DNA of 64,000 bases from Myxococcales bacterium. Lineage in GTDB: Bacteria; Myxococcota_A; Polyangia; Polyangiales; DASUME01. The notes beneath the pieces are model-generated. The model did not search any database. It saw only the letters and a program-made list of their open reading frames with translations, and had not been told where the DNA came from. Shown here in pieces: positions 1 through 64,000 of the stretch (position 1 is its first letter; every line of letters begins with the position of its first letter). Made by a program: the position numbers and the translations under genes. The DNA lies in the NCBI GenBank assembly GCA_047601445.1, contig JASGJH010000001.1, forward strand, positions 8,576,001 through 8,640,000. Direction: 5' to 3'.

Positions 1-1453
1 CGAACTTCTCCAGGGCCGGGACCACGTCCGCTGCCTTGCCGACCACCACCACCAGGTCTTGGCTCGGATGGATGTAGGCCTGGGCGGCGGCCAGGGTGGC
101 ACGGGAGTCGACCTTGCGGATGTTCGAGCGGAAGCTGTCCCAGTAGCCATCGGGCAAGCCGTACACGCGCAGGTCCGACACCAGCTCGGCGATGCGATCG
201 GCGGTCTCGATCTGCAGCGGGAACGAGTCGGCCAAGAAGCGATGGGCGTCCTCGAGTTCGGCCTGGGGCGGCGCCTCGCGTGTAATGCGATTGAGGTGCT
301 CGTAGAAGCCGTCCATGGCATCGCCCGTGACCTGGGTGCGCACCGCGGCGGAGGCACGGATGGAGCCGACGTCCACGGTCTCGTCCAGACGCGAGTAGGC
401 GCCATAGGTGAGGCTGCGCTTCTCGCGCAGGTCCATGAACAGGCGCGAGGCCGCCGAGCCGCCGAGCACCTGGTTGGCCACCATCAAGGGGATGAAGTTC
501 GGATCGTTGCGCTTGAGCGCCAGGTTGGCGATCACGATCTGCGACTGCACCGACGCGGGCCTGTCCACCACGATGATCTCGCGGCTCGTGCGTGAGGGCG
601 GCGCGGCGTACACCGGCTCCACGACGGTCTTCTTGGCCCACTTTCCGAACAGCTTCTCCGCCGAGGCCTTGACCTGCTCCGGCGTCACGTCGCCCACCAC
701 TACCAGGAACGCGTTGTTGGGCGCGAAGTGCGCGCCGTGGAACGCCACGAGGTCGGTGCGCTTGAGCTTCTTCACCGCCTTTTCGTTGGTGTCGATTCGC
801 GAGTAGGGGTGCTGTCCGTAGAGCGCCTTGCTGAGCTCACGACGGGCCAGCCACACCGGCTTGTCCATCTTCAGCGTGAGGTCATCGAGCGTGCGCTTCT
901 TGAGCTTGTCGAGCTCCTTCTGATCCAGCAGGGGCGTCAGCGCTGCCTCGGCCACCAGGGCGAGCGCGGCGTCGAAGTGCTCGCTCATGGAGTTCATGCT
1001 GATGCGCAGGGTCTCCTGGCCCGCGCCCGTGTTGAGGTGTGCGCCCAGGAACTCTACGGCCTCGGCGAACTGCGCCGAGCTCTTCTTCTTGGTGCCTTCC
1101 TTGAGCATGTCTGCGAGCAAGCTGGCCGTGCCCGGAAGCTCGGCGGGATCGCTCGCGCTGCCGCTCTGAATCACCAGCTCCATGCTCACGATGGGCAGCT
1201 GCGTCTGCCGCACCACCTCGAGCGTGAGGCCGTTCTCGAGCGCGACGTGGTGCACCTCGGGGAACGAGATGTCGCGCGCCACGGCCGACTTGGGCGGCGG
1301 CTGCCGTGCGGGCATGGCCGGTTCGACCGCAGCGGTGGCGTCGGGGGCAGGCGCGCTGGGCGTCGCCGGGGCGGGCTTGGGAGCGCTCGCACAGCTCGCG
1401 ACGAACAACAGGGCGCCGAGGCTCAAGCTGCCTTGGATCATGGGGGCTTTCAC
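1..1453 (-). CDS. M16 (pitrilysin/insulinase) family peptidase-like lipoprotein, non-catalytic partner subunit; runs off the window edge
   Basis: Not in the ORF track; read by hand. A GTG at 1453 overlaps the upstream stop (GTGA); an in-frame ATG lies at 1441. Translation: MIQGSLSLGALLFVASC (lipobox)...HHVALENGLTLEVV...PGTASLLADMLKEGT...LYGQHPY...FAPNNAFLVVVGD. M16 motifs are present without HxxEH. Confidence 0.85.
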   Translation of the reverse strand, partial: MKAPMIQGSLSLGALLFVASCASAPKPAPATPSAPAPDATAAVEPAMPARQPPPKSAVARDISFPEVHHVALENGLTLEVVRQTQLPIVSMELVIQSGSASDPAELPGTASLLADMLKEGTKKKSSAQFAEAVEFLGAHLNTGAGQETLRISMNSMSEHFDAALALVAEAALTPLLDQKELDKLKKRTLDDLTLKMDKPVWLARRELSKALYGQHPYSRIDTNEKAVKKLKRTDLVAFHGAHFAPNNAFLVVVGDVTPEQVKASAEKLFGKWAKKTVVEPVYAAPPSRTSREIIVVDRPASVQSQIVIANLALKRNDPNFIPLMVANQVLGGSAASRLFMDLREKRSLTYGAYSRLDETVDVGSIRASAAVRTQVTGDAMDGFYEHLNRITREAPPQAELEDAHRFLADSFPLQIETADRIAELVSDLRVYGLPDGYWDSFRSNIRKVDSRATLAAAQAYIHPSQDLVVVVGKAADVVPALEKF

Positions 1454-3006
1454 TTGGCGGCTCCTTGCGTCTTCTCGGGCTGGTTCGTGACCACGTCGAG
1501 TACGGTGCGGCTCTGCGGGGCGAAGTAGCGGCTGGCGACGCGCTTGATGTCTTCATTGGTGACCGCCAGGTAGCGGTCGAGCTCGGTGCGCAGGATCTCC
1601 GCGTTGCCGAAGTAGAGCTCGTACTGTCCGAGCACCAGGGCGCGCTCGAGCGAGGACGCCAGGCCGAACACGAACATGCTGCGCATGCGGTTCTTGGCCT
1701 TCTCGAGCTCGCGCGGGCTGAGGCCGCTCTTGGCGACCTTCTCGAACTCGCTGAAGATGACCTGACGGGCAAGCTTGGGGTCTTTACCCTCGGCCACCAC
1801 TGCCCAGAACGAGAACAGGTCGGGACCGCGGCGCGAGTCCGTGCCCACATTCAAGCTCGAGAGCAGCTCACGCCGCTTGATCAGCTCCTGATACAGGCGC
1901 GAGGACTCGCCATCGCCGAGCGCCATCGCCAGGATGTCGAGGGCGTAGTGGTCGGGATCGCGCGCAGGCGGGATGTGGTAAGCGATGTGGAAGCCCGGCA
2001 GCTGCGCCAGATCATCGACCATGGCCTCGCTGCGCTCCTCGGTCTGCGGATTGAGCGGACCGGGCTCGTAGGCCGGGCGCCCGCGAGCCGGGATGTTGCC
2101 GAAGTGCTTCTTCACCAGTGCGAGCGCCTCGTCGGGATCGAAGTCGCCCACCAGGGTCAACACCGCGTTGTTGGGCGCGTAGTATGCGTTGAAGAACTCC
2201 TGCACGGCCGACAGCGGCGCGTTCTCCAGGTCCTTCATGTCTCCAATGGTGGAGTGCGCATACGGCCAGTAGTCCTGGTACGCGAGCTCGTTGATGCGCA
2301 GCCAGCTCTTGGCGTAGGGCTGGTTGTCGTAGCTCTGCCGGCGCTCCTCCATCACGGTCTGCCGCTGGTTTTCGAAGTTGTCCTGGGTGATGGCCAGGGA
2401 CTTCATGCGGTCGGCCTCGAGCCAGAGCCCGAGCTCGAGCTCGTTGGAGGGCAACGTCTCGTAATAGTTCGTGCGGTCTTCGCTGGTGGTGCCGTTCATC
2501 TCGCCACCGCGGTTGAGGATGAGCTGGAAGTGCTCTCCCTTGCCCACGTTGGCCGAGCCCTGGAACATCATGTGCTCGAACAAGTGCGCGAAGCCGGAGC
2601 GTCCGCGGACCTCGTTGCGCGAGCCCACGTCGTAGTAGACCGCGATGCCGACCGTGGGGATGGTGCGGTCCGGGCTCAACACCACGCGGAGCCCATTTTC
2701 CAGCGTGTGCCGGATGATCGGCAGCGAGGCCAGGGTGCTGGGTGGCACGGTCGGCGCGGCTGGTGCCGCAGCAACCGTCGCGGGTTGGGCTGCAGGCGGC
2801 GCTGCAGGGGCCGCCGGTTGCGCGACGGGCGGCTCGGGGGCCTTGGGCGTCGCTGGCGCGGTGCGAGGTTGGGGCGGAGGTACGGCGGGTTGAACGGGCT
2901 TCGGCTCTTCAGCCTGGGCTTGCGAAACACTGCCTGAAGCCGCGGGCTGCGCGGCGCAGAGCGAAAGCGTGACGCCAAGCGTGGTGAAGAAGCGTTTGTT
3001 CATCAT
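1450..3006 (-). CDS. M16B family zinc peptidase (catalytic subunit), secreted
   Basis: GFAHLFEHMMF (HxxEH), NGTTSEDRTNYY, YYAPNNAVL; signal peptide and Pro/Ala-rich linker. Confidence 0.93.
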   Translation of the reverse strand: MMNKRFFTTLGVTLSLCAAQPAASGSVSQAQAEEPKPVQPAVPPPQPRTAPATPKAPEPPVAQPAAPAAPPAAQPATVAAAPAAPTVPPSTLASLPIIRHTLENGLRVVLSPDRTIPTVGIAVYYDVGSRNEVRGRSGFAHLFEHMMFQGSANVGKGEHFQLILNRGGEMNGTTSEDRTNYYETLPSNELELGLWLEADRMKSLAITQDNFENQRQTVMEERRQSYDNQPYAKSWLRINELAYQDYWPYAHSTIGDMKDLENAPLSAVQEFFNAYYAPNNAVLTLVGDFDPDEALALVKKHFGNIPARGRPAYEPGPLNPQTEERSEAMVDDLAQLPGFHIAYHIPPARDPDHYALDILAMALGDGESSRLYQELIKRRELLSSLNVGTDSRRGPDLFSFWAVVAEGKDPKLARQVIFSEFEKVAKSGLSPRELEKAKNRMRSMFVFGLASSLERALVLGQYELYFGNAEILRTELDRYLAVTNEDIKRVASRYFAPQSRTVLDVVTNQPEKTQGAAK

Positions 3007-3162
3007 GCATTGACCTCAGAACGTTGTGAGAGAGGCCGAGCGCGAATACCATGCTCTTCCGGCTCGGGCACCAAAACGCATCGAACTGGTGGGTGATTCC
3101 GCCTCCGCGGCGTCTCGCAGCGCAATCTTCGCGCACTGAACAGATGACCATAGGTAGCTCAG

Positions 3163-4407
3163 ATGACTGCGGCAGTCCTTTCGATCGGCACCGAGCTCAC
3201 GCGCGGCGAACTCGTCAACAGCAACGCGGCGTGGCTCGCTGAGCAGCTTACCGGGCTCGGCTTCGAGGTTCGCGATCATCTCACCGTCGACGACGACATC
3301 GACCGCATCGTCGAAGCACTCGCGCGTTTGAGCCGAGAGCACAGTGTGATCGTCTCCACCGGGGGACTGGGACCCACCACGGACGACCTCACCACGGAAG
3401 CCGTGGCCAAGGCGCTCGGCGTGCAGCTCGTGCGCGACAATGCCTCCTTCGAACGCATCGCGAAATTCTTCGCTTCGGTTGGTCGCACCATGGCCGCGAG
3501 CAACGCGAAGCAAGCGGACTTCCCCGAGGGCGCCAGCGTGCTGCTCAACGACCAGGGCACCGCACCGGGGTTTTCGATCGCCATCGGCAAGGCTCAGTTG
3601 TTCGTGATGCCCGGCGTGCCGCGCGAGATGAAGCACATCTTCCTCGAGCGCATCGTGCCGCGCATCGCCGGACTCGCGGAGCGCCGCAGCCACCAGATTC
3701 ATCTGAGGACCTTCGGCTTGCCCGAGTCGCAGCTCGGCGACGCGCTCACAGGCGTGGAATCCCAGTTCCCGGGACTCACCATCGGCTACCGAGCGGGCTT
3801 TCCGGAGATCGAGATCAAGCTACTCACGCGTGCCGAGAGTGCCCACGCTGCGGAAGCGTTGGCGGAGCGCGCGCGCGAGGAGGTCATGCGACGGGTCGGC
3901 GAGGTGGTGTTCGGCGATCGCGAGGACACCTTCGCCGGCGCAGTGGGAAGGACGCTGCGTGATCGCGGCCTCACGCTCGGCGTGGCCGAGTCGTGCACCG
4001 GCGGCATGGTGGGCTCCATGCTCACGAGCGTGCCCGGTTCGAGCGACTACTTGTTGCTCGACGCAGTGACGTATTCGAACGCGGCCAAAAGCAGTGTGCT
4101 CGGCGTGAGCGAGGAGATCTTGCGTGCGTACGGCGCGGTGAGCGAGGAGTGCGCCACGGCCATGGCGCGCGGCGTACTGCGCGTGTCGGGCGCCGATCTC
4201 GCCGTCGCGGTGACGGGCATCGCAGGGCCCGGTGGTGGCACCGACGAGAAGCCGGTGGGTACCGTCTGGATCGCCGCCGCCGGGAAGGGCGGCGCAGTGT
4301 TCGCGCGGCATTTCCGCATGTGGGGCGATCGCGAGCGTATCCGAACCTTGAGCGCGTACACCGCGTTGAAGATGGTGCAGCGACTGGCGGTGGGTCGCGA
4401 GCCCTAG
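3163..4407 (+). CDS. cinA: Competence/damage-inducible protein A (molybdopterin-binding-like domain plus PncC/NMN deamidase domain)
   Basis: IGTELTRGELVNSN, TGGLGPTTDDLT, MPGVPREM, AESCTGG, TGIAGPGGG...KPVGTV. Confidence 0.95.
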   Translation: MTAAVLSIGTELTRGELVNSNAAWLAEQLTGLGFEVRDHLTVDDDIDRIVEALARLSREHSVIVSTGGLGPTTDDLTTEAVAKALGVQLVRDNASFERIAKFFASVGRTMAASNAKQADFPEGASVLLNDQGTAPGFSIAIGKAQLFVMPGVPREMKHIFLERIVPRIAGLAERRSHQIHLRTFGLPESQLGDALTGVESQFPGLTIGYRAGFPEIEIKLLTRAESAHAAEALAERAREEVMRRVGEVVFGDREDTFAGAVGRTLRDRGLTLGVAESCTGGMVGSMLTSVPGSSDYLLLDAVTYSNAAKSSVLGVSEEILRAYGAVSEECATAMARGVLRVSGADLAVAVTGIAGPGGGTDEKPVGTVWIAAAGKGGAVFARHFRMWGDRERIRTLSAYTALKMVQRLAVGREP

Positions 4408-4710
4408 CAGGCAGCTGACCCAGTCAGCGGCCTGCTCCCGTGCCAGCCTCGCGCAGCGAGGCGAGCCCGTGCCCATGCCCGCGCCCGAACAGCCTCGGCG
4501 ATCGCTCGCAGCACGTTTGACCGATTTGAGCCGAAGCAACGCTCTGCGTCGGGGTGAGGAAGTATCGAAGCGGTCTCCGCGTAGTTGGGTCTGCGATGTG
4601 CAGCCGTTCGGGAACGCGACCTCGAGGGTGCGTCCAACTGCCATCGGCGACCTGATCCCCAAGTAGCGCGAACCCCCCCGCGCTTCGACAGACATAGCGG
4701 AGTAACGAAC

Positions 4711-5916
4711 GTGACGAATCGACATGGCGTTGTCGTCGGCGCACTCTTGTCCCTCGCGCTCGCCGGCTGCAGCGGCAGCGATACGGACGAGCTCGAATCC
4801 GAGCTAACCGGCCCGCGTGACGTCGACGCTGCCGTCGACGGTGGCAGCGCCGACGCCTCGCACAACGACGACGCAGCAGCCGACGCACGCCCACCCGAGC
4901 TATCCGCCGTCACCAGGCTGTCCAACGTGGATCCCGCTCAGGTCCCGCCGCCGCCCGCCTTCGATCTGCGCATCTCCCAGCAATGCAGCTTCGACAGCGA
5001 AGGCGGCCGCTTCGACTGTCCAGGCATCGACGATCACGACGGCGAGTTCGCGTTCTCCGTGGTGGAGCCGGGCGATGGCTCGCGCTACGGCGTGATCAGC
5101 GTGCGCTCCTTCCAGATCGAGATGGAAGGCGTGGTCTCGGTGCGCGGCGATCTTCCGCTGGTCATCGTCGCGCAGGACACCCTCAAGGTGTTTGGACGCA
5201 TCTCGGTGGCCTCCGACGGCAGCACCGCCTACGCGGGTGGTTTCGCGCCCAATGCCACAGGCGACCTAGGCAACGGACCCGGCGCAGGACAGCGCGGTTT
5301 GGTCGGGCAGTTCCGCCCCTCGAGCGGCGGCAGCTCTTGCGGCAGCGGAGGACGCGGCGCCACGCCGGACAACAGCCCCGGCATCGCCAGCGGCGCGGCC
5401 TACGGAAGTCCAGCACTCTCGCCCCTCGTGGGCGGGTCCAGCGGCGGTGGACCGAACGGTGGCGCGGGCGGCGGTGCCCTTCAGCTGGTGGCCGGCAATG
5501 AGCTTCGAGTCGGCCCCTTCGGTGTCGTGGATGCCGGCGGCGGCGGAGGCGGCAATACCTCCTCGGGTGCCGGCGCGGGCGGGGCGATCCTGCTCGAGGC
5601 GAAGGGCGTGATCGTCGACGGTATCCTGGCGGCCAACGGCGGAGGTGGCGGTGCGGCGCAAGGAGGCAGCGGTGGACAGGACGGCCGACCAGACGCCGTG
5701 GCGGCGGCGGGCGAGATCGCTTCCCTGGGCGGTCAGGGCAGTGCGGCCCAGCAAGCCAACGGCGGCGACGGCATGTTCATGACGCAAAATCAGGCGCTTG
5801 GCGGCGGTGGAGGGGCAGGTCGCATCCGTATCAATACGGCCGATGGCAATGCTCAGATCAGTGGAACGCTCTCGCCTGCACAGGTGACCGGATGCGCCAC
5901 CGTAGGGATCCTCTGA
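4711..5916 (+). CDS. Hypothetical glycine-rich lipoprotein
   Basis: GTG at 4711 with GGAG upstream; lipobox LAGC; repeated GGGGG/GAGGAI segments. Confidence 0.75.
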   Translation: MTNRHGVVVGALLSLALAGCSGSDTDELESELTGPRDVDAAVDGGSADASHNDDAAADARPPELSAVTRLSNVDPAQVPPPPAFDLRISQQCSFDSEGGRFDCPGIDDHDGEFAFSVVEPGDGSRYGVISVRSFQIEMEGVVSVRGDLPLVIVAQDTLKVFGRISVASDGSTAYAGGFAPNATGDLGNGPGAGQRGLVGQFRPSSGGSSCGSGGRGATPDNSPGIASGAAYGSPALSPLVGGSSGGGPNGGAGGGALQLVAGNELRVGPFGVVDAGGGGGGNTSSGAGAGGAILLEAKGVIVDGILAANGGGGGAAQGGSGGQDGRPDAVAAAGEIASLGGQGSAAQQANGGDGMFMTQNQALGGGGGAGRIRINTADGNAQISGTLSPAQVTGCATVGIL

Positions 5917-6060
5917 ATCGAAGCTCACCAAAGTGCGTCGCGCGTATGATTCAACCCAGGAGCGTCACCCTTGACGCAGTTGGTTCCCGGGTCGAACATC
6001 ACCCCTAATTCGCGCGCACCCGAGTGCGTGCCGAGCAGGCGGCCAGGAGGCACGCGATTC

Positions 6061-7089
6061 ATGCAACCAACCAGTCATCCGGATCAGCCAGTCAGGCATA
6101 GCTACCCACTCGCAGTATCCGATGCAGGCTTCAGCTCCTCGCTGAGCCTCTTACTCTCCACGCTGCCTTACGCGCTGGTGCGCTTCGGCATTCTGTTCGG
6201 TGTCAGCGTAGCCACCTTGATTTGGTATGGCGTGACCTTCGGCGGCGGCGCGTTCATCGGACAGCGCGTGCCGCTGCTCGGTTACGCCTGGATCTTCGGC
6301 GGCCTCGGCGTCTGGGGTTACCTGTACTGGTTCATCGTTCGCTACTTCCTCTATCTGCTCAAGGCCGGACACATCGCCGTGCTCACCGAGTTGATGACCC
6401 ACGGTCGCGTCAACAACGGTCAGGAGGGCATGTTTCAGTACGGCACCCGCGTGGTGAAGGAACGCTTCGGCGAGGTGAACGCGATGTTCGCCCTCGACGC
6501 TTTGGTTGCCGGCGTGGTGGGCGCCTTCAACCGCACCCTCAACTGGATCTCCAACCTGCTGCCGATCCCCGGCTTGAGCAGCCTCACGAACTTGGTCACG
6601 GCGGTCGTGCGAGCCGCCACCACGTATATCGACGAGACATTGTTCTCCTACAGCCTCGCCCGCGGCGACGAGAACAAGTGGCGCAGCGCGAAGGACGGAC
6701 TCATCTACTACGCGCAGAACAGCCAGGAGATCCTCAAGACCGGCGTCTGGATCGTGGTGCTCGACTGGGCTCTCACCTTCGTGGCCTGGGCGGTGTGTTT
6801 GGTGCCCGCAGGCGTGCTCGCTTGGCTCCTGCCGCCCGGCGGATTCGGCCAGTTCGGCGTGCTGCTGCTGGCTGCGCTGGCCGCCGCCAACCTGCGTTCG
6901 GCGTTCCTCAAGCCGCTCTTCCTGATCATGGTGATGGTCAAGTTCCACGTCTCCGTGCGCAACCAGCCGATCAACCTCGAGTGGGATCAAAAGCTCAGCA
7001 GCATCAGCGACAAGTTCGTCGAGCTAAAGTCGAAGATCTTTGAGGCTCCTACGGCGCCCAATCTGCCTGCTGTCTCTCCCTCTCCCTGA
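6061..7089 (+). CDS. Hypothetical multi-pass membrane protein
   Basis: GGAGG RBS before ATG 6061; several hydrophobic segments; strong GC3 codon bias. Confidence 0.8.
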   Translation: MQPTSHPDQPVRHSYPLAVSDAGFSSSLSLLLSTLPYALVRFGILFGVSVATLIWYGVTFGGGAFIGQRVPLLGYAWIFGGLGVWGYLYWFIVRYFLYLLKAGHIAVLTELMTHGRVNNGQEGMFQYGTRVVKERFGEVNAMFALDALVAGVVGAFNRTLNWISNLLPIPGLSSLTNLVTAVVRAATTYIDETLFSYSLARGDENKWRSAKDGLIYYAQNSQEILKTGVWIVVLDWALTFVAWAVCLVPAGVLAWLLPPGGFGQFGVLLLAALAAANLRSAFLKPLFLIMVMVKFHVSVRNQPINLEWDQKLSSISDKFVELKSKIFEAPTAPNLPAVSPSP

Positions 7090-7130
7090 ATCCTCCTACT
7101 CCACTTTCCCGACGTTCTCTTGAGAGAGAG

Positions 7131-7685
7131 CTAGTGGGAGAACTCAGAGAGATGGATGACGTACCAGCGGTCGTCCCACGTGATCAGCACCCGGACCTCG
7201 AGTTTGCGCTTCTGCTTGCCCACTCGGTAGTGCAGCCATGCGTGACGGGCCGCCCAGTAGGGAAGGTGATTGCCTTCTTCACCCGGCTTGACCCAACCGC
7301 CGCGCCGCGTGAGCTCGAGGCGCTCGAATTCGGCCTTGTCGAGGTCTGGCGTGTTGTGGTGTAGCGCGTGGATATCTTGGTCGAAGCGCGCGCGTAGTTT
7401 GTCCCAGTAGCGTTCGGGCTTCTGCATGGCTTTCACGAGCAGGAAGGCGTCGCGCGGGAAGAAGAACTCGGCGGCGCGTGCGGGCTCGTCGTGGACGATG
7501 GCGTCGAACAAGAGCTTGGCGTGGGCCTGGGCGGACTCTACCGGCGGGCGCGGCGGAACCTGCGCGAGGTCGGCGCGATTGCTGGCCGGTACGCCATCGT
7601 TGGCGGGCACTGCTTGCGCATGGACTTTGGTCAGGCCGAGCGAGAGGAGGAGGGCGATGAGCAGGGGCAATCCCATGAGTGCCAA
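7131..7685 (-). CDS. Hypothetical secreted protein
   Basis: Signal peptide ending VHA; directly downstream of the SGNH gene. The start may be the second Met. Confidence 0.7.
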   Translation of the reverse strand: MALMGLPLLIALLLSLGLTKVHAQAVPANDGVPASNRADLAQVPPRPPVESAQAHAKLLFDAIVHDEPARAAEFFFPRDAFLLVKAMQKPERYWDKLRARFDQDIHALHHNTPDLDKAEFERLELTRRGGWVKPGEEGNHLPYWAARHAWLHYRVGKQKRKLEVRVLITWDDRWYVIHLSEFSH

Positions 7686-7695
7686 GCTTTACCGA

Positions 7696-8802
7696 TCACC
7701 AGCCGAGTTGCAGTCGAATGTGTGTCGCGAGCTCGCGTCCCATGCGCGCGTGGGTCTTCTTGTTGGGGTGGTAATCGCAGCCGAGTCCTTCGTTCGGGTC
7801 GCTCCAAAACTCGATGGAACTCACGTGCGTGACACCGCTCTCGCGCGCGCCAGCGAGCACCTTGGCGATCCAGTTGCGGGCCAGGGTGCGCGCCATCGGC
7901 TGTGGATGGTCGTCGGCTAGCATCGGGCCTAGCGCCAACACGAGCGCTGCGTGGGCGTAGCGCGCGTGCAGCGCGGCGAGCAGCGAACGATAGGTCGAGA
8001 CGAACTCCCTCTCCTCAGGCAAGCCTTGGATGAAGTCGTTGGTGCCGAGGTTCACGACCACCACGTCTGCCTTGCCATCGTCCACATGGGAGGCTCCTCC
8101 TTCGGTGGGGATCGCGCGCGTCCAGAGCTTGGGCAGAGTAAGCGCCTCTCGTGTGTCGTAGTTGCGGGTCAGGCCCTTTCCGCTCCAGGCCGCCGCCAAG
8201 TAGTCGGCCAACAGTTCGCGGGCGGCGTGCGCGCCGTAGCTCTCGTAGTTGTTCTCCGTGCCAGCACTCCAGTGGCAGCTCTCGCTCTCGCCTTCGTTGC
8301 CGTAGCCCGCCGTGATGGAGTCGCCGAGGAAGACCAGGCGTCGCGTGCGCGCGACGGGCGGTCGCGTGGATGCCTCCGGAGCGCCTTCGACCACGAACGC
8401 GTGTAGCGTCACGACGCCCACCTCGGCCTCACTGCGTTTCCACAGGAGCGCGCGGTGCGGTCCCGGCGGGAGTCCTTTGGCGAGTTCGTAAACGCGCCTC
8501 CCCTCCGAGAGGGCCAACGTCCGAGGAGGACCGCCGTCGACGATCAGCGTCAACCAGTCGGTCTCGCGGGTCTCGTCTTCGATGGGGGTGTCCGTGAGCT
8601 GCACGCGCAGCCCGCTGCCCACGAAGGCGAGCTCCACCTGCGTGCCGGGCCAGGCGAAGCGAACGGCCTTGGGATCGCGGTGATCGAACCAACCCGTGTA
8701 GCGCAGGCTGGGATCGTCGGCGCTGACCGTGAGTTCCCTGGGGCCCCGCCGACACGCGAAGCAGAGGCAGCACATGGCGATCAGCAACATCCGCCCAAAC
8801 AC
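7696..8802 (-). CDS. SGNH/GDSL hydrolase (carbohydrate esterase CE2-like) lipoprotein
   Basis: FLGDSITAGYG, AWSGKG, NLGTND, DYHPN; N-terminal beta domain (FAWPG...KRSE). Confidence 0.9.
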   Translation of the reverse strand: MFGRMLLIAMCCLCFACRRGPRELTVSADDPSLRYTGWFDHRDPKAVRFAWPGTQVELAFVGSGLRVQLTDTPIEDETRETDWLTLIVDGGPPRTLALSEGRRVYELAKGLPPGPHRALLWKRSEAEVGVVTLHAFVVEGAPEASTRPPVARTRRLVFLGDSITAGYGNEGESESCHWSAGTENNYESYGAHAARELLADYLAAAWSGKGLTRNYDTREALTLPKLWTRAIPTEGGASHVDDGKADVVVVNLGTNDFIQGLPEEREFVSTYRSLLAALHARYAHAALVLALGPMLADDHPQPMARTLARNWIAKVLAGARESGVTHVSSIEFWSDPNEGLGCDYHPNKKTHARMGRELATHIRLQLGW

Positions 8803-9041
8803 CGGGCCAGCATATCAACTGCCCGGGCCTGGCACCCTTGCACCATCCCCGTCGGGGGACGCCGAGCGCCTCGCGAGCCCCTCGAGATCGCTATCCACAG
8901 CGCGTTCAGATCGCAGCGATCGTTTTGTTCAGGTGTCGCGAGGGACGCAGATAGCTCCGCAGGTCGTCTTTGTATGTTTCCGAAATTACTTGGTTAGTTT
9001 TGAGTGCTCCCGACCGGATCGAGGGGGCTCGCTGCCAAAAT

Positions 9042-9057
9042 GTGAACGCAAGTACTG
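9042..9057 (-). promoter_or_regulatory. Candidate LexA (SOS) box upstream of recA
   Basis: Minus strand CAGTACTTGCGTTCAC resembles the M. xanthus LexA consensus CTRHAMRYBYGTTCAGS with 3 mismatches; about 90 bp before recA. Confidence 0.35.
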
Positions 9058-9146
9058 TACAAACGAGCACGTGTCTTCCACACTCTGTCCTCACCACGAC
9101 GTCCGGCGCGCGGTAGAGCGCGTGAGCACAACACGAGGAACTGGGG

Positions 9147-10229
9147 ATGCAAAAAGACGCGAATCGCGAGAAGGCGCTCGAGCTCGCGCTCGGCACGATC
9201 GAGAAGCAGTACGGCAAGGGTGCCATCATGCGACTCGGCACCAGCGATCAAAAGGCCGACGTACCCGTGATTTCCACGGGCTCCACGTCCCTCGACATCT
9301 GCTTGGGCGTCGGCGGCTATCCCCGTGGCCGCATCATCGAGATCTTCGGTCCCGAGTCGAGCGGTAAGACGACCCTCACGCTGCACGCCATCGCCGAGTG
9401 TCAGCGTGCCGGCGGCATCGCGGCATTCATCGACGCAGAGCACGCGCTCGACATCAGCTACGCCAAGAAGCTCGGCGTGAACGCCGAGGAGCTCCTGGTT
9501 TCGCAGCCCGATCACGGTGAGCAGGCCCTCGAGATCGCCGACATGTTGGTGCGTTCGGGAGCCGTGGACCTGGTGATCGTGGACTCGGTGGCCGCCCTGG
9601 TGCCCAAGGCCGAAATCGAAGGCGAGATGGGCGACAGCCACGTGGGCCTGCAGGCGCGCTTGATGAGCCAGGCCCTGCGCAAGCTCACCGCCACGGTGCA
9701 CAAGTCCAACACCACGCTGGTCTTCATCAACCAGATCCGCATGAAGATCGGCGTGATGTTCGGCTCTCCCGAGACCACCACCGGTGGTAACGCGCTCAAG
9801 TTCTACTCCTCCATCCGCCTCGATATCCGCCGCGTGGGCTCCATCAAGGTGGGCGAAGACGTGATCGGCAACCGCACGCGCGTGAAGGTCGTGAAGAACA
9901 AGATGGCGCCGCCCTTCATGGCCTGCGAGTTCGACATCATGTTCGGCAAGGGCATCAGTCGTTCCGGCGACGTGATCGACCTCGCCACCGAACTCAAGCT
10001 CATCGACAAGTCGGGCGCTTGGTACAGCTACTCGGGCGAGCGCATCGGCCAGGGTCGCGACAACGCCAAGGTCTATCTCGAGGAGCATCCGCAGATGCTG
10101 GACGAGATCGAGCGCAAGGTGTTCGAGGCCAAGGGACTCACGCACGGTAAGCCCGCGCCCGCCCCTACACCCACTGAGGAGAAGCCCAACGGCGCTTCCA
10201 AGAAGGAAAAGCCGCGTCCGCAGGCGTGA
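9147..10229 (+). CDS. recA: Recombinase A
   Basis: GPESSGKT Walker [42 protein letters not shown]. Confidence 0.99.
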
Positions 10230-10366
10230 CCGCCCCTTCGAGGCGCCGCCAAGACGGCAGCGCCGAGTCCCGCCGCCAAGGCGGCTAGAAGGAGCCCGAG
10301 CCAGGCGCGAGATCATTCCGGCTAGGCTGCTCGCGCGGGCTCGGCTCGCGTGCTTGGTTTGAGGGA

Positions 10367-11317
10367 ATGATTCGGATTCTCTGGTTCTTGCCCCTACTGC
10401 TGTCGCTGGCCTGCGGCTCCAAGGCGCCGCCCGCGCCGGTGGTCGGCCGGGCGGAGCGCCACGTGGGGCCGCTCCACCACTTGGTGGTCCCGGGGGTTCC
10501 CACCATGCTGGTGGCTCAGCCCAAGGTGCTGCTCGAGTCCCCCTCCGTGCGCTCGCTCTGGCGTGCCATGGTGGCCGAGGACCATGAGCGTGCCTTCGCG
10601 CAGCGCACCGGGGTCGATCCTTTGCAGGTCTCCGAGTTCGTGGCGCTCGAGGTGCCGCCCCACGGCTACATCGTGATGGCGCGTGGTCCGTTCGATGCCG
10701 ACGACGTGGTGAAGCGGGCCGGGCAGCGCATCGCCGTCCTCGACGTCACCAGCGACGAACCCATGGTGCGCCGCGAGGGGTTGCGTGGGGACGGCCGCTA
10801 CGCCTATGCGAGCCTGGATTCCCACGCCATCCTGGCCGCCAAAGACGCGCCCCCGGACCTGGTCGGCGCCATGTTGCGCCGCACCCAGGACGCCAAGACG
10901 CCCAGCGCGTTCGATGCGCCGGACGCCGAGTCCCTCGAGGCGGCCCACGTGAGCGCGCCGCTGGTGGTATTCCATCTGGCTCCCATCGGCTTTCAGCCAG
11001 GCACGCCCATCGCGCTGCTTTTCTCGCGCCAGCGCTCCCTGGCGTTGGCGGTGAGGCCTGCGGGAACCATGCTCGCCGTGGCAGTCGACCTGCGGGGCGA
11101 GTTCCCACCGGGCGCCGAGCACAACTTTCGTACGCTGGTCCACAGCATGGGGCGAGAGCCGTTCGGTGCCTCGCTCGGCCTCACACAGGTGGCCGAGGGC
11201 ATGGGCGTGCGCTCCGACGAGCAGGGAGTGCTGCTTACGGCGAACCTGGAGAGCACCGCCATCGAGAGCACACTCAAGCTGATGTTTGCCCAGGAAATGC
11301 GCGAGTTGTTCGACTAG
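10367..11317 (+). CDS. Hypothetical lipoprotein
   Basis: Lipobox SLAC; GAGGG RBS; coding-like composition. Confidence 0.75.
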   Translation: MIRILWFLPLLLSLACGSKAPPAPVVGRAERHVGPLHHLVVPGVPTMLVAQPKVLLESPSVRSLWRAMVAEDHERAFAQRTGVDPLQVSEFVALEVPPHGYIVMARGPFDADDVVKRAGQRIAVLDVTSDEPMVRREGLRGDGRYAYASLDSHAILAAKDAPPDLVGAMLRRTQDAKTPSAFDAPDAESLEAAHVSAPLVVFHLAPIGFQPGTPIALLFSRQRSLALAVRPAGTMLAVAVDLRGEFPPGAEHNFRTLVHSMGREPFGASLGLTQVAEGMGVRSDEQGVLLTANLESTAIESTLKLMFAQEMRELFD

Positions 11318-11386
11318 GGGATGCCCTACAAAGTGTCCCCACAATCGGTCGCGTGGCCGGGAGTCCTCTGCTACACCCTGGCGGCC

Positions 11387-11893
11387 ATGTCGAAGCGGAA
11401 CGGCAGCCTCTTCCAAGTCGGCGACCGCGCGGTGTACCCCGCCCATGGAGTCGCGGAAGTCGTCGCCATCGAAAGTCGGGATCTGTCCGGTGCCCAGAAG
11501 GACTTTTACGTCCTCAAGGTTTTGCACTCCGAGATGAAGCTCATGGTCCCCGTCGACGGCGCCGACCGCGCAGGTCTGCGTCGCATCGTGACGGCCGAGA
11601 CTGCCGAGCAGGTCTTCGACGTGCTGAGGTCGACCGAGGTCGCGGTCAAGCCCGGGCCCTGGAACCGCCGTTTTCGCGAGTACACCGAGCTGGTCAACAG
11701 CGGCAGCCTGATGGAAGTGGCCAAGGTCTTCCGCGACCTCTGGCGCATCCGCCCCGATCGCGAGCTCTCGTATGGCGAGCGCCGGTTGCTCGAGCAGAGC
11801 AAGACGCTGCTGGTGGCCGAATTGGCGTTGGCCCAGAGCCTCGAGCAGACGGCTGTGGAAAGCGCCCTCGAGGGCGCCGTTGCAAAGGCCTGA
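11387..11893 (+). CDS. CarD/CdnL family RNA-polymerase-binding transcription factor (no HMGA tail)
   Basis: FQVGDRAVYPAHGVAEV, MKLMVP, WNRRFREY (conserved Trp), LSYGERRLLE. Confidence 0.92.
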   Translation: MSKRNGSLFQVGDRAVYPAHGVAEVVAIESRDLSGAQKDFYVLKVLHSEMKLMVPVDGADRAGLRRIVTAETAEQVFDVLRSTEVAVKPGPWNRRFREYTELVNSGSLMEVAKVFRDLWRIRPDRELSYGERRLLEQSKTLLVAELALAQSLEQTAVESALEGAVAKA

Positions 11894-11939
11894 GGCGCAA
11901 GGCGCGAGGCGCGCCAAGGCGTGAGGCGAGAGTGATTTC

Positions 11940-12608
11940 ATGGATTTGAGCTGGCTCAAGCGCGACGAACACGGACTCGTGACCGTGGTGGTTCAGGACC
12001 GCATGAGCGGCCTGGTCCGCATGGTGGCGCACGCGAACGAAGAGGCGGTGGCGGCCACTTTGAGCACGCGCCTGGGACACTTCTACAGCCGTTCGCGCAA
12101 GCGACTCTGGAAGAAGGGCGAAGAGAGCGGCCACGTGCTGCACGTGCACGAGATCTGGGCCGACTGCGACGCGGACTGCCTGGTGTACCTGGTCGACCCG
12201 GAAGGCCCGAGCTGCCACACCGGCAGAGAGACTTGCTTCTACTCACGGGTAGCGAGCGACGGTACGTTGCAGCCCGATACGGGCGATCTGGCCGCACCCG
12301 TCTTTCCGCGGTTGTGGCGCGAGCTCGAGGCGCGCCGCGATGCGCCGGCGGAGCGCAGCTACACGCGCTCCCTGCTCGACAAAGGCGCCTCCAAAATTGC
12401 AGCCAAGCTGCGCGAGGAAGGCGACGAACTCGCCCGCGCGGTGGAGTCCGAGAGCGACGAGCGCGTGGTCAGCGAGAGTGGCGACGTGATCTACCATCTG
12501 CTGGTCGGGCTCTTGTTGCGTCAACGCAGCCTTCGGGACGTCCAGGCGGAGCTGGCCAAGCGCTTTGGTGTGAGCGGCCACGACGAAAAGGCCTCTCGTT
12601 CGAAGTGA
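11940..12608 (+). CDS. hisIE: Bifunctional phosphoribosyl-AMP cyclohydrolase / phosphoribosyl-ATP pyrophosphatase
   Basis: FYSRSRKRLWKKGEESG, DCDADC, SCHTGRETCF, SYTRSLL, KLREEGDEL. Confidence 0.95.
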   Translation: MDLSWLKRDEHGLVTVVVQDRMSGLVRMVAHANEEAVAATLSTRLGHFYSRSRKRLWKKGEESGHVLHVHEIWADCDADCLVYLVDPEGPSCHTGRETCFYSRVASDGTLQPDTGDLAAPVFPRLWRELEARRDAPAERSYTRSLLDKGASKIAAKLREEGDELARAVESESDERVVSESGDVIYHLLVGLLLRQRSLRDVQAELAKRFGVSGHDEKASRSK

Positions 12609-12729
12609 GCGTCGGATGGAGGCCGAGTTACCTCGGTGTCCCGACGCCAGCATCTCCAGCCGTGGGCTGTCCTACCAATCGGGCCTGTCGATTGGACTGA
12701 GCGCGCCAGCTCCGGCAGTATCGAGCTCG

Positions 12730-13455
12730 ATGAAAGCTTTCCCGAAGCTCCTCGTGGCGATGTCAGCTCTCCTGGCCGCCTGCAGCGGCAGCGGTGTCGA
12801 TGGTGCCCCTCCCGGCGAGGAGGCTCCACTCACCGGCTGCGAGTGCGGGCTCGACTGGCAGATCGACAACCTCGCCGTGTGCGTGGTTCGGCAGACCGGG
12901 TTCACGCAGGCATCCGTCTACTCGTCGCACCTGGACACGAACGGCATCCAGCACTGCGATCCGGCTCGCACCGCACCTCAGCCGGTGCCCGCCGACGCCT
13001 GGAGCGCCAACCGCGTCAAGTCGGCCTGCGCAGGCACCGGCACGCTGTGCATCGCGCTCAAGCAGGGGATGATGGATGCGGACGGCGGCGTCAGCTCCTC
13101 GTGCACGCTCCTCGAGCACTGCTCCGAGATCGACTACACAACGCCCAACGAACCGCTCGAGCTCCCGCCCCTCGCGGCCTGGTCGGTGGCCGACGCCAAC
13201 TGCGCGAACAGCTACGATCAGGGCGCTGGCTTCTACGAGTTCAACCTGACTAGCGACGCGTTCAGCTGCGGCGCAAAGAACCCAACGCTGATCAATCGCC
13301 GGCCGGCCTGTCCGCCGGGCTGTGATCTCGAGCCGGCTGGCACTCCGCGTTGCGCGGTGTGTGACCTGTGTCCGGCGGACTGCGCCGAGGGCTCCACCGA
13401 AGAGCGCTGCATCAACTGCGGCGGCACGGGCAGCGGCGCGGTGGCCTCCTTCTAA
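12730..13455 (+). CDS. Hypothetical cysteine-rich lipoprotein
   Basis: MKAFPKLLVAMSALLAAC lipobox; many Cys residues, with a Cys-dense C-terminus. Confidence 0.75.
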   Translation: MKAFPKLLVAMSALLAACSGSGVDGAPPGEEAPLTGCECGLDWQIDNLAVCVVRQTGFTQASVYSSHLDTNGIQHCDPARTAPQPVPADAWSANRVKSACAGTGTLCIALKQGMMDADGGVSSSCTLLEHCSEIDYTTPNEPLELPPLAAWSVADANCANSYDQGAGFYEFNLTSDAFSCGAKNPTLINRRPACPPGCDLEPAGTPRCAVCDLCPADCAEGSTEERCINCGGTGSGAVASF

Positions 13456-13482
13456 AAAGGTCCCCTTTTCTCGTGTTGTCTC

Positions 13483-13673
13483 CGGTCTTGGCCGGCGCTT
13501 CGTAGGCGCGGGCGTTGGAGCGGCGAGAGCGCGCGCCTTGTCGAACCAGCGTCCTCACAGGTGCGCCGGCCGCTCAACCGCAACCGACTCCCATCGAAGC
13601 ATCCGCACCGAGCGACAAGGGGCCCTCTCGTCGTTCCAGCGGCCCCGCGCCTACGAAGCGCCGGCCACAACCG
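13483..13673 (+). repeat. Long imperfect inverted repeat (~60-bp arms, ~70-bp loop)
   Basis: 13483-13543 pairs with 13613-13673, e.g. GGCCGGCGCTTCGTAGGCGCGGG / CCCGCGCCTACGAAGCGCCGGCC. Confidence 0.85.
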
Positions 13674-13822
13674 AGCGCCACAGGAAGGAAGGACGGAGGA
13701 GGAGAGGAGGGGTGGCGTTTTGCGAGAAAGCATGGATGCTAACGTGTGCCGACCGTGGGCCCGATCGGGGCACATCCTCGGCTCAAGAGTGACTCACTCT
13801 GTTGCAACTGCGTGGAGAATCC

Positions 13823-15322
13823 GTGACAAAGCAAGCTCTGCCGGGCCCCGTCGCCGCCGTCGACCTCGGCTCCAACAGCTTTCACATGGTCATCGCGCGT
13901 GTGGTGGACGGCCATTTGCACGTCGTCGATCGCATGCGTGAGCGTGTCCAACTTGCTTCGGGTCTCGGCGACGATGGCAACGTGTCTCCCGAAGCGGAGA
14001 CGCGCGCCTTGGCGTGTTTGGAGCGCTTTGGTCAGCGCTTGGCTGGCATGCCGGCCGACCGCGTGAGCGCCGTGGGGACCAACACCTTTCGTCAGGCCAA
14101 GAACCGGCGCACGTTCCTGCGCAAGTGCGAGGCGATGCTCGGACACGAAATCGACGTGTTACCCGGGCGCGAAGAGGCCCGCATCTTGTTTCGCGGCGTC
14201 GCGCACGACCTGCCCGCGATGGAGGGGCGTCGCCTGGTGGTCGATATCGGCGGCGGCAGCACCGAGTGCATCCTCGGTGTGGGCGAGGAAGCCCAGCGCA
14301 TGGATAGCCTGCAGATGGGTTGCGTGTCCTACTCCGAGCGCTTCTTTCCTGACGGCAAGATCACCCGCGAGCGCTTCAAGCGCGCGAGCATGACGGCGCG
14401 CCTGGAGCTGGAGCCCATCGAACGGCTCTATCGTCGCGTGGGCTTCGAGGAGGCCGTGGGTTCTTCGGGCACGGTCACCGCTATCGAGGGCCTCTTGCGC
14501 GCCATCCCGGCCATGCAGAGCGTGTCGGGCATCACCATGACCGGCATCAAGCTGCTGCGCGACTCGATGATCGAGAAGGGGCACTTCGACAAGCTGGACT
14601 TGCCGGGGCTCTCGCCCGATCGCCGCAACGTGATCGCGGGCGGCGTGGCCATCTTGCACGCGGTGTTCAAGAGCTTCGGCATCGAGCGCGGGATGCGCGT
14701 GTCGAAGTCGGCCCTGCGCGAGGGGCTGCTGCTCGAGCTGGTGGGCGGTCTCGGGGACGAAGACGTGCGTGAGCGCACCGTCACGCGCCTGCGCGATCGC
14801 TACGCCGTGGACATCGAGCAAGCGCGGCGCGTGGAGGAGACGGCGCAGGCGCTCGCGCGGCAGCTCGAGATCCAGTGGCAGCTCACGGGTCGCGAGCTGC
14901 GCATGCTCAACTGGGCTTCGCGCCTCCACGAGATCGGTCAAGCGCTGAGCTTTGCGGGCTATCACCGCCACGGTGCGTACATCATCGCCAACTCGGACAT
15001 GCCCGGATTCAGCGAGCAGGGCCAGGCCTATCTCTCGGCGCTGGTCGGGGGCCACCGTCGCGCCTTCGACCCAGACAAGCTGCAGGCCCTGCGCCTCGTC
15101 GATGGCGAGCGCGCCGTGCGCGTGGCGTCCATTCTGCGCATCGCCGTGCGCATCAACCGCGGACGCGAGACCGTGCCTACGCCGCTGGTGCGCGCCACCG
15201 ATCAGCGGCTCGAACTCGACTTCCCCGCGGGCTTCCTCGACACCAGCCCGATGACCCGCGGTGATCTGGAAGAAGAGCAGGTGCTCATGAAAGCGGCGGG
15301 CACCGAGCTCATCTTCCGCTGA
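13823..15322 (+). CDS. ppx: Exopolyphosphatase / Ppx-GppA family phosphatase
   Basis: AVDLGSNSFHM, VGTNTFRQAKN, GREEAR, VDIGGGSTE, ALREG, C-terminal HD-like LHEIG. Confidence 0.93.
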   Translation: MTKQALPGPVAAVDLGSNSFHMVIARVVDGHLHVVDRMRERVQLASGLGDDGNVSPEAETRALACLERFGQRLAGMPADRVSAVGTNTFRQAKNRRTFLRKCEAMLGHEIDVLPGREEARILFRGVAHDLPAMEGRRLVVDIGGGSTECILGVGEEAQRMDSLQMGCVSYSERFFPDGKITRERFKRASMTARLELEPIERLYRRVGFEEAVGSSGTVTAIEGLLRAIPAMQSVSGITMTGIKLLRDSMIEKGHFDKLDLPGLSPDRRNVIAGGVAILHAVFKSFGIERGMRVSKSALREGLLLELVGGLGDEDVRERTVTRLRDRYAVDIEQARRVEETAQALARQLEIQWQLTGRELRMLNWASRLHEIGQALSFAGYHRHGAYIIANSDMPGFSEQGQAYLSALVGGHRRAFDPDKLQALRLVDGERAVRVASILRIAVRINRGRETVPTPLVRATDQRLELDFPAGFLDTSPMTRGDLEEEQVLMKAAGTELIFR

Positions 15323-16252
15323 TCAGCCGGGCGGCATCAGCACGCCGTCGATCACGTGGATCACGCCGTTGCTGGTGACGATGTCGGGCAGCACGACCTT
15401 GGCGTCGTTGACCTTCACGCCGTTGCTGAGGTCGACGGTCACGTCGGCGCCGTTGAGCGTCTTCACAGCGCCGGCTTTCAGCTGAGTCGAGAGCACTTCG
15501 CCGTTCACGACGTGGTACGTGAGGATCGAGGTCAGCTGGTCTTTGCTCAGTGAGTCGAGCGTCCCCGCGGGCAGTTTGGCGAACGCGGCATCGGTGGGCG
15601 CGAACACGGTAAGCTTGGCCTCCGGGTTGCTCAGAGCGTCGGCGAGTCCGGCCTTGGTGGCCGCACTCAGGAGCGTGCCGAAATCTCCGGCGTAGCTGGC
15701 GGCCTGCACCAGGTTGGGCGGCAGCAGCACCTTGTCGATCACGTGGATCACGCCGTTCGATGCCTGGACGTCCGCGCTCGTGACCTTCGCGTCGTTGATC
15801 GTCACGTCGCTGCCGAGCTTGACGAAGGCGCTCAGGCCTCCGAGCGTCTTCACAGGGCCTGCCTTCAGATCGCTGGACTCCACCTCGCCCGCGACCACGT
15901 GGTACTTGAGGATTGCCGCGAGCTCGTCGTTGCCTAGCGAAGACAGGGTGCTCTCACCCAACGCATCGAACGCCGCGTCGGTCGGTGCGAACACCGTGAA
16001 GGGACCTGGGCCGGCCAGGGCTTGGTCGAGGCCCGTCGTGGTCAGGGCCTGAGCGAGCGTCTTGAACGTTCCCGCCGCGGCCGCGGTCTCCACGATGTTC
16101 TTGTCGCCCGCGGGATTTCCGGCGTCGCCATCACCGTCGCCGCCCGCGTCCGCCTGCGCTTGGCCGCCGTCATTGTCGTCGCCACAAGCCGCGGATCCGG
16201 CCAGCGCTCCCAGGGTCAGCAGCAGGCGAAAGCTCCATCGCGTCGTCTTCAT
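15323..16252 (-). CDS. Lipoprotein with two fasciclin (FAS1) domains
   Basis: Lipobox SAAC; two copies of TVFAPTDAAF...LxYHVV...NGVIHVID; GAGGAGGA RBS before ATG 16252. Confidence 0.93.
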   Translation of the reverse strand: MKTTRWSFRLLLTLGALAGSAACGDDNDGGQAQADAGGDGDGDAGNPAGDKNIVETAAAAGTFKTLAQALTTTGLDQALAGPGPFTVFAPTDAAFDALGESTLSSLGNDELAAILKYHVVAGEVESSDLKAGPVKTLGGLSAFVKLGSDVTINDAKVTSADVQASNGVIHVIDKVLLPPNLVQAASYAGDFGTLLSAATKAGLADALSNPEAKLTVFAPTDAAFAKLPAGTLDSLSKDQLTSILTYHVVNGEVLSTQLKAGAVKTLNGADVTVDLSNGVKVNDAKVVLPDIVTSNGVIHVIDGVLMPPG

Positions 16253-16310
16253 CGGGTCCTCCTCGAGCCGGGCCGCGCTGTGCGGAACCGGTCGAGGCAA
16301 TAGGTAGTAG

Positions 16311-16367
16311 TTCGTTCAATGTTTGTCCAATGTTAAAGGCGCGAGTTTGTCTAAGCTTTGTTTGAGC
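16311..16367 (-). promoter_or_regulatory. Putative CarH/CarA operator: two pairs of 11-bp direct repeats upstream of the fasciclin gene
   Basis: Minus strand TCAAACAAAGC-TTAGACAAACT...TTGGACAAACA-TTGAACGAACT; TnnACA-type cores spaced exactly 11 bp apart within each pair, in an AT-rich island. Confidence 0.7.
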
Positions 16368-16455
16368 GCGTGGAGGCGCATCAAAGCCCAGTGATTCTCA
16401 TGACTTGACCTAGTGAGTCGCCGGGTTTGCGGGGATGTCGAGCGCTTCGACGTGC

Positions 16456-17364
16456 TCAGTTCGTGGGCACGTCGAGCAGCAGGCCAATCTGCTGGCGGCT
16501 GGCCTCGCGGTCCGCCGAGGCCACCACCGCGCCCGCGCCCTCGAGCTCCTTACGCAGCAGTTGCGCCGCGCTGCCGCCCACGATCCAGGGCACGCCGGCC
16601 ACGGCCGCTGCGTAGTCGTGGATCAACTCCGTGGCGCGTTCGGTATCGGGCAACATCGTGCTGGAAAGACCCACCAAGCTCGGTTGCAGTCGGTGGATCG
16701 CCGTGGCGATCGCTTCGGGCGGTGTGCGCGCGCCGAGGATATGCGGACGATAGCGCCACTCCACGAAGCGAAAGGCGGCCATGTACAGCGGCAGCACGTG
16801 CTCCTCGTCGGCAAAGCATGCCAACACCACTTCGCCGACGGGCCGCGAAGGGCCTGCGAGTCGCACCAGCTGTCGCATCGACGTGAAGATGACCTCGGAG
16901 GCCAAGTGCTCCTGGGCGACGCCGATCAGTCCATTTTCCCAGTCGTTGCCGATCTGCACGAGCGCCGTGGAGAACACCTGCTCCACGACACTCGAGGCAT
17001 CGCCGAGCATGAGCGAGCGCTGCACTTCGTGCTCCAGCTGCTCAGGGCGCATGCGGCGCGCTGCGTCGATCAGGCGCGCCGTGGCGGCTTCGAACGGGCT
17101 CTCGTGCGCGGGTTCTTCCACGCTCGGCGAAGCGTACGGCTCGCGCACCATCTTGGAGGCGTCCACCGGAGCGATGCCCTTGGCGCAGAGGTCGCGCATG
17201 CGCCGCACGCATTCCACGTCGTCCATGCTGTAGAGCCGATAGCCCGACGCCGTGCGTACGGGGGTGGGGACCGAGTAACGGCGCTCCCAGGCGCGCAGCG
17301 TGGCCTCGGGAACTCCCGTCAGCTCTGCGACCGCATGGATCCGATAGCGCCCCTGGCTCTTCAA
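16456..17364 (-). CDS. MerR-family, cobalamin-binding transcriptional repressor (CarH/CarA/LitR type)
   Basis: YRIHAVAELTGV...TLRAWERRY...RTASGYRLY (MerR HTH); W-x9-EH (WENGLIGVAQEH); ExHxxP...SxT...GG B12-binding signature. Start uncertain (TTG 17364, or up to 17409). Confidence 0.92.
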   Translation of the reverse strand: MKSQGRYRIHAVAELTGVPEATLRAWERRYSVPTPVRTASGYRLYSMDDVECVRRMRDLCAKGIAPVDASKMVREPYASPSVEEPAHESPFEAATARLIDAARRMRPEQLEHEVQRSLMLGDASSVVEQVFSTALVQIGNDWENGLIGVAQEHLASEVIFTSMRQLVRLAGPSRPVGEVVLACFADEEHVLPLYMAAFRFVEWRYRPHILGARTPPEAIATAIHRLQPSLVGLSSTMLPDTERATELIHDYAAAVAGVPWIVGGSAAQLLRKELEGAGAVVASADREASRQQIGLLLDVPTN

Positions 17365-17401
17365 GGCTTCTCCCCGCCCCGTGGCCCCACGACGAACCAG
17401 C

Positions 17402-17434
17402 TCAGGCAAACTCTAGCCAAACATTGTACACGTT
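17402..17434 (+). promoter_or_regulatory. Putative CarH autoregulatory operator: three tandem 11-bp direct repeats
   Basis: TCAGGCAAACT-CTAGCCAAACA-TTGTACACGTT; cores at 17403, 17414 and 17425 (11-bp period); similar to the repeats at 16311-16367. Confidence 0.6.
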
Positions 17435-17498
17435 GACCCCGTGGTCGAGCGACCTTCCTTGTGGCAGACCTGGGGCCCTGCCAGAGGAGCCCCAAGAA

Positions 17499-17828
17499 AT
17501 GCAGCAGAAAGCACCGGAAACCTTCGCGGACGTGGAGGTCGTGACCAAGGCCAACGTGTACTTCGATGGAAAAGTGGTCAGTCACACCGTCCGGTTCAAA
17601 GACGGCTCCAAGAAGACGCTCGGCTTGATCTACCAGGGTACCTACCATTTCGGGACCGATGCCCCGGAGGTGATGCAGATCGTGGCCGGCAGCTGTCGCG
17701 CCAAGCTCGACGGTGAAGCGGAGTTCCGGAGTTATCCCGCAGGGACGGCCTTCAAGGTGCCCGGCAAGTCTGGCTTCGACATCGCAGTGGACGCGGGGAT
17801 CGCCGAGTACGTCTGCTCGTTCGAGTAG
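17499..17828 (+). CDS. ppnP: Pyrimidine/purine nucleoside phosphorylase (DUF1255)
   Basis: KANVYFDGKVVSH, KKTLGLI, YHFGTDAPEVMQI, FKVPGKSGF, EYVCSF; GAGGAG RBS. Confidence 0.92.
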   Translation: MQQKAPETFADVEVVTKANVYFDGKVVSHTVRFKDGSKKTLGLIYQGTYHFGTDAPEVMQIVAGSCRAKLDGEAEFRSYPAGTAFKVPGKSGFDIAVDAGIAEYVCSFE

Positions 17829-17909
17829 CCAGAGGTGGGGCAAGCTCCCCCGAGAAGCGCGTGACTTTTGCGGGCGCTTTTTGACCGCGTTTCGCGCTAA
17901 GACCCTGCC

Positions 17910-19589
17910 ATGGGCGACGTCGTCGAAGCCCGCGATTCCGCGGACGCTCAGCGCCACAGTCGCGCCGGACCGGTAAAGGCCTGGATCGAACCGGACCGCT
18001 GGGCCTTCGTGCGGGCTTTTCCGCTGCAGGCGGCGTCCACGGGGGCAGCGCTCCTGCTCTCGTTCGCGCTCGCGGTGGGGCTGCATCCCATCTTTTGGTC
18101 GCTCGCGGTGTTTGCCTGGTTCCGCCACGCCGCGGCCGAGGCGAGCCTGCGGGAGCTCTGGCGTGAGGGCATGTTGCATCCCGCGCGCGTGCTCAGTGGG
18201 GCAGCGTCCGGGCTGATCGCCACGTTGGTCCGACTCGAAGGGGAGCGCGGTGTTCAGGACGCGGTGGTGATCAGCCGCATCCCACGGCGTTGGGGCAAGC
18301 TGTCGCCACCATGGGGCGGGGAGCGCGCCGCCGTCGTAATCGCGGGGCAGCCGCCGCGCCTCAAGCCGCTGAGCGCAGACTTCGCGGTCGGGGACCTCGA
18401 GCGCGCGCGGCGCGCCACCGAGCGCATCCCCGAGCCGCAGTGGGAGGCGCTCAGCCGAGCGCTGGGTCAGCTGCCCGAGGTCAGCGAGGGAGTGCACCCG
18501 GTGCAGCTGGGGGAAGAGCCCTGGTACGGGAGCTTGCGCGAGGTAGAGGCCGAGGGGTCCCTGCCCGTGGTTCCCGATTCGGCGCAGAGCCACGTGTGGT
18601 GCGCTGGCTTGCCGTGCATCGAGGAGCCCGAGATGGTCGTCGCGGAGCGCACGCGTGTGCAGGGCTTCCGGCGGCGGGCCTGGCTGCGCGTGCTGTCGTA
18701 CGCGGCTTGCACCGCGCTGTTGCCGGCGGGCTTCGTGGTGCTGGTGGCGTATCAAGAGCTCGCCCGTGACCGCGCGCTCTCGTTCGTGGTGCTGGCGGGG
18801 CTCTTCGCGTTCGTGCTGACGCCGTTCGCGTTGCTGGCGATGCTGTCGTGGTTCTCACGCGTGCGGGCCTATGGACGCGACCTGCGTCAGGGGCGCGTGA
18901 TGCGCTTCGCGGGCATGCTTTCGAGCTTCGATAGCCTCGGCCTCGACCCCGATCTCGCGCATCTCACGCGGCGCGGTCTGATGGTGGCCGAGCCGGGCGT
19001 GGAGCAGGAGCTGGTGGTGCTCCCCGAGTCGCGCGAGCTGCTGTACGCCAACGGCAAGTGGGCCCCGCTCGGGCTGGTGTTGAGCGCGGAGCGGGTGGCC
19101 ATGCCGCCGGAGAGTCCATTGCGTGTGGCGTTGCCCGAGGACGTCGAGGCGCAAGCGGCGGAGGCCCTGGCCGTCGCGCGGCGACGCCTCACGGCTGCGG
19201 AGATCGAGGAGCTCGGCCGCCACGTTCAGGCACTGCGCGTGCCGGGACGGGTCTTCTGGGTGCTGCTGGGGTTCGCCTGTTTGGCTGGCTACTCGTGGCG
19301 CTTGCAGGACTTTGCGCTGCCGCCGCGCCCCTTGACGATCCCGTTCATGTTGCTGGCTTTCATGTTTGCCGCTCTGTTGCTCTGGCGCCGCGTGCGACTC
19401 TCGAATCGGCTCCAGCGCGACGCCGAACTCGGTTGGGTGCTCACGGTGGATCACGCGCCGACTGCGCCCGAGGGTGACACCGATCTGCCCGCCCAGGGGG
19501 TGGAGACGCTGCTGCACGGGCAGCTCGACTGGACCGTCAATCGGAGACCCGCCGCCTGGCGTCGCTTCGGGGTGCGGCGCCGCGCGTGA
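17910..19589 (+). CDS. Hypothetical membrane protein with three TM-hairpin modules
   Basis: Three pairs of hydrophobic helices, each followed by a soluble segment; no recognised motif. Confidence 0.7.
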   Translation: MGDVVEARDSADAQRHSRAGPVKAWIEPDRWAFVRAFPLQAASTGAALLLSFALAVGLHPIFWSLAVFAWFRHAAAEASLRELWREGMLHPARVLSGAASGLIATLVRLEGERGVQDAVVISRIPRRWGKLSPPWGGERAAVVIAGQPPRLKPLSADFAVGDLERARRATERIPEPQWEALSRALGQLPEVSEGVHPVQLGEEPWYGSLREVEAEGSLPVVPDSAQSHVWCAGLPCIEEPEMVVAERTRVQGFRRRAWLRVLSYAACTALLPAGFVVLVAYQELARDRALSFVVLAGLFAFVLTPFALLAMLSWFSRVRAYGRDLRQGRVMRFAGMLSSFDSLGLDPDLAHLTRRGLMVAEPGVEQELVVLPESRELLYANGKWAPLGLVLSAERVAMPPESPLRVALPEDVEAQAAEALAVARRRLTAAEIEELGRHVQALRVPGRVFWVLLGFACLAGYSWRLQDFALPPRPLTIPFMLLAFMFAALLLWRRVRLSNRLQRDAELGWVLTVDHAPTAPEGDTDLPAQGVETLLHGQLDWTVNRRPAAWRRFGVRRRA

Positions 19590-19596
19590 GCGTTTT

Positions 19597-20631
19597 CTAG
19601 CGCCGGATCAAGCGCTCCACGGGCAGCAGCTGAGCCGACGTGGGCGGCGATTCGGGCTGCACGGTCACGTGGGTGATGCCGAAGCGATCCTTGATGCGCT
19701 GGACGACCGCCTGCGCCACATCGGTGCCATGCGCGGCCCCATCGAGCACCACGTGCACGGTGACCGCCGCGAAGCCGTCCGAGATGCCCCAGGCGTGCAG
19801 GTCGTGCAGATCGGCCACGCCGGGGGTCTCGCGGATCACGCGCTCGAGCTCACCGAGGTCGACGCCCAGGGGCACGCTCTCCATCAGGACGTTCGCGGTG
19901 GAGCGCACCAGGCGCAGCGCACCGAAGCCGATCAACAGCGAGATGAACAACGAAGCCAGGGGATCGGCCAACGGTTGGTCGAAGTAGAGCACGCTCAGCG
20001 CGGCGCCGATGGACGCGACCGAACCCAGCGCGTCGGACAGCACGTGGGCGAGGGCGGCGCGTAGGTTGGCATTGCCGTGTTCGTGGTTCAGGCCCAGCAC
20101 CAGCGCCGCGCACAGGTTCACCAGGAGGCCGGCGCAAGCCACCCACAGCATGGTGCCCGCCTGCACCTGGGGCGGATCCTTCAAGCGTTCGATGGCCTCG
20201 ACCACGATCAGCAGCGCCGTCACCACCAGCACCACGCCATTGATCAACGCCGCCAGGATCTCCGCGCGCCGAAAGCCGAAGGTGTAGAGCCGCGTGCGTG
20301 GCTTCATCGCGATGCGCTGCGCGAACAGCGCCAACAAGAGCGCCCCGCTATCGGTGAGCATGTGGCCCGCGTCCGAGAGCAGCGCGAGGCTGTGGGTCAT
20401 CAGGCCCGACACCACCTCCACCACCATGAAGCCCGCCGTGAGCACGAGGGCCCAGGCGAGGCGGCGTGAGGCCGAGCGGGTCACTCCGTGCGGGTCGTGG
20501 GCGTCGGGCTGGCCGTGCCCGTGGGCGTCTCCCGAGGCCGCTCTGGGGCCGCCATGCCCATGGCCGTGCCCATGTCCATGCCCATGGCCGTGCCCATGTC
20601 CATGCCCATGAGAGCCGTGTCCGTGACCCAT
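19597..20631 (-). CDS. Cation diffusion facilitator (CzcD/ZitB-like Zn/Co/Cd exporter) with His-rich N-terminus
   Basis: SLALLSDAGHMLTD, TFGFRRAEILAAL, AALAHVLSDALGS, LHDLHAW, THVTVQPE. Confidence 0.95.
   Translation of the reverse strand: MGHGHGSHGHGHGHGHGHGHGHGHGHGGPRAASGDAHGHGQPDAHDPHGVTRSASRRLAWALVLTAGFMVVEVVSGLMTHSLALLSDAGHMLTDSGALLLALFAQRIAMKPRTRLYTFGFRRAEILAALINGVVLVVTALLIVVEAIERLKDPPQVQAGTMLWVACAGLLVNLCAALVLGLNHEHGNANLRAALAHVLSDALGSVASIGAALSVLYFDQPLADPLASLFISLLIGFGALRLVRSTANVLMESVPLGVDLGELERVIRETPGVADLHDLHAWGISDGFAAVTVHVVLDGAAHGTDVAQAVVQRIKDRFGITHVTVQPESPPTSAQLLPVERLIRR
20552..20610 (-). repeat. 24-bp tandem repeat (about 2.5 copies) encoding a (His-Gly)n tract
   Basis: CCATGCCCATGGCCGTGCCCATGT twice plus a partial copy, inside the 5' end of the CDF gene. 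Confidence 0.85.
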
Positions 20632-20764
20632 CGCGCAAGTCTAGCCCAGCGCGGCTCACTGCGGGTCCGCGCGCTCACTTGGCCTGGGCGGGCTAGCTCG
20701 CTCGCGGCCGACGTGGGCCACCGGGGTAGGGCCGGGTGCTCCGCCGCCTGCTAGGTTGAGGAGC

Positions 20765-21172
20765 ATGAGTGCCCAGCTGATTCACGCTTACTTCGACGCC
20801 TTCAACGGCCGCAACGAGGGCGCGCTCCTCGACATGCTGAGCGACGAGATCATCCACGACATCAACCAGGGGGCGCGCGAGGTGGGGCGCGATCGCTTCC
20901 AGGATTTCCTGGGTCACATGAACGAGTGCTACCAGGAACAGATCGTGGACCTGGTGGTGATGAGCGACGTGACCGGACTGCGTTTTGCCGCGGAGTACAC
21001 GGTGATCGGGACGTACCTCAAGACCGATGCCGGTTTTCCCGAAGCGAGCGGACAGACGTACCGCTTGCCGGCCGGGTCGTTTTTCGAGGTCGAGCTGGGC
21101 AAGATCATGCGCGTATCCACCTACTACAACGTGCGTGAGTGGTTGTTGCAGATTGGTTCGACCGCGACGTGA
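20765..21172 (+). CDS. SnoaL/NTF2-fold ketosteroid-isomerase-related protein
   Basis: YFDAFN...HDINQG...AAEYTVIG...GQTYRLPAGSFF...RVSTYYN; GAGGAG RBS. Confidence 0.88.
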   Translation: MSAQLIHAYFDAFNGRNEGALLDMLSDEIIHDINQGAREVGRDRFQDFLGHMNECYQEQIVDLVVMSDVTGLRFAAEYTVIGTYLKTDAGFPEASGQTYRLPAGSFFEVELGKIMRVSTYYNVREWLLQIGSTAT

Positions 21173-21765
21173 GCGAGCTGTGCATAGAGCGAGTGCGAGG
21201 AGACGCGCTGGTCGGCCACCTGCGTGAGCTGGCGGTCTTGCGCATCGCGGTATTTCGGGAGTATCCGTATCTCTACGAGGGCAGCCTCGACTACGAGATG
21301 CGCTATTTGGCGCGCTATGCCGAGACCACCGGGAGTCACCTGGTGATTGCCCGCGATGCCGAACGTGTGGTGGGGGCCTCGACCTGCACACCGCTCGTCG
21401 GCCAGAGCGCCGACGTACTGCAGCCGTTCCGCCAGGCTGGCTACGACCTTTCGACCGTCTGCTACTTCGGAGAGTCGGTGTTGCTCCCGGAGTATCGCGG
21501 TCGCGGGCTCGGGCACGCCTTCTTCAACCAGCGTGAGGAGGCTGCGCGCGAGGCGGGCTTTCGCTGGGCGACGTTCTGCGCGGTAGTGCGTGGCCACGAC
21601 CATCCGCGGAAGCCCAAGGGCTACGTGCCGCACGATGCGTTCTGGGGGAAGCGGGGGTTCGTGCGGCGCCCCGAGCTGAGCGCCCGCTTCAGTTGGCGCG
21701 ATCTCGGTGAGAACGAGGAGAGCGCCAAAGACATGGTGTTCTGGACGCGCGAGCTCGCCACGTGA
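21169..21765 (+). CDS. GNAT family N-acetyltransferase
   Basis: LRIAVFREYPYLYEG, YFGESVLLPEYRGRGLG (acetyl-CoA motif A); GTGA overlap with the previous gene. Confidence 0.9.
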   Translation: MSELCIERVRGDALVGHLRELAVLRIAVFREYPYLYEGSLDYEMRYLARYAETTGSHLVIARDAERVVGASTCTPLVGQSADVLQPFRQAGYDLSTVCYFGESVLLPEYRGRGLGHAFFNQREEAAREAGFRWATFCAVVRGHDHPRKPKGYVPHDAFWGKRGFVRRPELSARFSWRDLGENEESAKDMVFWTRELAT

Positions 21766-22676
21766 CGGTGCGCGTCGCGACCCTCGCGTATCCCATCGAG
21801 GCCCATGCGAGCTTCGAAGCGTTCCAGAAGAAGCAGGAGCGTTTGGTCAGCGAGGCGTGCGCTCGAGGGGCCCAGCTCTTGGTGTTCCCCGAGTACGCCA
21901 GCATGGAGCTCGGCTCTCTGCGAGGCGGCACGGCCTCTTCGGCCGGCCCGCGCGCGTTGGCCGGGGAGCTGGAGGATATGCAGGGCTGGCTGGAGGCCTA
22001 TCGCGAAACCTACCGCTCGCTGGCCGAGCGCTTCGGGGTCGTGATCAGCGCGCCGAGCTTTCCCGAGCGGGTCGACGAGGGCCGCGCGAACAGCTTTCGA
22101 AACCGGGTTCGCGTGTTCGGACCGAGCGGGGTCGAGGGGCTCAGCGAAAAAGTCATGATGACGCGCTTCGAGAACGAGCACTGGGGCATCCAGGCAGGCT
22201 CGCAGCAGACGGTGTTCGAGAATGCCTGGGGCTGGCTCGGACTGAGCGTGTGTTACGACAGCGAGTTCCCTTTGCTGGTGCGGCGCCAGGTGGAGGCTGG
22301 GGCCCGCGTGATGCTGGTGCCTAGCTGCACGGACACCTTGGCTGGCTATCACCGGGTTCAGATCTCGTGTCGGGCGCGCGCGCTGGAGAACCAGTGCTTC
22401 GTGGTGCAGTCCGTCACGGTGGGCAGCGCGCCTTGGTCCGTGGCGATCGACGAGAACACGGGCGCTGCGGGCGTGTTCGGTCCGGTGGACCGGGGATTTC
22501 CGAGCGACGGCGTGCTGGCGCTGGGGGCGATCGGCGAGCCTGGCTGGGTGTTCGCCGATCTCGACCTGGAGCGCTTGAACGAGGTCCGACGGGACGGACA
22601 GGTGCGTAACCACCAGGACTGGCAGCTAGCAGGTCACCTGGTCGGTGAGGTGGAGCGCGTTTCGCTGCTGCGCTGA
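21762..22676 (+). CDS. Carbon-nitrogen hydrolase (nitrilase superfamily amidohydrolase)
   Basis: Catalytic E-K-C: FPEY, EKVMMT, VCYDSEFP; ARALENQ; GTGA overlap. Confidence 0.92.
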   Translation: MTVRVATLAYPIEAHASFEAFQKKQERLVSEACARGAQLLVFPEYASMELGSLRGGTASSAGPRALAGELEDMQGWLEAYRETYRSLAERFGVVISAPSFPERVDEGRANSFRNRVRVFGPSGVEGLSEKVMMTRFENEHWGIQAGSQQTVFENAWGWLGLSVCYDSEFPLLVRRQVEAGARVMLVPSCTDTLAGYHRVQISCRARALENQCFVVQSVTVGSAPWSVAIDENTGAAGVFGPVDRGFPSDGVLALGAIGEPGWVFADLDLERLNEVRRDGQVRNHQDWQLAGHLVGEVERVSLLR

Positions 22677-22706
22677 GCGCGCGCACCGAAGCGACGGCTC
22701 AAACGC

Positions 22707-22732
22707 AAAAAGGCGCGTCGTCAGACGCGCCT
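22707..22732 (-). terminator. Rho-independent terminator after rpsN
   Basis: Minus strand AGGCGCGTC-TGAC-GACGCGCCT followed by a T-run. Confidence 0.75.
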
Positions 22733-22764
22733 CCAGAACACGAGCGGTCAGCCGCTCGCTCAGC

Positions 22765-23070
22765 TCACCAGCTGGACTTGGTGAGGCCGGGGATCTCGCC
22801 CGCCAGGCCCTTCTCACGAATCGCGATACGCGACAGGCCGAACTTGCGGTACACGGCGCGGGGGCGACCGGTGAGTGCGCAGCGGTTGCGGACGCGGCCA
22901 CGGCTGGAGTTGCGCGGGAGCGCGTTCAGCTGGGCGACGGCGAGCACCTTCTCGGCCTCGGGGGCCTTGGGATTGGAGATTACGGCCTTGAGGGCCGCAC
23001 GCTTTGCTGCGTGCTTAGCCACGAGCTTCCGCTTCTTCTCGTTGGTCGCAATCTTCGCCTTCGTAGCCAT
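22765..23070 (-). CDS. rpsN: 30S ribosomal protein S14, long Zn-independent (C-) form, outside the spc operon
   Basis: 101 aa MATKAKI...LPRNSS...[26 protein letters not shown]...[11 protein letters not shown]; only one Cys; AGGAGA RBS. Confidence 0.97.
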
Positions 23071-23247
23071 AACTCTCCTATTAGGGGCGCGAACCTTAAT
23101 GCGGCCCCCCCCACCGCGCAACTCAATCGGTGGTTTTTCGCTTGGCGGGGCCTGCTTTCCAGCCAGGACAGGTGTACTCTCCTGCCCCGTAGGCGTCGAC
23201 GTGTCCCGGTTGGGGGGCGAGTCCTCGGGAGCGACTGAAGGATACCC

Positions 23248-23547
23248 ATGAGCGAAGTGACCCAGAAGCTGCAGCGCATGTTGGCCCAAGCACAAGGTTT
23301 TTCCCGGGATGCGCCGCTCGAGGCGGTGGCCCGTGCCCAGCTCGCGGTGCGGGAGGCGGAGCAGGCCCTGGCCAGCGCTCACGGCTCGGAACGTGAGCAG
23401 CTCATCGCGCTGAAGGCCATCGCCGAGTCCCGTGTGGAGCGCTACGGCCAGGAGCTGTCGGGCTGGACCAAGGGTGTGGAAGAGCGCGCCAATCTGTTCG
23501 AGACCCACGAGCAGCAGCGCATCGAGCAACCCATTCCTTCCAAGTGA
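23248..23547 (+). CDS. Hypothetical helical protein
   Basis: AAGGA RBS; coiled-coil-like composition; abuts the ArsR gene. Confidence 0.7.
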
Positions 23548-24050
23548 GGCACGCGGTGGCGAAGGCGGACTCGAAGGCGCTGACCAAGGTCGAAGCGCGC
23601 GGGCCCGCGCGCGAGTCCGCGAAAGGCACGCGCGAGCCCATGAAAGCTGCGCAGCCAGCGAAAGACACGCGCGAGGCCGCGAAAGAAGCGCCGACCGCCG
23701 AGTCCGCGGCAGCCGACGACTGTCATCACGAGCACCACGCGAGACGCGTGCCTCCGCTGGTCACCTCCACGCTCGTCATCGAGCGTGCCGCCGCGCTCTT
23801 CCGGGCCCTCGGCGACAGCGCCCGCTTGTCGCTGCTCGAGCGCTTGGCCACCGGGGAGTACTGCGTGACCGAGCTCGCCGAGGCCACGGGGGAAGGTCTG
23901 AGCACCATCTCGCAGCGCCTGAGAACCTTGCGCAGCGAGCGCTTGCTGCGGCGGCGTCGGGTCGGCAAGCACGTGTACTACTCGCTGGCCGATGCCCACG
24001 TGGCAGCGCTGATCCACAGCGCGGTCGCCCACGCCAGCGAGCAGCACTAG
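23544..24050 (+). CDS. ArsR/SmtB family metal-sensing repressor
   Basis: [10 protein letters not shown]...CVTELA...[11 protein letters not shown]; alpha5 site D-x-H-x10-H-x2-E ([17 protein letters not shown]); N-terminal DDCHHEHH. Start uncertain. Confidence 0.92.
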
Positions 24051-24078
24051 TAGCTGACGCCCTAGTGGGTGGTGTTCT

Positions 24079-24984
24079 CTAGAGCAACACGATGAGGCTG
24101 CCCACGCAGGCGAGGAGCAGCGCCAGCGCGAGACGCCAAGTCATGGGTTCGCCGAGCACGAAGACGGCCAGCAGCACCGTGAACACCGAGCTCGTCTGGT
24201 TCAGCAAGGCCGCGTTGCCCGCGGGCGCGAACTTGAATGCTCCGACCCACATCACGAACGACAGATAGCCCCCACAAATCGCGGCAGGAATCGTGAGCTT
24301 GTGGCTTGGTTGAGGGCGAAATACGGCTGCCACGCGCGCACGTGCAGACGGCTGTGCCAGGGCTCGTCCTCCCATCGCCACCAGACCTCCAGCGATGCGC
24401 ACGGCGGTGCACCAGAGGAGGCCGTAGCGCTCGATCATCGGTTTGACGAGGATGATGGCCACCGCCATCAAGACCACGGCGCTCGCGCTCAACAACGTGC
24501 CGCGCACGAGGCGCGCGCGCTCGATGGGCAGATCCGCACCCGGGAACACGCTGGCCAGGCCCACGGCGCCCAGGATCAGCGTCCCTCCGAGCAAGCTGCG
24601 CCCGGACAGGCGCTCGTCCAGCAGCCACCACGAGAAGAGCACCACGCTCGGGCTGTAGAGCGCGTCCACGATCGCCTGACGCGAGGCTCCAATCTGCGCC
24701 AGCCCCTTGAACATCAAGGTGTCGGCGAGGCCGATGCCCAGGGCTCCGCTCGCCGCCAGGGCGAGCCACACGCGAGGATCGCGGGCGACGTCGGTGAAGC
24801 CGAAGCAGGCGCCCGTGAGGAGCAGGAGACCGAAGCCGAGGCTGGTCTTGAGTACGTTCAGCGAGAGGGCGTCGATGCGCTCGCTGCTGCGCTTGAAGAG
24901 CACGACCGAGATCGCCCAGAACAGCGCGGCGCCCACGGCCAACCCGTAGCCAATGAGTCGCGTCTCCTCGCCCGGGCCAGCCAT
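24079..24984 (-). CDS. DMT/EamA family transporter
   Basis: Two repeats of about 5 TM helices; LLDERLS and VLGEPMT motifs. Confidence 0.9.
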   Translation of the reverse strand: MAGPGEETRLIGYGLAVGAALFWAISVVLFKRSSERIDALSLNVLKTSLGFGLLLLTGACFGFTDVARDPRVWLALAASGALGIGLADTLMFKGLAQIGASRQAIVDALYSPSVVLFSWWLLDERLSGRSLLGGTLILGAVGLASVFPGADLPIERARLVRGTLLSASAVVLMAVAIILVKPMIERYGLLWCTAVRIAGGLVAMGGRALAQPSARARVAAVFRPQPSHKLTIPAAICGGYLSFVMWVGAFKFAPAGNAALLNQTSSVFTVLLAVFVLGEPMTWRLALALLLACVGSLIVLL

Positions 24985-25017
24985 GCGCGCGCAACGGTAG
25001 CAGGCGGAACCGCGTCG

Positions 25018-26664
25018 TCAGAGCGGGATGCGCAGCTTGCTCGGCGTGGGCGTGAACTCCACCGTGCGCTCGAAGCTTCGAGACGGATCGCGCACGGGCA
25101 CGAAGCGCAACAGGTACGAGCCGACGGGCATGTAGAAGCGGCCGGGGGTGACACCCAGCTCGGTGTCGCCGTAGAACACGGTGGCCGAGCCGCCAGGCGT
25201 GGCGATGGATACTGCCCCCTCGGCTGGGGAGGCAGTGGCAGCCTCGGGAGCGGAGGCGGAAGCAACCGGCGTGAGCTGCGCGGGCGCGACGTCTTTGGCG
25301 GCCGCGCGGGGCGTCTCTTGCACGCTAGTCGGCTTCGAAGGAGCGGCCTGGGAGGGCGAGTTCGAGCTCGGCCGCAGCGCCAGATAGGTGCCCAAGGTCA
25401 GCGCCGCGAAGACCGCCAGGGACAGCATGGGGGAGCCTGTGGCCGCCGTCGTGGGCGGTACGTCGGTGGCTTCGCTGGCTGCGCCGCGGGAGAAGGACTC
25501 GTCGTCTTCGTCGTGCGCGACTTCGCGCACCGTGCTGAACGACGGATCCTCCTGATGGTTCGCCACGTGGGCCACCGTGGCGAACACCTGGAGCTCGCTT
25601 TCGGAGGGCGGCGGGTAGGAGGAGCTCATGGGCAGCTCGGCCTCGGAGTCGCGCGCGGCGTCGCGCAGGATCTCGCGCTTGATCGCGATGCGCTCGCCGA
25701 ATGCGCGCTGCATCCGGGCCGACATGTCTGCCATCGTCGCGGCCGGCAACACGCTGCCGTTGAGGCGCGAGAGCTCCACGCCGAGCTCCCGTGCAGTCGC
25801 GTAGCGCGCGTCGCGATCACGCTCGAGGGCACAGCGCACCACACGCATCAGGTCGTCGGGCACCACGCAGCTGGGGTTCTCGACGCTGGGCAAGGCATCG
25901 TGAGTGACCGCCAGCACGGTCTCGGCCTCCGTGTCGCGCTTGAACAAGCGACGTTGCGCCAGCGCCTCCCAAAGCACCACGCCGAGGGACCACACGTCGG
26001 CGCGACGGTCGACACCCACGCCGCGCATCTGCTCGGGCGCCATGTATGCGAAGCGTCCCTTGATGGTGCCGTTGCGCGTGGTGTGAAGGCGCTCGGCGGC
26101 GCTCGCGATGCCGAAGTCGAGCACGCGGACGCTGCCGTCGTAGCCCACCATGAGGTTCTGCGGCGAGACGTCGCGATGCACGATGGCGAGGGGCCTGTCG
26201 TCGGGGTCGCGCGCCTCGTGGGCGGCGTGCATCCCCTCGCAGGCCTGGGTCAGGACGTAGGTGGCGAGAGCCGGGATCATCGCCTTGGTCTCGGGCGTCT
26301 GTTTGAGGGAGTTGAGTACCTCGCTCCAGGTCTCGCCCATCACGTATTCCATGGCGAGGTAGTAGGTGCCCTCGGCCTTGCCGAAGTCGAGCACGCGGCA
26401 GACGTTGGGATGGTTGATGCACGAGACGATGCGCGCCTCGTCCAGGAACATGTCGACGAAGTCCCGGTCCTTGGCCAGGTGCGGGTGGATGACCTTCACG
26501 GCGGCGGCTTGCCCAAAGCCCGAGAAGCCCACGCGACGCGCCAGGTAGATGGTGGCCATGCCACCGCAGGCGATTTCTCGCAGCATGCGAAAATTGCCCA
26601 GGCAACGACCTTCGAAGCCGCGCAGGATGCTGCGTTCTCGGTTGCTTGCTTGGGCCTTCGCCAT
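25018..26664 (-). CDS. Membrane Ser/Thr protein kinase with C-terminal PEGA-like domain
   Basis: GGMATIY, AVK, HRDVSPQN, DFG, YMAPE, DVWSLG; TM helix; ELGVTP. Confidence 0.95.
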   Translation of the reverse strand: MAKAQASNRERSILRGFEGRCLGNFRMLREIACGGMATIYLARRVGFSGFGQAAAVKVIHPHLAKDRDFVDMFLDEARIVSCINHPNVCRVLDFGKAEGTYYLAMEYVMGETWSEVLNSLKQTPETKAMIPALATYVLTQACEGMHAAHEARDPDDRPLAIVHRDVSPQNLMVGYDGSVRVLDFGIASAAERLHTTRNGTIKGRFAYMAPEQMRGVGVDRRADVWSLGVVLWEALAQRRLFKRDTEAETVLAVTHDALPSVENPSCVVPDDLMRVVRCALERDRDARYATARELGVELSRLNGSVLPAATMADMSARMQRAFGERIAIKREILRDAARDSEAELPMSSSYPPPSESELQVFATVAHVANHQEDPSFSTVREVAHDEDDESFSRGAASEATDVPPTTAATGSPMLSLAVFAALTLGTYLALRPSSNSPSQAAPSKPTSVQETPRAAAKDVAPAQLTPVASASAPEAATASPAEGAVSIATPGGSATVFYGDTELGVTPGRFYMPVGSYLLRFVPVRDPSRSFERTVEFTPTPSKLRIPL

Positions 26665-26804
26665 GACGCTCGAACCCACGATCCTACGTGCCGCCGCGCG
26701 CGCGAATCAATCGGCTTGGCCGTGGCTGCGTCGGCTTTGCAAGGCGCGGTGAGCAAGGGCGGGTCTTGTGGGCGTTTCGTGCGTGTCTCGCTAGACTGCG
26801 GCCC

Positions 26805-27218
26805 ATGCAAGCGAAGACCCATCTGGCCCTGAATCCGCGGCTGTGCGGCAGCCCGCGAGAACTCGCCAAGGACCGCGCCGTGCTGGAGCTCACCACCCGC
26901 CCGGAGATGGCGGCCGATAGCCAGGGGTTGGTGCACGGCGGATTCGTGTTCGGCTTGGCGGACGCCGCGGCGATGTTGGCGATCAACGAGCCGAACGTCG
27001 TGCTGGGCAGCGCAGAGACACGCTTTCTCGCGCCCGTGGTGTTGGGGGAAACGTTGCTTGCTACCGCGACGGTGACGATGGTCGAAGGCAAAAAGCATTT
27101 CGTGGAGGTGGACGTGACCCGGGAACGCAGTGGCGCCGTACCAGACCAGGTGCTCAAGGGCACCTTCGTGTGTTTCGTGCCGGCCCAGCACGTGCTGGCG
27201 CAGCGAGGCCAGCCATGA
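26805..27218 (+). CDS. PaaI-like hotdog-fold thioesterase
   Basis: [22 protein letters not shown]. Confidence 0.88.
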
Positions 27219-28951
27219 ATGGTGGAGATCGCATCGCAGAGGTCCTAGAACGCCAGGGTGTGCAGAGCCTGTTCACGCTGTGTGGCGGGCACATCTCTCC
27301 CATTCTCGTGAGTGCCAAGCGGCGTGGCATCCGCGTCGTGGATGTGCGCGACGAGAAGAATGCGGTGTTCGCCGCCGACGCCACGGCGAGGCTCACGGGC
27401 ATTCCCGGGGTGGCCGCGGTCACCGCGGGTCCTGGAGTCACCAACACGATCACGGCCATCAAGAATGCACAGCTGGCTCAGAGTCCGCTCATCCTGCTCG
27501 GCGGTGCCACGGCCACGGTGCTGCGCAATCGCGGCGCCCTTCAGGACATCGATCAGCTCTCGCTGTTCCGGCCGCACGTGAAATGGGCGGTCTCCATTAC
27601 GCGTCTCAAAGACGTGGTTCCCACGCTCGAGAAGGCCTTCAAGGTCGCGCTGGACGGCATCCCCGGCCCGGTGTTCGTGGAAGTGCCGGTGGATCTGCTC
27701 TACGCCGAGCCCACGGTGCGCGAGTTTTATGGCGCCAAGTCCGCTGGTGACATCAAGGGCGTCACCGACATGGCGCTCCAGGCCTACCTGCGGGTGCATT
27801 TGGCGCGCGTGTTCGCGGGTGCCTCGCACTACACCGTTTCGGATCGCCTCGAAGCTTCGGTACCGACGCCCAAGTCTGCCGACGTGAGCAAGGCCCTGGA
27901 GTTGCTCGCCAACGCCAAGCGTCCGGTGTTCTTGCTGGGCTCTCAGGTCATGCTGCGTGCCGATCAGGTCGCGCGCACCGTGCGCAGCGTGGAGCGCCTG
28001 GGCGTGCCGGTCTACCTGTCCGGCATGGCGCGGGGGTTACTCGGCAAACGACACCCGCTCTGGTTCCGTCACAACCGCGGCGAAGCACTGAAGACGGCGG
28101 ACCTGGTGGTGCTCCTGGGGGTGCCCTGTGATTTTCGGTTGAACTACGGCCGGCACATCGGAGGGCGCGCCAAGCTCGTCGCGGTGAACCTGGACGGTAG
28201 TGAGGTGCGCAAGAATCGCTGGCCCACGCTCGGTGTGACGGGCGATCCCGCGAGCTTTCTGTGGGCCATGGCCGACGCGCAGGCACAGCCCACGGAGGGC
28301 CGCTTCGCCGCGCAGTGCAAGGAGCTGCGCATGCGGGACGACGCGCGCGAAGCCAAGATTCGCGACGACGCGGCTGCACCCAGCGAGCTGATCAACCCTG
28401 TGTTCGCTTGCCGCGCCATCGAAGAAGCGCTCGACGAGGACAGCGTCATCGTCGCGGACGGCGGGGACTTCGTGGCCACGGCCTCGTACATCACGGCGCC
28501 GCGCTCACCGCTGTCGTGGCTCGACCCGGGCGTCTTTGGCACCCTCGGCGTGGGGGCCGGCTTCGCGCTCGGCGCCAAGTTGGCGCGTCCTTCGAGCGAG
28601 GTGTGGATCGTCTACGGGGACGGCTCGGCGGCCTACACGCTGATGGAGTTCGACACCTTCGCGCGCCATGGCATCCCGGTGATCGCGGTCGTGGGTAACG
28701 ACGCGGGCTGGACGCAGATCGCGCGCGACCAGGTGACGCTCCTGGGCGACGACGTAGGGACCACCCTGGCGCGCACGGACTATCACAAGGTGGCCGAGGG
28801 CTTCGGGGGCAAGGGCTTCGTCGTGAAGGCGCCCGGCGAGCTCGCCGACGTACTGCGCGCGGCCAAGGCGGAGGCCAGGGCGGGGCACCCGGTGCTCGTG
28901 AACCTGCACCTCGGCAAGAGCGAGTTCCGCAAGGGCTCGATCTCGATGTGA
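27215..28951 (+). CDS. Thiamine-diphosphate enzyme, acetolactate-synthase-like (ILVBL / 2-hydroxyacyl-CoA lyase-like)
   Basis: [47 protein letters not shown]...GND ThDP motif; ATGA overlap. Confidence 0.9.
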
Positions 28952-29361
28952 TCGAGGAGGCCCTCCGACATCTGTGGGAGGACCATGCGGACCTCCTCGC
29001 GTGGTTCTCGTTGCTGTCGCTGCTGATGCTGGTGGGCTCCGTATTGCTGGTGCCCTGGTTGGTTTTGCGGGCTCCCCACGACGTGTTCGTGAGGGACGCG
29101 CCCAACGATGGGATGGGCTCCGTTCCGGGCTTTCTGTTGTGGGTCTTGCGCAATACCCTGGGCGTGATCTTGCTGTTGGCGGGCATCCTCATGCTCGTGT
29201 TGCCTGGCCAGGGCCTGCTCACCATGGTGGCCGCCCTGTGCCTGCTCGACATCCCCCGCAAGCGTCAGCTGTTGCGTGGCATCGTGGTCCGTCCGCACAT
29301 TTGGAAGGCACTGGGCTGGATTCGAAGCCGGGCCGGTAAGCCGCCGTTCGACTCGCCCTGA
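28948..29361 (+). CDS. PGPGW-domain small membrane protein
   Basis: RNTLG...MLVLPGQGLL...WIRSRAGKPP; GTGA overlap. Confidence 0.8.
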   Translation: MIEEALRHLWEDHADLLAWFSLLSLLMLVGSVLLVPWLVLRAPHDVFVRDAPNDGMGSVPGFLLWVLRNTLGVILLLAGILMLVLPGQGLLTMVAALCLLDIPRKRQLLRGIVVRPHIWKALGWIRSRAGKPPFDSP

Positions 29362-29430
29362 GCACCCTGCGAGCGTTTGCATTCACGCGTGAAATGGGGT
29401 TGGCTTGCGCTTACCAACGAGGGGACCAGC

Positions 29431-29967
29431 ATGGCACGTCGCGTACGAACTCTGATCATGGTTGGCTTGTGCAGCGCACTCGGGGCCTGCAGCACCGAGC
29501 CTACGCAGTCCAGCAAGCCCGCTGCACCGAGCGTGGAGCACACGGACCACGCCGCGACCGCAGCGCCTGGCGCGGCCGCACTCAAGCCGGTGAGCGCGCC
29601 CGCGGGGGCCAAGGTGGTCTGCCTGGCACCCGAGGATGGCGCCACGGTGACGGGACCGCTCGTGGACGGCAAGGTCGTGGTGCACGTCAAGATGGGTACC
29701 GAGGGCATCGAAGTGAAGCCCGCCGGCGAACAGATCGACGGCACGGGACACCACCACATCGTGGTCGATGGCGCGGGGATTCCCGTCGGTGACGCGGTGC
29801 CCAAGGACGAGACGCATTTGCACTTTGGCAAGGGGCAGACCGAAGCCGACGTGCCGCTCACGCCGGGGCCGCACACGCTGACGCTGCAGTTCGCCGACGG
29901 AGCGCACCTTTCGTACGGGCCGCAGCTCGCGAACACGATCAAGTTCACCGTGGCGGCGGCGCCCTGA
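29431..29967 (+). CDS. DUF4399-domain lipoprotein
   Basis: LGAC lipobox; PAG...TGHHHIVVD...HFGKGQTE...LTPGPHTLTLQFADGAH. Confidence 0.88.
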   Translation: MARRVRTLIMVGLCSALGACSTEPTQSSKPAAPSVEHTDHAATAAPGAAALKPVSAPAGAKVVCLAPEDGATVTGPLVDGKVVVHVKMGTEGIEVKPAGEQIDGTGHHHIVVDGAGIPVGDAVPKDETHLHFGKGQTEADVPLTPGPHTLTLQFADGAHLSYGPQLANTIKFTVAAAP

Positions 29968-30063
29968 GTCGGCGCGCCTCGGGTCACGACGGGCGGTGGG
30001 AAGGCGCGGGCACGGGCGCGCCTTGCTGGGGCAAGGCTGGCACGGGGTAGAGCGCTGACTTGG

Positions 30064-33000
30064 TCAGCGCTCTGCCAGGGCCAAGGCATGCCAAATCAAC
30101 TCCGGCTCGGTCCCCGTTAGCACTTCGCGCAGGACGATGCCGAGCATGGTGTCGCAGCGATGATCCAACAGACTCGTGGCGCTGCAGTCGAGGATGCGCG
30201 CCTCGACGCTGCTGTGGGAGAGTGCGCCGAAGCCGTGAGCCTCGTCGAGTGGCGTGAGGCCGCTGCGATGGCCTCGAATCAATGTGATGGGTGCCCCGCA
30301 CGGACGCGCACGATGGCGCAGCAGGGCGTTCCATTGAGGCGCGCTCAGGCTTTGATAGCAAGCCGGCACGGCCGGCAGGTCGGCCGGGTCTTCGAGCGCC
30401 GGTGGTCCGTCTGGGACGCGGCGGAGGAGTTGCTGCAGGCTGCGCGCCCAGAGCAGCTTGCGGTTCTCCGCCTGGTGGGGGAGGAGCCGGGAGTAGCCGA
30501 GCATGGCCCTGCGAACGTTGGGAGCCAACGCCCTCAGGTACGCGAGCGAAGGGGCATAATGTGCGCCGGGCGCCAGGCTCTGGATCGCGATGACCCGGCT
30601 TACCTCGACGCCCTCGGACTCGAGCTGTACGGCCATCTCCTGCGCCACGTTGCCGCCGAGTCCCACGCCCAGCAGGCACAAGGTCTTCGGCAGGGCCTGA
30701 CGACGCATGGCGGCCACGTGGCGCGCCGCGAGCTCTTCGAGCTCCAGGTACACGTCTTCGTCACAGGTGACGGCGAGCGAGGCGATGCTCAAGCCGTCCA
30801 CGAGCGGGCGGTACCAGGCGAGGGCGCGCTCGGTGCCGCAGCCGTCCGGGTGCACGCAGAAGAGCTGCGGACTTTGCCCGTTGTCCGCCAGCGGCACGAG
30901 ATAGGACGCGCGGGGATCGCGACGTGGGATCTCGCTGGCGCGCACGAGGAGGCTCAACTCGAGCGGAGTCGGTGCCTCGAACAGCGTGGCGAGCGGCAAG
31001 CGCTTGTTCGTTTGTACCAACATCTTCTCGAACAGCCGCACGGCCAAGATCGAATGGCCACCCAGGTCGAAAAAGCTGTCGGTCAGTCCCACCGGCGCGC
31101 GGCCGAGGAACTCCTCGAAAAGGCGGCAAATCATGGTCTCGAGCTCGTCGCGCGGGGGCTCGTAGTTGCGCGCAGCCTCGTCTCCGAAGCTCGGCGGCAG
31201 CAGGGCCTTGCGGTCGAGCTTGCCGTTGCGCGTCAGCGGCAACGCGGGCAGCTCGACGAAGGCGCTCGGGATCATGTAGTCGGGGAGCTGCGTCTTGAGC
31301 GCGGCCTGCAGCTCTTGCACCACGAGGTTTTTCGCGTGCTGCTTGACCACGTAGGCCACCAGACGCACGTCGTGGGGCGCGATCTCGCAGGGCTTCACCG
31401 CACATGCTTCGATGCCAGGCAGGCGCAGCAATTGATTCTCGATCTCCACCTAGCTCCACGCGATGGCCGCGGAGCTTGACCTGCTCGTCGAGGCGTCCCA
31501 AGAACTCGATCTCACCGTCCGGGCGAAAGCGCGCGGCGTCGCCCGTGCGGTACATGCGCCCGCGGACCTCCACCAGCGAGGTGCGCCCGTCTCGGCGCGC
31601 GTAGGATACCGAGAACGGATCGGAGACGAAGCGCTCGGCGCTCAGATCGGGGCGCCTGTGGTAGCCACGCGCGACGCCTGCGCCTCCGATATAGAGCTCG
31701 CCCGCGACGCCAGGGGGCACCGGGATGCCGCCCTCGTCCAGCACGTAGATCGAGGTGTTGTCGATAGCGCGCCCCAGGACCACGCTGGTGGCGTCAGGCA
31801 GCACACGCGCGCAGGCGCTCCAAATGGTGGTCTCGGTGGGGCCGTACAGGTTGAACAAGCCGCCGCCCGCGCGAGCCGCGAGTGCGCGCGCCATCTCCAG
31901 CGGCAGCGCCTCGCCGCCGCACAGGAGCTTGAGGTTCTCCAGGCGCGGCAGACCCACCTCGAGCAGCATGCGATAAGTGGATGGCGTGGCCTGCAGACAG
32001 GTGATGTCGCCGCGGGCCAAGCGTCGCGCGAGCTCGGCGCCGTCAGCGGAGAGCAGGCGCGGGGCGATCTCGAGCTGGGCGCCCACGAACAGCGGCAAGA
32101 AGAGCTCGAGCGCGGCGATGTCGAAAGACACCGTGGTCAAGGCGAGCAGGCGATCGTGTTCGGCGAGTCCCGGACGGCGGGCCATGGCGCTCAGCAGGTT
32201 GAACAACGCCGACTGCAGGATTCTCGACTCCCTTGGGCCGACCCGTGGAGCCCGACGTGAATATCAGATACGCGAGGTGATGGGGCTGGAGACCGCCGCG
32301 AGGGGGTGGGTCGGTCGGCATCGCAGTGGTGTGGGGAAGAGCCGACTCGAGCACCAGCACGGCGGCCTCGCAGGCAGGCAAGCTGCCGCGCAGCGCTTGT
32401 TCGGTGATCACCACCCGGGGGCTCGCGTCCTCCAACATGAGGCCGATGCGCGCGGGCGGGTAACTCGGATCGAGCGGCACGTAGGCGCCGCCGGCTTTCA
32501 TCACGGCCAAGAGCGCGACCACCAGCTCCACGCCGCGCTCGAGGAACACCGCGACCTGGACCTCGGGCGCCACGCCCAGCGTGCGCAGCCGGTGGGCCAG
32601 TTGATTCGCGCGCACGTCGAGCATGCGATAGCTGACTGTCTCCTGTCCCGCGAGGACGGCCGTCCGGTCCGGATGTGCGCCCACGCGGGACTCGAATACG
32701 TCGAGAAAGAGCTCGCTTCCGCCCTGCGCTCGCGCCGGTCCGCGGCCCTGCGAGAGGAGCTCTTCCTGCTCGAGCGGCAGCAGCCACGGCAGCTTGCCGC
32801 AGCGCGCGTGGGGCTCGAGCAGCGCGCTCTCCAGCAACACGATGAAGCGCTCGGCCAGGCGTTCGGCGCTCGTAAGGCTCATCGAGTCGCTCTGGTACTC
32901 GAGGCGCACCTGGGTCTGGGTACCCGTGTCGAGCAAGGAGAGGGAGACCTCATGGGGCGAGGCTGCACGGTCCAACAGCAGCGGCTCGACCTCGAGGGCA

Positions 33001-36000
33001 TCGACGTGAGGCTTCAATCTCCGCATGACCTGATAGTCGAAGTGCGTTTGGAAGAGCGGTGCGTGAGCGTGGCTGAGCGCTGGGGCCAGCGCTTCCACGA
33101 CGTGCTCGAAGGGCACCGACCGATGCTCCAGCGCCTCGAGAACGTTGGCCTTCACCGACTGCACCAGCTCGGCGAAGCTCGCCTCCGGAGCTACCTGGCT
33201 CCGCATCACCAGCGTGTTCGCGAACGGGCCCACCATCCGTTCGGTCTGCACGTGCTCACGTCCTGAGACCTTCGTGCCCACGCACAAGTCGGTCTCACCG
33301 GAACTGCGCATCAAGAGCACGTCGAAGGCGCTCAGCAGGGCCATGAAGCGCGTGACGCCGAACTCGAGGCAAAACGCGTCGAGTGCCGTCACCACCGTCG
33401 ATGGCAGCGTGCGCGTGACCAACCCGCCTTCGAGACTGCGTTGGGCCGGGCGCGGTCCATCGCTCGGGAAGGTCGACAGCAGCGGAGCGCCGGCCAGCTG
33501 GGTGCACCAGTAGCGGAGTGCCGCCTCCGACGACGGCGCACCATCGGGCTGAGTGCGTTGCCAGTGCGCGTAGTCCGGGAAGGACACCTCGTTCGCTGGC
33601 AGCTGCGCCTCGTCGCGACGGAGCTCGCTCCGATACAGCGCGCACAGCTCGGCGAACAGCAGGTCGAGCGAGCCGCCATCACAGGCGATTGGGTGAATCA
33701 CGAGGGCGAGCAAGCGCAGCTGGGAGTCGACGCGATAGAGCCGGCACTTGGCCACCGCGCCCCGGGTCAGGTCGAAGGGCTCTCGGGCCAGCTTGGCAGC
33801 CTGTTTCTCGGCCAGCTCCAGCGACGCCACCTCGCTCACCTCGAGCGGCAGCTCCTGGGCAGACAGCACCCGTTGGAGGAGGCCCGGAGAGCTGCGATAG
33901 CGTGTGCGCAAGGCGGCGTGGCGTGCGATCAGCGCCTGCAGCGCGGCGCGCAGTGCCGTCTCTTGACACGGTCCGCGCAGCACGAGCGCGCCCGCCACGT
34001 GGCAAGCGCTCGCGGCTGCATCGAGGGTATGTTCGCGCCAGATGCGCTCCTGGGGCAGCGCAAGCGGGAATAGATCGGCGTGCTGGGGCTCGATGGGCGG
34101 CGCTGGCAGCTGAGCTGGCGCGGCTTCCAGCATGACGGACAGGCGCGCCGCGCTGCGCGCTTCGAACAGCCACGCGAGCGGGACGTGCACCGACAGCGCG
34201 CGCTCGAGCCTGGCCAAGAGCTGCATTGCCAGGACGGACTCCATGCCCAGACGGAACAGGTCCTCGTCTGGATCGACGGCCGTGAGCCCCAGGAGAGCGG
34301 CGCACTCCGCGGTCACCAGAGCTTCGTGCTCGGAACGGCGCGCCGGGGCGACCAGCGCGCAGGCTTGCCGCAAGACGGTCTCGAACTCGCCGTCCAGGTA
34401 ACGGCGTTTCGCCAGGGAGCGCTGGACCTTGCCGCTCGAGGTCTTCGGGAGCGTGCCGGGGCGTACCAGCCACAGGTCGTGCAAGATGAGCTCGTGCTCT
34501 GCGAATACGGCGGCGCGCAGCATCCTCCCCACTTGCTCCCAGTCGAGCTCTTGCGTGAGCTCCACCTCCTGGATCAGACACACTCGCTCCTCGCCCTCGA
34601 AATCAACCGAGAACGCCGCAGCACAGTTGGCACGCGCGGCAGGGTGCGCCCCCTGCACGGTGTGCTCGATGTCCTCTGGGTACAGGTTGCGGCCGCGCAC
34701 GATCAGCAAGTCCTTCAGCCTGCCGGTGACGTACAGCTGGCCGGCCAGCACGAACCCGAGATCTCCCGTGCGCAGCCAATCCTGGCCGTCGTCGGGGCTG
34801 GGGCGCGCCCGAAACACCTGCTCGGTCTCTTCGCCGCGCTGAAAGTAGCCATTGGGCACGGATGGGCCGTGCAGCCAGATCTCACCGACCAGGCTGCGAT
34901 CGTGCGCCGACGCGGCTGGCTCGATCTCGCGCCCGCTGCTGGGATCCACGATCATCACATGATGGCCCGGGATCACGCTGCCGCAGCCCACGACCAAGGT
35001 CGTATCCTCTTGCGTGGTGGCGCGCGCGACATGGTGACGCCCGAGCTCGCGCTCCGAGGCGGGGAAGCTGGTGGGCCCGCTCGCGTCAGTGAAGGACACC
35101 AGCAAGGTGGCCTCGGCCAGTCCGTAGCAGGGGCGTAGCGCCGAGCGTCGAAAGCCGACCGGCTCGAAGGCCGTGCAGAACGCGTCGAGGGTCTCGGCGC
35201 GCACGCGCTCGGCGCCGTTCCAGGCGACGCTCCAGCACGACAGGTCGAGGCCGCGCTTGTGCCGTTCGTCGATGCGCTTACTGCACAGTGCGTAGGCGAA
35301 GTCCGGGGCGCCGCCGTGGGTCCCGCGGTAGCGCGTGAAGGCATCGAGCCAGCGCGAGGGCTCGGCGAGGAAGGCTTGCGGTGACATCATGGTGGAAGGA
35401 CAGCCGGCCACCACGGGCATCAGCACCGTCGCGACGAGGCCCATGTCGTGGTAGGGCGGCAGCCAGGAGACGACCTGGCTCTCGGGCGACATTCCCGTGG
35501 CTTCCACGCCGCGCATGCAGTTTTCGAGCAGGTTGTCGTGGCTGAGCATCACGCCGCGCGGCGCTGCGCTGGAACCCGACGTGTACTGCAGCAGCGCGAC
35601 GTGTCGTGCCTGCGCATCGGCGAACAGGAGCTCGCGGGAGGCGAACCCCGCAGCCTCGAGCGCGTCGACCGCGATCAAGTCCAGGCTCGAGCTGGTGTAC
35701 GTGCGGAGATCGCGCTCGAGCGGTTCCACGAGCGAGCGTGTGACCAGCGCCGCGCCGGCCAGGGTGTCCGCCAGGAGCAACTCGAAGCGCGCCGACGAGC
35801 GATGCAGATGCGGCGGCAGCGACGGTACGGCCACGCGCTCCGAGATCAAGCAACCCCACAAGCTCACCAGGTAGTCGAGGCCCGGGGGACACAGCAGGAG
35901 CACGCGCGCGCCCTTCGCCGTGCGGGCCCGCAACGCGTGCGCGACGTCGCTCGCACGCTGATACAGGTCCGCGAAGGACAGCTCGAGGGGCTGCATGTCG

Positions 36001-36098
36001 GCGTCGCGCAGGAAGCGGTACACCAGACGGTCCGGCGTGGCCGCAGCGCGCACAGCCAGCAGAGCCGGCAGAGTTCGGGGCAGGTTGTGGAGGGTCAT
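30064..36098 (-). pseudogene. Non-ribosomal peptide synthetase FAAL-ACP-C-A-PCP-TE (~2010 aa if repaired), split by two +1 frameshifts that may be sequencing errors
   Basis: FAAL: LQYTSGS, SWLPPYHDMGL, PCYGLAE, LRTGDLG, PKTSSGK. ACP: GMES. C: HPIACDG. A: YLIFTSGSTGRPKG, FDI, NLYGPTE, YRTGD, PLTRNGKLDR. PCP: GGHS. TE-like C-terminus. Extra A near 32221 and extra G near 31447. Confidence 0.9.
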
Positions 36099-36949
36099 CG
36101 GCCCTGGCTCGAGGGGTGGAAATGGGCGGGGAGAGAGCGCGCCGGCGTATCGGCCGTGGCCTCCTGGAGCAACGTCGAGAAAGCCGACACCAGGTGTTCG
36201 ACCCAGGGCGGATCGAGGATGAATTGGTGCGTGCCCGGGACCGTCGTGACCCGCACGCCGCCGTCCACCACCGCGCCCCAGCCATTGGTTTGATCTTCGA
36301 ACGAGACGCCCTTCCACTCTGGCGGAGTGGCTGCGCGGAACAAGTCGACGCGACCCGGGTAGCGCGATGGTCGATAGGTTCGCAGTGCGTGTTCGTGGGC
36401 CAAGCTGACGCGCTGCAAGGCCTTGAGTGAGTCGCTGTGTCCCGCCGGAATGCGCGCCATGGCCCAGATGGCGTCCTTGCTGCGGTCCGGCCTGATCACG
36501 TGGCGCTCGGTGGAGACGCCCAGCGCCTGCTTGACCACGCGCGTGACCTGCGTCTTGGTACGCGCCCAGAGCGGAGCACGCCGCGGATAGTCGGGCCCGA
36601 AGGTGTCGAACAGGGCGAGCAGCGCGACCGTCTCACCCTCGCTGACCAAGCTGCAGGCCATCTCGTAGGCGATGTTGCCGCCGAACGAGGGGCCCCCGAG
36701 GAAGTAGGGGCCGCGCGGTTGACGCCGTCGAAGTTGCTCCAGGTAGAACCTGGCGGCCTCGACGACCGACAGGAAGGGCGCGCTGCGTCCGTTTAGCCCG
36801 CGCGCCTGGATGCCGAGCAACGGCTGCTCGCTCGACAGTGCGCTCGCGAACACGTGCGCGTACAGGACGTTGCCGCCGTTGGGGTGCAGCAGCCAAAAGG
36901 GCGTCCGCGTCCCGCCGCGGATCTCGACGACGATGTCATCTTCTTCCAC
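36095..36949 (-). CDS. Stand-alone NRPS-type thioesterase (alpha/beta hydrolase)
   Basis: LLHPNGG, GPYFLGGPSFGG (GxSxG), LFDT, VPGTHQFI; stop overlaps the NRPS ATG (ATGA). Start uncertain. Confidence 0.9.
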   Translation of the reverse strand: MEEDDIVVEIRGGTRTPFWLLHPNGGNVLYAHVFASALSSEQPLLGIQARGLNGRSAPFLSVVEAARFYLEQLRRRQPRGPYFLGGPSFGGNIAYEMACSLVSEGETVALLALFDTFGPDYPRRAPLWARTKTQVTRVVKQALGVSTERHVIRPDRSKDAIWAMARIPAGHSDSLKALQRVSLAHEHALRTYRPSRYPGRVDLFRAATPPEWKGVSFEDQTNGWGAVVDGGVRVTTVPGTHQFILDPPWVEHLVSAFSTLLQEATADTPARSLPAHFHPSSQGR

Positions 36950-37288
36950 GTGAACCGGTGCAGGATAGGCTCGCCTTCGCGAGCAAGGCAACAGGCTCGC
37001 CGGCGCGCGAATCCGCGTGAACGCATCGGTGTCGGTCCCACGACGCGCGGCCTGCGTGCGCTCAAAACCGGCTTTTCCTCGCGCTATTTCGCGCTTCGTG
37101 CAGGCTCACGACGCCACGCTTGGGACGGCGAGCATCACGCGTTGCACGCTCGCCGTGTTGGGTACACGTTTTTCGCTGACCGTAACCCCCGTGCGCTCGG
37201 CGCCGCGCAAGACGCAGTCCGTTCGCTTCGGGAAGTCACTCCGCGCGCCGGGCGCTCGCTTGCCTCGAGGGACGGCGAGCCGCCCCGT

Positions 37289-37753
37289 TCAGGCGCCAGC
37301 GTAGTGACGAATGGCAGCCTTGCGTGCCGCGTTCAGTCGCTCGGCCATCAGCACCGCGAAGCGCTTGAGCAGCTCGTAACCCAGCTGTGGGTCGGCTTCG
37401 CAGGCGGCGCGCAGACGCTCACCGTCCACCGCGATCACGCTGCTCGGCGAGGTCGCCCGCGCGTCGAAGGCCCAGCGGTAAGGTGAGATCAACCATGACC
37501 ACCCCAACATGCTGCCGCTGCCCAACTTCTGAATTGCCAGAGGCTCCCCGTCGATGGAGGGGATCTCCACCTGCACGCTGCCGCTGCGGACGATGAAGAA
37601 ATGGGTAGCCGGCTTGTCCTGCTCGAACACGCGCTGGTTCGCGTCGAATTGGACCAGGGTCGCCAGGCCACCGATCAGCGCGATCTGCTCCTGCTTGAGA
37701 CCCTTGAAGATGGGGTGCTGCGCCAAATACACCGTCAGCGTGCCGTCCGACAT
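37289..37753 (-). CDS. Cyclic-nucleotide-binding (Crp-type) domain protein without HTH
   Basis: HPIFKGL, VFEQDKPA, FFIVRSG, LGWSWLISPYRWAFDARA. Confidence 0.88.
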   Translation of the reverse strand: MSDGTLTVYLAQHPIFKGLKQEQIALIGGLATLVQFDANQRVFEQDKPATHFFIVRSGSVQVEIPSIDGEPLAIQKLGSGSMLGWSWLISPYRWAFDARATSPSSVIAVDGERLRAACEADPQLGYELLKRFAVLMAERLNAARKAAIRHYAGA

Positions 37754-37868
37754 GGATCACTCTCTTGGTTTTGCCCCGCGCAGTCCCGCGCGTAGGCCTA
37801 CCGTGCACACTTGGCAGAATGTGATTCGCGCGCAAGTCGGAACGCCCGTGTGCTCGTTTACGGGATGG

Positions 37869-39179
37869 TCACGCGACCTCCCCGCGGAGCGTCAGCTTCG
37901 CCACCAGCTCCACGTGCGGCGTCTGCGGCAGCGTATCGAAGGCTCGCAACGACACGAGTTGGTAACATGCGGCGAGTCGACTGAGGTCACGGGCCAGACC
38001 CTCCGGTCCGCAGCTCATGATGCGCAGCTCGGGCGCAGCGAGTGCCACGAGCCCGGCGCAGACGCGCTCACCCATCCCCTTGCGCGGAGGGTTGGCCACC
38101 ACCAGGTCCGGCCGCGTCCCCCGCTCGACGGCCTGCTCCACGAACTCCGCCACGTCCTGGGCCGGTACCCCCAGCTTTTCCGCGCTCTCCGGGTAGGACT
38201 CGCAGGGGACCACGTCCTCGAAGTGGGTCCGCAGCTTGGCCGTCGTCACCCCTGCCCCCGCGTACAGGTCCAAGGCCAGCCTGCCCGGCTGAGCGCCAGC
38301 CTTGTGGTCCGTCAGCGCCGCATAGGCGAGCGTCGCCACCTCGGGGTTGGGCTGCAGAAAGCCCAGCGCCGCCAGCGGTACCGAGTGACCGAGCAGTTCG
38401 GCAGGCAAATCGGCGCGGCCGGTGAGCGCGCGTGGTGAGCTGCCTCGCATGTTGTTGCTGGGCCCGGCCTGGACGCTCTGGCTGACGCCCACCAGCACGT
38501 CGTCCAGGGATGCGCTCAACAACTCGGCGGCGCGGCTCTCGGCCGCCGCCGTGACCAGCGTGATGAGCACCTGTCGGCCATTGGTCTTGCCCCACACGTA
38601 GCGCAGATCACCGCGCCCCGAACGCTCGTCGAAGGGCTCCACCTGCAGCGTTTGCGCCCGCGCCTCGAGTCGGTCGAACGTGTCCCGCAGCAACGGATGC
38701 TCGACGAGACAGCCCGTCATCCGCGCGGGCACGTGGCTCTCCCGCACGTAGCTGCCTAGCAGCAAGGAGCCCGCACGACCCAGCGCCACACGCTTGCTGG
38801 ACCAGCGATAGCCGAGCACCGGACCGGCGCTCTCCAGCTCGGCCACCTCGAGGCCGAACTGCGCTGCCAGCATGTCCCGTTTGGCCCTTCGCTGGGCCTC
38901 CTCGCTGAGCTCCATCAGCGCGCAGCCAGCGCAGCGTCCGCCGCGCCCCACATGGTTCGGGCACGGGGCCTCGCGCCGATCCGGATGGACCATCTCGAGC
39001 TGCTGCAGGCGCGCGAACGCACGCGGGTGCTGCCGGGACACCGCCTCGATCCGGACCTGAGCGGACTCGCCGGGGAACAGCCCTGCGCACATCACGGAGC
39101 GCCCCTCGAGCTCCGCCACGCCCACGCCTTCCAGTGTGATTCCGTGGGCGGTTACGTGCGCTTGGTCGCCATTCTTCAC
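37869..39179 (-). CDS. TrmA/RlmD-family RNA m5U methyltransferase
   Basis: TRAM-like N-terminus, C-x9-C-x2-C, FLQPN, LDLYAGAG, NPPRKG, MSC, PQTPHVE. Confidence 0.88.
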   Translation of the reverse strand: MKNGDQAHVTAHGITLEGVGVAELEGRSVMCAGLFPGESAQVRIEAVSRQHPRAFARLQQLEMVHPDRREAPCPNHVGRGGRCAGCALMELSEEAQRRAKRDMLAAQFGLEVAELESAGPVLGYRWSSKRVALGRAGSLLLGSYVRESHVPARMTGCLVEHPLLRDTFDRLEARAQTLQVEPFDERSGRGDLRYVWGKTNGRQVLITLVTAAAESRAAELLSASLDDVLVGVSQSVQAGPSNNMRGSSPRALTGRADLPAELLGHSVPLAALGFLQPNPEVATLAYAALTDHKAGAQPGRLALDLYAGAGVTTAKLRTHFEDVVPCESYPESAEKLGVPAQDVAEFVEQAVERGTRPDLVVANPPRKGMGERVCAGLVALAAPELRIMSCGPEGLARDLSRLAACYQLVSLRAFDTLPQTPHVELVAKLTLRGEVA

Positions 39180-39256
39180 CGTCGAAGCCTGATCACAGAT
39201 GCCCAGATGTTCAAGTCTGGGGCTACCCCAGGCCGGACCTGCTACCCTGCGGCCCC

Positions 39257-41233
39257 ATGAGTTCCCTGGTCGAGCTTCGCCGCAAAGATGGGCGCGCGCG
39301 TCGCGATCTCACGGCGTTTCTTCCGACCACGCGCGAGGAAATGGCGGCCCGCGGCTGGGACCAGCTCGACGTCCTCATCATCAATGGCGACGCCTACGTG
39401 GACCATCCGGCCTTCGGCGGTGCCCTGATCGGGCGCTTCCTCGAGGGGCGTGGCTTTCGGGTGGGCATGATCGCTCAGCCGCGCTGGGATGCACCCGAGG
39501 ACCTGCTGGTGATGGGAGCGCCCAAGCTGTTCGTGGGCATCACGGCTGGCAACCTCGACAGCATGCTCAACAAGCTCACCGCGCAGAAGAAGGTGCGCTC
39601 GGAGGACCAGTACTCCCCCGGCGGTCGCACCGGTGCGCGCCCCAACCGCGCCAGCATCGTGTACGCCAACCTGGCGCGTCGCGCATTCCCGGGCGTACCG
39701 CTGGTGCTCGGAGGCATCGAGGCTTCGCTGCGTCGCATCGCGCACTTCGACTACTGGAGCGAGCAGGTGAGGCGCTCCATCTTGCTCGACTCCAAGGCCG
39801 ACATGGTGATCTTCGGCATGGGCGAGCGACCGGTTTGGGAGCTGGCCGAGCGGCTCAAGGCCGGAGCGCGCATCGAGCAGGTTCGAGACCTCCGCGGCAC
39901 GGGCTTCGTGCTGCGCAAGGGCGAGTGGGAGAACCTCGAGGGCAGTCGCTTCGTGCGCGATGGCAAGCCCGTGATCCTGCCGAGCTACGAAGAGGTGTCC
40001 GCGGACACGCCCGAGGCGCGCCGAGCGTTCAGCGAGGCAAGCCGCGCCTTTCAGCTCGAGACCAACCCGGGCAATGGCAGACCGATCGTGCAGCCGCACG
40101 GCGTGGAGGCCATCTACCTCAATCCTCCTGCGCAACCGCTCGACACCGCGACCATGGACGAGCTCTACGACCTGCCGTTCCAGCGTGCGGCCCACCACAG
40201 CTACGCCGATCCGATTCCAGCCTTCGAGACGGTCAAGCACTCCATCGTCACCATGCGCGGGTGCTTCGGCGGCTGCAGCTTCTGTTCGATCACCGAGCAC
40301 GAGGGGCGCGTGATTCAGTCACGCTCCGCCGAGAGCGTGTTGCGCGAGGTGCGCGCATTGCGTCGACTCGACGACTTCCGCGGGGTGATCAGCGACGTGG
40401 GCGGCCCCACCGCCAACATGTACCAGATGCGCTGCCGCGAGGAGCGCATCGAGAAAGCCTGCCGCCGGCTCTCGTGCGTGTACCCAGGCGTGTGCGAGAA
40501 CCTGGTCACAGACCACGCTCCGCTGGTCGATCTACTGCGCAAGGTCCGCAAGGAGCCCGGCGTGCGCAAGGTGTTCATCGCCTCGGGTGTTCGCTACGAC
40601 CTCGCCGAGCTCAGCCCGGAGTTCGTGGACGAGCTCGCCATGCATCACACCGGCGGGCAGCTCTCGGTGGCTCCCGAGCACGTGGACACCGCGGTGCTCG
40701 ACAAGATGAAGAAGCCCGGGGCAGAGACCTACGAGCGCTTCGCCGATATGTTTGCCTGCTCGAGTGAGAAGAGCGGCAAAGAGCAGCACCTCATTCCCTA
40801 TTACATCTCGGGTCACCCAGGTTCTTCGCTGAACTCGATGATCGACCTGGCGCTCTACCTCAAGCAACGCGGGCTCAGGCCGCGGCAGGTCCAGGACTTC
40901 ATCCCCACCCCGATGTCCATGGCCACCAGCATGTACTACACCGGCCAGGACCCTTTCTCGCGCGAGCCGGTGTACACGGCCAAGACGCTGCACGAGAAGC
41001 GCCTGCAAAAGGCGCTGTTGCAGTACTGGGATCCGGAGCAGCATCACCTGGCGCGCGAAGCGCTGACCGCGGCGGGGCGCAGCGACCTGATCGGCAGCAA
41101 GGCGCACCAGCTGGTGCCGCCGGAGCGCGGACAGGGAGCGTTGTCGATCCATCAGCGGCGTCGCCAGCAGGCCGGAAGGCCCCAGGGGCGTGTGGGTCGG
41201 CGAGGGGCGGGTACCCCGCCGAGCAAGCGCTAG
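39257..41233 (+). CDS. YgiQ (UPF0313) family radical SAM protein
   Basis: GDAYVDHPAFG, GGIEASLRR, RGCFGGCSFC (CxxxCxxC), DVGGPTANMY, SGVRYDL, QVQDFIPTP. Confidence 0.95.
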   Translation: MSSLVELRRKDGRARRDLTAFLPTTREEMAARGWDQLDVLIINGDAYVDHPAFGGALIGRFLEGRGFRVGMIAQPRWDAPEDLLVMGAPKLFVGITAGNLDSMLNKLTAQKKVRSEDQYSPGGRTGARPNRASIVYANLARRAFPGVPLVLGGIEASLRRIAHFDYWSEQVRRSILLDSKADMVIFGMGERPVWELAERLKAGARIEQVRDLRGTGFVLRKGEWENLEGSRFVRDGKPVILPSYEEVSADTPEARRAFSEASRAFQLETNPGNGRPIVQPHGVEAIYLNPPAQPLDTATMDELYDLPFQRAAHHSYADPIPAFETVKHSIVTMRGCFGGCSFCSITEHEGRVIQSRSAESVLREVRALRRLDDFRGVISDVGGPTANMYQMRCREERIEKACRRLSCVYPGVCENLVTDHAPLVDLLRKVRKEPGVRKVFIASGVRYDLAELSPEFVDELAMHHTGGQLSVAPEHVDTAVLDKMKKPGAETYERFADMFACSSEKSGKEQHLIPYYISGHPGSSLNSMIDLALYLKQRGLRPRQVQDFIPTPMSMATSMYYTGQDPFSREPVYTAKTLHEKRLQKALLQYWDPEQHHLAREALTAAGRSDLIGSKAHQLVPPERGQGALSIHQRRRQQAGRPQGRVGRRGAGTPPSKR

Positions 41234-41273
41234 CCAGCACCAACATCGGCTCGTCGTGATCGTGGCGGTGGTC

Positions 41274-41377
41274 GTGGACTTTGATCGCGACGGCGACGGT
41301 GTGCGTGGCCGCGCCGGGTCGATGCTCTGAACGGCTTACCGCTCACGCACACTGTCGCCGTCGCCGCTCAAGTCCAC
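41274..41377 (+). repeat. Long intergenic hairpin with hexamer-periodic arms
   Basis: GTGGACTTTGA..GCGACGGCGACGGTGTGCGTG pairs with CACGCACACTGTCGCCGTCGC..TCAAGTCCAC, between convergent genes. Confidence 0.8.
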
Positions 41378-41419
41378 ATCGCCGACCAGGTTCAGGTCAA
41401 CGTTGTAGGCCTGGTCTCC

Positions 41420-41899
41420 TCAGTCGAAGGCGATCATGGAGTCGTCGACCGGCGCGGGGCGTACGCGCAGGGGAATGCTGGCCAACACGGCCTCCAGGTC
41501 CTGCATCTTGCCCCAGTGACGACGCTGCTGCTCGTGGAAGAAGGTGGCGTGCTCTTCGGCGAAGTGCGCCAGGCCGTTCACCGAAAGGCCACGCTTGGCG
41601 AGCGAGCGAGCGAGGAGCTGGTCGAAGTGGCGCGTGGACAGCGTGCGCACCACGGCGTCCGCCTCGGCGCTCGAGGCGTAGTCGAAGAGCGCTGCGGTGT
41701 AGATCTCGTCCGAGTAGATCTCGAACGCTTCTTCGAGACCGGCGGCATAGGTGGCTTCGACGTCTGGGCGCTGGCTATTGCCGGCGCTTGGCGTCGTGGC
41801 CTGAGACGCGCTGCAACCGAGGATCGCCGAGAACGCTACGAACAACACGCGCCTTCGAAGTGCGCTGGGGGCGGCGCACGCAATACCCGAATGCTTCAT
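41420..41899 (-). CDS. Hypothetical lipoprotein (159 aa) downstream of the riboswitch
   Basis: AGGAGG RBS before ATG 41899; lipobox ILGC; helical acidic body. Confidence 0.75.
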   Translation of the reverse strand: MKHSGIACAAPSALRRRVLFVAFSAILGCSASQATTPSAGNSQRPDVEATYAAGLEEAFEIYSDEIYTAALFDYASSAEADAVVRTLSTRHFDQLLARSLAKRGLSVNGLAHFAEEHATFFHEQQRRHWGKMQDLEAVLASIPLRVRPAPVDDSMIAFD

Positions 41900-41937
41900 A
41901 AGGTGGTTCCTCCTGACGGGCAGGGAGAGGAACCGAA

Positions 41938-42032
41938 CCGGCTTCGGTAACCATTCAAACCGTGGGCTAAGCGCCTTTAGGTCAGTGGCTTTGCGTCCGC
42001 GCCTTTCGCACGCGGTTGCCTTTGTCGGCCGG
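41938..42032 (-). ncRNA. Cyclic di-GMP-I (GEMM-I) riboswitch aptamer
   Basis: Minus strand CCGGCCGACAAAGGCAACCGCGUGC-GAAA-GGCGCGGACGCAAAGCCACUGACCUAAAGGCGCUUAGCCCACGGUUUGAAUGGUUACCGAAGCCGG: GGCAA, P2 with GNRA loop, GGACGCAAAGCC junction, CCUAA/ACGG tetraloop receptor and GGUUACCGA 3' end, as in Vc2. Confidence 0.9.
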
Positions 42033-42176
42033 ATCCCCGAGCTGCTGTTGAGATCAATTCTCGTAGCAACCGATTCCGCAGCACAACGAAATTCGCCGTC
42101 ATGTTTGTTCAGCACCCGCCCCGAGCGGGCGCGCCATGGCCGCCTGAATGTCGTGCAAGTTCGGCGCTTAAAGCGG

Positions 42177-42200
42177 CACGGGGCCCCGTGAGGCCCCGTG
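42177..42200 (-). terminator. GC-rich hairpin, probable terminator after the FadL-type gene
   Basis: CACGGGGCC-(6 nt)-GGCCCCGTG about 45 bp after the stop; weak U-tract. Confidence 0.55.
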
Positions 42201-42245
42201 TCGTGAGCAAACTCCAAGCAGACCACCCGGTCCGCGAGCCCACCC

Positions 42246-43628
42246 TCAGAAATGCATCGTGGATCCGATGCCCGCGAAGTCCGCTTCCATGGTGTAGACA
42301 CCGTTGCCGATGTGGTCAGCCTTGTCACGCTCCTGGGGCGGACGAATCGCCGCCGGCTGCGTGATGTCGCTGTTGGTGATGGTGCGGTTGGGCATGAACA
42401 CGTGGCCGTACACCAGGTCCAGGTCCATCACGGAGCCGACGTGGAGCGTCACGCCCATGCCCAGCACGACCTTGTTGGCGTCCAGGGTCAGCGGGGAGAG
42501 CGCGTTGTCCTTGAGCGCCGTGGTGTCGTAGGAGAGACCACCGCGGATCGTGATCTCCATGTCCTCGAGGAAGTACTCGAAGCCGCCGCGGATACTGTAG
42601 GAGTTGCTCATCAAGCGCGGGATCTTGATGCTGCCGACCTCGTAGTCGCCGATACCCACGATGTTGCGCAGGTACATGCCCTTGGTGTCGGCCGTGATGT
42701 AGTCCTGACGCGACCAACCCTCGTACACGCCCGCCACTTCGAGGCTGAGGTTCTCATTGGGGTTGATCTCGACGCCGGCGCGACCGATCCAGGGGAAGGG
42801 CACGTTGACGTCGGCCTTGTTGCCGTCGATGCGGGCGTTGTCGAAGACCGCGTTCGTGGGCAGGTGCGCCTTGATCTCGGCTTCGCCCTTGATGTTCCAG
42901 GGCGTCTGGAGCGAGGCACCGATCTTCACGGGCCCAGCCTCGTAGGTGATACCCGCGCCGATCATCACGGTGGCGAAGATGGGCAACGTGATGGTGGTCG
43001 CCACGTCGAAGGACGGGTCCTCCGGGTGCACGCATACGAAGCCATCGCAGGCGCTCAACGCGGTAGATGCTTTGAAGCGACCGGCGACCAACGCGGCCGA
43101 GACACCCAGCGAGAGGCCCTCGATGGGATGCCACGCTGCACCGAGAGCGGTGTTCGCGAAGATGCTGCCCTTGAGGGAGTAGAGCGAGTAGCGGTTGGGT
43201 GCGGGCGCGCTGCCCACGTGGTCGGGCCACGTGTAGAGAGCGAACTGCTGCACGTAGACGGCCAGGCCGAAATCCCAATCCTCGAGACCGAAGTTATTGG
43301 TGATGCCGAACAGCGGGATGGGCAGCTTGGCGACGCTGAGGTCCACCGGCTTGTACTGGTTGCCGCCGTCGTCCACGCGCGCGAATGAAGCACGCAGGAA
43401 GGCTAGGTTGCCTTCCATGCGGAAGCTGGCACCCGCGCCCTTGAGACCTGCCGGGTTGATCCAAAGCGACTCCGCGCCCTCGGCACCGGCGACGAAGGCG
43501 CCGCCGCGACCGAGTGTACGAACACCGCGTTCGGTGAGGAAGAAACCGCTGGCTTGGGCACGCTGAGGTAACAGATTCGTGACCGCGCAAAACAGCAGCG
43601 CGAGGGCAAGAAAGAGTTTCGATCGCAT
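42246..43628 (-). CDS. FadL/OmpP1-family outer-membrane transport protein
   Basis: Signal peptide then ASGF...LGRGGAFVAGA...WINPAGL (NPA hatch motif); beta-strand pattern; C-terminal Phe. Confidence 0.88.
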   Translation of the reverse strand: MRSKLFLALALLFCAVTNLLPQRAQASGFFLTERGVRTLGRGGAFVAGAEGAESLWINPAGLKGAGASFRMEGNLAFLRASFARVDDGGNQYKPVDLSVAKLPIPLFGITNNFGLEDWDFGLAVYVQQFALYTWPDHVGSAPAPNRYSLYSLKGSIFANTALGAAWHPIEGLSLGVSAALVAGRFKASTALSACDGFVCVHPEDPSFDVATTITLPIFATVMIGAGITYEAGPVKIGASLQTPWNIKGEAEIKAHLPTNAVFDNARIDGNKADVNVPFPWIGRAGVEINPNENLSLEVAGVYEGWSRQDYITADTKGMYLRNIVGIGDYEVGSIKIPRLMSNSYSIRGGFEYFLEDMEITIRGGLSYDTTALKDNALSPLTLDANKVVLGMGVTLHVGSVMDLDLVYGHVFMPNRTITNSDITQPAAIRPPQERDKADHIGNGVYTMEADFAGIGSTMHF

Positions 43629-46600
43629 CAGGGCTTTTCCTGCTTCATTTCGTCGTCAGACGCGGGGGGAGGGACAGGGCTATCGGCGAGCTTCACGTTG
43701 CGGTTCTTGATCACGGCGAACAGGCGCTCGAGACCGTTGAAGTCGCTCGACAGGAAGTTGTGAGCCGTCGTGGCGATCTGCTTGAAGTCGTCGCGCTTGA
43801 GCGGTTCGGTGCTCTTCAGTGCGGGATTCTCACGCTCGATCTCGGTCGACATGTCCAGCAGCTGCTCGAGCGGCGTCTTGCCCTCGGGCGTATCGGCTAC
43901 CAGGTTCTTCAGCACCTTGGACAGGGTGGTGGGACGCTGCGTGTGCAGGATCATCACCTGGTTCAAGAGCTCCACTCCCTTGCGCAGGATGCTCGCGTTG
44001 GCGTCGGCCTTGCCATCGCCCTTCTCCACGGCTTTGCTGACGCCAGGGGCGACAGCCTCACCCGAGAGCTTGAGGATGGGCGCGATGCGACCGGTGTCCT
44101 CGAGCAGCTGGAATAGGTCCGTGGCGGCCACGATCGTGTTGCGGAAGCCGTCCGGGTTCTGCTCCTGGTCCACGAGGTGGACGATGAGCCGCATCAGCTC
44201 CTTGCCGGCCGCAGGCTCCTGCCACGACTTGTCGACCAAGTGCACGAGGCCCGCGATGAGCGGCGTGTCGAAGAAGGTGACCGAGCGCTCGCTGAGGCCG
44301 GCTGCCCACTCCGGGACGTCCCCCGCGTCCTGGTGCGCCTTGATGCGCTCCTGCAGGAACGTGAGCGTTCGCAGGAAGACCTTGTGACCGACGCGGTCCT
44401 TCAGCCGATTGGCGTTGGGATCGGTCTTGTCGATGGTGAGGAACAGGTCGACCACGTCGCTGCGGGCCTGGTGCCAGTCCTGCTGGGCCTCGGTACCGCC
44501 ATCGAGCGCAGCGAAATTCTGGTCGATGCGCTTGAGGCCGTCGAGGATGAGGTACAGCGGCGACACGTAGCCCACGTCGACGCCCACGTTGTTCTTCGCG
44601 CTGGCGCTGCCGTCGCGATAGGTCAGCTCGGCGTCGGGCTTGACCATCACTTCGACGAACTCGGCGAGGATGGTGAGGCCGGACTTGCCGTCCACCTTCA
44701 CGCTCTCGAGCGCCTTGGAAGCGACGTTCAGCGAGTGGATGAACTTGAGCTCACCGAAGATCTTGGCGAGCAGCGGCTCGTAGCTGCGCAGGTTGGTCTG
44801 ATAGGAGAAGAACTTCCCCATCGGATCGGTGTGCTGCGTGCAGGTGGTCCAGTTCTTCGCCGTGGGAGCCTGGCACTCAGCGTCGCTGCGCGCGCCCCAG
44901 TGCATGTGGAACACGTTCAGCAGGTCGGCGAACATGTAGCCGTCGGGCAGCTTGTAGCTCTTGCAGCCCAGGAAGCACTGACCGTCGATCTCGGTGGAGA
45001 GCTCGGTGTCCTCGAAAGCCGCCATCAGCGGTAGACCCGCCTCCTGGAAGCTCAGGCCACCGGCATTCTTGTGCTTCACTTCCATGGCGAAGAGCGCATA
45101 GGGCTCCACCCAGGTGATCGGCACGCCGTCGATGCCGTTGACGCCGTCGGTCAGTCCCTTCACGAACTGATTCGGCGGCGCGAACAGGAAGCGCGCCAGG
45201 GACGGGCCGGTCGGCTTGTCGGTGAAGCCGGTGATCTGGCTCTCGTCCTCCTGGATCAGACCGTTGGCCGAACCCAGGATGGAGATGTCGGGCTTCAGCG
45301 AGATGGCAGCCTTGCCCATGCAGGCCTGGCTGTAGATACGCACCATGTCGGGCACCTCGAACAGCTCGCAGGGCTTGTAGCCGCCGCTGAGCGGCAGCGT
45401 GATGCCGCCGAGGTTCTTGATCAGGTGCAGCGTGGCGCCGTCCTTGTTGCACTGCTTCTGGTTACGCAGGTTGTGAATCAGCGACATCGTGCGCTGCCAA
45501 ACGCTGCGGTTCTCGCCGACGTCGGGCATGGTGTAGTCGACCGGCGTCTTGTAGGTGACCGTGGCCTCGGCGTTGAGGTCGGCTTCCTGCTCGTCGCTGA
45601 AGAGGCCGTCCGCGCCCGCCGGCGTGAAGTCGGCGTTCTTGTACTTGGCCACGTCCTTGAAGGACATCCAGGTCTGGAAGATGGCGTCCTGCTGCACGCT
45701 CTTGTCGTCGATGATCATCTTGATCACGCGCTCGATCATGCCCTTGCGGCGACTCATGCGTTCTGCGACGGCGATCAGGTCGTCCCAGAAGCGGTGGGCG
45801 CCGCCGGGCATGCCGTCGGTCTCACCGAGCGTCTGCGCGTCGGGGAAGTCCTTCCCGAGCTCGTTCATCTGCAGCATGGTGTCCACCAGCTGCGTCATCT
45901 CGTGCTCGTGCTCGCGCATGCCGATGCGCAGCGCCTCGAGCAGCCGGCGGGTCTCGTCCGGGTGCTTGAGCAGGGCGCCCACGCCATGGACGAGGTCGTG
46001 GATCGCGCCCGTGTCCGGGTCAGGTCCGTCGAACTCCACCTTGGACTTGCCGTAGGTGACCGTGTGCTTCTTGGAGAGGCCGAACAAGGCGGGCAGGCCG
46101 CGGCCGATTTTCTCGAAAGGCGTGCGGTCCTTGTCGGTGGGGTAGGGCGTCGAGAGCCGCGCGTCCTCCTGGAGGAACGCTGCCGTCATCGTGAGGTTCG
46201 CGTCGAAGTAGTCGTAGAGCGTCTGGCCGCCGTTCAGCGCGCGGTCGTCGTCGTCGCGGTCCACACCCTTCTCGCCGAGGAGCTTGTAGGGGGTCGGGGC
46301 GCCGCCCTTGAACTTGCCCGAGGTGTCCGTGTCGGGCAGGCCGTCGCCGTCCGAGTCCTCGAACACGGAGGGCAGGGCACCGTTCTCCATCAGCGGAACG
46401 GCGACGCCACGCGAGTCGCGCTTGGTCACCCAGATCGGTGCGGCGGTCGGGAGCTCGTCCTTGTCGAGGACCGGGTCGTACACGGAGGACAGCATCAGGT
46501 CCCGCGCGATGCGCAGGGTGGAGTCCTCGGCGAGCGGAGAGTCGTCGTAGCTCGCCATCTCGAGCGCGAGGCCCTGGGCGATCTCGTCGAGCTCGAGCTC

Positions 46601-47251
46601 GCCCTTGCCACCGCGAGCCAGGAAGTGCATGCCCGTCTCGGAGAGCTTGTCGAGGTCGGGGTAGGTGAGGACCACCTTGATCAGACCGAGCGCCAGATCG
46701 AGCTTGCGGTAGCCCGTGCGGCCCGTGATCTCCGAGAAGGCCTGGAGCGCCTTCTTGCCGGTGGTATCGCCGTCGTCGATGAGGCGCGCCAGCACCGCCG
46801 CGATCGCGCGCGTGTTGCCGGGCAGGATGGGGTCGTCGCCGTCGTAGAGCGGCAAGAGCTCCTTGAGGAAGTCCGTGATCTCGTCGCCCTGGAGCTGGAC
46901 GATGACCTTCTCGGACTTCACCTCGTCGTCGCCAAGGACGCGATTCACCGCCTTCACGATGGTGTCGCGGCGCGACAGGATGGCCTTGAAGCGATCGCTA
47001 TCCTGGTACTGCTCAGGCAGCGAGTCGACGTCGCCGTTCTCACAGGCATCCTCGAACGGGAGGCCCGTGATCTCCTTCGGGTACTCTGCCTTTGCCTGAC
47101 GCTTGCAGAAGACGCGGTAGACCTCGCCACCGACACTCAACTTTTCGCGCTTGGCTCCGTAGACCCAAACATCCTTTGCGCAGCCTGCTGCGCCAGCACT
47201 CAGACCCAACGTCAAAATAAGAGCTCGTTTAAGCATCCAGGGACTCGCCAT
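43628..47251 (-). CDS. Large hypothetical lipoprotein (~1207 aa)
   Basis: GGAGG RBS; lipobox AAGC; DSDGDGLPD Ca-binding-like loop; stop overlaps the FadL-type start; very strong GC3 bias. Confidence 0.88.
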   Translation of the reverse strand: MASPWMLKRALILTLGLSAGAAGCAKDVWVYGAKREKLSVGGEVYRVFCKRQAKAEYPKEITGLPFEDACENGDVDSLPEQYQDSDRFKAILSRRDTIVKAVNRVLGDDEVKSEKVIVQLQGDEITDFLKELLPLYDGDDPILPGNTRAIAAVLARLIDDGDTTGKKALQAFSEITGRTGYRKLDLALGLIKVVLTYPDLDKLSETGMHFLARGGKGELELDEIAQGLALEMASYDDSPLAEDSTLRIARDLMLSSVYDPVLDKDELPTAAPIWVTKRDSRGVAVPLMENGALPSVFEDSDGDGLPDTDTSGKFKGGAPTPYKLLGEKGVDRDDDDRALNGGQTLYDYFDANLTMTAAFLQEDARLSTPYPTDKDRTPFEKIGRGLPALFGLSKKHTVTYGKSKVEFDGPDPDTGAIHDLVHGVGALLKHPDETRRLLEALRIGMREHEHEMTQLVDTMLQMNELGKDFPDAQTLGETDGMPGGAHRFWDDLIAVAERMSRRKGMIERVIKMIIDDKSVQQDAIFQTWMSFKDVAKYKNADFTPAGADGLFSDEQEADLNAEATVTYKTPVDYTMPDVGENRSVWQRTMSLIHNLRNQKQCNKDGATLHLIKNLGGITLPLSGGYKPCELFEVPDMVRIYSQACMGKAAISLKPDISILGSANGLIQEDESQITGFTDKPTGPSLARFLFAPPNQFVKGLTDGVNGIDGVPITWVEPYALFAMEVKHKNAGGLSFQEAGLPLMAAFEDTELSTEIDGQCFLGCKSYKLPDGYMFADLLNVFHMHWGARSDAECQAPTAKNWTTCTQHTDPMGKFFSYQTNLRSYEPLLAKIFGELKFIHSLNVASKALESVKVDGKSGLTILAEFVEVMVKPDAELTYRDGSASAKNNVGVDVGYVSPLYLILDGLKRIDQNFAALDGGTEAQQDWHQARSDVVDLFLTIDKTDPNANRLKDRVGHKVFLRTLTFLQERIKAHQDAGDVPEWAAGLSERSVTFFDTPLIAGLVHLVDKSWQEPAAGKELMRLIVHLVDQEQNPDGFRNTIVAATDLFQLLEDTGRIAPILKLSGEAVAPGVSKAVEKGDGKADANASILRKGVELLNQVMILHTQRPTTLSKVLKNLVADTPEGKTPLEQLLDMSTEIERENPALKSTEPLKRDDFKQIATTAHNFLSSDFNGLERLFAVIKNRNVKLADSPVPPPASDDEMKQEKP

Positions 47252-47362
47252 CGGCGACCTCCGACCAAAACCTTGCTGTTGCTCTCGTAAACAAGCGACC
47301 TGGTAGCAAAGCCCGTAGGGCCGCATCCAGGTCGCAACACTTCGTGGATAAGGGACGACCTT

Positions 47363-48934
47363 CTAACTGGCGATCAGCCCGCCCCTCCGACCTTCTTCTC
47401 GAAGCGGCTCGAGATCCTTCACGAACGCGTCGTGCAGGTCAGCCGCGAGCTGCTTGGCCTCTTCTTCGGCCGACTTGTTCATGATCAAGCGGTCCGTGGC
47501 CACGCTGCCACCGAACTTGATGACCCAGCTCTCCATGGCTTCCAGAGAAGCCGTGAGCGCGAACACGCCCGGTCCACCAGCCGTGCGGCTTCCGAGCTCG
47601 ATGTGGGACTCGACGCCCTTGCCGTCGTTGCCCTTGACCGCCGTGCGGAAGAACTCCTCGGTGATGTCCTGGATGTTGCTCGAGATGAAGACGTCCAGGA
47701 AGCCGGGCGAGAACAGGCCCAGCGCGCGGCCCTCCACCTTGACCTTGGGCATCGTCTTGATGTGCGAGTCGATCACCGTGTACGAGTCGTGCACGTCGTA
47801 CTCGGAGTCGATGCGCAGGTTCTTCAGGTTCACGATGATGCCGAGCATGTTCAGGCGCGCCTGGATGTTCACCACCGGCGCCTTGATCGACTTGGCCAAG
47901 GTGTCGAGGGGTTCATTCTCGTACACCTGATTGTCGTCGAACGGCAGGACCTGACCGTCCTTCACGTAACATTCGACGCCGAACAGCAGCTTGTCGCTGT
48001 CCACCGTGAGGCGGACCAGGTCGCGGCCGGCGTCATCCAGCACGCGCACCTTGGCGCTCAGCACGTCGTTGAGCTTGTCGATGTGCTTGGCGAAGTTCGG
48101 GTACTTGGCCTTGAGGCGGCTGGGCTCCGCGCGCATGCGCGTGGTGATGTGGAAGTAGCCGTTGGTCTCCACGGCGCGCACGTCCTCGAGACGGCCGACC
48201 GTCTGCAGAAGATCGCCGAGCGTGGGGTACGCCTCGTAGAGGATGGCGAGGCTCTCGACGTCTTCGCTGCCGAGACCGGGGTTGCTCTGCTTGATCTTGG
48301 CGATCGACGCCGCTGCAGGCTGGGGCTTGTCGCCGGTGGCCTCGCTGCCGCGGGGGTCGCCCATGGTGGCCAGGCGCGAAAGCGAGCGGCCGGCTTCCAT
48401 CAGACCGCTGTAGGAGAGCTGACCGAGGCCGAGGCCGAAGCGCGTGCCGGCCGCCAAGCTGTCGTGTTCCTTGCCCTCGTAGTGCTTGCCGTAGATCAGC
48501 AAGGACATGTCCGCCAAGCCGTTGCGGCTGTCGAGACCGACCTCGTAACCGGAGCCGGGCTCGGCGCGACTGACCAGGTACTTGCCGCCAGAGAGGGCGC
48601 CCTTGACGTGAAGCTCGCGGCGGTTGTTCCGCTCATCGGGCAACAACTTGTAGAAACCCTCGAGATCGAAGTCCTCGAACTCCTTGATGGCCTTGTCGAT
48701 GAACTTCTGGGTCGGCGGATCGACCTCGGTCTTGTGCAGGAACGCCTCGTAGGCGCCCGTTAGTCGATGAAGGGCTTTCAGCGCGGTCCCGGTGTCACCG
48801 GAGCCCTGGCTCCAGAGCACGACCATCGGGGTCCAGCCCGCGACAGTGGCGTCGAGAGAGTTAGCAGCGAGGGCCGTACCGGCGCTTAGTAGGCCGAGAC
48901 CGATGATGGCGGAGCGTGTGCGATTGGCGGTCAT
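47363..48934 (-). CDS. Hypothetical secreted protein (3' end possibly frameshifted)
   Basis: Signal peptide ending ALA; strong GC3 bias. Removing one base near 47406 gives DLERFEKKVGGAG* ending at 47374. Confidence 0.82.
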   Translation of the reverse strand: MTANRTRSAIIGLGLLSAGTALAANSLDATVAGWTPMVVLWSQGSGDTGTALKALHRLTGAYEAFLHKTEVDPPTQKFIDKAIKEFEDFDLEGFYKLLPDERNNRRELHVKGALSGGKYLVSRAEPGSGYEVGLDSRNGLADMSLLIYGKHYEGKEHDSLAAGTRFGLGLGQLSYSGLMEAGRSLSRLATMGDPRGSEATGDKPQPAAASIAKIKQSNPGLGSEDVESLAILYEAYPTLGDLLQTVGRLEDVRAVETNGYFHITTRMRAEPSRLKAKYPNFAKHIDKLNDVLSAKVRVLDDAGRDLVRLTVDSDKLLFGVECYVKDGQVLPFDDNQVYENEPLDTLAKSIKAPVVNIQARLNMLGIIVNLKNLRIDSEYDVHDSYTVIDSHIKTMPKVKVEGRALGLFSPGFLDVFISSNIQDITEEFFRTAVKGNDGKGVESHIELGSRTAGGPGVFALTASLEAMESWVIKFGGSVATDRLIMNKSAEEEAKQLAADLHDAFVKDLEPLREEGRRGGLIAS

Positions 48935-49136
48935 GGGGGTGTAGGCGTAACCCTTCCTGTTCGCGAATACAGTCACCCTTTCGCTCAAACCTTTGACCGC
49001 AGGCGCTCCCCCGATTTCGCGACGGAAAACAGCTCACTCCGGTTGTTCAGTAAGTGATCTGGCACGCGCGGTCACTCGCTGATGACAAGCGATGACGTTC
49101 GCGCGGGTCACCTCCGGGTGTAGTAAGGTCAAGAGT

Positions 49137-50780
49137 ATGGTGGCCTACCGCACGGCGCCCGACCCCGCAGAGACGGGCTGGCCCAAGGGGATTCCCTACA
49201 TCATTGGAAACGAGGGGTGCGAGCGCTTCAGCTTCTACGGCATGAACGCGATTCTGTTCGTCTACCTCAGCCATCTGCTGCTCGGCAGCGGGGTGACGAA
49301 GCAGCTCGCGGAGACGCGCGCCACCGCAGTCGTGCACACGTTCGTCGCCGGGGTCTATGCCCTGCCCATGGTCGGGGCGGTCATCGCCGACCGCTGGTGG
49401 GGAAAGTATTCGACCATCGTTTGGCTCTCGCTCGTGTACTGCGCCGGCCACGCGTGCCTGGCCATCTTCGACGGAAATCTCACAGGGTCGGTGGCGGGGC
49501 TGGTGCTGATCGCGCTCGGTTCGGGCGGCATCAAACCCTGTGTGTCCGCACACGTGGGTGACCAGTTCGGCAAGGGCAACTTCGACAAGGTCGAGCGGGT
49601 CTATCAGGCCTTCTACTTCATCGTGAACGTCGGCTCCTTGTTCGCGACCTTGTTGATCCCCTGGATCCAGCGCGAGGCGGGCTTCGGCGTGGCCTTTGCG
49701 GTGCCCGGCATCTTGATGGGCATCGCGAGCGCTTGGTTCTGGATGGGACGCAAGGTGTTCGTCCACGTGCCCGCGCGGCCCGGCGGGCTCCTCGGGCTCA
49801 TCGACGTCCTGAGCAGCGTGCTGTTGTTCTTCACCATCGCGTTACCCATGTTCGGCGCGGGGCTCTTGCCGGTCTACAAGGTCCTGTCGGTGCCCTCGAA
49901 GCTCCTCGTGTCGCTGCTCTGCTTCATGCTCGGGATCCTGGTTTTTGCCTGGCGTCAGACGCGCACACCGGACGACGGCTTCTTGGCCGTGCTCTTCTAT
50001 GCGTTGCGAACGAAGTGGAAAGGCAGCGAGCTCCCGCCGCTGCCAGGGCGTGCGGAGCAGGACGCGTCCGCGGTCGACCTGAGTCCGTTCTGGGCCAGCG
50101 CGGTACGGCGTTTTGGGCGCGAGGCGGCCGAGGGACCTCCCGCGGTGCTGCGCATCGTCAGCGTGTTCGCCATGGTCAGCGTGTTCTGGGCGCTCTTCCA
50201 CCAGCATCAGTCGACCTGGATTGCGCAGGCCGCCGAGATGGATCGCTCGTTTCACCTCTTCGGCTTCAGCTTCGAAGTGCTGCCTTCGCAGGTCTCCTCG
50301 GCCAACCCGCTGCTCGTGATGTTGCTCGTGCCCCTGATGGGTGGCGTCGTTTACCCTGGCATCGCGCGCATCACGGGCCGCGCGTTCACGCTGCTGCAGC
50401 GCATGACCGTGGGCATGGTCCTCACGTCGCTCTCGTTCGTGATCGTCGCGCTCGCCCAGGAGCAGCTCGACGCGGGCGTGAAGGTGCACGTCTGGGTCCA
50501 GCTTCCAGCCTACCTGGTGTTGACGGCCAGCGAGGTGATGGTGTCCGTCACGGGGCTCGAGTTCGCGTACACCCAGGCGCCGCGGCGCATGAAGGCGCTG
50601 CTGATGGGCTTCTGGTTGTTGGCCACCTCGTTCGGCAACATCCTGGTGGCCAGGCTGTTCGAGTTCGGTGGGCTCACCCGCGCGCAGGCCTTCTGGACCT
50701 TTGCGGCGCTGATGCTGCTGGCGGGCGTCCTGTTCGGCGTGCGCGCTGCCTTCTATCGCTACAAGACCATCGTGCAGTAG
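49137..50780 (+). CDS. POT/PTR family proton-dependent oligopeptide transporter
   Basis: EGCERFSFYG (ExxERFxYY), GSGGIKPCVSAHVGDQF, FYFIVNVGS, GLEFAYTQAP. Confidence 0.95.
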   Translation: MVAYRTAPDPAETGWPKGIPYIIGNEGCERFSFYGMNAILFVYLSHLLLGSGVTKQLAETRATAVVHTFVAGVYALPMVGAVIADRWWGKYSTIVWLSLVYCAGHACLAIFDGNLTGSVAGLVLIALGSGGIKPCVSAHVGDQFGKGNFDKVERVYQAFYFIVNVGSLFATLLIPWIQREAGFGVAFAVPGILMGIASAWFWMGRKVFVHVPARPGGLLGLIDVLSSVLLFFTIALPMFGAGLLPVYKVLSVPSKLLVSLLCFMLGILVFAWRQTRTPDDGFLAVLFYALRTKWKGSELPPLPGRAEQDASAVDLSPFWASAVRRFGREAAEGPPAVLRIVSVFAMVSVFWALFHQHQSTWIAQAAEMDRSFHLFGFSFEVLPSQVSSANPLLVMLLVPLMGGVVYPGIARITGRAFTLLQRMTVGMVLTSLSFVIVALAQEQLDAGVKVHVWVQLPAYLVLTASEVMVSVTGLEFAYTQAPRRMKALLMGFWLLATSFGNILVARLFEFGGLTRAQAFWTFAALMLLAGVLFGVRAAFYRYKTIVQ

Positions 50781-50802
50781 GCCTTGTAGCGACTCGGTTC
50801 CG

Positions 50803-53007
50803 TCACTGCCCTGCGCGACGCACGATCAGGAACTCCACGCGGCGGTTCTTGGCGCGGTTCTGCGGCGTGACGTTGGGCACGATGGGCTGGTCCATCCCGA
50901 AGCCCTTGGCGGTCAGACGCTCACGCTCCACGCCAGCCTTCACCAGCCAGTTCTTCACGGCCTCGGCGCGTCGCTGGGAGAGGTCGTGGTTGGCGTCGGC
51001 GCCGCCCACGTCGTCCGTGTGGCCGCGCACCTCGACCTCGAGCAGCTCGTGGTTGCGCATGATCACGTCGGCGATCTCGGTGAGCAGCGGCTCGCTGCGC
51101 GCCTCGATGTCGGCCGTGCCGGTGGTGAAGAAGATGCTGCCGCGGATCTGGATGCGATCCTTCTGCACCTTGACCGAGGAGGTTTTGGGGGTGGGCAACA
51201 GCGAGATGCGCACGTCGCTCTCGGTGCGGGCCTTCACGACCACCGACGTCACCGAGATCAGGTAGCCATCCTGTTCCACCCGCGCCGTGTACTCACCGGG
51301 CGCCAGGTTCTCCTCACGGAAGCGGCCCGAAGCGTCGGTGACGATGCTGCGCATGGCGGGGCCAACCAGCTGCACGGCCACGCCGGGCAGGGGAGAGCCG
51401 TCGGTGGCCAGCACGACCTGGCCGAGCGCGGTGCCCACCTTGGGCAGCGCCACGAGCTCGCAGGTGACCGGCACCTCGCCGCCCTCCGGACCGATCAGCG
51501 CGCCGCAGGTACCCATGCGATAGCCCTCGGCCGCAACCTCGAGCTGGAGCTCACCGGGGTCGATCTCGTAGGTCATGAAGCTGCCGTCGGGGCTGGCCAC
51601 GATGGAGTTGAGCGTGCGGCCCGGGAACGTGACCACCGCGCCCGGGACACCCACGCCGGGCGTTCCCTGCTCGATGACGAGACCGCGAACATGACCCTTG
51701 GGAGCGGCCACCTGGACCGGGACCTCCACGCGCTTCTCGACGACCTTGACCACCGGCGGCTTCGGCATCAGGTCGGCGGCGTAGCTGGCGGCGAACATGA
51801 TGCGGTAAGGCGCGTTGGGGGCCAGCTCCTGGACGAAGTTGGTGGACCCACCGATGCCGATGTCGACACCCGCGAGCAGGTTGAGCCCGGGGATCACCGG
51901 GAAGATGCGCGCGGCGAAGGTCAGCCGCTGGCGGTACACGTCCGGGCCTTCCTTGCCCAGGCAGCTGTCGGCCCCCGGCACCTTGTTGCCGTTGGCGAGG
52001 GTGGGGTAGGCGCAGTCGTAGCCCTGGCGATTGACCGGGATCTCGAGGCCCCACTCTGCGATGGGATGGATGGCGAAGCGCTTGCTGGTCTCGATGGGGA
52101 ACTCGGCGCCCAGCGCGAGCAGCACGTGGTCCACGCGGTCGATGTTCAGGGCGAAGCGCTCGTCGCGGCGCACGCGGTGACGGTACTCGTTGAACTCGTC
52201 GATCTGACCGCCGGCCATCGCCTGCAGGTTCGCCAGGCGCGAGCGCTCGGTGTCGTCGATGAGCTTGCCCGAGTTGTTGAACATGTAGCCGGCGTTGAAG
52301 CGCAGCTGCAGCGGGAAGTGCGAGGCCGTCATCTTGCGCAGGTCGAGCGAAAGGTTGCCGCGCATGCCGACCGAGGTGGCCGCCGAATCCGTGCCCACGT
52401 TACCGATCGCGCTCAGCAGGAGCAGCGACAGGTCGCCGCCCAGCGTGAGGCCCGGGATGACTTCGCCGTAGGCTTTGACGCCGAAGGTCATGTCGCCGAT
52501 GGCCTGGAGCACCTGCGGCGTGGTCAGGCTGTTGCGGTTGGAGCGGGCCCCGATGGCAGCCGTCAATTCCAGGTTGCGGATGGGCGTCACGCCGAGCGAG
52601 ACGGCACCTGCACCGTAGCGATCCTTGTCGTTGTTGTAGAGGAAGTCCTTCTTGACGCCGAGGTCGCCGATGACCTGCAGACGGAACGACTTGGGTGCAC
52701 CCGAACCCGCGTCCACCACGAACACACCACCGACCGGGCCGAAGTACGTGTTCGAAGCACGCATATCCCAGCGCCGCTGGCGCTCTTCGTCGGTCTCGGG
52801 GGGCTCGCCCACGGTGGCCGCCGTCGGGGCCGCGGGCGCCGCCGCCGCTTCGCCGCCAGCGCTGGTCTGACCTGTCGTGGAGCCTGAAACGCCACCACCG
52901 ATTTGGGCCGACTGGGCCGAAAGAACACCTGGAACCGCCAAACAGAACGCGACAGAGAGCAGTACCGAGAGCTTGGCAGGCCCCCGGGAGAGCGCGGAAC
53001 GGCGCAT
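50803..53007 (-). CDS. OmpA-family outer-membrane protein (beta-barrel, carboxypeptidase-regulatory-like domains, OmpA C-terminal domain)
   Basis: Signal peptide; TDASGRF...PGEY; IFF..G, VRGHTD, LSQRRAEAV, NRRVEF. Confidence 0.9.
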   Translation of the reverse strand: MRRSALSRGPAKLSVLLSVAFCLAVPGVLSAQSAQIGGGVSGSTTGQTSAGGEAAAAPAAPTAATVGEPPETDEERQRRWDMRASNTYFGPVGGVFVVDAGSGAPKSFRLQVIGDLGVKKDFLYNNDKDRYGAGAVSLGVTPIRNLELTAAIGARSNRNSLTTPQVLQAIGDMTFGVKAYGEVIPGLTLGGDLSLLLLSAIGNVGTDSAATSVGMRGNLSLDLRKMTASHFPLQLRFNAGYMFNNSGKLIDDTERSRLANLQAMAGGQIDEFNEYRHRVRRDERFALNIDRVDHVLLALGAEFPIETSKRFAIHPIAEWGLEIPVNRQGYDCAYPTLANGNKVPGADSCLGKEGPDVYRQRLTFAARIFPVIPGLNLLAGVDIGIGGSTNFVQELAPNAPYRIMFAASYAADLMPKPPVVKVVEKRVEVPVQVAAPKGHVRGLVIEQGTPGVGVPGAVVTFPGRTLNSIVASPDGSFMTYEIDPGELQLEVAAEGYRMGTCGALIGPEGGEVPVTCELVALPKVGTALGQVVLATDGSPLPGVAVQLVGPAMRSIVTDASGRFREENLAPGEYTARVEQDGYLISVTSVVVKARTESDVRISLLPTPKTSSVKVQKDRIQIRGSIFFTTGTADIEARSEPLLTEIADVIMRNHELLEVEVRGHTDDVGGADANHDLSQRRAEAVKNWLVKAGVERERLTAKGFGMDQPIVPNVTPQNRAKNRRVEFLIVRRAGQ

Positions 53008-53266
53008 TCGAGACTCCTTATACCTTCATGAAAACGGGTAGTTGCGGGCGTCGTGCGGCCAGCATTGGACCTACCCAGTGCGACGCGCGCCCATTTGTCG
53101 CAGGTTCTTGGGCAGACTTTCAAGCAAACTGAACTTCCTATTTGGGGGCTCGGTTATGCTGAACGGCTGTGACCTTTTCCGATTCGTTCAGAAGGGCTGA
53201 GCTCCCCCGCGACTCAGGGTCAGTGGCACGCAATGACGCGGCCATCCGACCCCGAGTTAGAGCCCT

Positions 53267-53902
53267 GTGTACCTCCTGGAGCACGACGCCCGCTTGCTTA
53301 CGCTAGGCACACCCAAGCCGAGCCCCGAGGTGCGTGCAAAGGCAGAAGCACCCGCGGGTCCGGGCGCGTCCTCCCTGGAGAGCTCGCAGGTGGTCCCGAG
53401 CTTCGCGGAGGTCTTCCGCACGTACTCGGGCTTCGTATGGCGCGTCTTGCTGCGCCTCGGCGTGGCCGAGTCCGACGTGGACGACGTGGCCCAAGAGGTC
53501 TTCCTGGGCGTGCACCGCAACCTCGCGAGCTTCGAGGGGCGCTGCGCGCTGCGCACCTGGATCTACGGCATCTGTCACCGGCGCGCGATCGACTATCGGC
53601 GGCGCGCCATGACGCGCCCCGAGCTGGCCACCGACGAACCTCCCGAGCAGGGCGTCGAAGCCGAGCAAGACGAAGGGCTCGATCTCGGTTTGGCCCGCGC
53701 CAAACTGGGCGAGTTGCTGGAGAGCCTGGACGAAGAGAAGCGTTCGGTGTTCGTGCTTTTCGAGGTGGAGGGCATTCCCATGGAAGAAGTCGCCGAGATC
53801 GTCGGCTGCCCCCTGCAAACCGCTTACTCGCGCCTCTATGCGGCGCGCAAAAAGGTCGACGCGCTTGCCCAACGCATGCGCGCGCAACGGAGGTCGCCGT
53901 GA
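53267..53902 (+). CDS. ECF RNA polymerase sigma factor
   Basis: FVWRVLLRLGV...DDVAQEVF...RTWIYGI; region 4 FVLFEVEG...EVAEIVGCPLQTAYSRLYAAR. Confidence 0.93.
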   Translation: MYLLEHDARLLTLGTPKPSPEVRAKAEAPAGPGASSLESSQVVPSFAEVFRTYSGFVWRVLLRLGVAESDVDDVAQEVFLGVHRNLASFEGRCALRTWIYGICHRRAIDYRRRAMTRPELATDEPPEQGVEAEQDEGLDLGLARAKLGELLESLDEEKRSVFVLFEVEGIPMEEVAEIVGCPLQTAYSRLYAARKKVDALAQRMRAQRRSP

Positions 53903-54678
53903 GCGTCCCGCAATCGATTCAACGCCTTTCCGAAGACGCCGACACCTCGCCCGAGGTGCGGCAGCTCTTGCGGGCCAGCGAGCTGGACGGTCCCAGCGAA
54001 GCCGACCTCGCAAAGTTCGCGGCGCGCATGGCTCCGCTGGTGGGCTTGCCCCTGGCCGACCTCACGCCGAGTCTGCCTCACGGCACGGCCCCAGCCGATG
54101 TCAGCGGTGCGTCCTGGGGCGGAGCCGCCGCCAAGACGGGGTTGGCCAAGTGGGGCAGCTCCCTGGCTCTGAAAGCAGTGGTGGCAGGCACGCTCTCGCT
54201 GGGCCTCGGGCTGTGGTGGGCGAATCGTCCCGCTCCGGCTCCGGTGCACGAGCCGGCGCAGGCCCCGAGCGTCAGCGTCGCGTCCCGCGTTGCCCCCGTC
54301 CCCGTTGCGCCCGAGACGAACCTGCCCACGTCGGGTGGTGTTGCCGAGCAAGCCCTGCCGGCGCCTGAGGCCGCCCCCAGCGCCGCCAAGCGCGTCGGTG
54401 CCAGCGCTCCCCGTCCCGACGAGCTCTCCCTGATCGCCCAGGCGCAGAGCCTGCGCGCCGAGCCCCAGGCCGTCCTGCGCGTGCTCAAGCAGCACGCCAC
54501 CCTCTATCCGCAAGGCATGTTGGCGCAGGAGCGAGAGGTGCTCGCAGTGGAGGCTCTCGTCTCCGCGGGCCAGCTCAAGGAAGCCAAGCGACGCGCCGGC
54601 CGGCTCGAGGCGGAGTATCCGAACTCCGCACACCTGCCGCGGATCCGCGCCTTGCTCGACCAGGCGGACCACGAGTAG
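53899..54678 (+). CDS. Putative anti-sigma factor (TM, Pro-rich linker, C-terminal TPR-like helices)
   Basis: GTGA overlap with the ECF gene; single TM; ELSLIAQA...YPQG..AQEREVLAVEAL...YPNS. Confidence 0.75.
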   Translation: MSVPQSIQRLSEDADTSPEVRQLLRASELDGPSEADLAKFAARMAPLVGLPLADLTPSLPHGTAPADVSGASWGGAAAKTGLAKWGSSLALKAVVAGTLSLGLGLWWANRPAPAPVHEPAQAPSVSVASRVAPVPVAPETNLPTSGGVAEQALPAPEAAPSAAKRVGASAPRPDELSLIAQAQSLRAEPQAVLRVLKQHATLYPQGMLAQEREVLAVEALVSAGQLKEAKRRAGRLEAEYPNSAHLPRIRALLDQADHE

Positions 54679-54688
54679 CCTGCGCGCC

Positions 54689-55318
54689 ATGAGAGGTGGC
54701 TCGCTTGTTCGTACGGCCCTGCTCGCGACCACCGCGCTCGCCGCGGGCTGCGACTCCGTGCGGAACGTGGGCGGCATGAACACGTGCGACGACGAAGGCG
54801 TGGTCTGCGATCTGGACGGCGGGCTAAGCGACGCCGCCTCGCCCATCGGCGATCCCCAGTACGCCGACTACGACCGCGCCGCCAACCAGCGCATGAGCGC
54901 GGATCTCGCGGGCGACTGGCACGGATTTGCCACGGGCCTGGAGTCCATCAGCTCTCCCTTCGACATGCACTTCGATCCGCTCGAGGGCACCACGGGGGGC
55001 AACTTCTCGGTCCGCTGTCTGGAGCTCACGGTGTGCGTTCCGTTCGGGAACTTCAATCCAGACAGTCGATCCTCGGGCCAGTACGACCTGACTTACGTGG
55101 ACAAGGCGCGGACCGGTAGGGGCGAGTTCACCTGGGAGGACGACGTCCAGCGCTCCCTCGCGTTCAGCAACCTCCTGCTGCAGCAATCGGACCAGGTGCT
55201 GTCTTTCGTCATCGATATCCCCGTGATCGGCAGCTTCCAATTCAGGATGCTGCGCGGTCCCTTTCCCGATGCCGGCGCCGACGTACCGGTGGCGGATGCC
55301 GGTGGTGGTTCTCCGTGA
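54689..55318 (+). CDS. Hypothetical lipoprotein (paralog 1)
   Basis: Lipobox AAGC; follows the anti-sigma gene. Confidence 0.75.
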   Translation: MRGGSLVRTALLATTALAAGCDSVRNVGGMNTCDDEGVVCDLDGGLSDAASPIGDPQYADYDRAANQRMSADLAGDWHGFATGLESISSPFDMHFDPLEGTTGGNFSVRCLELTVCVPFGNFNPDSRSSGQYDLTYVDKARTGRGEFTWEDDVQRSLAFSNLLLQQSDQVLSFVIDIPVIGSFQFRMLRGPFPDAGADVPVADAGGGSP

Positions 55319-55840
55319 CCGGCGTGCGCTGGCTGCCGGTCTGGTGTTTCTTGAGCGCCTGCCTCAACGTGGAGAACGTCGGCGAAGATCCGCCCGAATC
55401 CGCCGTGCCCCGAACCCGAACTTGCGCAAACCCCGGAGCAGCGGGCCACCTGCGTGCGCGCCCTGGTAGATGAGCTCGTGGACGGTGTCTGGGTCGGAGA
55501 GGCCATGGTGGCTGACTCCAAGGTGCCCTGCGCTTTCGAGTTCGCGCTCGACGGTAGCTACCGTGTGACCAATCGCGGCGGCGATCAACGCGCCTTCGGG
55601 CTGCTCTTCTTGTCGGGACCCCGCACCCAGGTCGACGGTCGCTACGCCATCACGGACCTCGTGGAGGGCAAGTACTACGGCTACTTCGAGCGCCCGCTGG
55701 ACGACATGGGCAAGCAAAACCTGCGCAGCGACCTCGAGCAGCTCGTACTCGACGGGGATACGCTCACCTTCTGGTGGCGTTCGACCTACGGGGATATCTC
55801 CCCGATCTCGGTCCCCCTGATGCTTATGCGCACGAGGTAG
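55315..55840 (+). CDS. Hypothetical lipoprotein (paralog 2), apparent +1 frameshift at 55408-55411
   Basis: GTG 55315 overlaps the previous stop: MTGVRWLPVWCFLSAC-LNVENVG. Removing one C of CCCC joins it to ORF 55454-55840. Confidence 0.7.
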
Positions 55841-55858
55841 CGTATAAGCCGGCACCAC

Positions 55859-56848
55859 ATGGACGCTACCGGCGCGCGCCTCCTCTGCATCATCGTGCCC
55901 TGCTTCGACGAGGAGCAGGTAGTGGAGGCCACCCACGCCGAGCTCAAGCGCGTGCTCGACGCCTTGCCGCGCTGGCGTCACCTCATCTACTTCGTCGACG
56001 ACGGTAGCCGCGACGCCACGCTGCTGCGCCTGCGCGCCCTCGAGCGCCGCGACGAGTGCACGCGCGTGCTTTCGCTGTCGCGTAATTTCGGCCACCAGAT
56101 CGCGATCACCGCCGGCCTGGATCACGCCGATCGGCGCGCCGATGCCGTGCTCGTGATGGACGCCGATCTCGAGAATCCACCCAGCTTGATTCCCCGGCTC
56201 ATCGAGCAGCTCGAGCGCGGCCACGACGTGGTGATGGGCGTGCGCGAGACTGGGCGTGTCGTGGGCTGGTGGCGGCGCAGCCTGTCGCGAGCCTTCTATG
56301 CGCTGTTCAACCGCGTTTCGCAGGTGTCCATCGCCTCCGGGGCGCCGGACTTCTTCCTGCTCTCGAGGCGCGCCCGCGAGGCCCTCGGCCGCATGGGTGA
56401 TCAGCGACGCTTTCTGCGCGCGATGGTGGCCTGGATCGGCTTACCCCGGACCCACGTCCCGTACGTGCCCCCGGCGCGTCTTGCGGGCCAGTCCAAGTAC
56501 ACGCTCGGCCGCATGCTGCGGCTCGCTGCCGACGCCATCTTCGCATTCTCGTCCGCGCCGCTCCTGGCCGTCGGCGTCTTAGGCAGCGCCACGTTTCTGG
56601 TGGGCGCTGCGCTGCTCACGTGGTCTGCGCTGAGCACCCAGTTGAGCTTCCTGCCGGGCCTCTTGTGCTTGCTGGCGGGGCTGCAGTTGTCCGCGATCGC
56701 CCTCGTAGGAGCCTACGTGGGGCGCATCTTCGAGCACAGCCAGGGGCGACCGCTCTACATCGTCCGCGAGGCCTCCGAGGACTCGGCCTCCGAGCCGCGC
56801 ATCCTGGACGTCGGACAGCGTTCCGCGCGTCGCGCGCGCGGGCAATAG
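55859..56848 (+). CDS. Glycosyltransferase family 2 (GtrB/YkoT-like polyprenyl-phosphate glycosyltransferase)
   Basis: IVPCFDEE, VDDGSRD, LSRNFGHQIAITAG, MDADL, two C-terminal TMs, GAYVGRIF...RPLYIV. Confidence 0.93.
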   Translation: MDATGARLLCIIVPCFDEEQVVEATHAELKRVLDALPRWRHLIYFVDDGSRDATLLRLRALERRDECTRVLSLSRNFGHQIAITAGLDHADRRADAVLVMDADLENPPSLIPRLIEQLERGHDVVMGVRETGRVVGWWRRSLSRAFYALFNRVSQVSIASGAPDFFLLSRRAREALGRMGDQRRFLRAMVAWIGLPRTHVPYVPPARLAGQSKYTLGRMLRLAADAIFAFSSAPLLAVGVLGSATFLVGAALLTWSALSTQLSFLPGLLCLLAGLQLSAIALVGAYVGRIFEHSQGRPLYIVREASEDSASEPRILDVGQRSARRARGQ

Positions 56849-56865
56849 TCGAGCGTGAGCAAGCC

Positions 56866-57975
56866 CTAGAAACGAGCTCCCAGGCCCAGATCGATGCGCC
56901 CGGCCAGCGGTGGCTGTTCGAGCACCGTCACGTGCGTGCGGTCCGGCAAGGTGGCCTGAAGGGTCGTGCGCACCAGCGGCACCATGAGGCCCGCGCCCCA
57001 GTAGAATCCCAGCGCCTTCCACAGACGCACGGCGCCTCGCAGATCGAGCGTCGCGTCCACCAGCGGGCTCACCGACTGGTTCTCCTTGTTGAAGCCGAAG
57101 CCCTGGCTCTGCATCGCGCCCGCGGCCAACCCTGCGCAGCCGGAGGTTCGCACGCGACCTCGCTCTCCCCACAGCGGGCAGTAGGCCGCCCCCGCGTAAA
57201 GCACCCGCACGTCGGCTCCGGTATCCGGCGGCTCGTCAGCATCCACCGTGCGTTCCGCGAAGACGCTGCCCTCGAAGCGCATGCCGCCCCAGCGCCCGAC
57301 GCGTAGCTCGAGCGCCACACCGCCACCCAACAGCGGCTTGGGGAGGTGTCCCCAATCTGCCCGAATGAACGCGCTGACGTCGGCCCGCGTGGGGACGTGC
57401 GCCGCGGGCTTGGGATTGGGCGTGGGCTCCCAAGGCGGCGGCGCCGGCGGCGGCGCAGGACACACCGCGGCCGGGGTGGGCTCGCTGGCCTCGCTCGGCT
57501 TAGGTGGCGCGGGCTCGGTGGGAGCGGGTTCGGTCACCCCACCGGAAGGAGGAGGAGCGAGTGCCCCTGCGGGATCGATCATCACCGCCAGCACCACGGC
57601 CACCGTCTCCGACAGCTCCTCGCAGGAAGCCCGCTCGGAGACCACCTCGCGCGAACCGAGGGCCTTGCCTTGCGCGTCGAAGGTCCTGAGCTCAGCCCGC
57701 AAGGTCTTGCCTTCGCGGACCGCACTACCCTCCACGATGAGCTGCGCGTCGCGGGGCGCCTCGAACACCGGCCGGTGGAGCTTGCTCTCCACGCGGCGTG
57801 CGAGTTCGCGGCCATCGATGCAGTCCTGGGCGCTCGGCGCGCGGACCCAGTGCAGGCTTGCGCGGGGCGGCGGCGGGGCGCTGGGCACTTCGGCGCTTGC
57901 ACTGCTCAAAGGTGCGGCAAAAAGGCTGGTTTCGAGAGCGAGCACGAAAGCCAGGAGCGTTCTCGTTGGCTCCAT
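56866..57975 (-). CDS. Hypothetical outer-membrane protein (N-terminal domain, Pro-rich linker, beta-barrel-like C-terminus)
   Basis: Signal peptide; C-terminus GLGARF with terminal Phe. Confidence 0.75.
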   Translation of the reverse strand: MEPTRTLLAFVLALETSLFAAPLSSASAEVPSAPPPPRASLHWVRAPSAQDCIDGRELARRVESKLHRPVFEAPRDAQLIVEGSAVREGKTLRAELRTFDAQGKALGSREVVSERASCEELSETVAVVLAVMIDPAGALAPPPSGGVTEPAPTEPAPPKPSEASEPTPAAVCPAPPPAPPPWEPTPNPKPAAHVPTRADVSAFIRADWGHLPKPLLGGGVALELRVGRWGGMRFEGSVFAERTVDADEPPDTGADVRVLYAGAAYCPLWGERGRVRTSGCAGLAAGAMQSQGFGFNKENQSVSPLVDATLDLRGAVRLWKALGFYWGAGLMVPLVRTTLQATLPDRTHVTVLEQPPLAGRIDLGLGARF

Positions 57976-58069
57976 GCGACACGGGACTCTCGCACGAACC
58001 CACTTCCCAAAACCACTCCCCTGTGCGCCTTCGTGGCATGGCATCGAGAGCCGGGTTAGCCTCTTCGCC

Positions 58070-58501
58070 ATGGCCGAGACGATCTTCTCCAAAATCCTTC
58101 GCGGCGAGATTCCGAGCCACAAGATCTACGAGGACGACTTGGTGTTCGCGTTCCTCGACATCAATCCTCTGAGCCATGGGCACACGCTGGTGATCCCCAA
58201 GGAGGCAGTCGCTACCCTCGATCAACTCAGCGACGAGTCCAGCGCGGCCATCGGACGGGTGCTGCCCCGACTCTGCCGCGCCGTGCTGCGCGCCACGGGT
58301 GCCAGCGAGTACAACATCCTGCAAAACAACGGCCCCGGTGCCCACCAGGCCGTCTTCCACGTACATTTCCACATCATTCCCAAGTTCACGGACGGCCGCG
58401 GCCTGGGAATCGACTGGAAAATCCAGAAGCTCGAGTCGGCCGACGCCAAGCAGCTCGTGCAGGCCATCGTCGAAGCAGGCGGGTTTAACCGCCCGTCATG
58501 A
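58070..58501 (+). CDS. HIT family nucleotide hydrolase
   Basis: TIFSKILRGEIP, AFLDINP...GHTLVIPK, QAVFHVHFHIIP. Confidence 0.95.
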   Translation: MAETIFSKILRGEIPSHKIYEDDLVFAFLDINPLSHGHTLVIPKEAVATLDQLSDESSAAIGRVLPRLCRAVLRATGASEYNILQNNGPGAHQAVFHVHFHIIPKFTDGRGLGIDWKIQKLESADAKQLVQAIVEAGGFNRPS

Positions 58502-58614
58502 ACCCCGGACTACCCCCGACTGAACAGTCGCGGGGGCCATTGCGTCCGCAAGAGAATCGCCGGCTAGGGTACCGCTCCAAGTGCGCCCGTGGTCCGGCAC
58601 CGTGAGATAAAGCC

Positions 58615-59628
58615 ATGAAGAAACAAGCCTTTCTAGTAAGCCTCCTGTGCCTCGCGGCGCTCCTTCTGTGGCCCGGGGCGTTGCCGGTGGTGGGGGCAAC
58701 GGATTTCTGGGAAATCAAAATGGCGACCATCGCCCCCAAGTCCAGCAAGCCCATGCGCATCCTGCGCGCCTGGGACACCACCCTGCGCGAGAAGACGGGC
58801 AACCGGGTCGGCTTCCGCTTCTACGCGGGCGGCATCGCGGGGGACGAGCGCGACGTGTTGCGCAAGATGAAGGTCAATCAGATCGACGCCACCTCGCTCA
58901 CCTCGGTGGGCCTCGGGCAGATCGTCCGCAGTGCGTCGGTGCTGCAGATGCCCGGCCTTTTCAAGAGCTACAAGGAGCTCGCCGCCGTCCGCGCAACCAT
59001 GGACGGCGAATGGCGCAAGTCCTTCGATGAAGCTGGCTACCAGCTGCTCGGTTGGTTCGACATCGGCTTCGGCCGCATCTTCTCGGCACACTCCATCGCC
59101 AAGCCCAGCGACCTCAAGAAGGCCCGCCCGTGGGTCTGGCGTGACGACCCGGTGTTTCCGGAGCTCATGAAGATCGTCGGCGCCAACGGCGTTCCGCTCG
59201 GTTTGCCCGAGGTGTTCCCGGCCCTGCAGACGAAGATGGTCGACACCGTCATCGCCTCGCCGGTCGCGGCCCTGGGCCTGCAGTGGTTCAACAACGTGCA
59301 GTACATGACAAAACAGGCTGATATCGCGCTGGTGGGCGCCACGCTCATCGGGAATCATCTGTTCCGCAGCATGCCGCCGGACTGCCAGGAAGCACTGATT
59401 CAGAGCGGCAAGCTGGCCCATCAGAAGGCGCTCGAGCTGGTGGAAGGTGAGGAAATCGCCGCCTACAACGAGCTCAAGACTCGCGGTATCAAGGAGGTCG
59501 ACACGACACCTCACGCCGCCGAATGGCAAAAAGCCTATACCGACCTGCGCACCAAGCTCACCGGTCACCTGTTCACCAAAGACCTGATGGATCGCGTGAC
59601 CAAGGCCGCAGAATCGGCGCGCAAGTAA
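58615..59628 (+). CDS. dctP: TRAP transporter substrate-binding protein DctP
   Basis: KMATIAP, FYAGGIAGDERDVLRKM, PWVWRDDP, EVFPALQTKMVD. Confidence 0.88.
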   Translation: MKKQAFLVSLLCLAALLLWPGALPVVGATDFWEIKMATIAPKSSKPMRILRAWDTTLREKTGNRVGFRFYAGGIAGDERDVLRKMKVNQIDATSLTSVGLGQIVRSASVLQMPGLFKSYKELAAVRATMDGEWRKSFDEAGYQLLGWFDIGFGRIFSAHSIAKPSDLKKARPWVWRDDPVFPELMKIVGANGVPLGLPEVFPALQTKMVDTVIASPVAALGLQWFNNVQYMTKQADIALVGATLIGNHLFRSMPPDCQEALIQSGKLAHQKALELVEGEEIAAYNELKTRGIKEVDTTPHAAEWQKAYTDLRTKLTGHLFTKDLMDRVTKAAESARK

Positions 59629-59656
59629 CAGCGCTTTCAGTTACGGAGTTTGAGTC

Positions 59657-60241
59657 ATGGAATCCCCGATCCTTCAAGTGACAGCCGACGCCACCGCTCA
59701 GATCAAGAAGATCCTCGAGCAGGAGGAGCTAGCGGAGCAGGCGGTGCGCGTGGGCATCGCGGAGAAGAGTCCCACGGGGTTTCAGTATCAGCTCGAGTTC
59801 TGCGACCGCTCGGAGCGCGTCGAGAGCGATGTGCTCATGGAGCAAGACGGCGTCGTGTTCTACGTCGACGGCGAGAGCGTGGAGGACCTGCGCGGCACCA
59901 CGCTGGACTACGTCGACACCGGCTTCAGCGCGGGCTTCAAGTTCGACAACCCGAACAAGCCCAAGCTACTGCAGGATCCCATCGCCGAGCGCGTCCACCG
60001 CGTGATCCAGGAGCGCGTCAACCCGGGTGTGGCCTCCCATGGCGGTCACGTCACGTTGCTCGACGTGCAGGATGGTACGGCCTACGTGCGTCTCGGCGGT
60101 GGCTGCCAGGGGTGCGGGCACGCAGACACCACGGTGAAGGACGGCATCCAGACCATGATCTGCGAGTCAGTGCCCGAGATCCACACGGTGCTCGACGTCA
60201 CGGATCACGCTGCCGGCACCAACCCCTACTTCCAGGGCTGA
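59657..60241 (+). CDS. nfuA: Fe/S biogenesis protein NfuA (degenerate A-type carrier domain plus Nfu domain)
   Basis: LDYV...GFKFDNPN; VNPGVASHGG; GGGCQGC; LDVTDHAAGTNPY. Confidence 0.92.
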   Translation: MESPILQVTADATAQIKKILEQEELAEQAVRVGIAEKSPTGFQYQLEFCDRSERVESDVLMEQDGVVFYVDGESVEDLRGTTLDYVDTGFSAGFKFDNPNKPKLLQDPIAERVHRVIQERVNPGVASHGGHVTLLDVQDGTAYVRLGGGCQGCGHADTTVKDGIQTMICESVPEIHTVLDVTDHAAGTNPYFQG

Positions 60242-63200
60242 ACCACGGCACAGCGCGCGCGAGGAATCTGCCCGTAGCGGTGGTACTCCACGCTCACGCT
60301 CTGCTCGCGCACGTAGTGCAAAAGCTCGAGACGTCCGCTGTCGAGCACCGGCGCGTCGGCGATGTGGACTCCGAACTCGGCCGCCAGTGCGTCATGCTCG
60401 GGCGTGCGCGCGCCCACCAGGCGCACGCGCGATCCTTCGTGTAGCAGACGTCGCAAGGACGGCGTCTCTCCGAGCTGCACCGGGAAGCCGAACAGGGAGC
60501 TGTCGAGCGGGCCCGCGAAGGAGGGGCTCATGGACAGCGTGAGCTGCGCTCCTGCCAGGCGCGCGGCCAGCGCACTCGCCGCCACATCGACCAGGGACGC
60601 CGTGGCCTCCACGCGCAGGTACATGTTGAGCTCGGGCAGATAACGGAAGTAGTTGTCCTGGCCCAGCACGCGCGAGGGATCGTGCAGCAGCGTGAAGTGC
60701 TGCTGCCAGGCTTGGGCGTAGTCCGCGAGCCGGTCGCGCAGACGCGCGAATTGCGCGGCCGCGAGGAGGGGTCGATAGGGGAGGAGCCAGGGAAGAAACT
60801 CGTTTGCCAGCGGGATCGCCCGGGCGGATTCGCCGGGGCTCGCCTGCACCCTGCACAACTGCATCACGTAGTTCGGGCCGCCGGCCTTGGCACCCGGTCC
60901 GAACCCGGACTTCCCGAGTCCGCCGAAGGGCTGGCGCTGCACGACGGCCCCCGTGGTGGTGCGGTTGACGTAGATGTTCCCCGCCGCGATAGTCCGCACG
61001 AACAGGGCCTGCTCCCGTTCGTCGAGGCTCGCAAGCCCCGCAGTGAGACCGTACCCCGTGGCGTTGGCGAGCGAGATGGCATCGGGCAGGTCCCGCGCGC
61101 GCATCACGGCCAACACGGGACCGAACAACTCGGTGCGATGGGTGAAGCTCCCCGCTTGCACTCCGAGCTTCACACCGGGCGTCACGAGGCGCGGATTTTC
61201 GGGCGTGATGCGCGGCTCCACGAGCCAGCTCTCGCCCGGCTCGAGCTGTTCTATGGCACGCAGCAGCGGGCCAGCAGGTGGATGGATCAACGGCGTCACG
61301 AAGCTGCGAGGTTCCCAGGCGGCATCCACGGGCAAGCTCTGCACCGCATCCTTGAGCGTGGCCAAGAAGCGCGGATCGTCGTGCACCTCGGCCTCCAGGA
61401 TGAGCAAGCTCGCGGCGCTACATTTCTGCCCCGCGTGTCCAAAGGCCGAGTACACCGCGTCGGCGATGGCCTGATCGCGGTCCGACATGGCGCTCACGAT
61501 GTACGCGTTTTTGCCGCCGGTCTCGGCCAGCAGGTGGAGTCCCGGCTTGAGCCGCTGAAATAGGCGCGCCGTGTCGGTCGCGCCCGTGAGGATCACCGCG
61601 TCCACGCGCGCATCGCGGATCAGCGCACTGCCCGCGTCGTCGTCGCACAGCACGAGCTGCAGGGCCTCCCGGGGGACGCCTGCGGCATGCATCAGTTCGA
61701 CCAACCTCGTCGCGATCAAGGCGGTTTCGAGCGCGGGCTTGAGGATGACGCGATTGCCCGCCATCAGCGCGGCCAGGACGCCACCTGCGGGGATGGCGAG
61801 CGGGAAATTCCAGGGTGGCGTGACGACCACAACGCCGCGCGGCACGACCTGTTCTGGGACCTCCCGCAGCAGGCGCAGGAAGCTCAGTCGGTAGTACTCG
61901 GCAAAGTCGACGGCCTCCGAGACCTCCACGTCGGCCTCGCCAACGCGCTTGCCCGCGTCAGCCACCATCAGGCCGATCAACTCGCCGCGCGCCGACCGCA
62001 GGGCTTGGGCCACGTTCCGCAAGAGAGCGCTCCGACTCCTCGCGGAGCTCGCCGAAAACCCGAGGCGATCCTCGGCGGCACAGTGCAGCGCAGCTTCGAC
62101 CGAGGCGGCGTCGGCGAGCGCCACCTCGTAGAGCGTAACCCCCGGGCGCGACGGATCGACTCCCGCACGCAGCACCCCGCGATCGTGGCGTTGCCCATCG
62201 ATCAGCGAACCGATGCGCTTGCCGGAGAGCTCGCGCGTGCGGGTGAGCGCGCTGGCGACCCAGGCTCGGTTCGCGGCGCGTGAGAAGTCGGTATCGGGCT
62301 CGTTGCGGAAGTCGGGCTCTCCCTGCGCCCGCGCGCTGAACCGTTCGCAGGTGCGGTCGAAGCTCGGCTCGCCTTTGCGTCGCGGCCGTTCCTCGACCTG
62401 GTCCATGGCTTCGATGGAAGCGCGAAAGCGGCGCCGCTCGCGCTCGAAGCCCTCGTCGTGGGGTTGCATGCCGAAGCTGGCGCTCAGGAAATTGTCGCCC
62501 GAGGTGTTCTCCTCGAGCCGTCGAACCAGATAGGCAATGCCCGTGTTCAGGTCGTCGTCGTCGCAGACGGGAGCATACACGAGCACGTCCACCCCGAGCG
62601 CCGTCAGAGTTCGTCGCAACGGGTCGGCCATGCCTTCGAGCATCTCGATCCCCACGCTCGCGCCAGCGTCGTGCTCGCGCGCCAGCAACAATGCGTAGGC
62701 CACGTCGAACAAGTTGTGGCTCGCGACGCCGAGCGTCACGGCGGCCAGGGCGCCTTCGGAGACGGCTTGCTCGAGCAACTGCTTGTAGTTCGCGTCGACT
62801 TCGACCTTGCGTTCGAAGATGGGCACCGCGACGCCCCCCTTCGCGCTCTCCACGCGTTCCGCCGCGAGGTTCGCTCCCTTCACGATCCGCAGGCGCAGTG
62901 CTGCTCCGCCCTGTCTGCATCTGCGCGCGGCCCATTGTGTGAGCGCGCGCTGCCACGCACCCGAGTCCGGCAGATAGGCTTGCAGCACCACCCCCGCGCG
63001 CACCGCATCGAGCTCGCGCGACTCGAGCGCGCGCTCCAGGACGGCCAGCGTGAGCTCGGCATGTCGGTACGCTTCCATGTCGAGCATCACCACTGGAGGA
63101 CCACCCGCGCGCTCCAGGCTCGCCCGGTAGATGCGGGCCAACCGGGCGCTGAGCGTGCTGACGCAGTCGTCGAAGGCGAGCGGTTGAAGCTGGCTGCCGA

Positions 63201-63819
63201 TCGAGGACACCTTGACGCTCAATGCGTCGACCGGGAGCTCGCGCGCGATGGCGCAGTACTTCTCGACCCGCTCCTCCGCGGCTCGCTCCCCCAGCAGGGC
63301 CTCCCCGAGTTGATTCAGGTTCACCCGGGTGTGTTCGCGGTGACGCACCCCCAACAGTGCCCGGACCGCCTCGGGGTGAGCCGACAACAACAAATCCCGG
63401 GTCTCTTCCCGGATGCGTCCGCGAGTCCCCGCCACCACCACCCCGGGGAGTACCCCCGCCAGCTGGCTCGCCGCGAAGAGCTGCACGCGCTCCCAGGCAT
63501 CCAGGTACCTCGGGACACCGTAGCGACCGACCAGCTGGCGCAGCTCCTGTGCCACTCGCGCGGACTTGTCACTCCGGTAGGCCCTGTCCGTGAGCTGGGT
63601 GGTGAAGGTCAGCCCGGCGGGGTCCCGCATCAGCCTGCCCAGGCTGCGGGCCCGCGCCCGGTCGCTCTCGCCCTGGAACCACCGGCTCGCCGCCAGCAGC
63701 GTCGCGGCCAGCCGTTCGGCCAACTCGGCGCGCTCCTTGCGAGAACAGGCTCGACCCGCCCCGGCGTCGAGCAGACGCCGGGCCTCGTCGAGGGGGGGGT
63801 AGTGGGCAGCTCGTGCCAT
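60226..63819 (-). CDS. putA: Bifunctional proline dehydrogenase / L-glutamate gamma-semialdehyde dehydrogenase
   Basis: LDMEAY, VLQAYLPD, RIVKGAN, ASHN, YLVRRLEEN (PRODH); PPWNFP, AETGGKN, GQKCSA, ELFGP, QPFGG (ALDH). No N-terminal RHH domain. Start approximate. Confidence 0.95.
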   Translation of the reverse strand: MARAAHYPPLDEARRLLDAGAGRACSRKERAELAERLAATLLAASRWFQGESDRARARSLGRLMRDPAGLTFTTQLTDRAYRSDKSARVAQELRQLVGRYGVPRYLDAWERVQLFAASQLAGVLPGVVVAGTRGRIREETRDLLLSAHPEAVRALLGVRHREHTRVNLNQLGEALLGERAAEERVEKYCAIARELPVDALSVKVSSIGSQLQPLAFDDCVSTLSARLARIYRASLERAGGPPVVMLDMEAYRHAELTLAVLERALESRELDAVRAGVVLQAYLPDSGAWQRALTQWAARRCRQGGAALRLRIVKGANLAAERVESAKGGVAVPIFERKVEVDANYKQLLEQAVSEGALAAVTLGVASHNLFDVAYALLLAREHDAGASVGIEMLEGMADPLRRTLTALGVDVLVYAPVCDDDDLNTGIAYLVRRLEENTSGDNFLSASFGMQPHDEGFERERRRFRASIEAMDQVEERPRRKGEPSFDRTCERFSARAQGEPDFRNEPDTDFSRAANRAWVASALTRTRELSGKRIGSLIDGQRHDRGVLRAGVDPSRPGVTLYEVALADAASVEAALHCAAEDRLGFSASSARSRSALLRNVAQALRSARGELIGLMVADAGKRVGEADVEVSEAVDFAEYYRLSFLRLLREVPEQVVPRGVVVVTPPWNFPLAIPAGGVLAALMAGNRVILKPALETALIATRLVELMHAAGVPREALQLVLCDDDAGSALIRDARVDAVILTGATDTARLFQRLKPGLHLLAETGGKNAYIVSAMSDRDQAIADAVYSAFGHAGQKCSAASLLILEAEVHDDPRFLATLKDAVQSLPVDAAWEPRSFVTPLIHPPAGPLLRAIEQLEPGESWLVEPRITPENPRLVTPGVKLGVQAGSFTHRTELFGPVLAVMRARDLPDAISLANATGYGLTAGLASLDEREQALFVRTIAAGNIYVNRTTTGAVVQRQPFGGLGKSGFGPGAKAGGPNYVMQLCRVQASPGESARAIPLANEFLPWLLPYRPLLAAAQFARLRDRLADYAQAWQQHFTLLHDPSRVLGQDNYFRYLPELNMYLRVEATASLVDVAASALAARLAGAQLTLSMSPSFAGPLDSSLFGFPVQLGETPSLRRLLHEGSRVRLVGARTPEHDALAAEFGVHIADAPVLDSGRLELLHYVREQSVSVEYHRYGQIPRARCAVVQPWK

Positions 63820-64000
63820 ACGGGGGCCCAGGACCGTCCAGGGTTGCGTGCTCCGGCCTGGTTTCCTCATGATAACCATGGGAAAGCCCGCTTGGCACCG
63901 ACGCTCTCGAGGCCGCGCTGGGGGCGCCCCCTCGGGCTGTAGACGGGCCCACAAAGCAGGTCACCCTGAGAAGGGGTTAGGCAAATGTTGCGCTTCCGGG

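Follow-up and report, generated by a model that had tools for sequence, protein, structure and literature searches.

A class I c-di-GMP riboswitch upstream of a putative lipoprotein gene in a myxobacterial genome, with predicted shut-off of translation at high c-di-GMP

A class I c-di-GMP riboswitch was found directly upstream of the gene for a putative lipoprotein of 159 aa in the window, that is, the whole 64,000-nt stretch of DNA from a soil myxobacterium analyzed here. The translation of this gene is probably switched off when c-di-GMP is high. The riboswitch class is known, and the target family is new. An earlier note on this DNA had read the leader as a translational cyclic-dinucleotide switch on an unnamed lipoprotein-like protein; the core of that reading is supported by the aptamer class and by conserved competing helices, on computed evidence. 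The competing helices and the OFF direction are additions to it, as the note had seen one of two states. The elements of the leader and the gene are the following:

42081-42086, minus strand: predicted -35 hexamer (TTGTGC) of a sigma-70-like promoter, from the conservation of TTG-N21-GAGAAT
42057-42062, minus strand: predicted -10 hexamer (GAGAAT), 18-nt spacer, from the same conservation
42031-42045, minus strand: 5' strand A (GCAG...GGGGA.CC), which takes the anti-SD strand in the ligand-free fold and has its 3' end in common with P1, from the free-state MFE
41938-42032, minus strand: c-di-GMP-I (GEMM-I) aptamer, from the RF01051 match at 41943-42030 plus the P1 extension CCGGC/GCCGG
42026 (G14), 42020 (G20), 41992 (A47), 41947 (C92) and 41946 (C93), minus strand: key bases of the aptamer in Vc2 numbering, from the model alignment
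41932-41948, minus strand: aptamer-breaking hairpin D (ACCGAA/UUCGGU), which takes C92/C93, from local folding
41921-41934, minus strand: switching anti-SD strand B (GGUUCCUC-UCC-CUG), partner of strand A or of the SD strand
41905-41915, minus strand: SD strand C (CAGGAGGAACC; AGGAGG at 41909-41914), from the SD hairpin
41420-41899, minus strand: putative lipoprotein P0001, 159 aa, with a signal peptide ending at Cys29, a flexible linker and an all-helical domain at about 44-152, from the ORF and a structure model

A search with the RF01051 (c-di-GMP-I) model, which had been proposed as a check, gave a significant match at 41943-42030 on the minus strand (48.9 bits against a gathering threshold of 35, E 1.6e-6), the sole Rfam match in the 64,000-nt window. 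The match spans the full model, positions 1-87, and with the CCGGC/GCCGG extension of P1 it gives the extent of 41938-42032 over which a complete GEMM-I aptamer had been claimed. The base at 42020 is G, as the earlier note had it, and aligns with the G20 column. The distance from the aptamer to the start of the 159-aa ORF is 48 nt.

The family of the protein was then followed through related genomes. A word-based search gave 11 family proteins, and a profile built from 16 yielded 95 representatives at the 50% identity level, with E<=1e-10 for 72; the family alignment consists of 90 sequences, without fragments and without the weak, plainly unrelated rows P0098 and P0101. Members occupy 30 places in 23 of the 401 genomes of the window's order, and none was found outside the order among 401 phylum genomes, where all three matches fell within it (nine candidates scored per genome). 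Source names of family members include Myxococcota, Sandaracinaceae and Sandaracinus, and Polyangiales is most likely the order in question. A homologue of 67% identity lies on another genome contig; pattern scans of metagenome and genome contigs gave one locus each. One candidate locus (L013) was dropped as a chance match to an unrelated membrane protein.

Whether homologues of the protein also carry GEMM-I leaders had been raised as a question, and 22 of the 30 copies do. RF01051 lies directly upstream of these copies (9 of the 10 true homologue loci first found and 13 of the 20 further loci) in 18 of the 23 genomes, in four families of one order, which marks the association as old, and a metagenome contig supplies the 23rd leader. 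The eight family copies without an aptamer are L020, L026, L035, L036, L037, L041, L043 and L044; L035 and L043 are two short members in tandem in a single genome (G142). Gene neighbours and upstream orientation vary from locus to locus, and no conserved gene neighbourhood was found beyond close relatives. Since the aptamer stays while these vary, the switch and the gene travel as one unit, outside which lie the two neighbours in the window:

42246-43628, minus strand: FadL/OMPP1-type outer-membrane transporter, upstream neighbour (PF03349, E 1.9e-15), adjoining the unit only in close relatives
39257-41233, plus strand: radical SAM protein with DUF3362, convergent downstream neighbour, from a domain match

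Two large ORFs with no significant Pfam match (43628-47326 and 47363-48988, both on the minus strand) run into the FadL-type gene, and the 1232-aa one has a lipoprotein-like N-terminus; together with the transporter gene they possibly form a lipid-uptake operon. A fatty acyl-AMP ligase or NRPS-like ORF is located at 32043-36317 (minus strand), and its last adenylation domain seems, from the translation, to leave the frame near the end.

In the 23 leaders the columns of G20, C92, C93 and A47, the last of which we take to be a pocket base of the c-di-GMP-I aptamer, are invariant, as is the GAAA tetraloop on P2 of the P1/P2/P3 junction. Within the aptamer core 93% of the cells are paired and 10 of the 27 pairs vary on both sides, which none of 500 shuffles equalled. 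The distal part of P1 and hairpin D are conserved, yet no double-sided pair changes were seen in them in the 23-leader alignment. Judged from the sequence, the element has every c-di-GMP-I feature that can be tested in this way and lacks the A20 of GEMM-Ib, with G at 42020 and in 23 of 23 leaders.

According to passages of PMC6140456, one guanine is recognized at its Hoogsteen edge by G20 and the other is paired with C92; the affinity of wild-type Vc2, which has G20, is in the picomolar range for c-di-GMP, against a KD of 10 uM for cGAMP, and A20 is the mark of cGAMP switches. The genome contains 24 GGDEF matches, of which 22 have the canonical Asp at the Hypr-signature position, two are unreadable and none has Ser or Thr; this position (GacA Ser348) was mapped as Asn+9 from residue numbers given in part of PMC6456294, and the count covers GGDEF-type synthases. 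On these grounds, namely G20 in all of the leaders, the affinities of Vc2 and Asp in the 22 readable matches, c-di-GMP is favoured over cGAMP as the ligand. It is very unlikely that the physiological ligand is 3',3'-cGAMP or that the aptamer takes both dinucleotides, although the conservation of Hypr enzymes in myxobacteria and the sensitivity of one Geobacter switch to both ligands have been described (sections of PMC6456294), and A20 variants are present in the window's order; G20 is invariant in the 23 leaders of the lipoprotein family, and no Hypr-signature enzyme was found among the readable GGDEF-type matches. The A20 variants are two class I aptamers of the cGAMP type, L047:1262-1348(-) and L050:1225-1300(-), and they also precede lipoprotein-like ORFs. 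One GGDEF domain of the window's genome (G000:C1:8892987-8893452(-)) appears as two adjacent pieces and is possibly frameshifted.

The lipoprotein gene is likely transcribed from a separate promoter, about 20 nt upstream of the aptamer. The motif TTG-N21-GAGAAT is kept in seven of the 23 leaders (six loci from genomes of the same genus and one metagenome contig) and has 12 matches in the entire 9.5-Mb genome; a generic promoter scan returned nothing there, the TTG and GAGAAT hexamers being below its threshold. Transcription is predicted from this motif to start near 42050, and in three of the seven leaders that carry it this predicted start coincides with the beginning of strand A. A start downstream of the aptamer had been named as a finding that would speak against a switch, and the conserved motif lies upstream. 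Leaders outside the window's genus (L021, L023, L025, L027-L030 and L039) show, by eye, other promoter-like motifs of the TAAA...CCGATA or ...CGTA type, so lineages that keep the switch may use different sigma factors. The AGGAGG sequence is 9 nt before the ATG at 41899.

The folding of the window's leader was analyzed from the predicted start. The hairpin at 41905-41934, which had been described as burying the SD, does fold in that way and covers AGGAGG (-12.8 kcal/mol, z -2.08, 6 of 200 shuffles as stable), but it belongs to only one of two leader folds of nearly equal energy. The free fold, with the A-B helix and hairpin D and with the pocket destroyed, reaches -51.6 kcal/mol, and the pocket fold, with P1 and the SD hairpin, -50.6 kcal/mol, so the two are within 1 kcal/mol. 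Hairpin D has -8.9 kcal/mol and accounts for 72% of the local ensemble. Taken by itself, the entire leader shows no exceptional stability (z -1.29). These values come from nearest-neighbour folding, where the tetraloop-receptor contact, the ligand and kinetics are outside the model, and all of the regulatory evidence is computed.

From these folds the following switch is proposed. Without ligand, the 3' strand of the aptamer would fold back as hairpin D and take C92/C93, which would free strand A to pair with the anti-SD strand B; this pairing would keep the SD cheap to open, and the protein would be made. Binding of c-di-GMP (G20, A47, C92) would close P1, which would hold the first arm of D and the end of strand A; strand B would then pair with the SD strand, and the ribosome would be blocked. 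Opening the SD in the window costs 3.9 kcal/mol overall and 7.8 kcal/mol with the pocket formed; when 17 coding bases are added, these costs are 5.8 and 10.2 kcal/mol, respectively. Among the results that count against the OFF model are two from the window: opening the SD still needs 3.9-5.8 kcal/mol in the free state, and the A-B helix of the window is weak, weaker than that of its relatives and matched by 139 of 300 shuffles.

The weak A-B helix, like the seven non-standard pairs flagged in the window copy against the Rfam model, could also be taken as signs of a decaying copy, in which the switch of the family is real and the SD hairpin in the window's genome merely constitutive. This explanation is most improbable: the pocket bases are intact, an extra GCAG/CUGC helix and the strong hairpin D hold both folds within 1 kcal/mol, and close relatives from three soil data sets carry a leader that differs at few positions, most of them in the variable tip of P3.

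The OFF switch was evaluated in all of the 23 leaders, which have in common a 5' strand A, an anti-SD strand B and an SD strand C resembling A on a compact platform, with 40-62 nt from C92 to the start codon. Pocket formation raised the SD-opening cost by 2.2 kcal/mol on average; for 345 shuffled platforms the mean rise was 0.25. The rise was above 0.5 kcal/mol in 19 leaders and the change below -0.5 in two; four leaders are without a clear OFF shift, or 7-8 with a wider ribosome site. With that wider site, opened through the start codon, the OFF shift was obtained in 16 and 15 of the 23, and values below -0.5 in 4 and 3. In the SD-open state, strand A pairs with the platform in 22 of the leaders and C93 is taken by downstream pairing (hairpin D) in 20; in the pocket-formed state, the SD is paired in 22.

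The competing helices are also conserved as pairings. Cognate A-platform and platform-SD duplexes were stronger than swapped ones (1 and 0 of 10000 permutations, figures inflated by kinship), and against shuffles the A-B helix is strong in 14 leaders and the B-C helix in 15. The three strands vary jointly in several lineages, as in GGGAGTC/GACTCCC/GGAGTC (L025, L039) and GAGGAACC/GGTTCCTC/GAGGAACC (L016). In the A-B helix, four of the seven pairs vary on both sides, a count that 62 of 500 shuffles reach. The A-B pair counts are approximate, as several rows of the MAFFT alignment have strands B and C misplaced; for B-C, duplex energies were used instead.

An ON switch, in which the ligand-folded aptamer would hold A beside B cotranscriptionally and A-B would form before the SD emerges, is quite improbable. 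On paper, a short P1 is compatible with the A-B helix, in folds with the pocket formed and the SD open, but in the window this joint state lies 7.8 kcal/mol above the state with pocket and SD hairpin. Cotranscriptional folding snapshots reached A-B without the pocket, and the capture of C93 by hairpin D in 20 of the 23 SD-open ensembles also argues against it. The two leaders shifting below -0.5 would fit an ON switch, and class I switches are known in both directions (portions of PMC9262584).

The joint variation of the anti-SD and SD strands across families indicates the ribosome site as the target of the switch. An untranslated message is, as a matter of general knowledge, an ordinary Rho target, and the same aptamer might act mainly through the fate of the mRNA, by Rho-dependent termination or by protection from decay, with SD blocking as a trigger or a side effect. 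We consider this unlikely in view of that joint variation and of the lack of intrinsic terminator-like sites in 41200-42400, where no U-run follows the SD hairpin. In its favour, Vc2 also controls RNA stability (10.1101/617340, in part).

The translational OFF switch that we prefer resembles known systems in several respects. Vc2, from the tfoY leader of Vibrio cholerae, belongs to the same Rfam family, has the same pocket bases and is likewise proposed to switch translation OFF, through an anti-RBS strand released when P1 forms (passages of 10.1101/617340 and PMC6140456), a mechanism called not fully validated in the former. Unlike Vc2, the switch described here has a compact platform that is conserved over four families and adds a 5' strand mimicking the SD strand, and it precedes the gene of a lipoprotein-like protein instead of a transcription regulator. 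The same strand logic was shown for Cd1 of Clostridioides difficile, where the aptamer and a repressing hairpin compete with a fold using the 3' strand of the aptamer (parts of PMC9262584); Cd1 ends in a transcription terminator, whereas here the hairpin covers the SD and lacks a U-run. The GEMM-Ib switches Gs1761 and Gm0970 of Geobacter, a related phylum-level lineage, have the same fold and envelope or lipoprotein targets, but they carry A20 and act as transcriptional ON switches (sections of PMC6456294), in contrast to the G20 found throughout this family. The two other c-di-GMP-I switches of the genome (L001 and L002) are of the same class, have G20 and precede cysteine-rich repeat lipoproteins of an unrelated protein family; their aptamer 3' end runs straight into the SD, at 12 nt from the start codon, and the window's leader has a separate switching strand.

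The extent of the 159-aa protein was also analyzed. All 11 of the close homologues begin at the same Met as the 159-aa ORF, and GC3 is 0.83 within the gene but 0.69 in the extension of a 302-aa ORF, which agrees with the earlier description of this extension as spurious. On a related soil contig, 8 of the 10 listed coding differences are at third codon positions (worked out by hand). The family has the basic N-terminus and hydrophobic stretch of a lipoprotein, its cysteine (Cys29 in P0001) is kept in 84 of the 90 members, and 79 of the 90, P0001 among them, pass our own signal-peptide rule. The strict lipobox consensus is [LVI][ASTVI][GAS]C; P0001, with ILGC, is outside it, and the strict form is present in 31 of 84 members and x-x-[GAS]-C in 83 of 84.

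AlphaFold predicted a flexible linker and a six-helix domain for whole P0001 (pLDDT 86.7), and the domain alone reached a pLDDT of 96.6 and a pTM of 0.86. Pfam and NCBIfam gave no family for P0001, as had been claimed, and no family was matched by more than two of the 90 members; a suspected likeness to DUF4296 and DUF4168 was absent among the best 25 of 70 families. The PDB sequence search gave no match (best E 0.22), Foldseek none at E<=0.001 against the PDB and viral libraries, and the Atlas search none that was usable, with three leads at 0.80-0.82 for a relative being within the chance range. The best rows from VIA-align were spectrin-repeat-like bundles (Z 7.2, rmsd 3.7 A, 101 residues; none at Z>=8), which are elongated antiparallel helical bundles like the domain of P0001, but this Z is in the range that the tool calls generic for helical bundles, identity is 4-14%, and no family is assigned from it. 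Neither a phage copy of the family nor, in a weak search, fused forms of 360-2000 aa were found. Three distant members (P0086, P0094 and P0097) are fused to a C-terminal thioredoxin-like domain with CxxC (PF13899; HHalign 97% for P0097), a hint of a link to periplasmic redox or folding.

Conserved positions of the family are mostly hydrophobic or helix-capping, and none of the columns is invariant in the 90 sequences, which argues against an enzyme. Most likely, P0001 is a non-enzymatic, lipid-anchored helical envelope protein of the low-c-di-GMP state, a role guessed from its anatomy. A possible link to EPS, motility or development is suggested by analogy with the biology of Myxococcus xanthus, whose development is governed by c-di-GMP, with a rise of about 20-fold on starvation (passages of PMC4877007). 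If this rise holds in the window's order, the protein would be produced during growth and silenced by starvation.

Additionally, class I aptamers were sought across the order. RF01051 was detected in 26 of 150 genomes, with 37 matches in total. Sixteen of these precede the helical lipoprotein family and are the sole matches listed in eleven genomes besides the window's own; 19 of the other 21 precede ORFs that are lipoprotein-like by our own rule, by which the background in the window's genome is 538 of 6104 ORFs (8.8%). Altogether, 35 of 37 aptamers precede lipoprotein-like ORFs against a background of about 9%, where kin are not independent and the 16 family copies were judged from their sequences and not by the rule. 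The other targets include cysteine-rich repeat proteins, trypsin and M12 peptidases and a DUF4382 protein. The c-di-GMP riboswitches of the order may thus form a dedicated lipoprotein regulon that shuts off the translation of surface or envelope lipoproteins as c-di-GMP rises, with the helical family as its commonest target and a new class of envelope proteins for the low-c-di-GMP, likely foraging, state; we give this slightly less than an even chance of being right.

If the regulon reading is true, it would be an RNA-based output of c-di-GMP in myxobacteria, where the receptors in the papers found are proteins. Our literature search returned no myxobacterial c-di-GMP riboswitch and nothing on the family, and the hit lists of the original GEMM survey may include myxobacterial entries. 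The finding gives another myxobacterial order a predicted RNA receptor with a named output, and places, by prediction, an unnamed family of about 90 protein clusters under the control of c-di-GMP, a first handle on its function. The surprise is moderate because the riboswitch class is well known; the compact, covarying three-way strand exchange makes this leader a clean natural model of translational class I switching.

Several other loci of the order were noted. The long-P3 aptamer subtype of the window also occurs before an unrelated DUF4382 lipoprotein (L059:205-293(+)), which suggests that the switch moved between genes. A further unnamed lipoprotein family of about 190-230 aa with two or more Cys lies behind class I switches in one genus (L053-L057), with no Pfam match for L053. 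At L064, a class I switch precedes a type IV pilin-like ORF; the contig is 2.6 kb long, belongs to a genome with 7% contamination and could be foreign DNA. Finally, class I switches are located directly before trypsin-like and M12 metallopeptidase lipoproteins at L048, L049 and L065 (the last by sequence likeness only), which are possible predation enzymes under c-di-GMP control.
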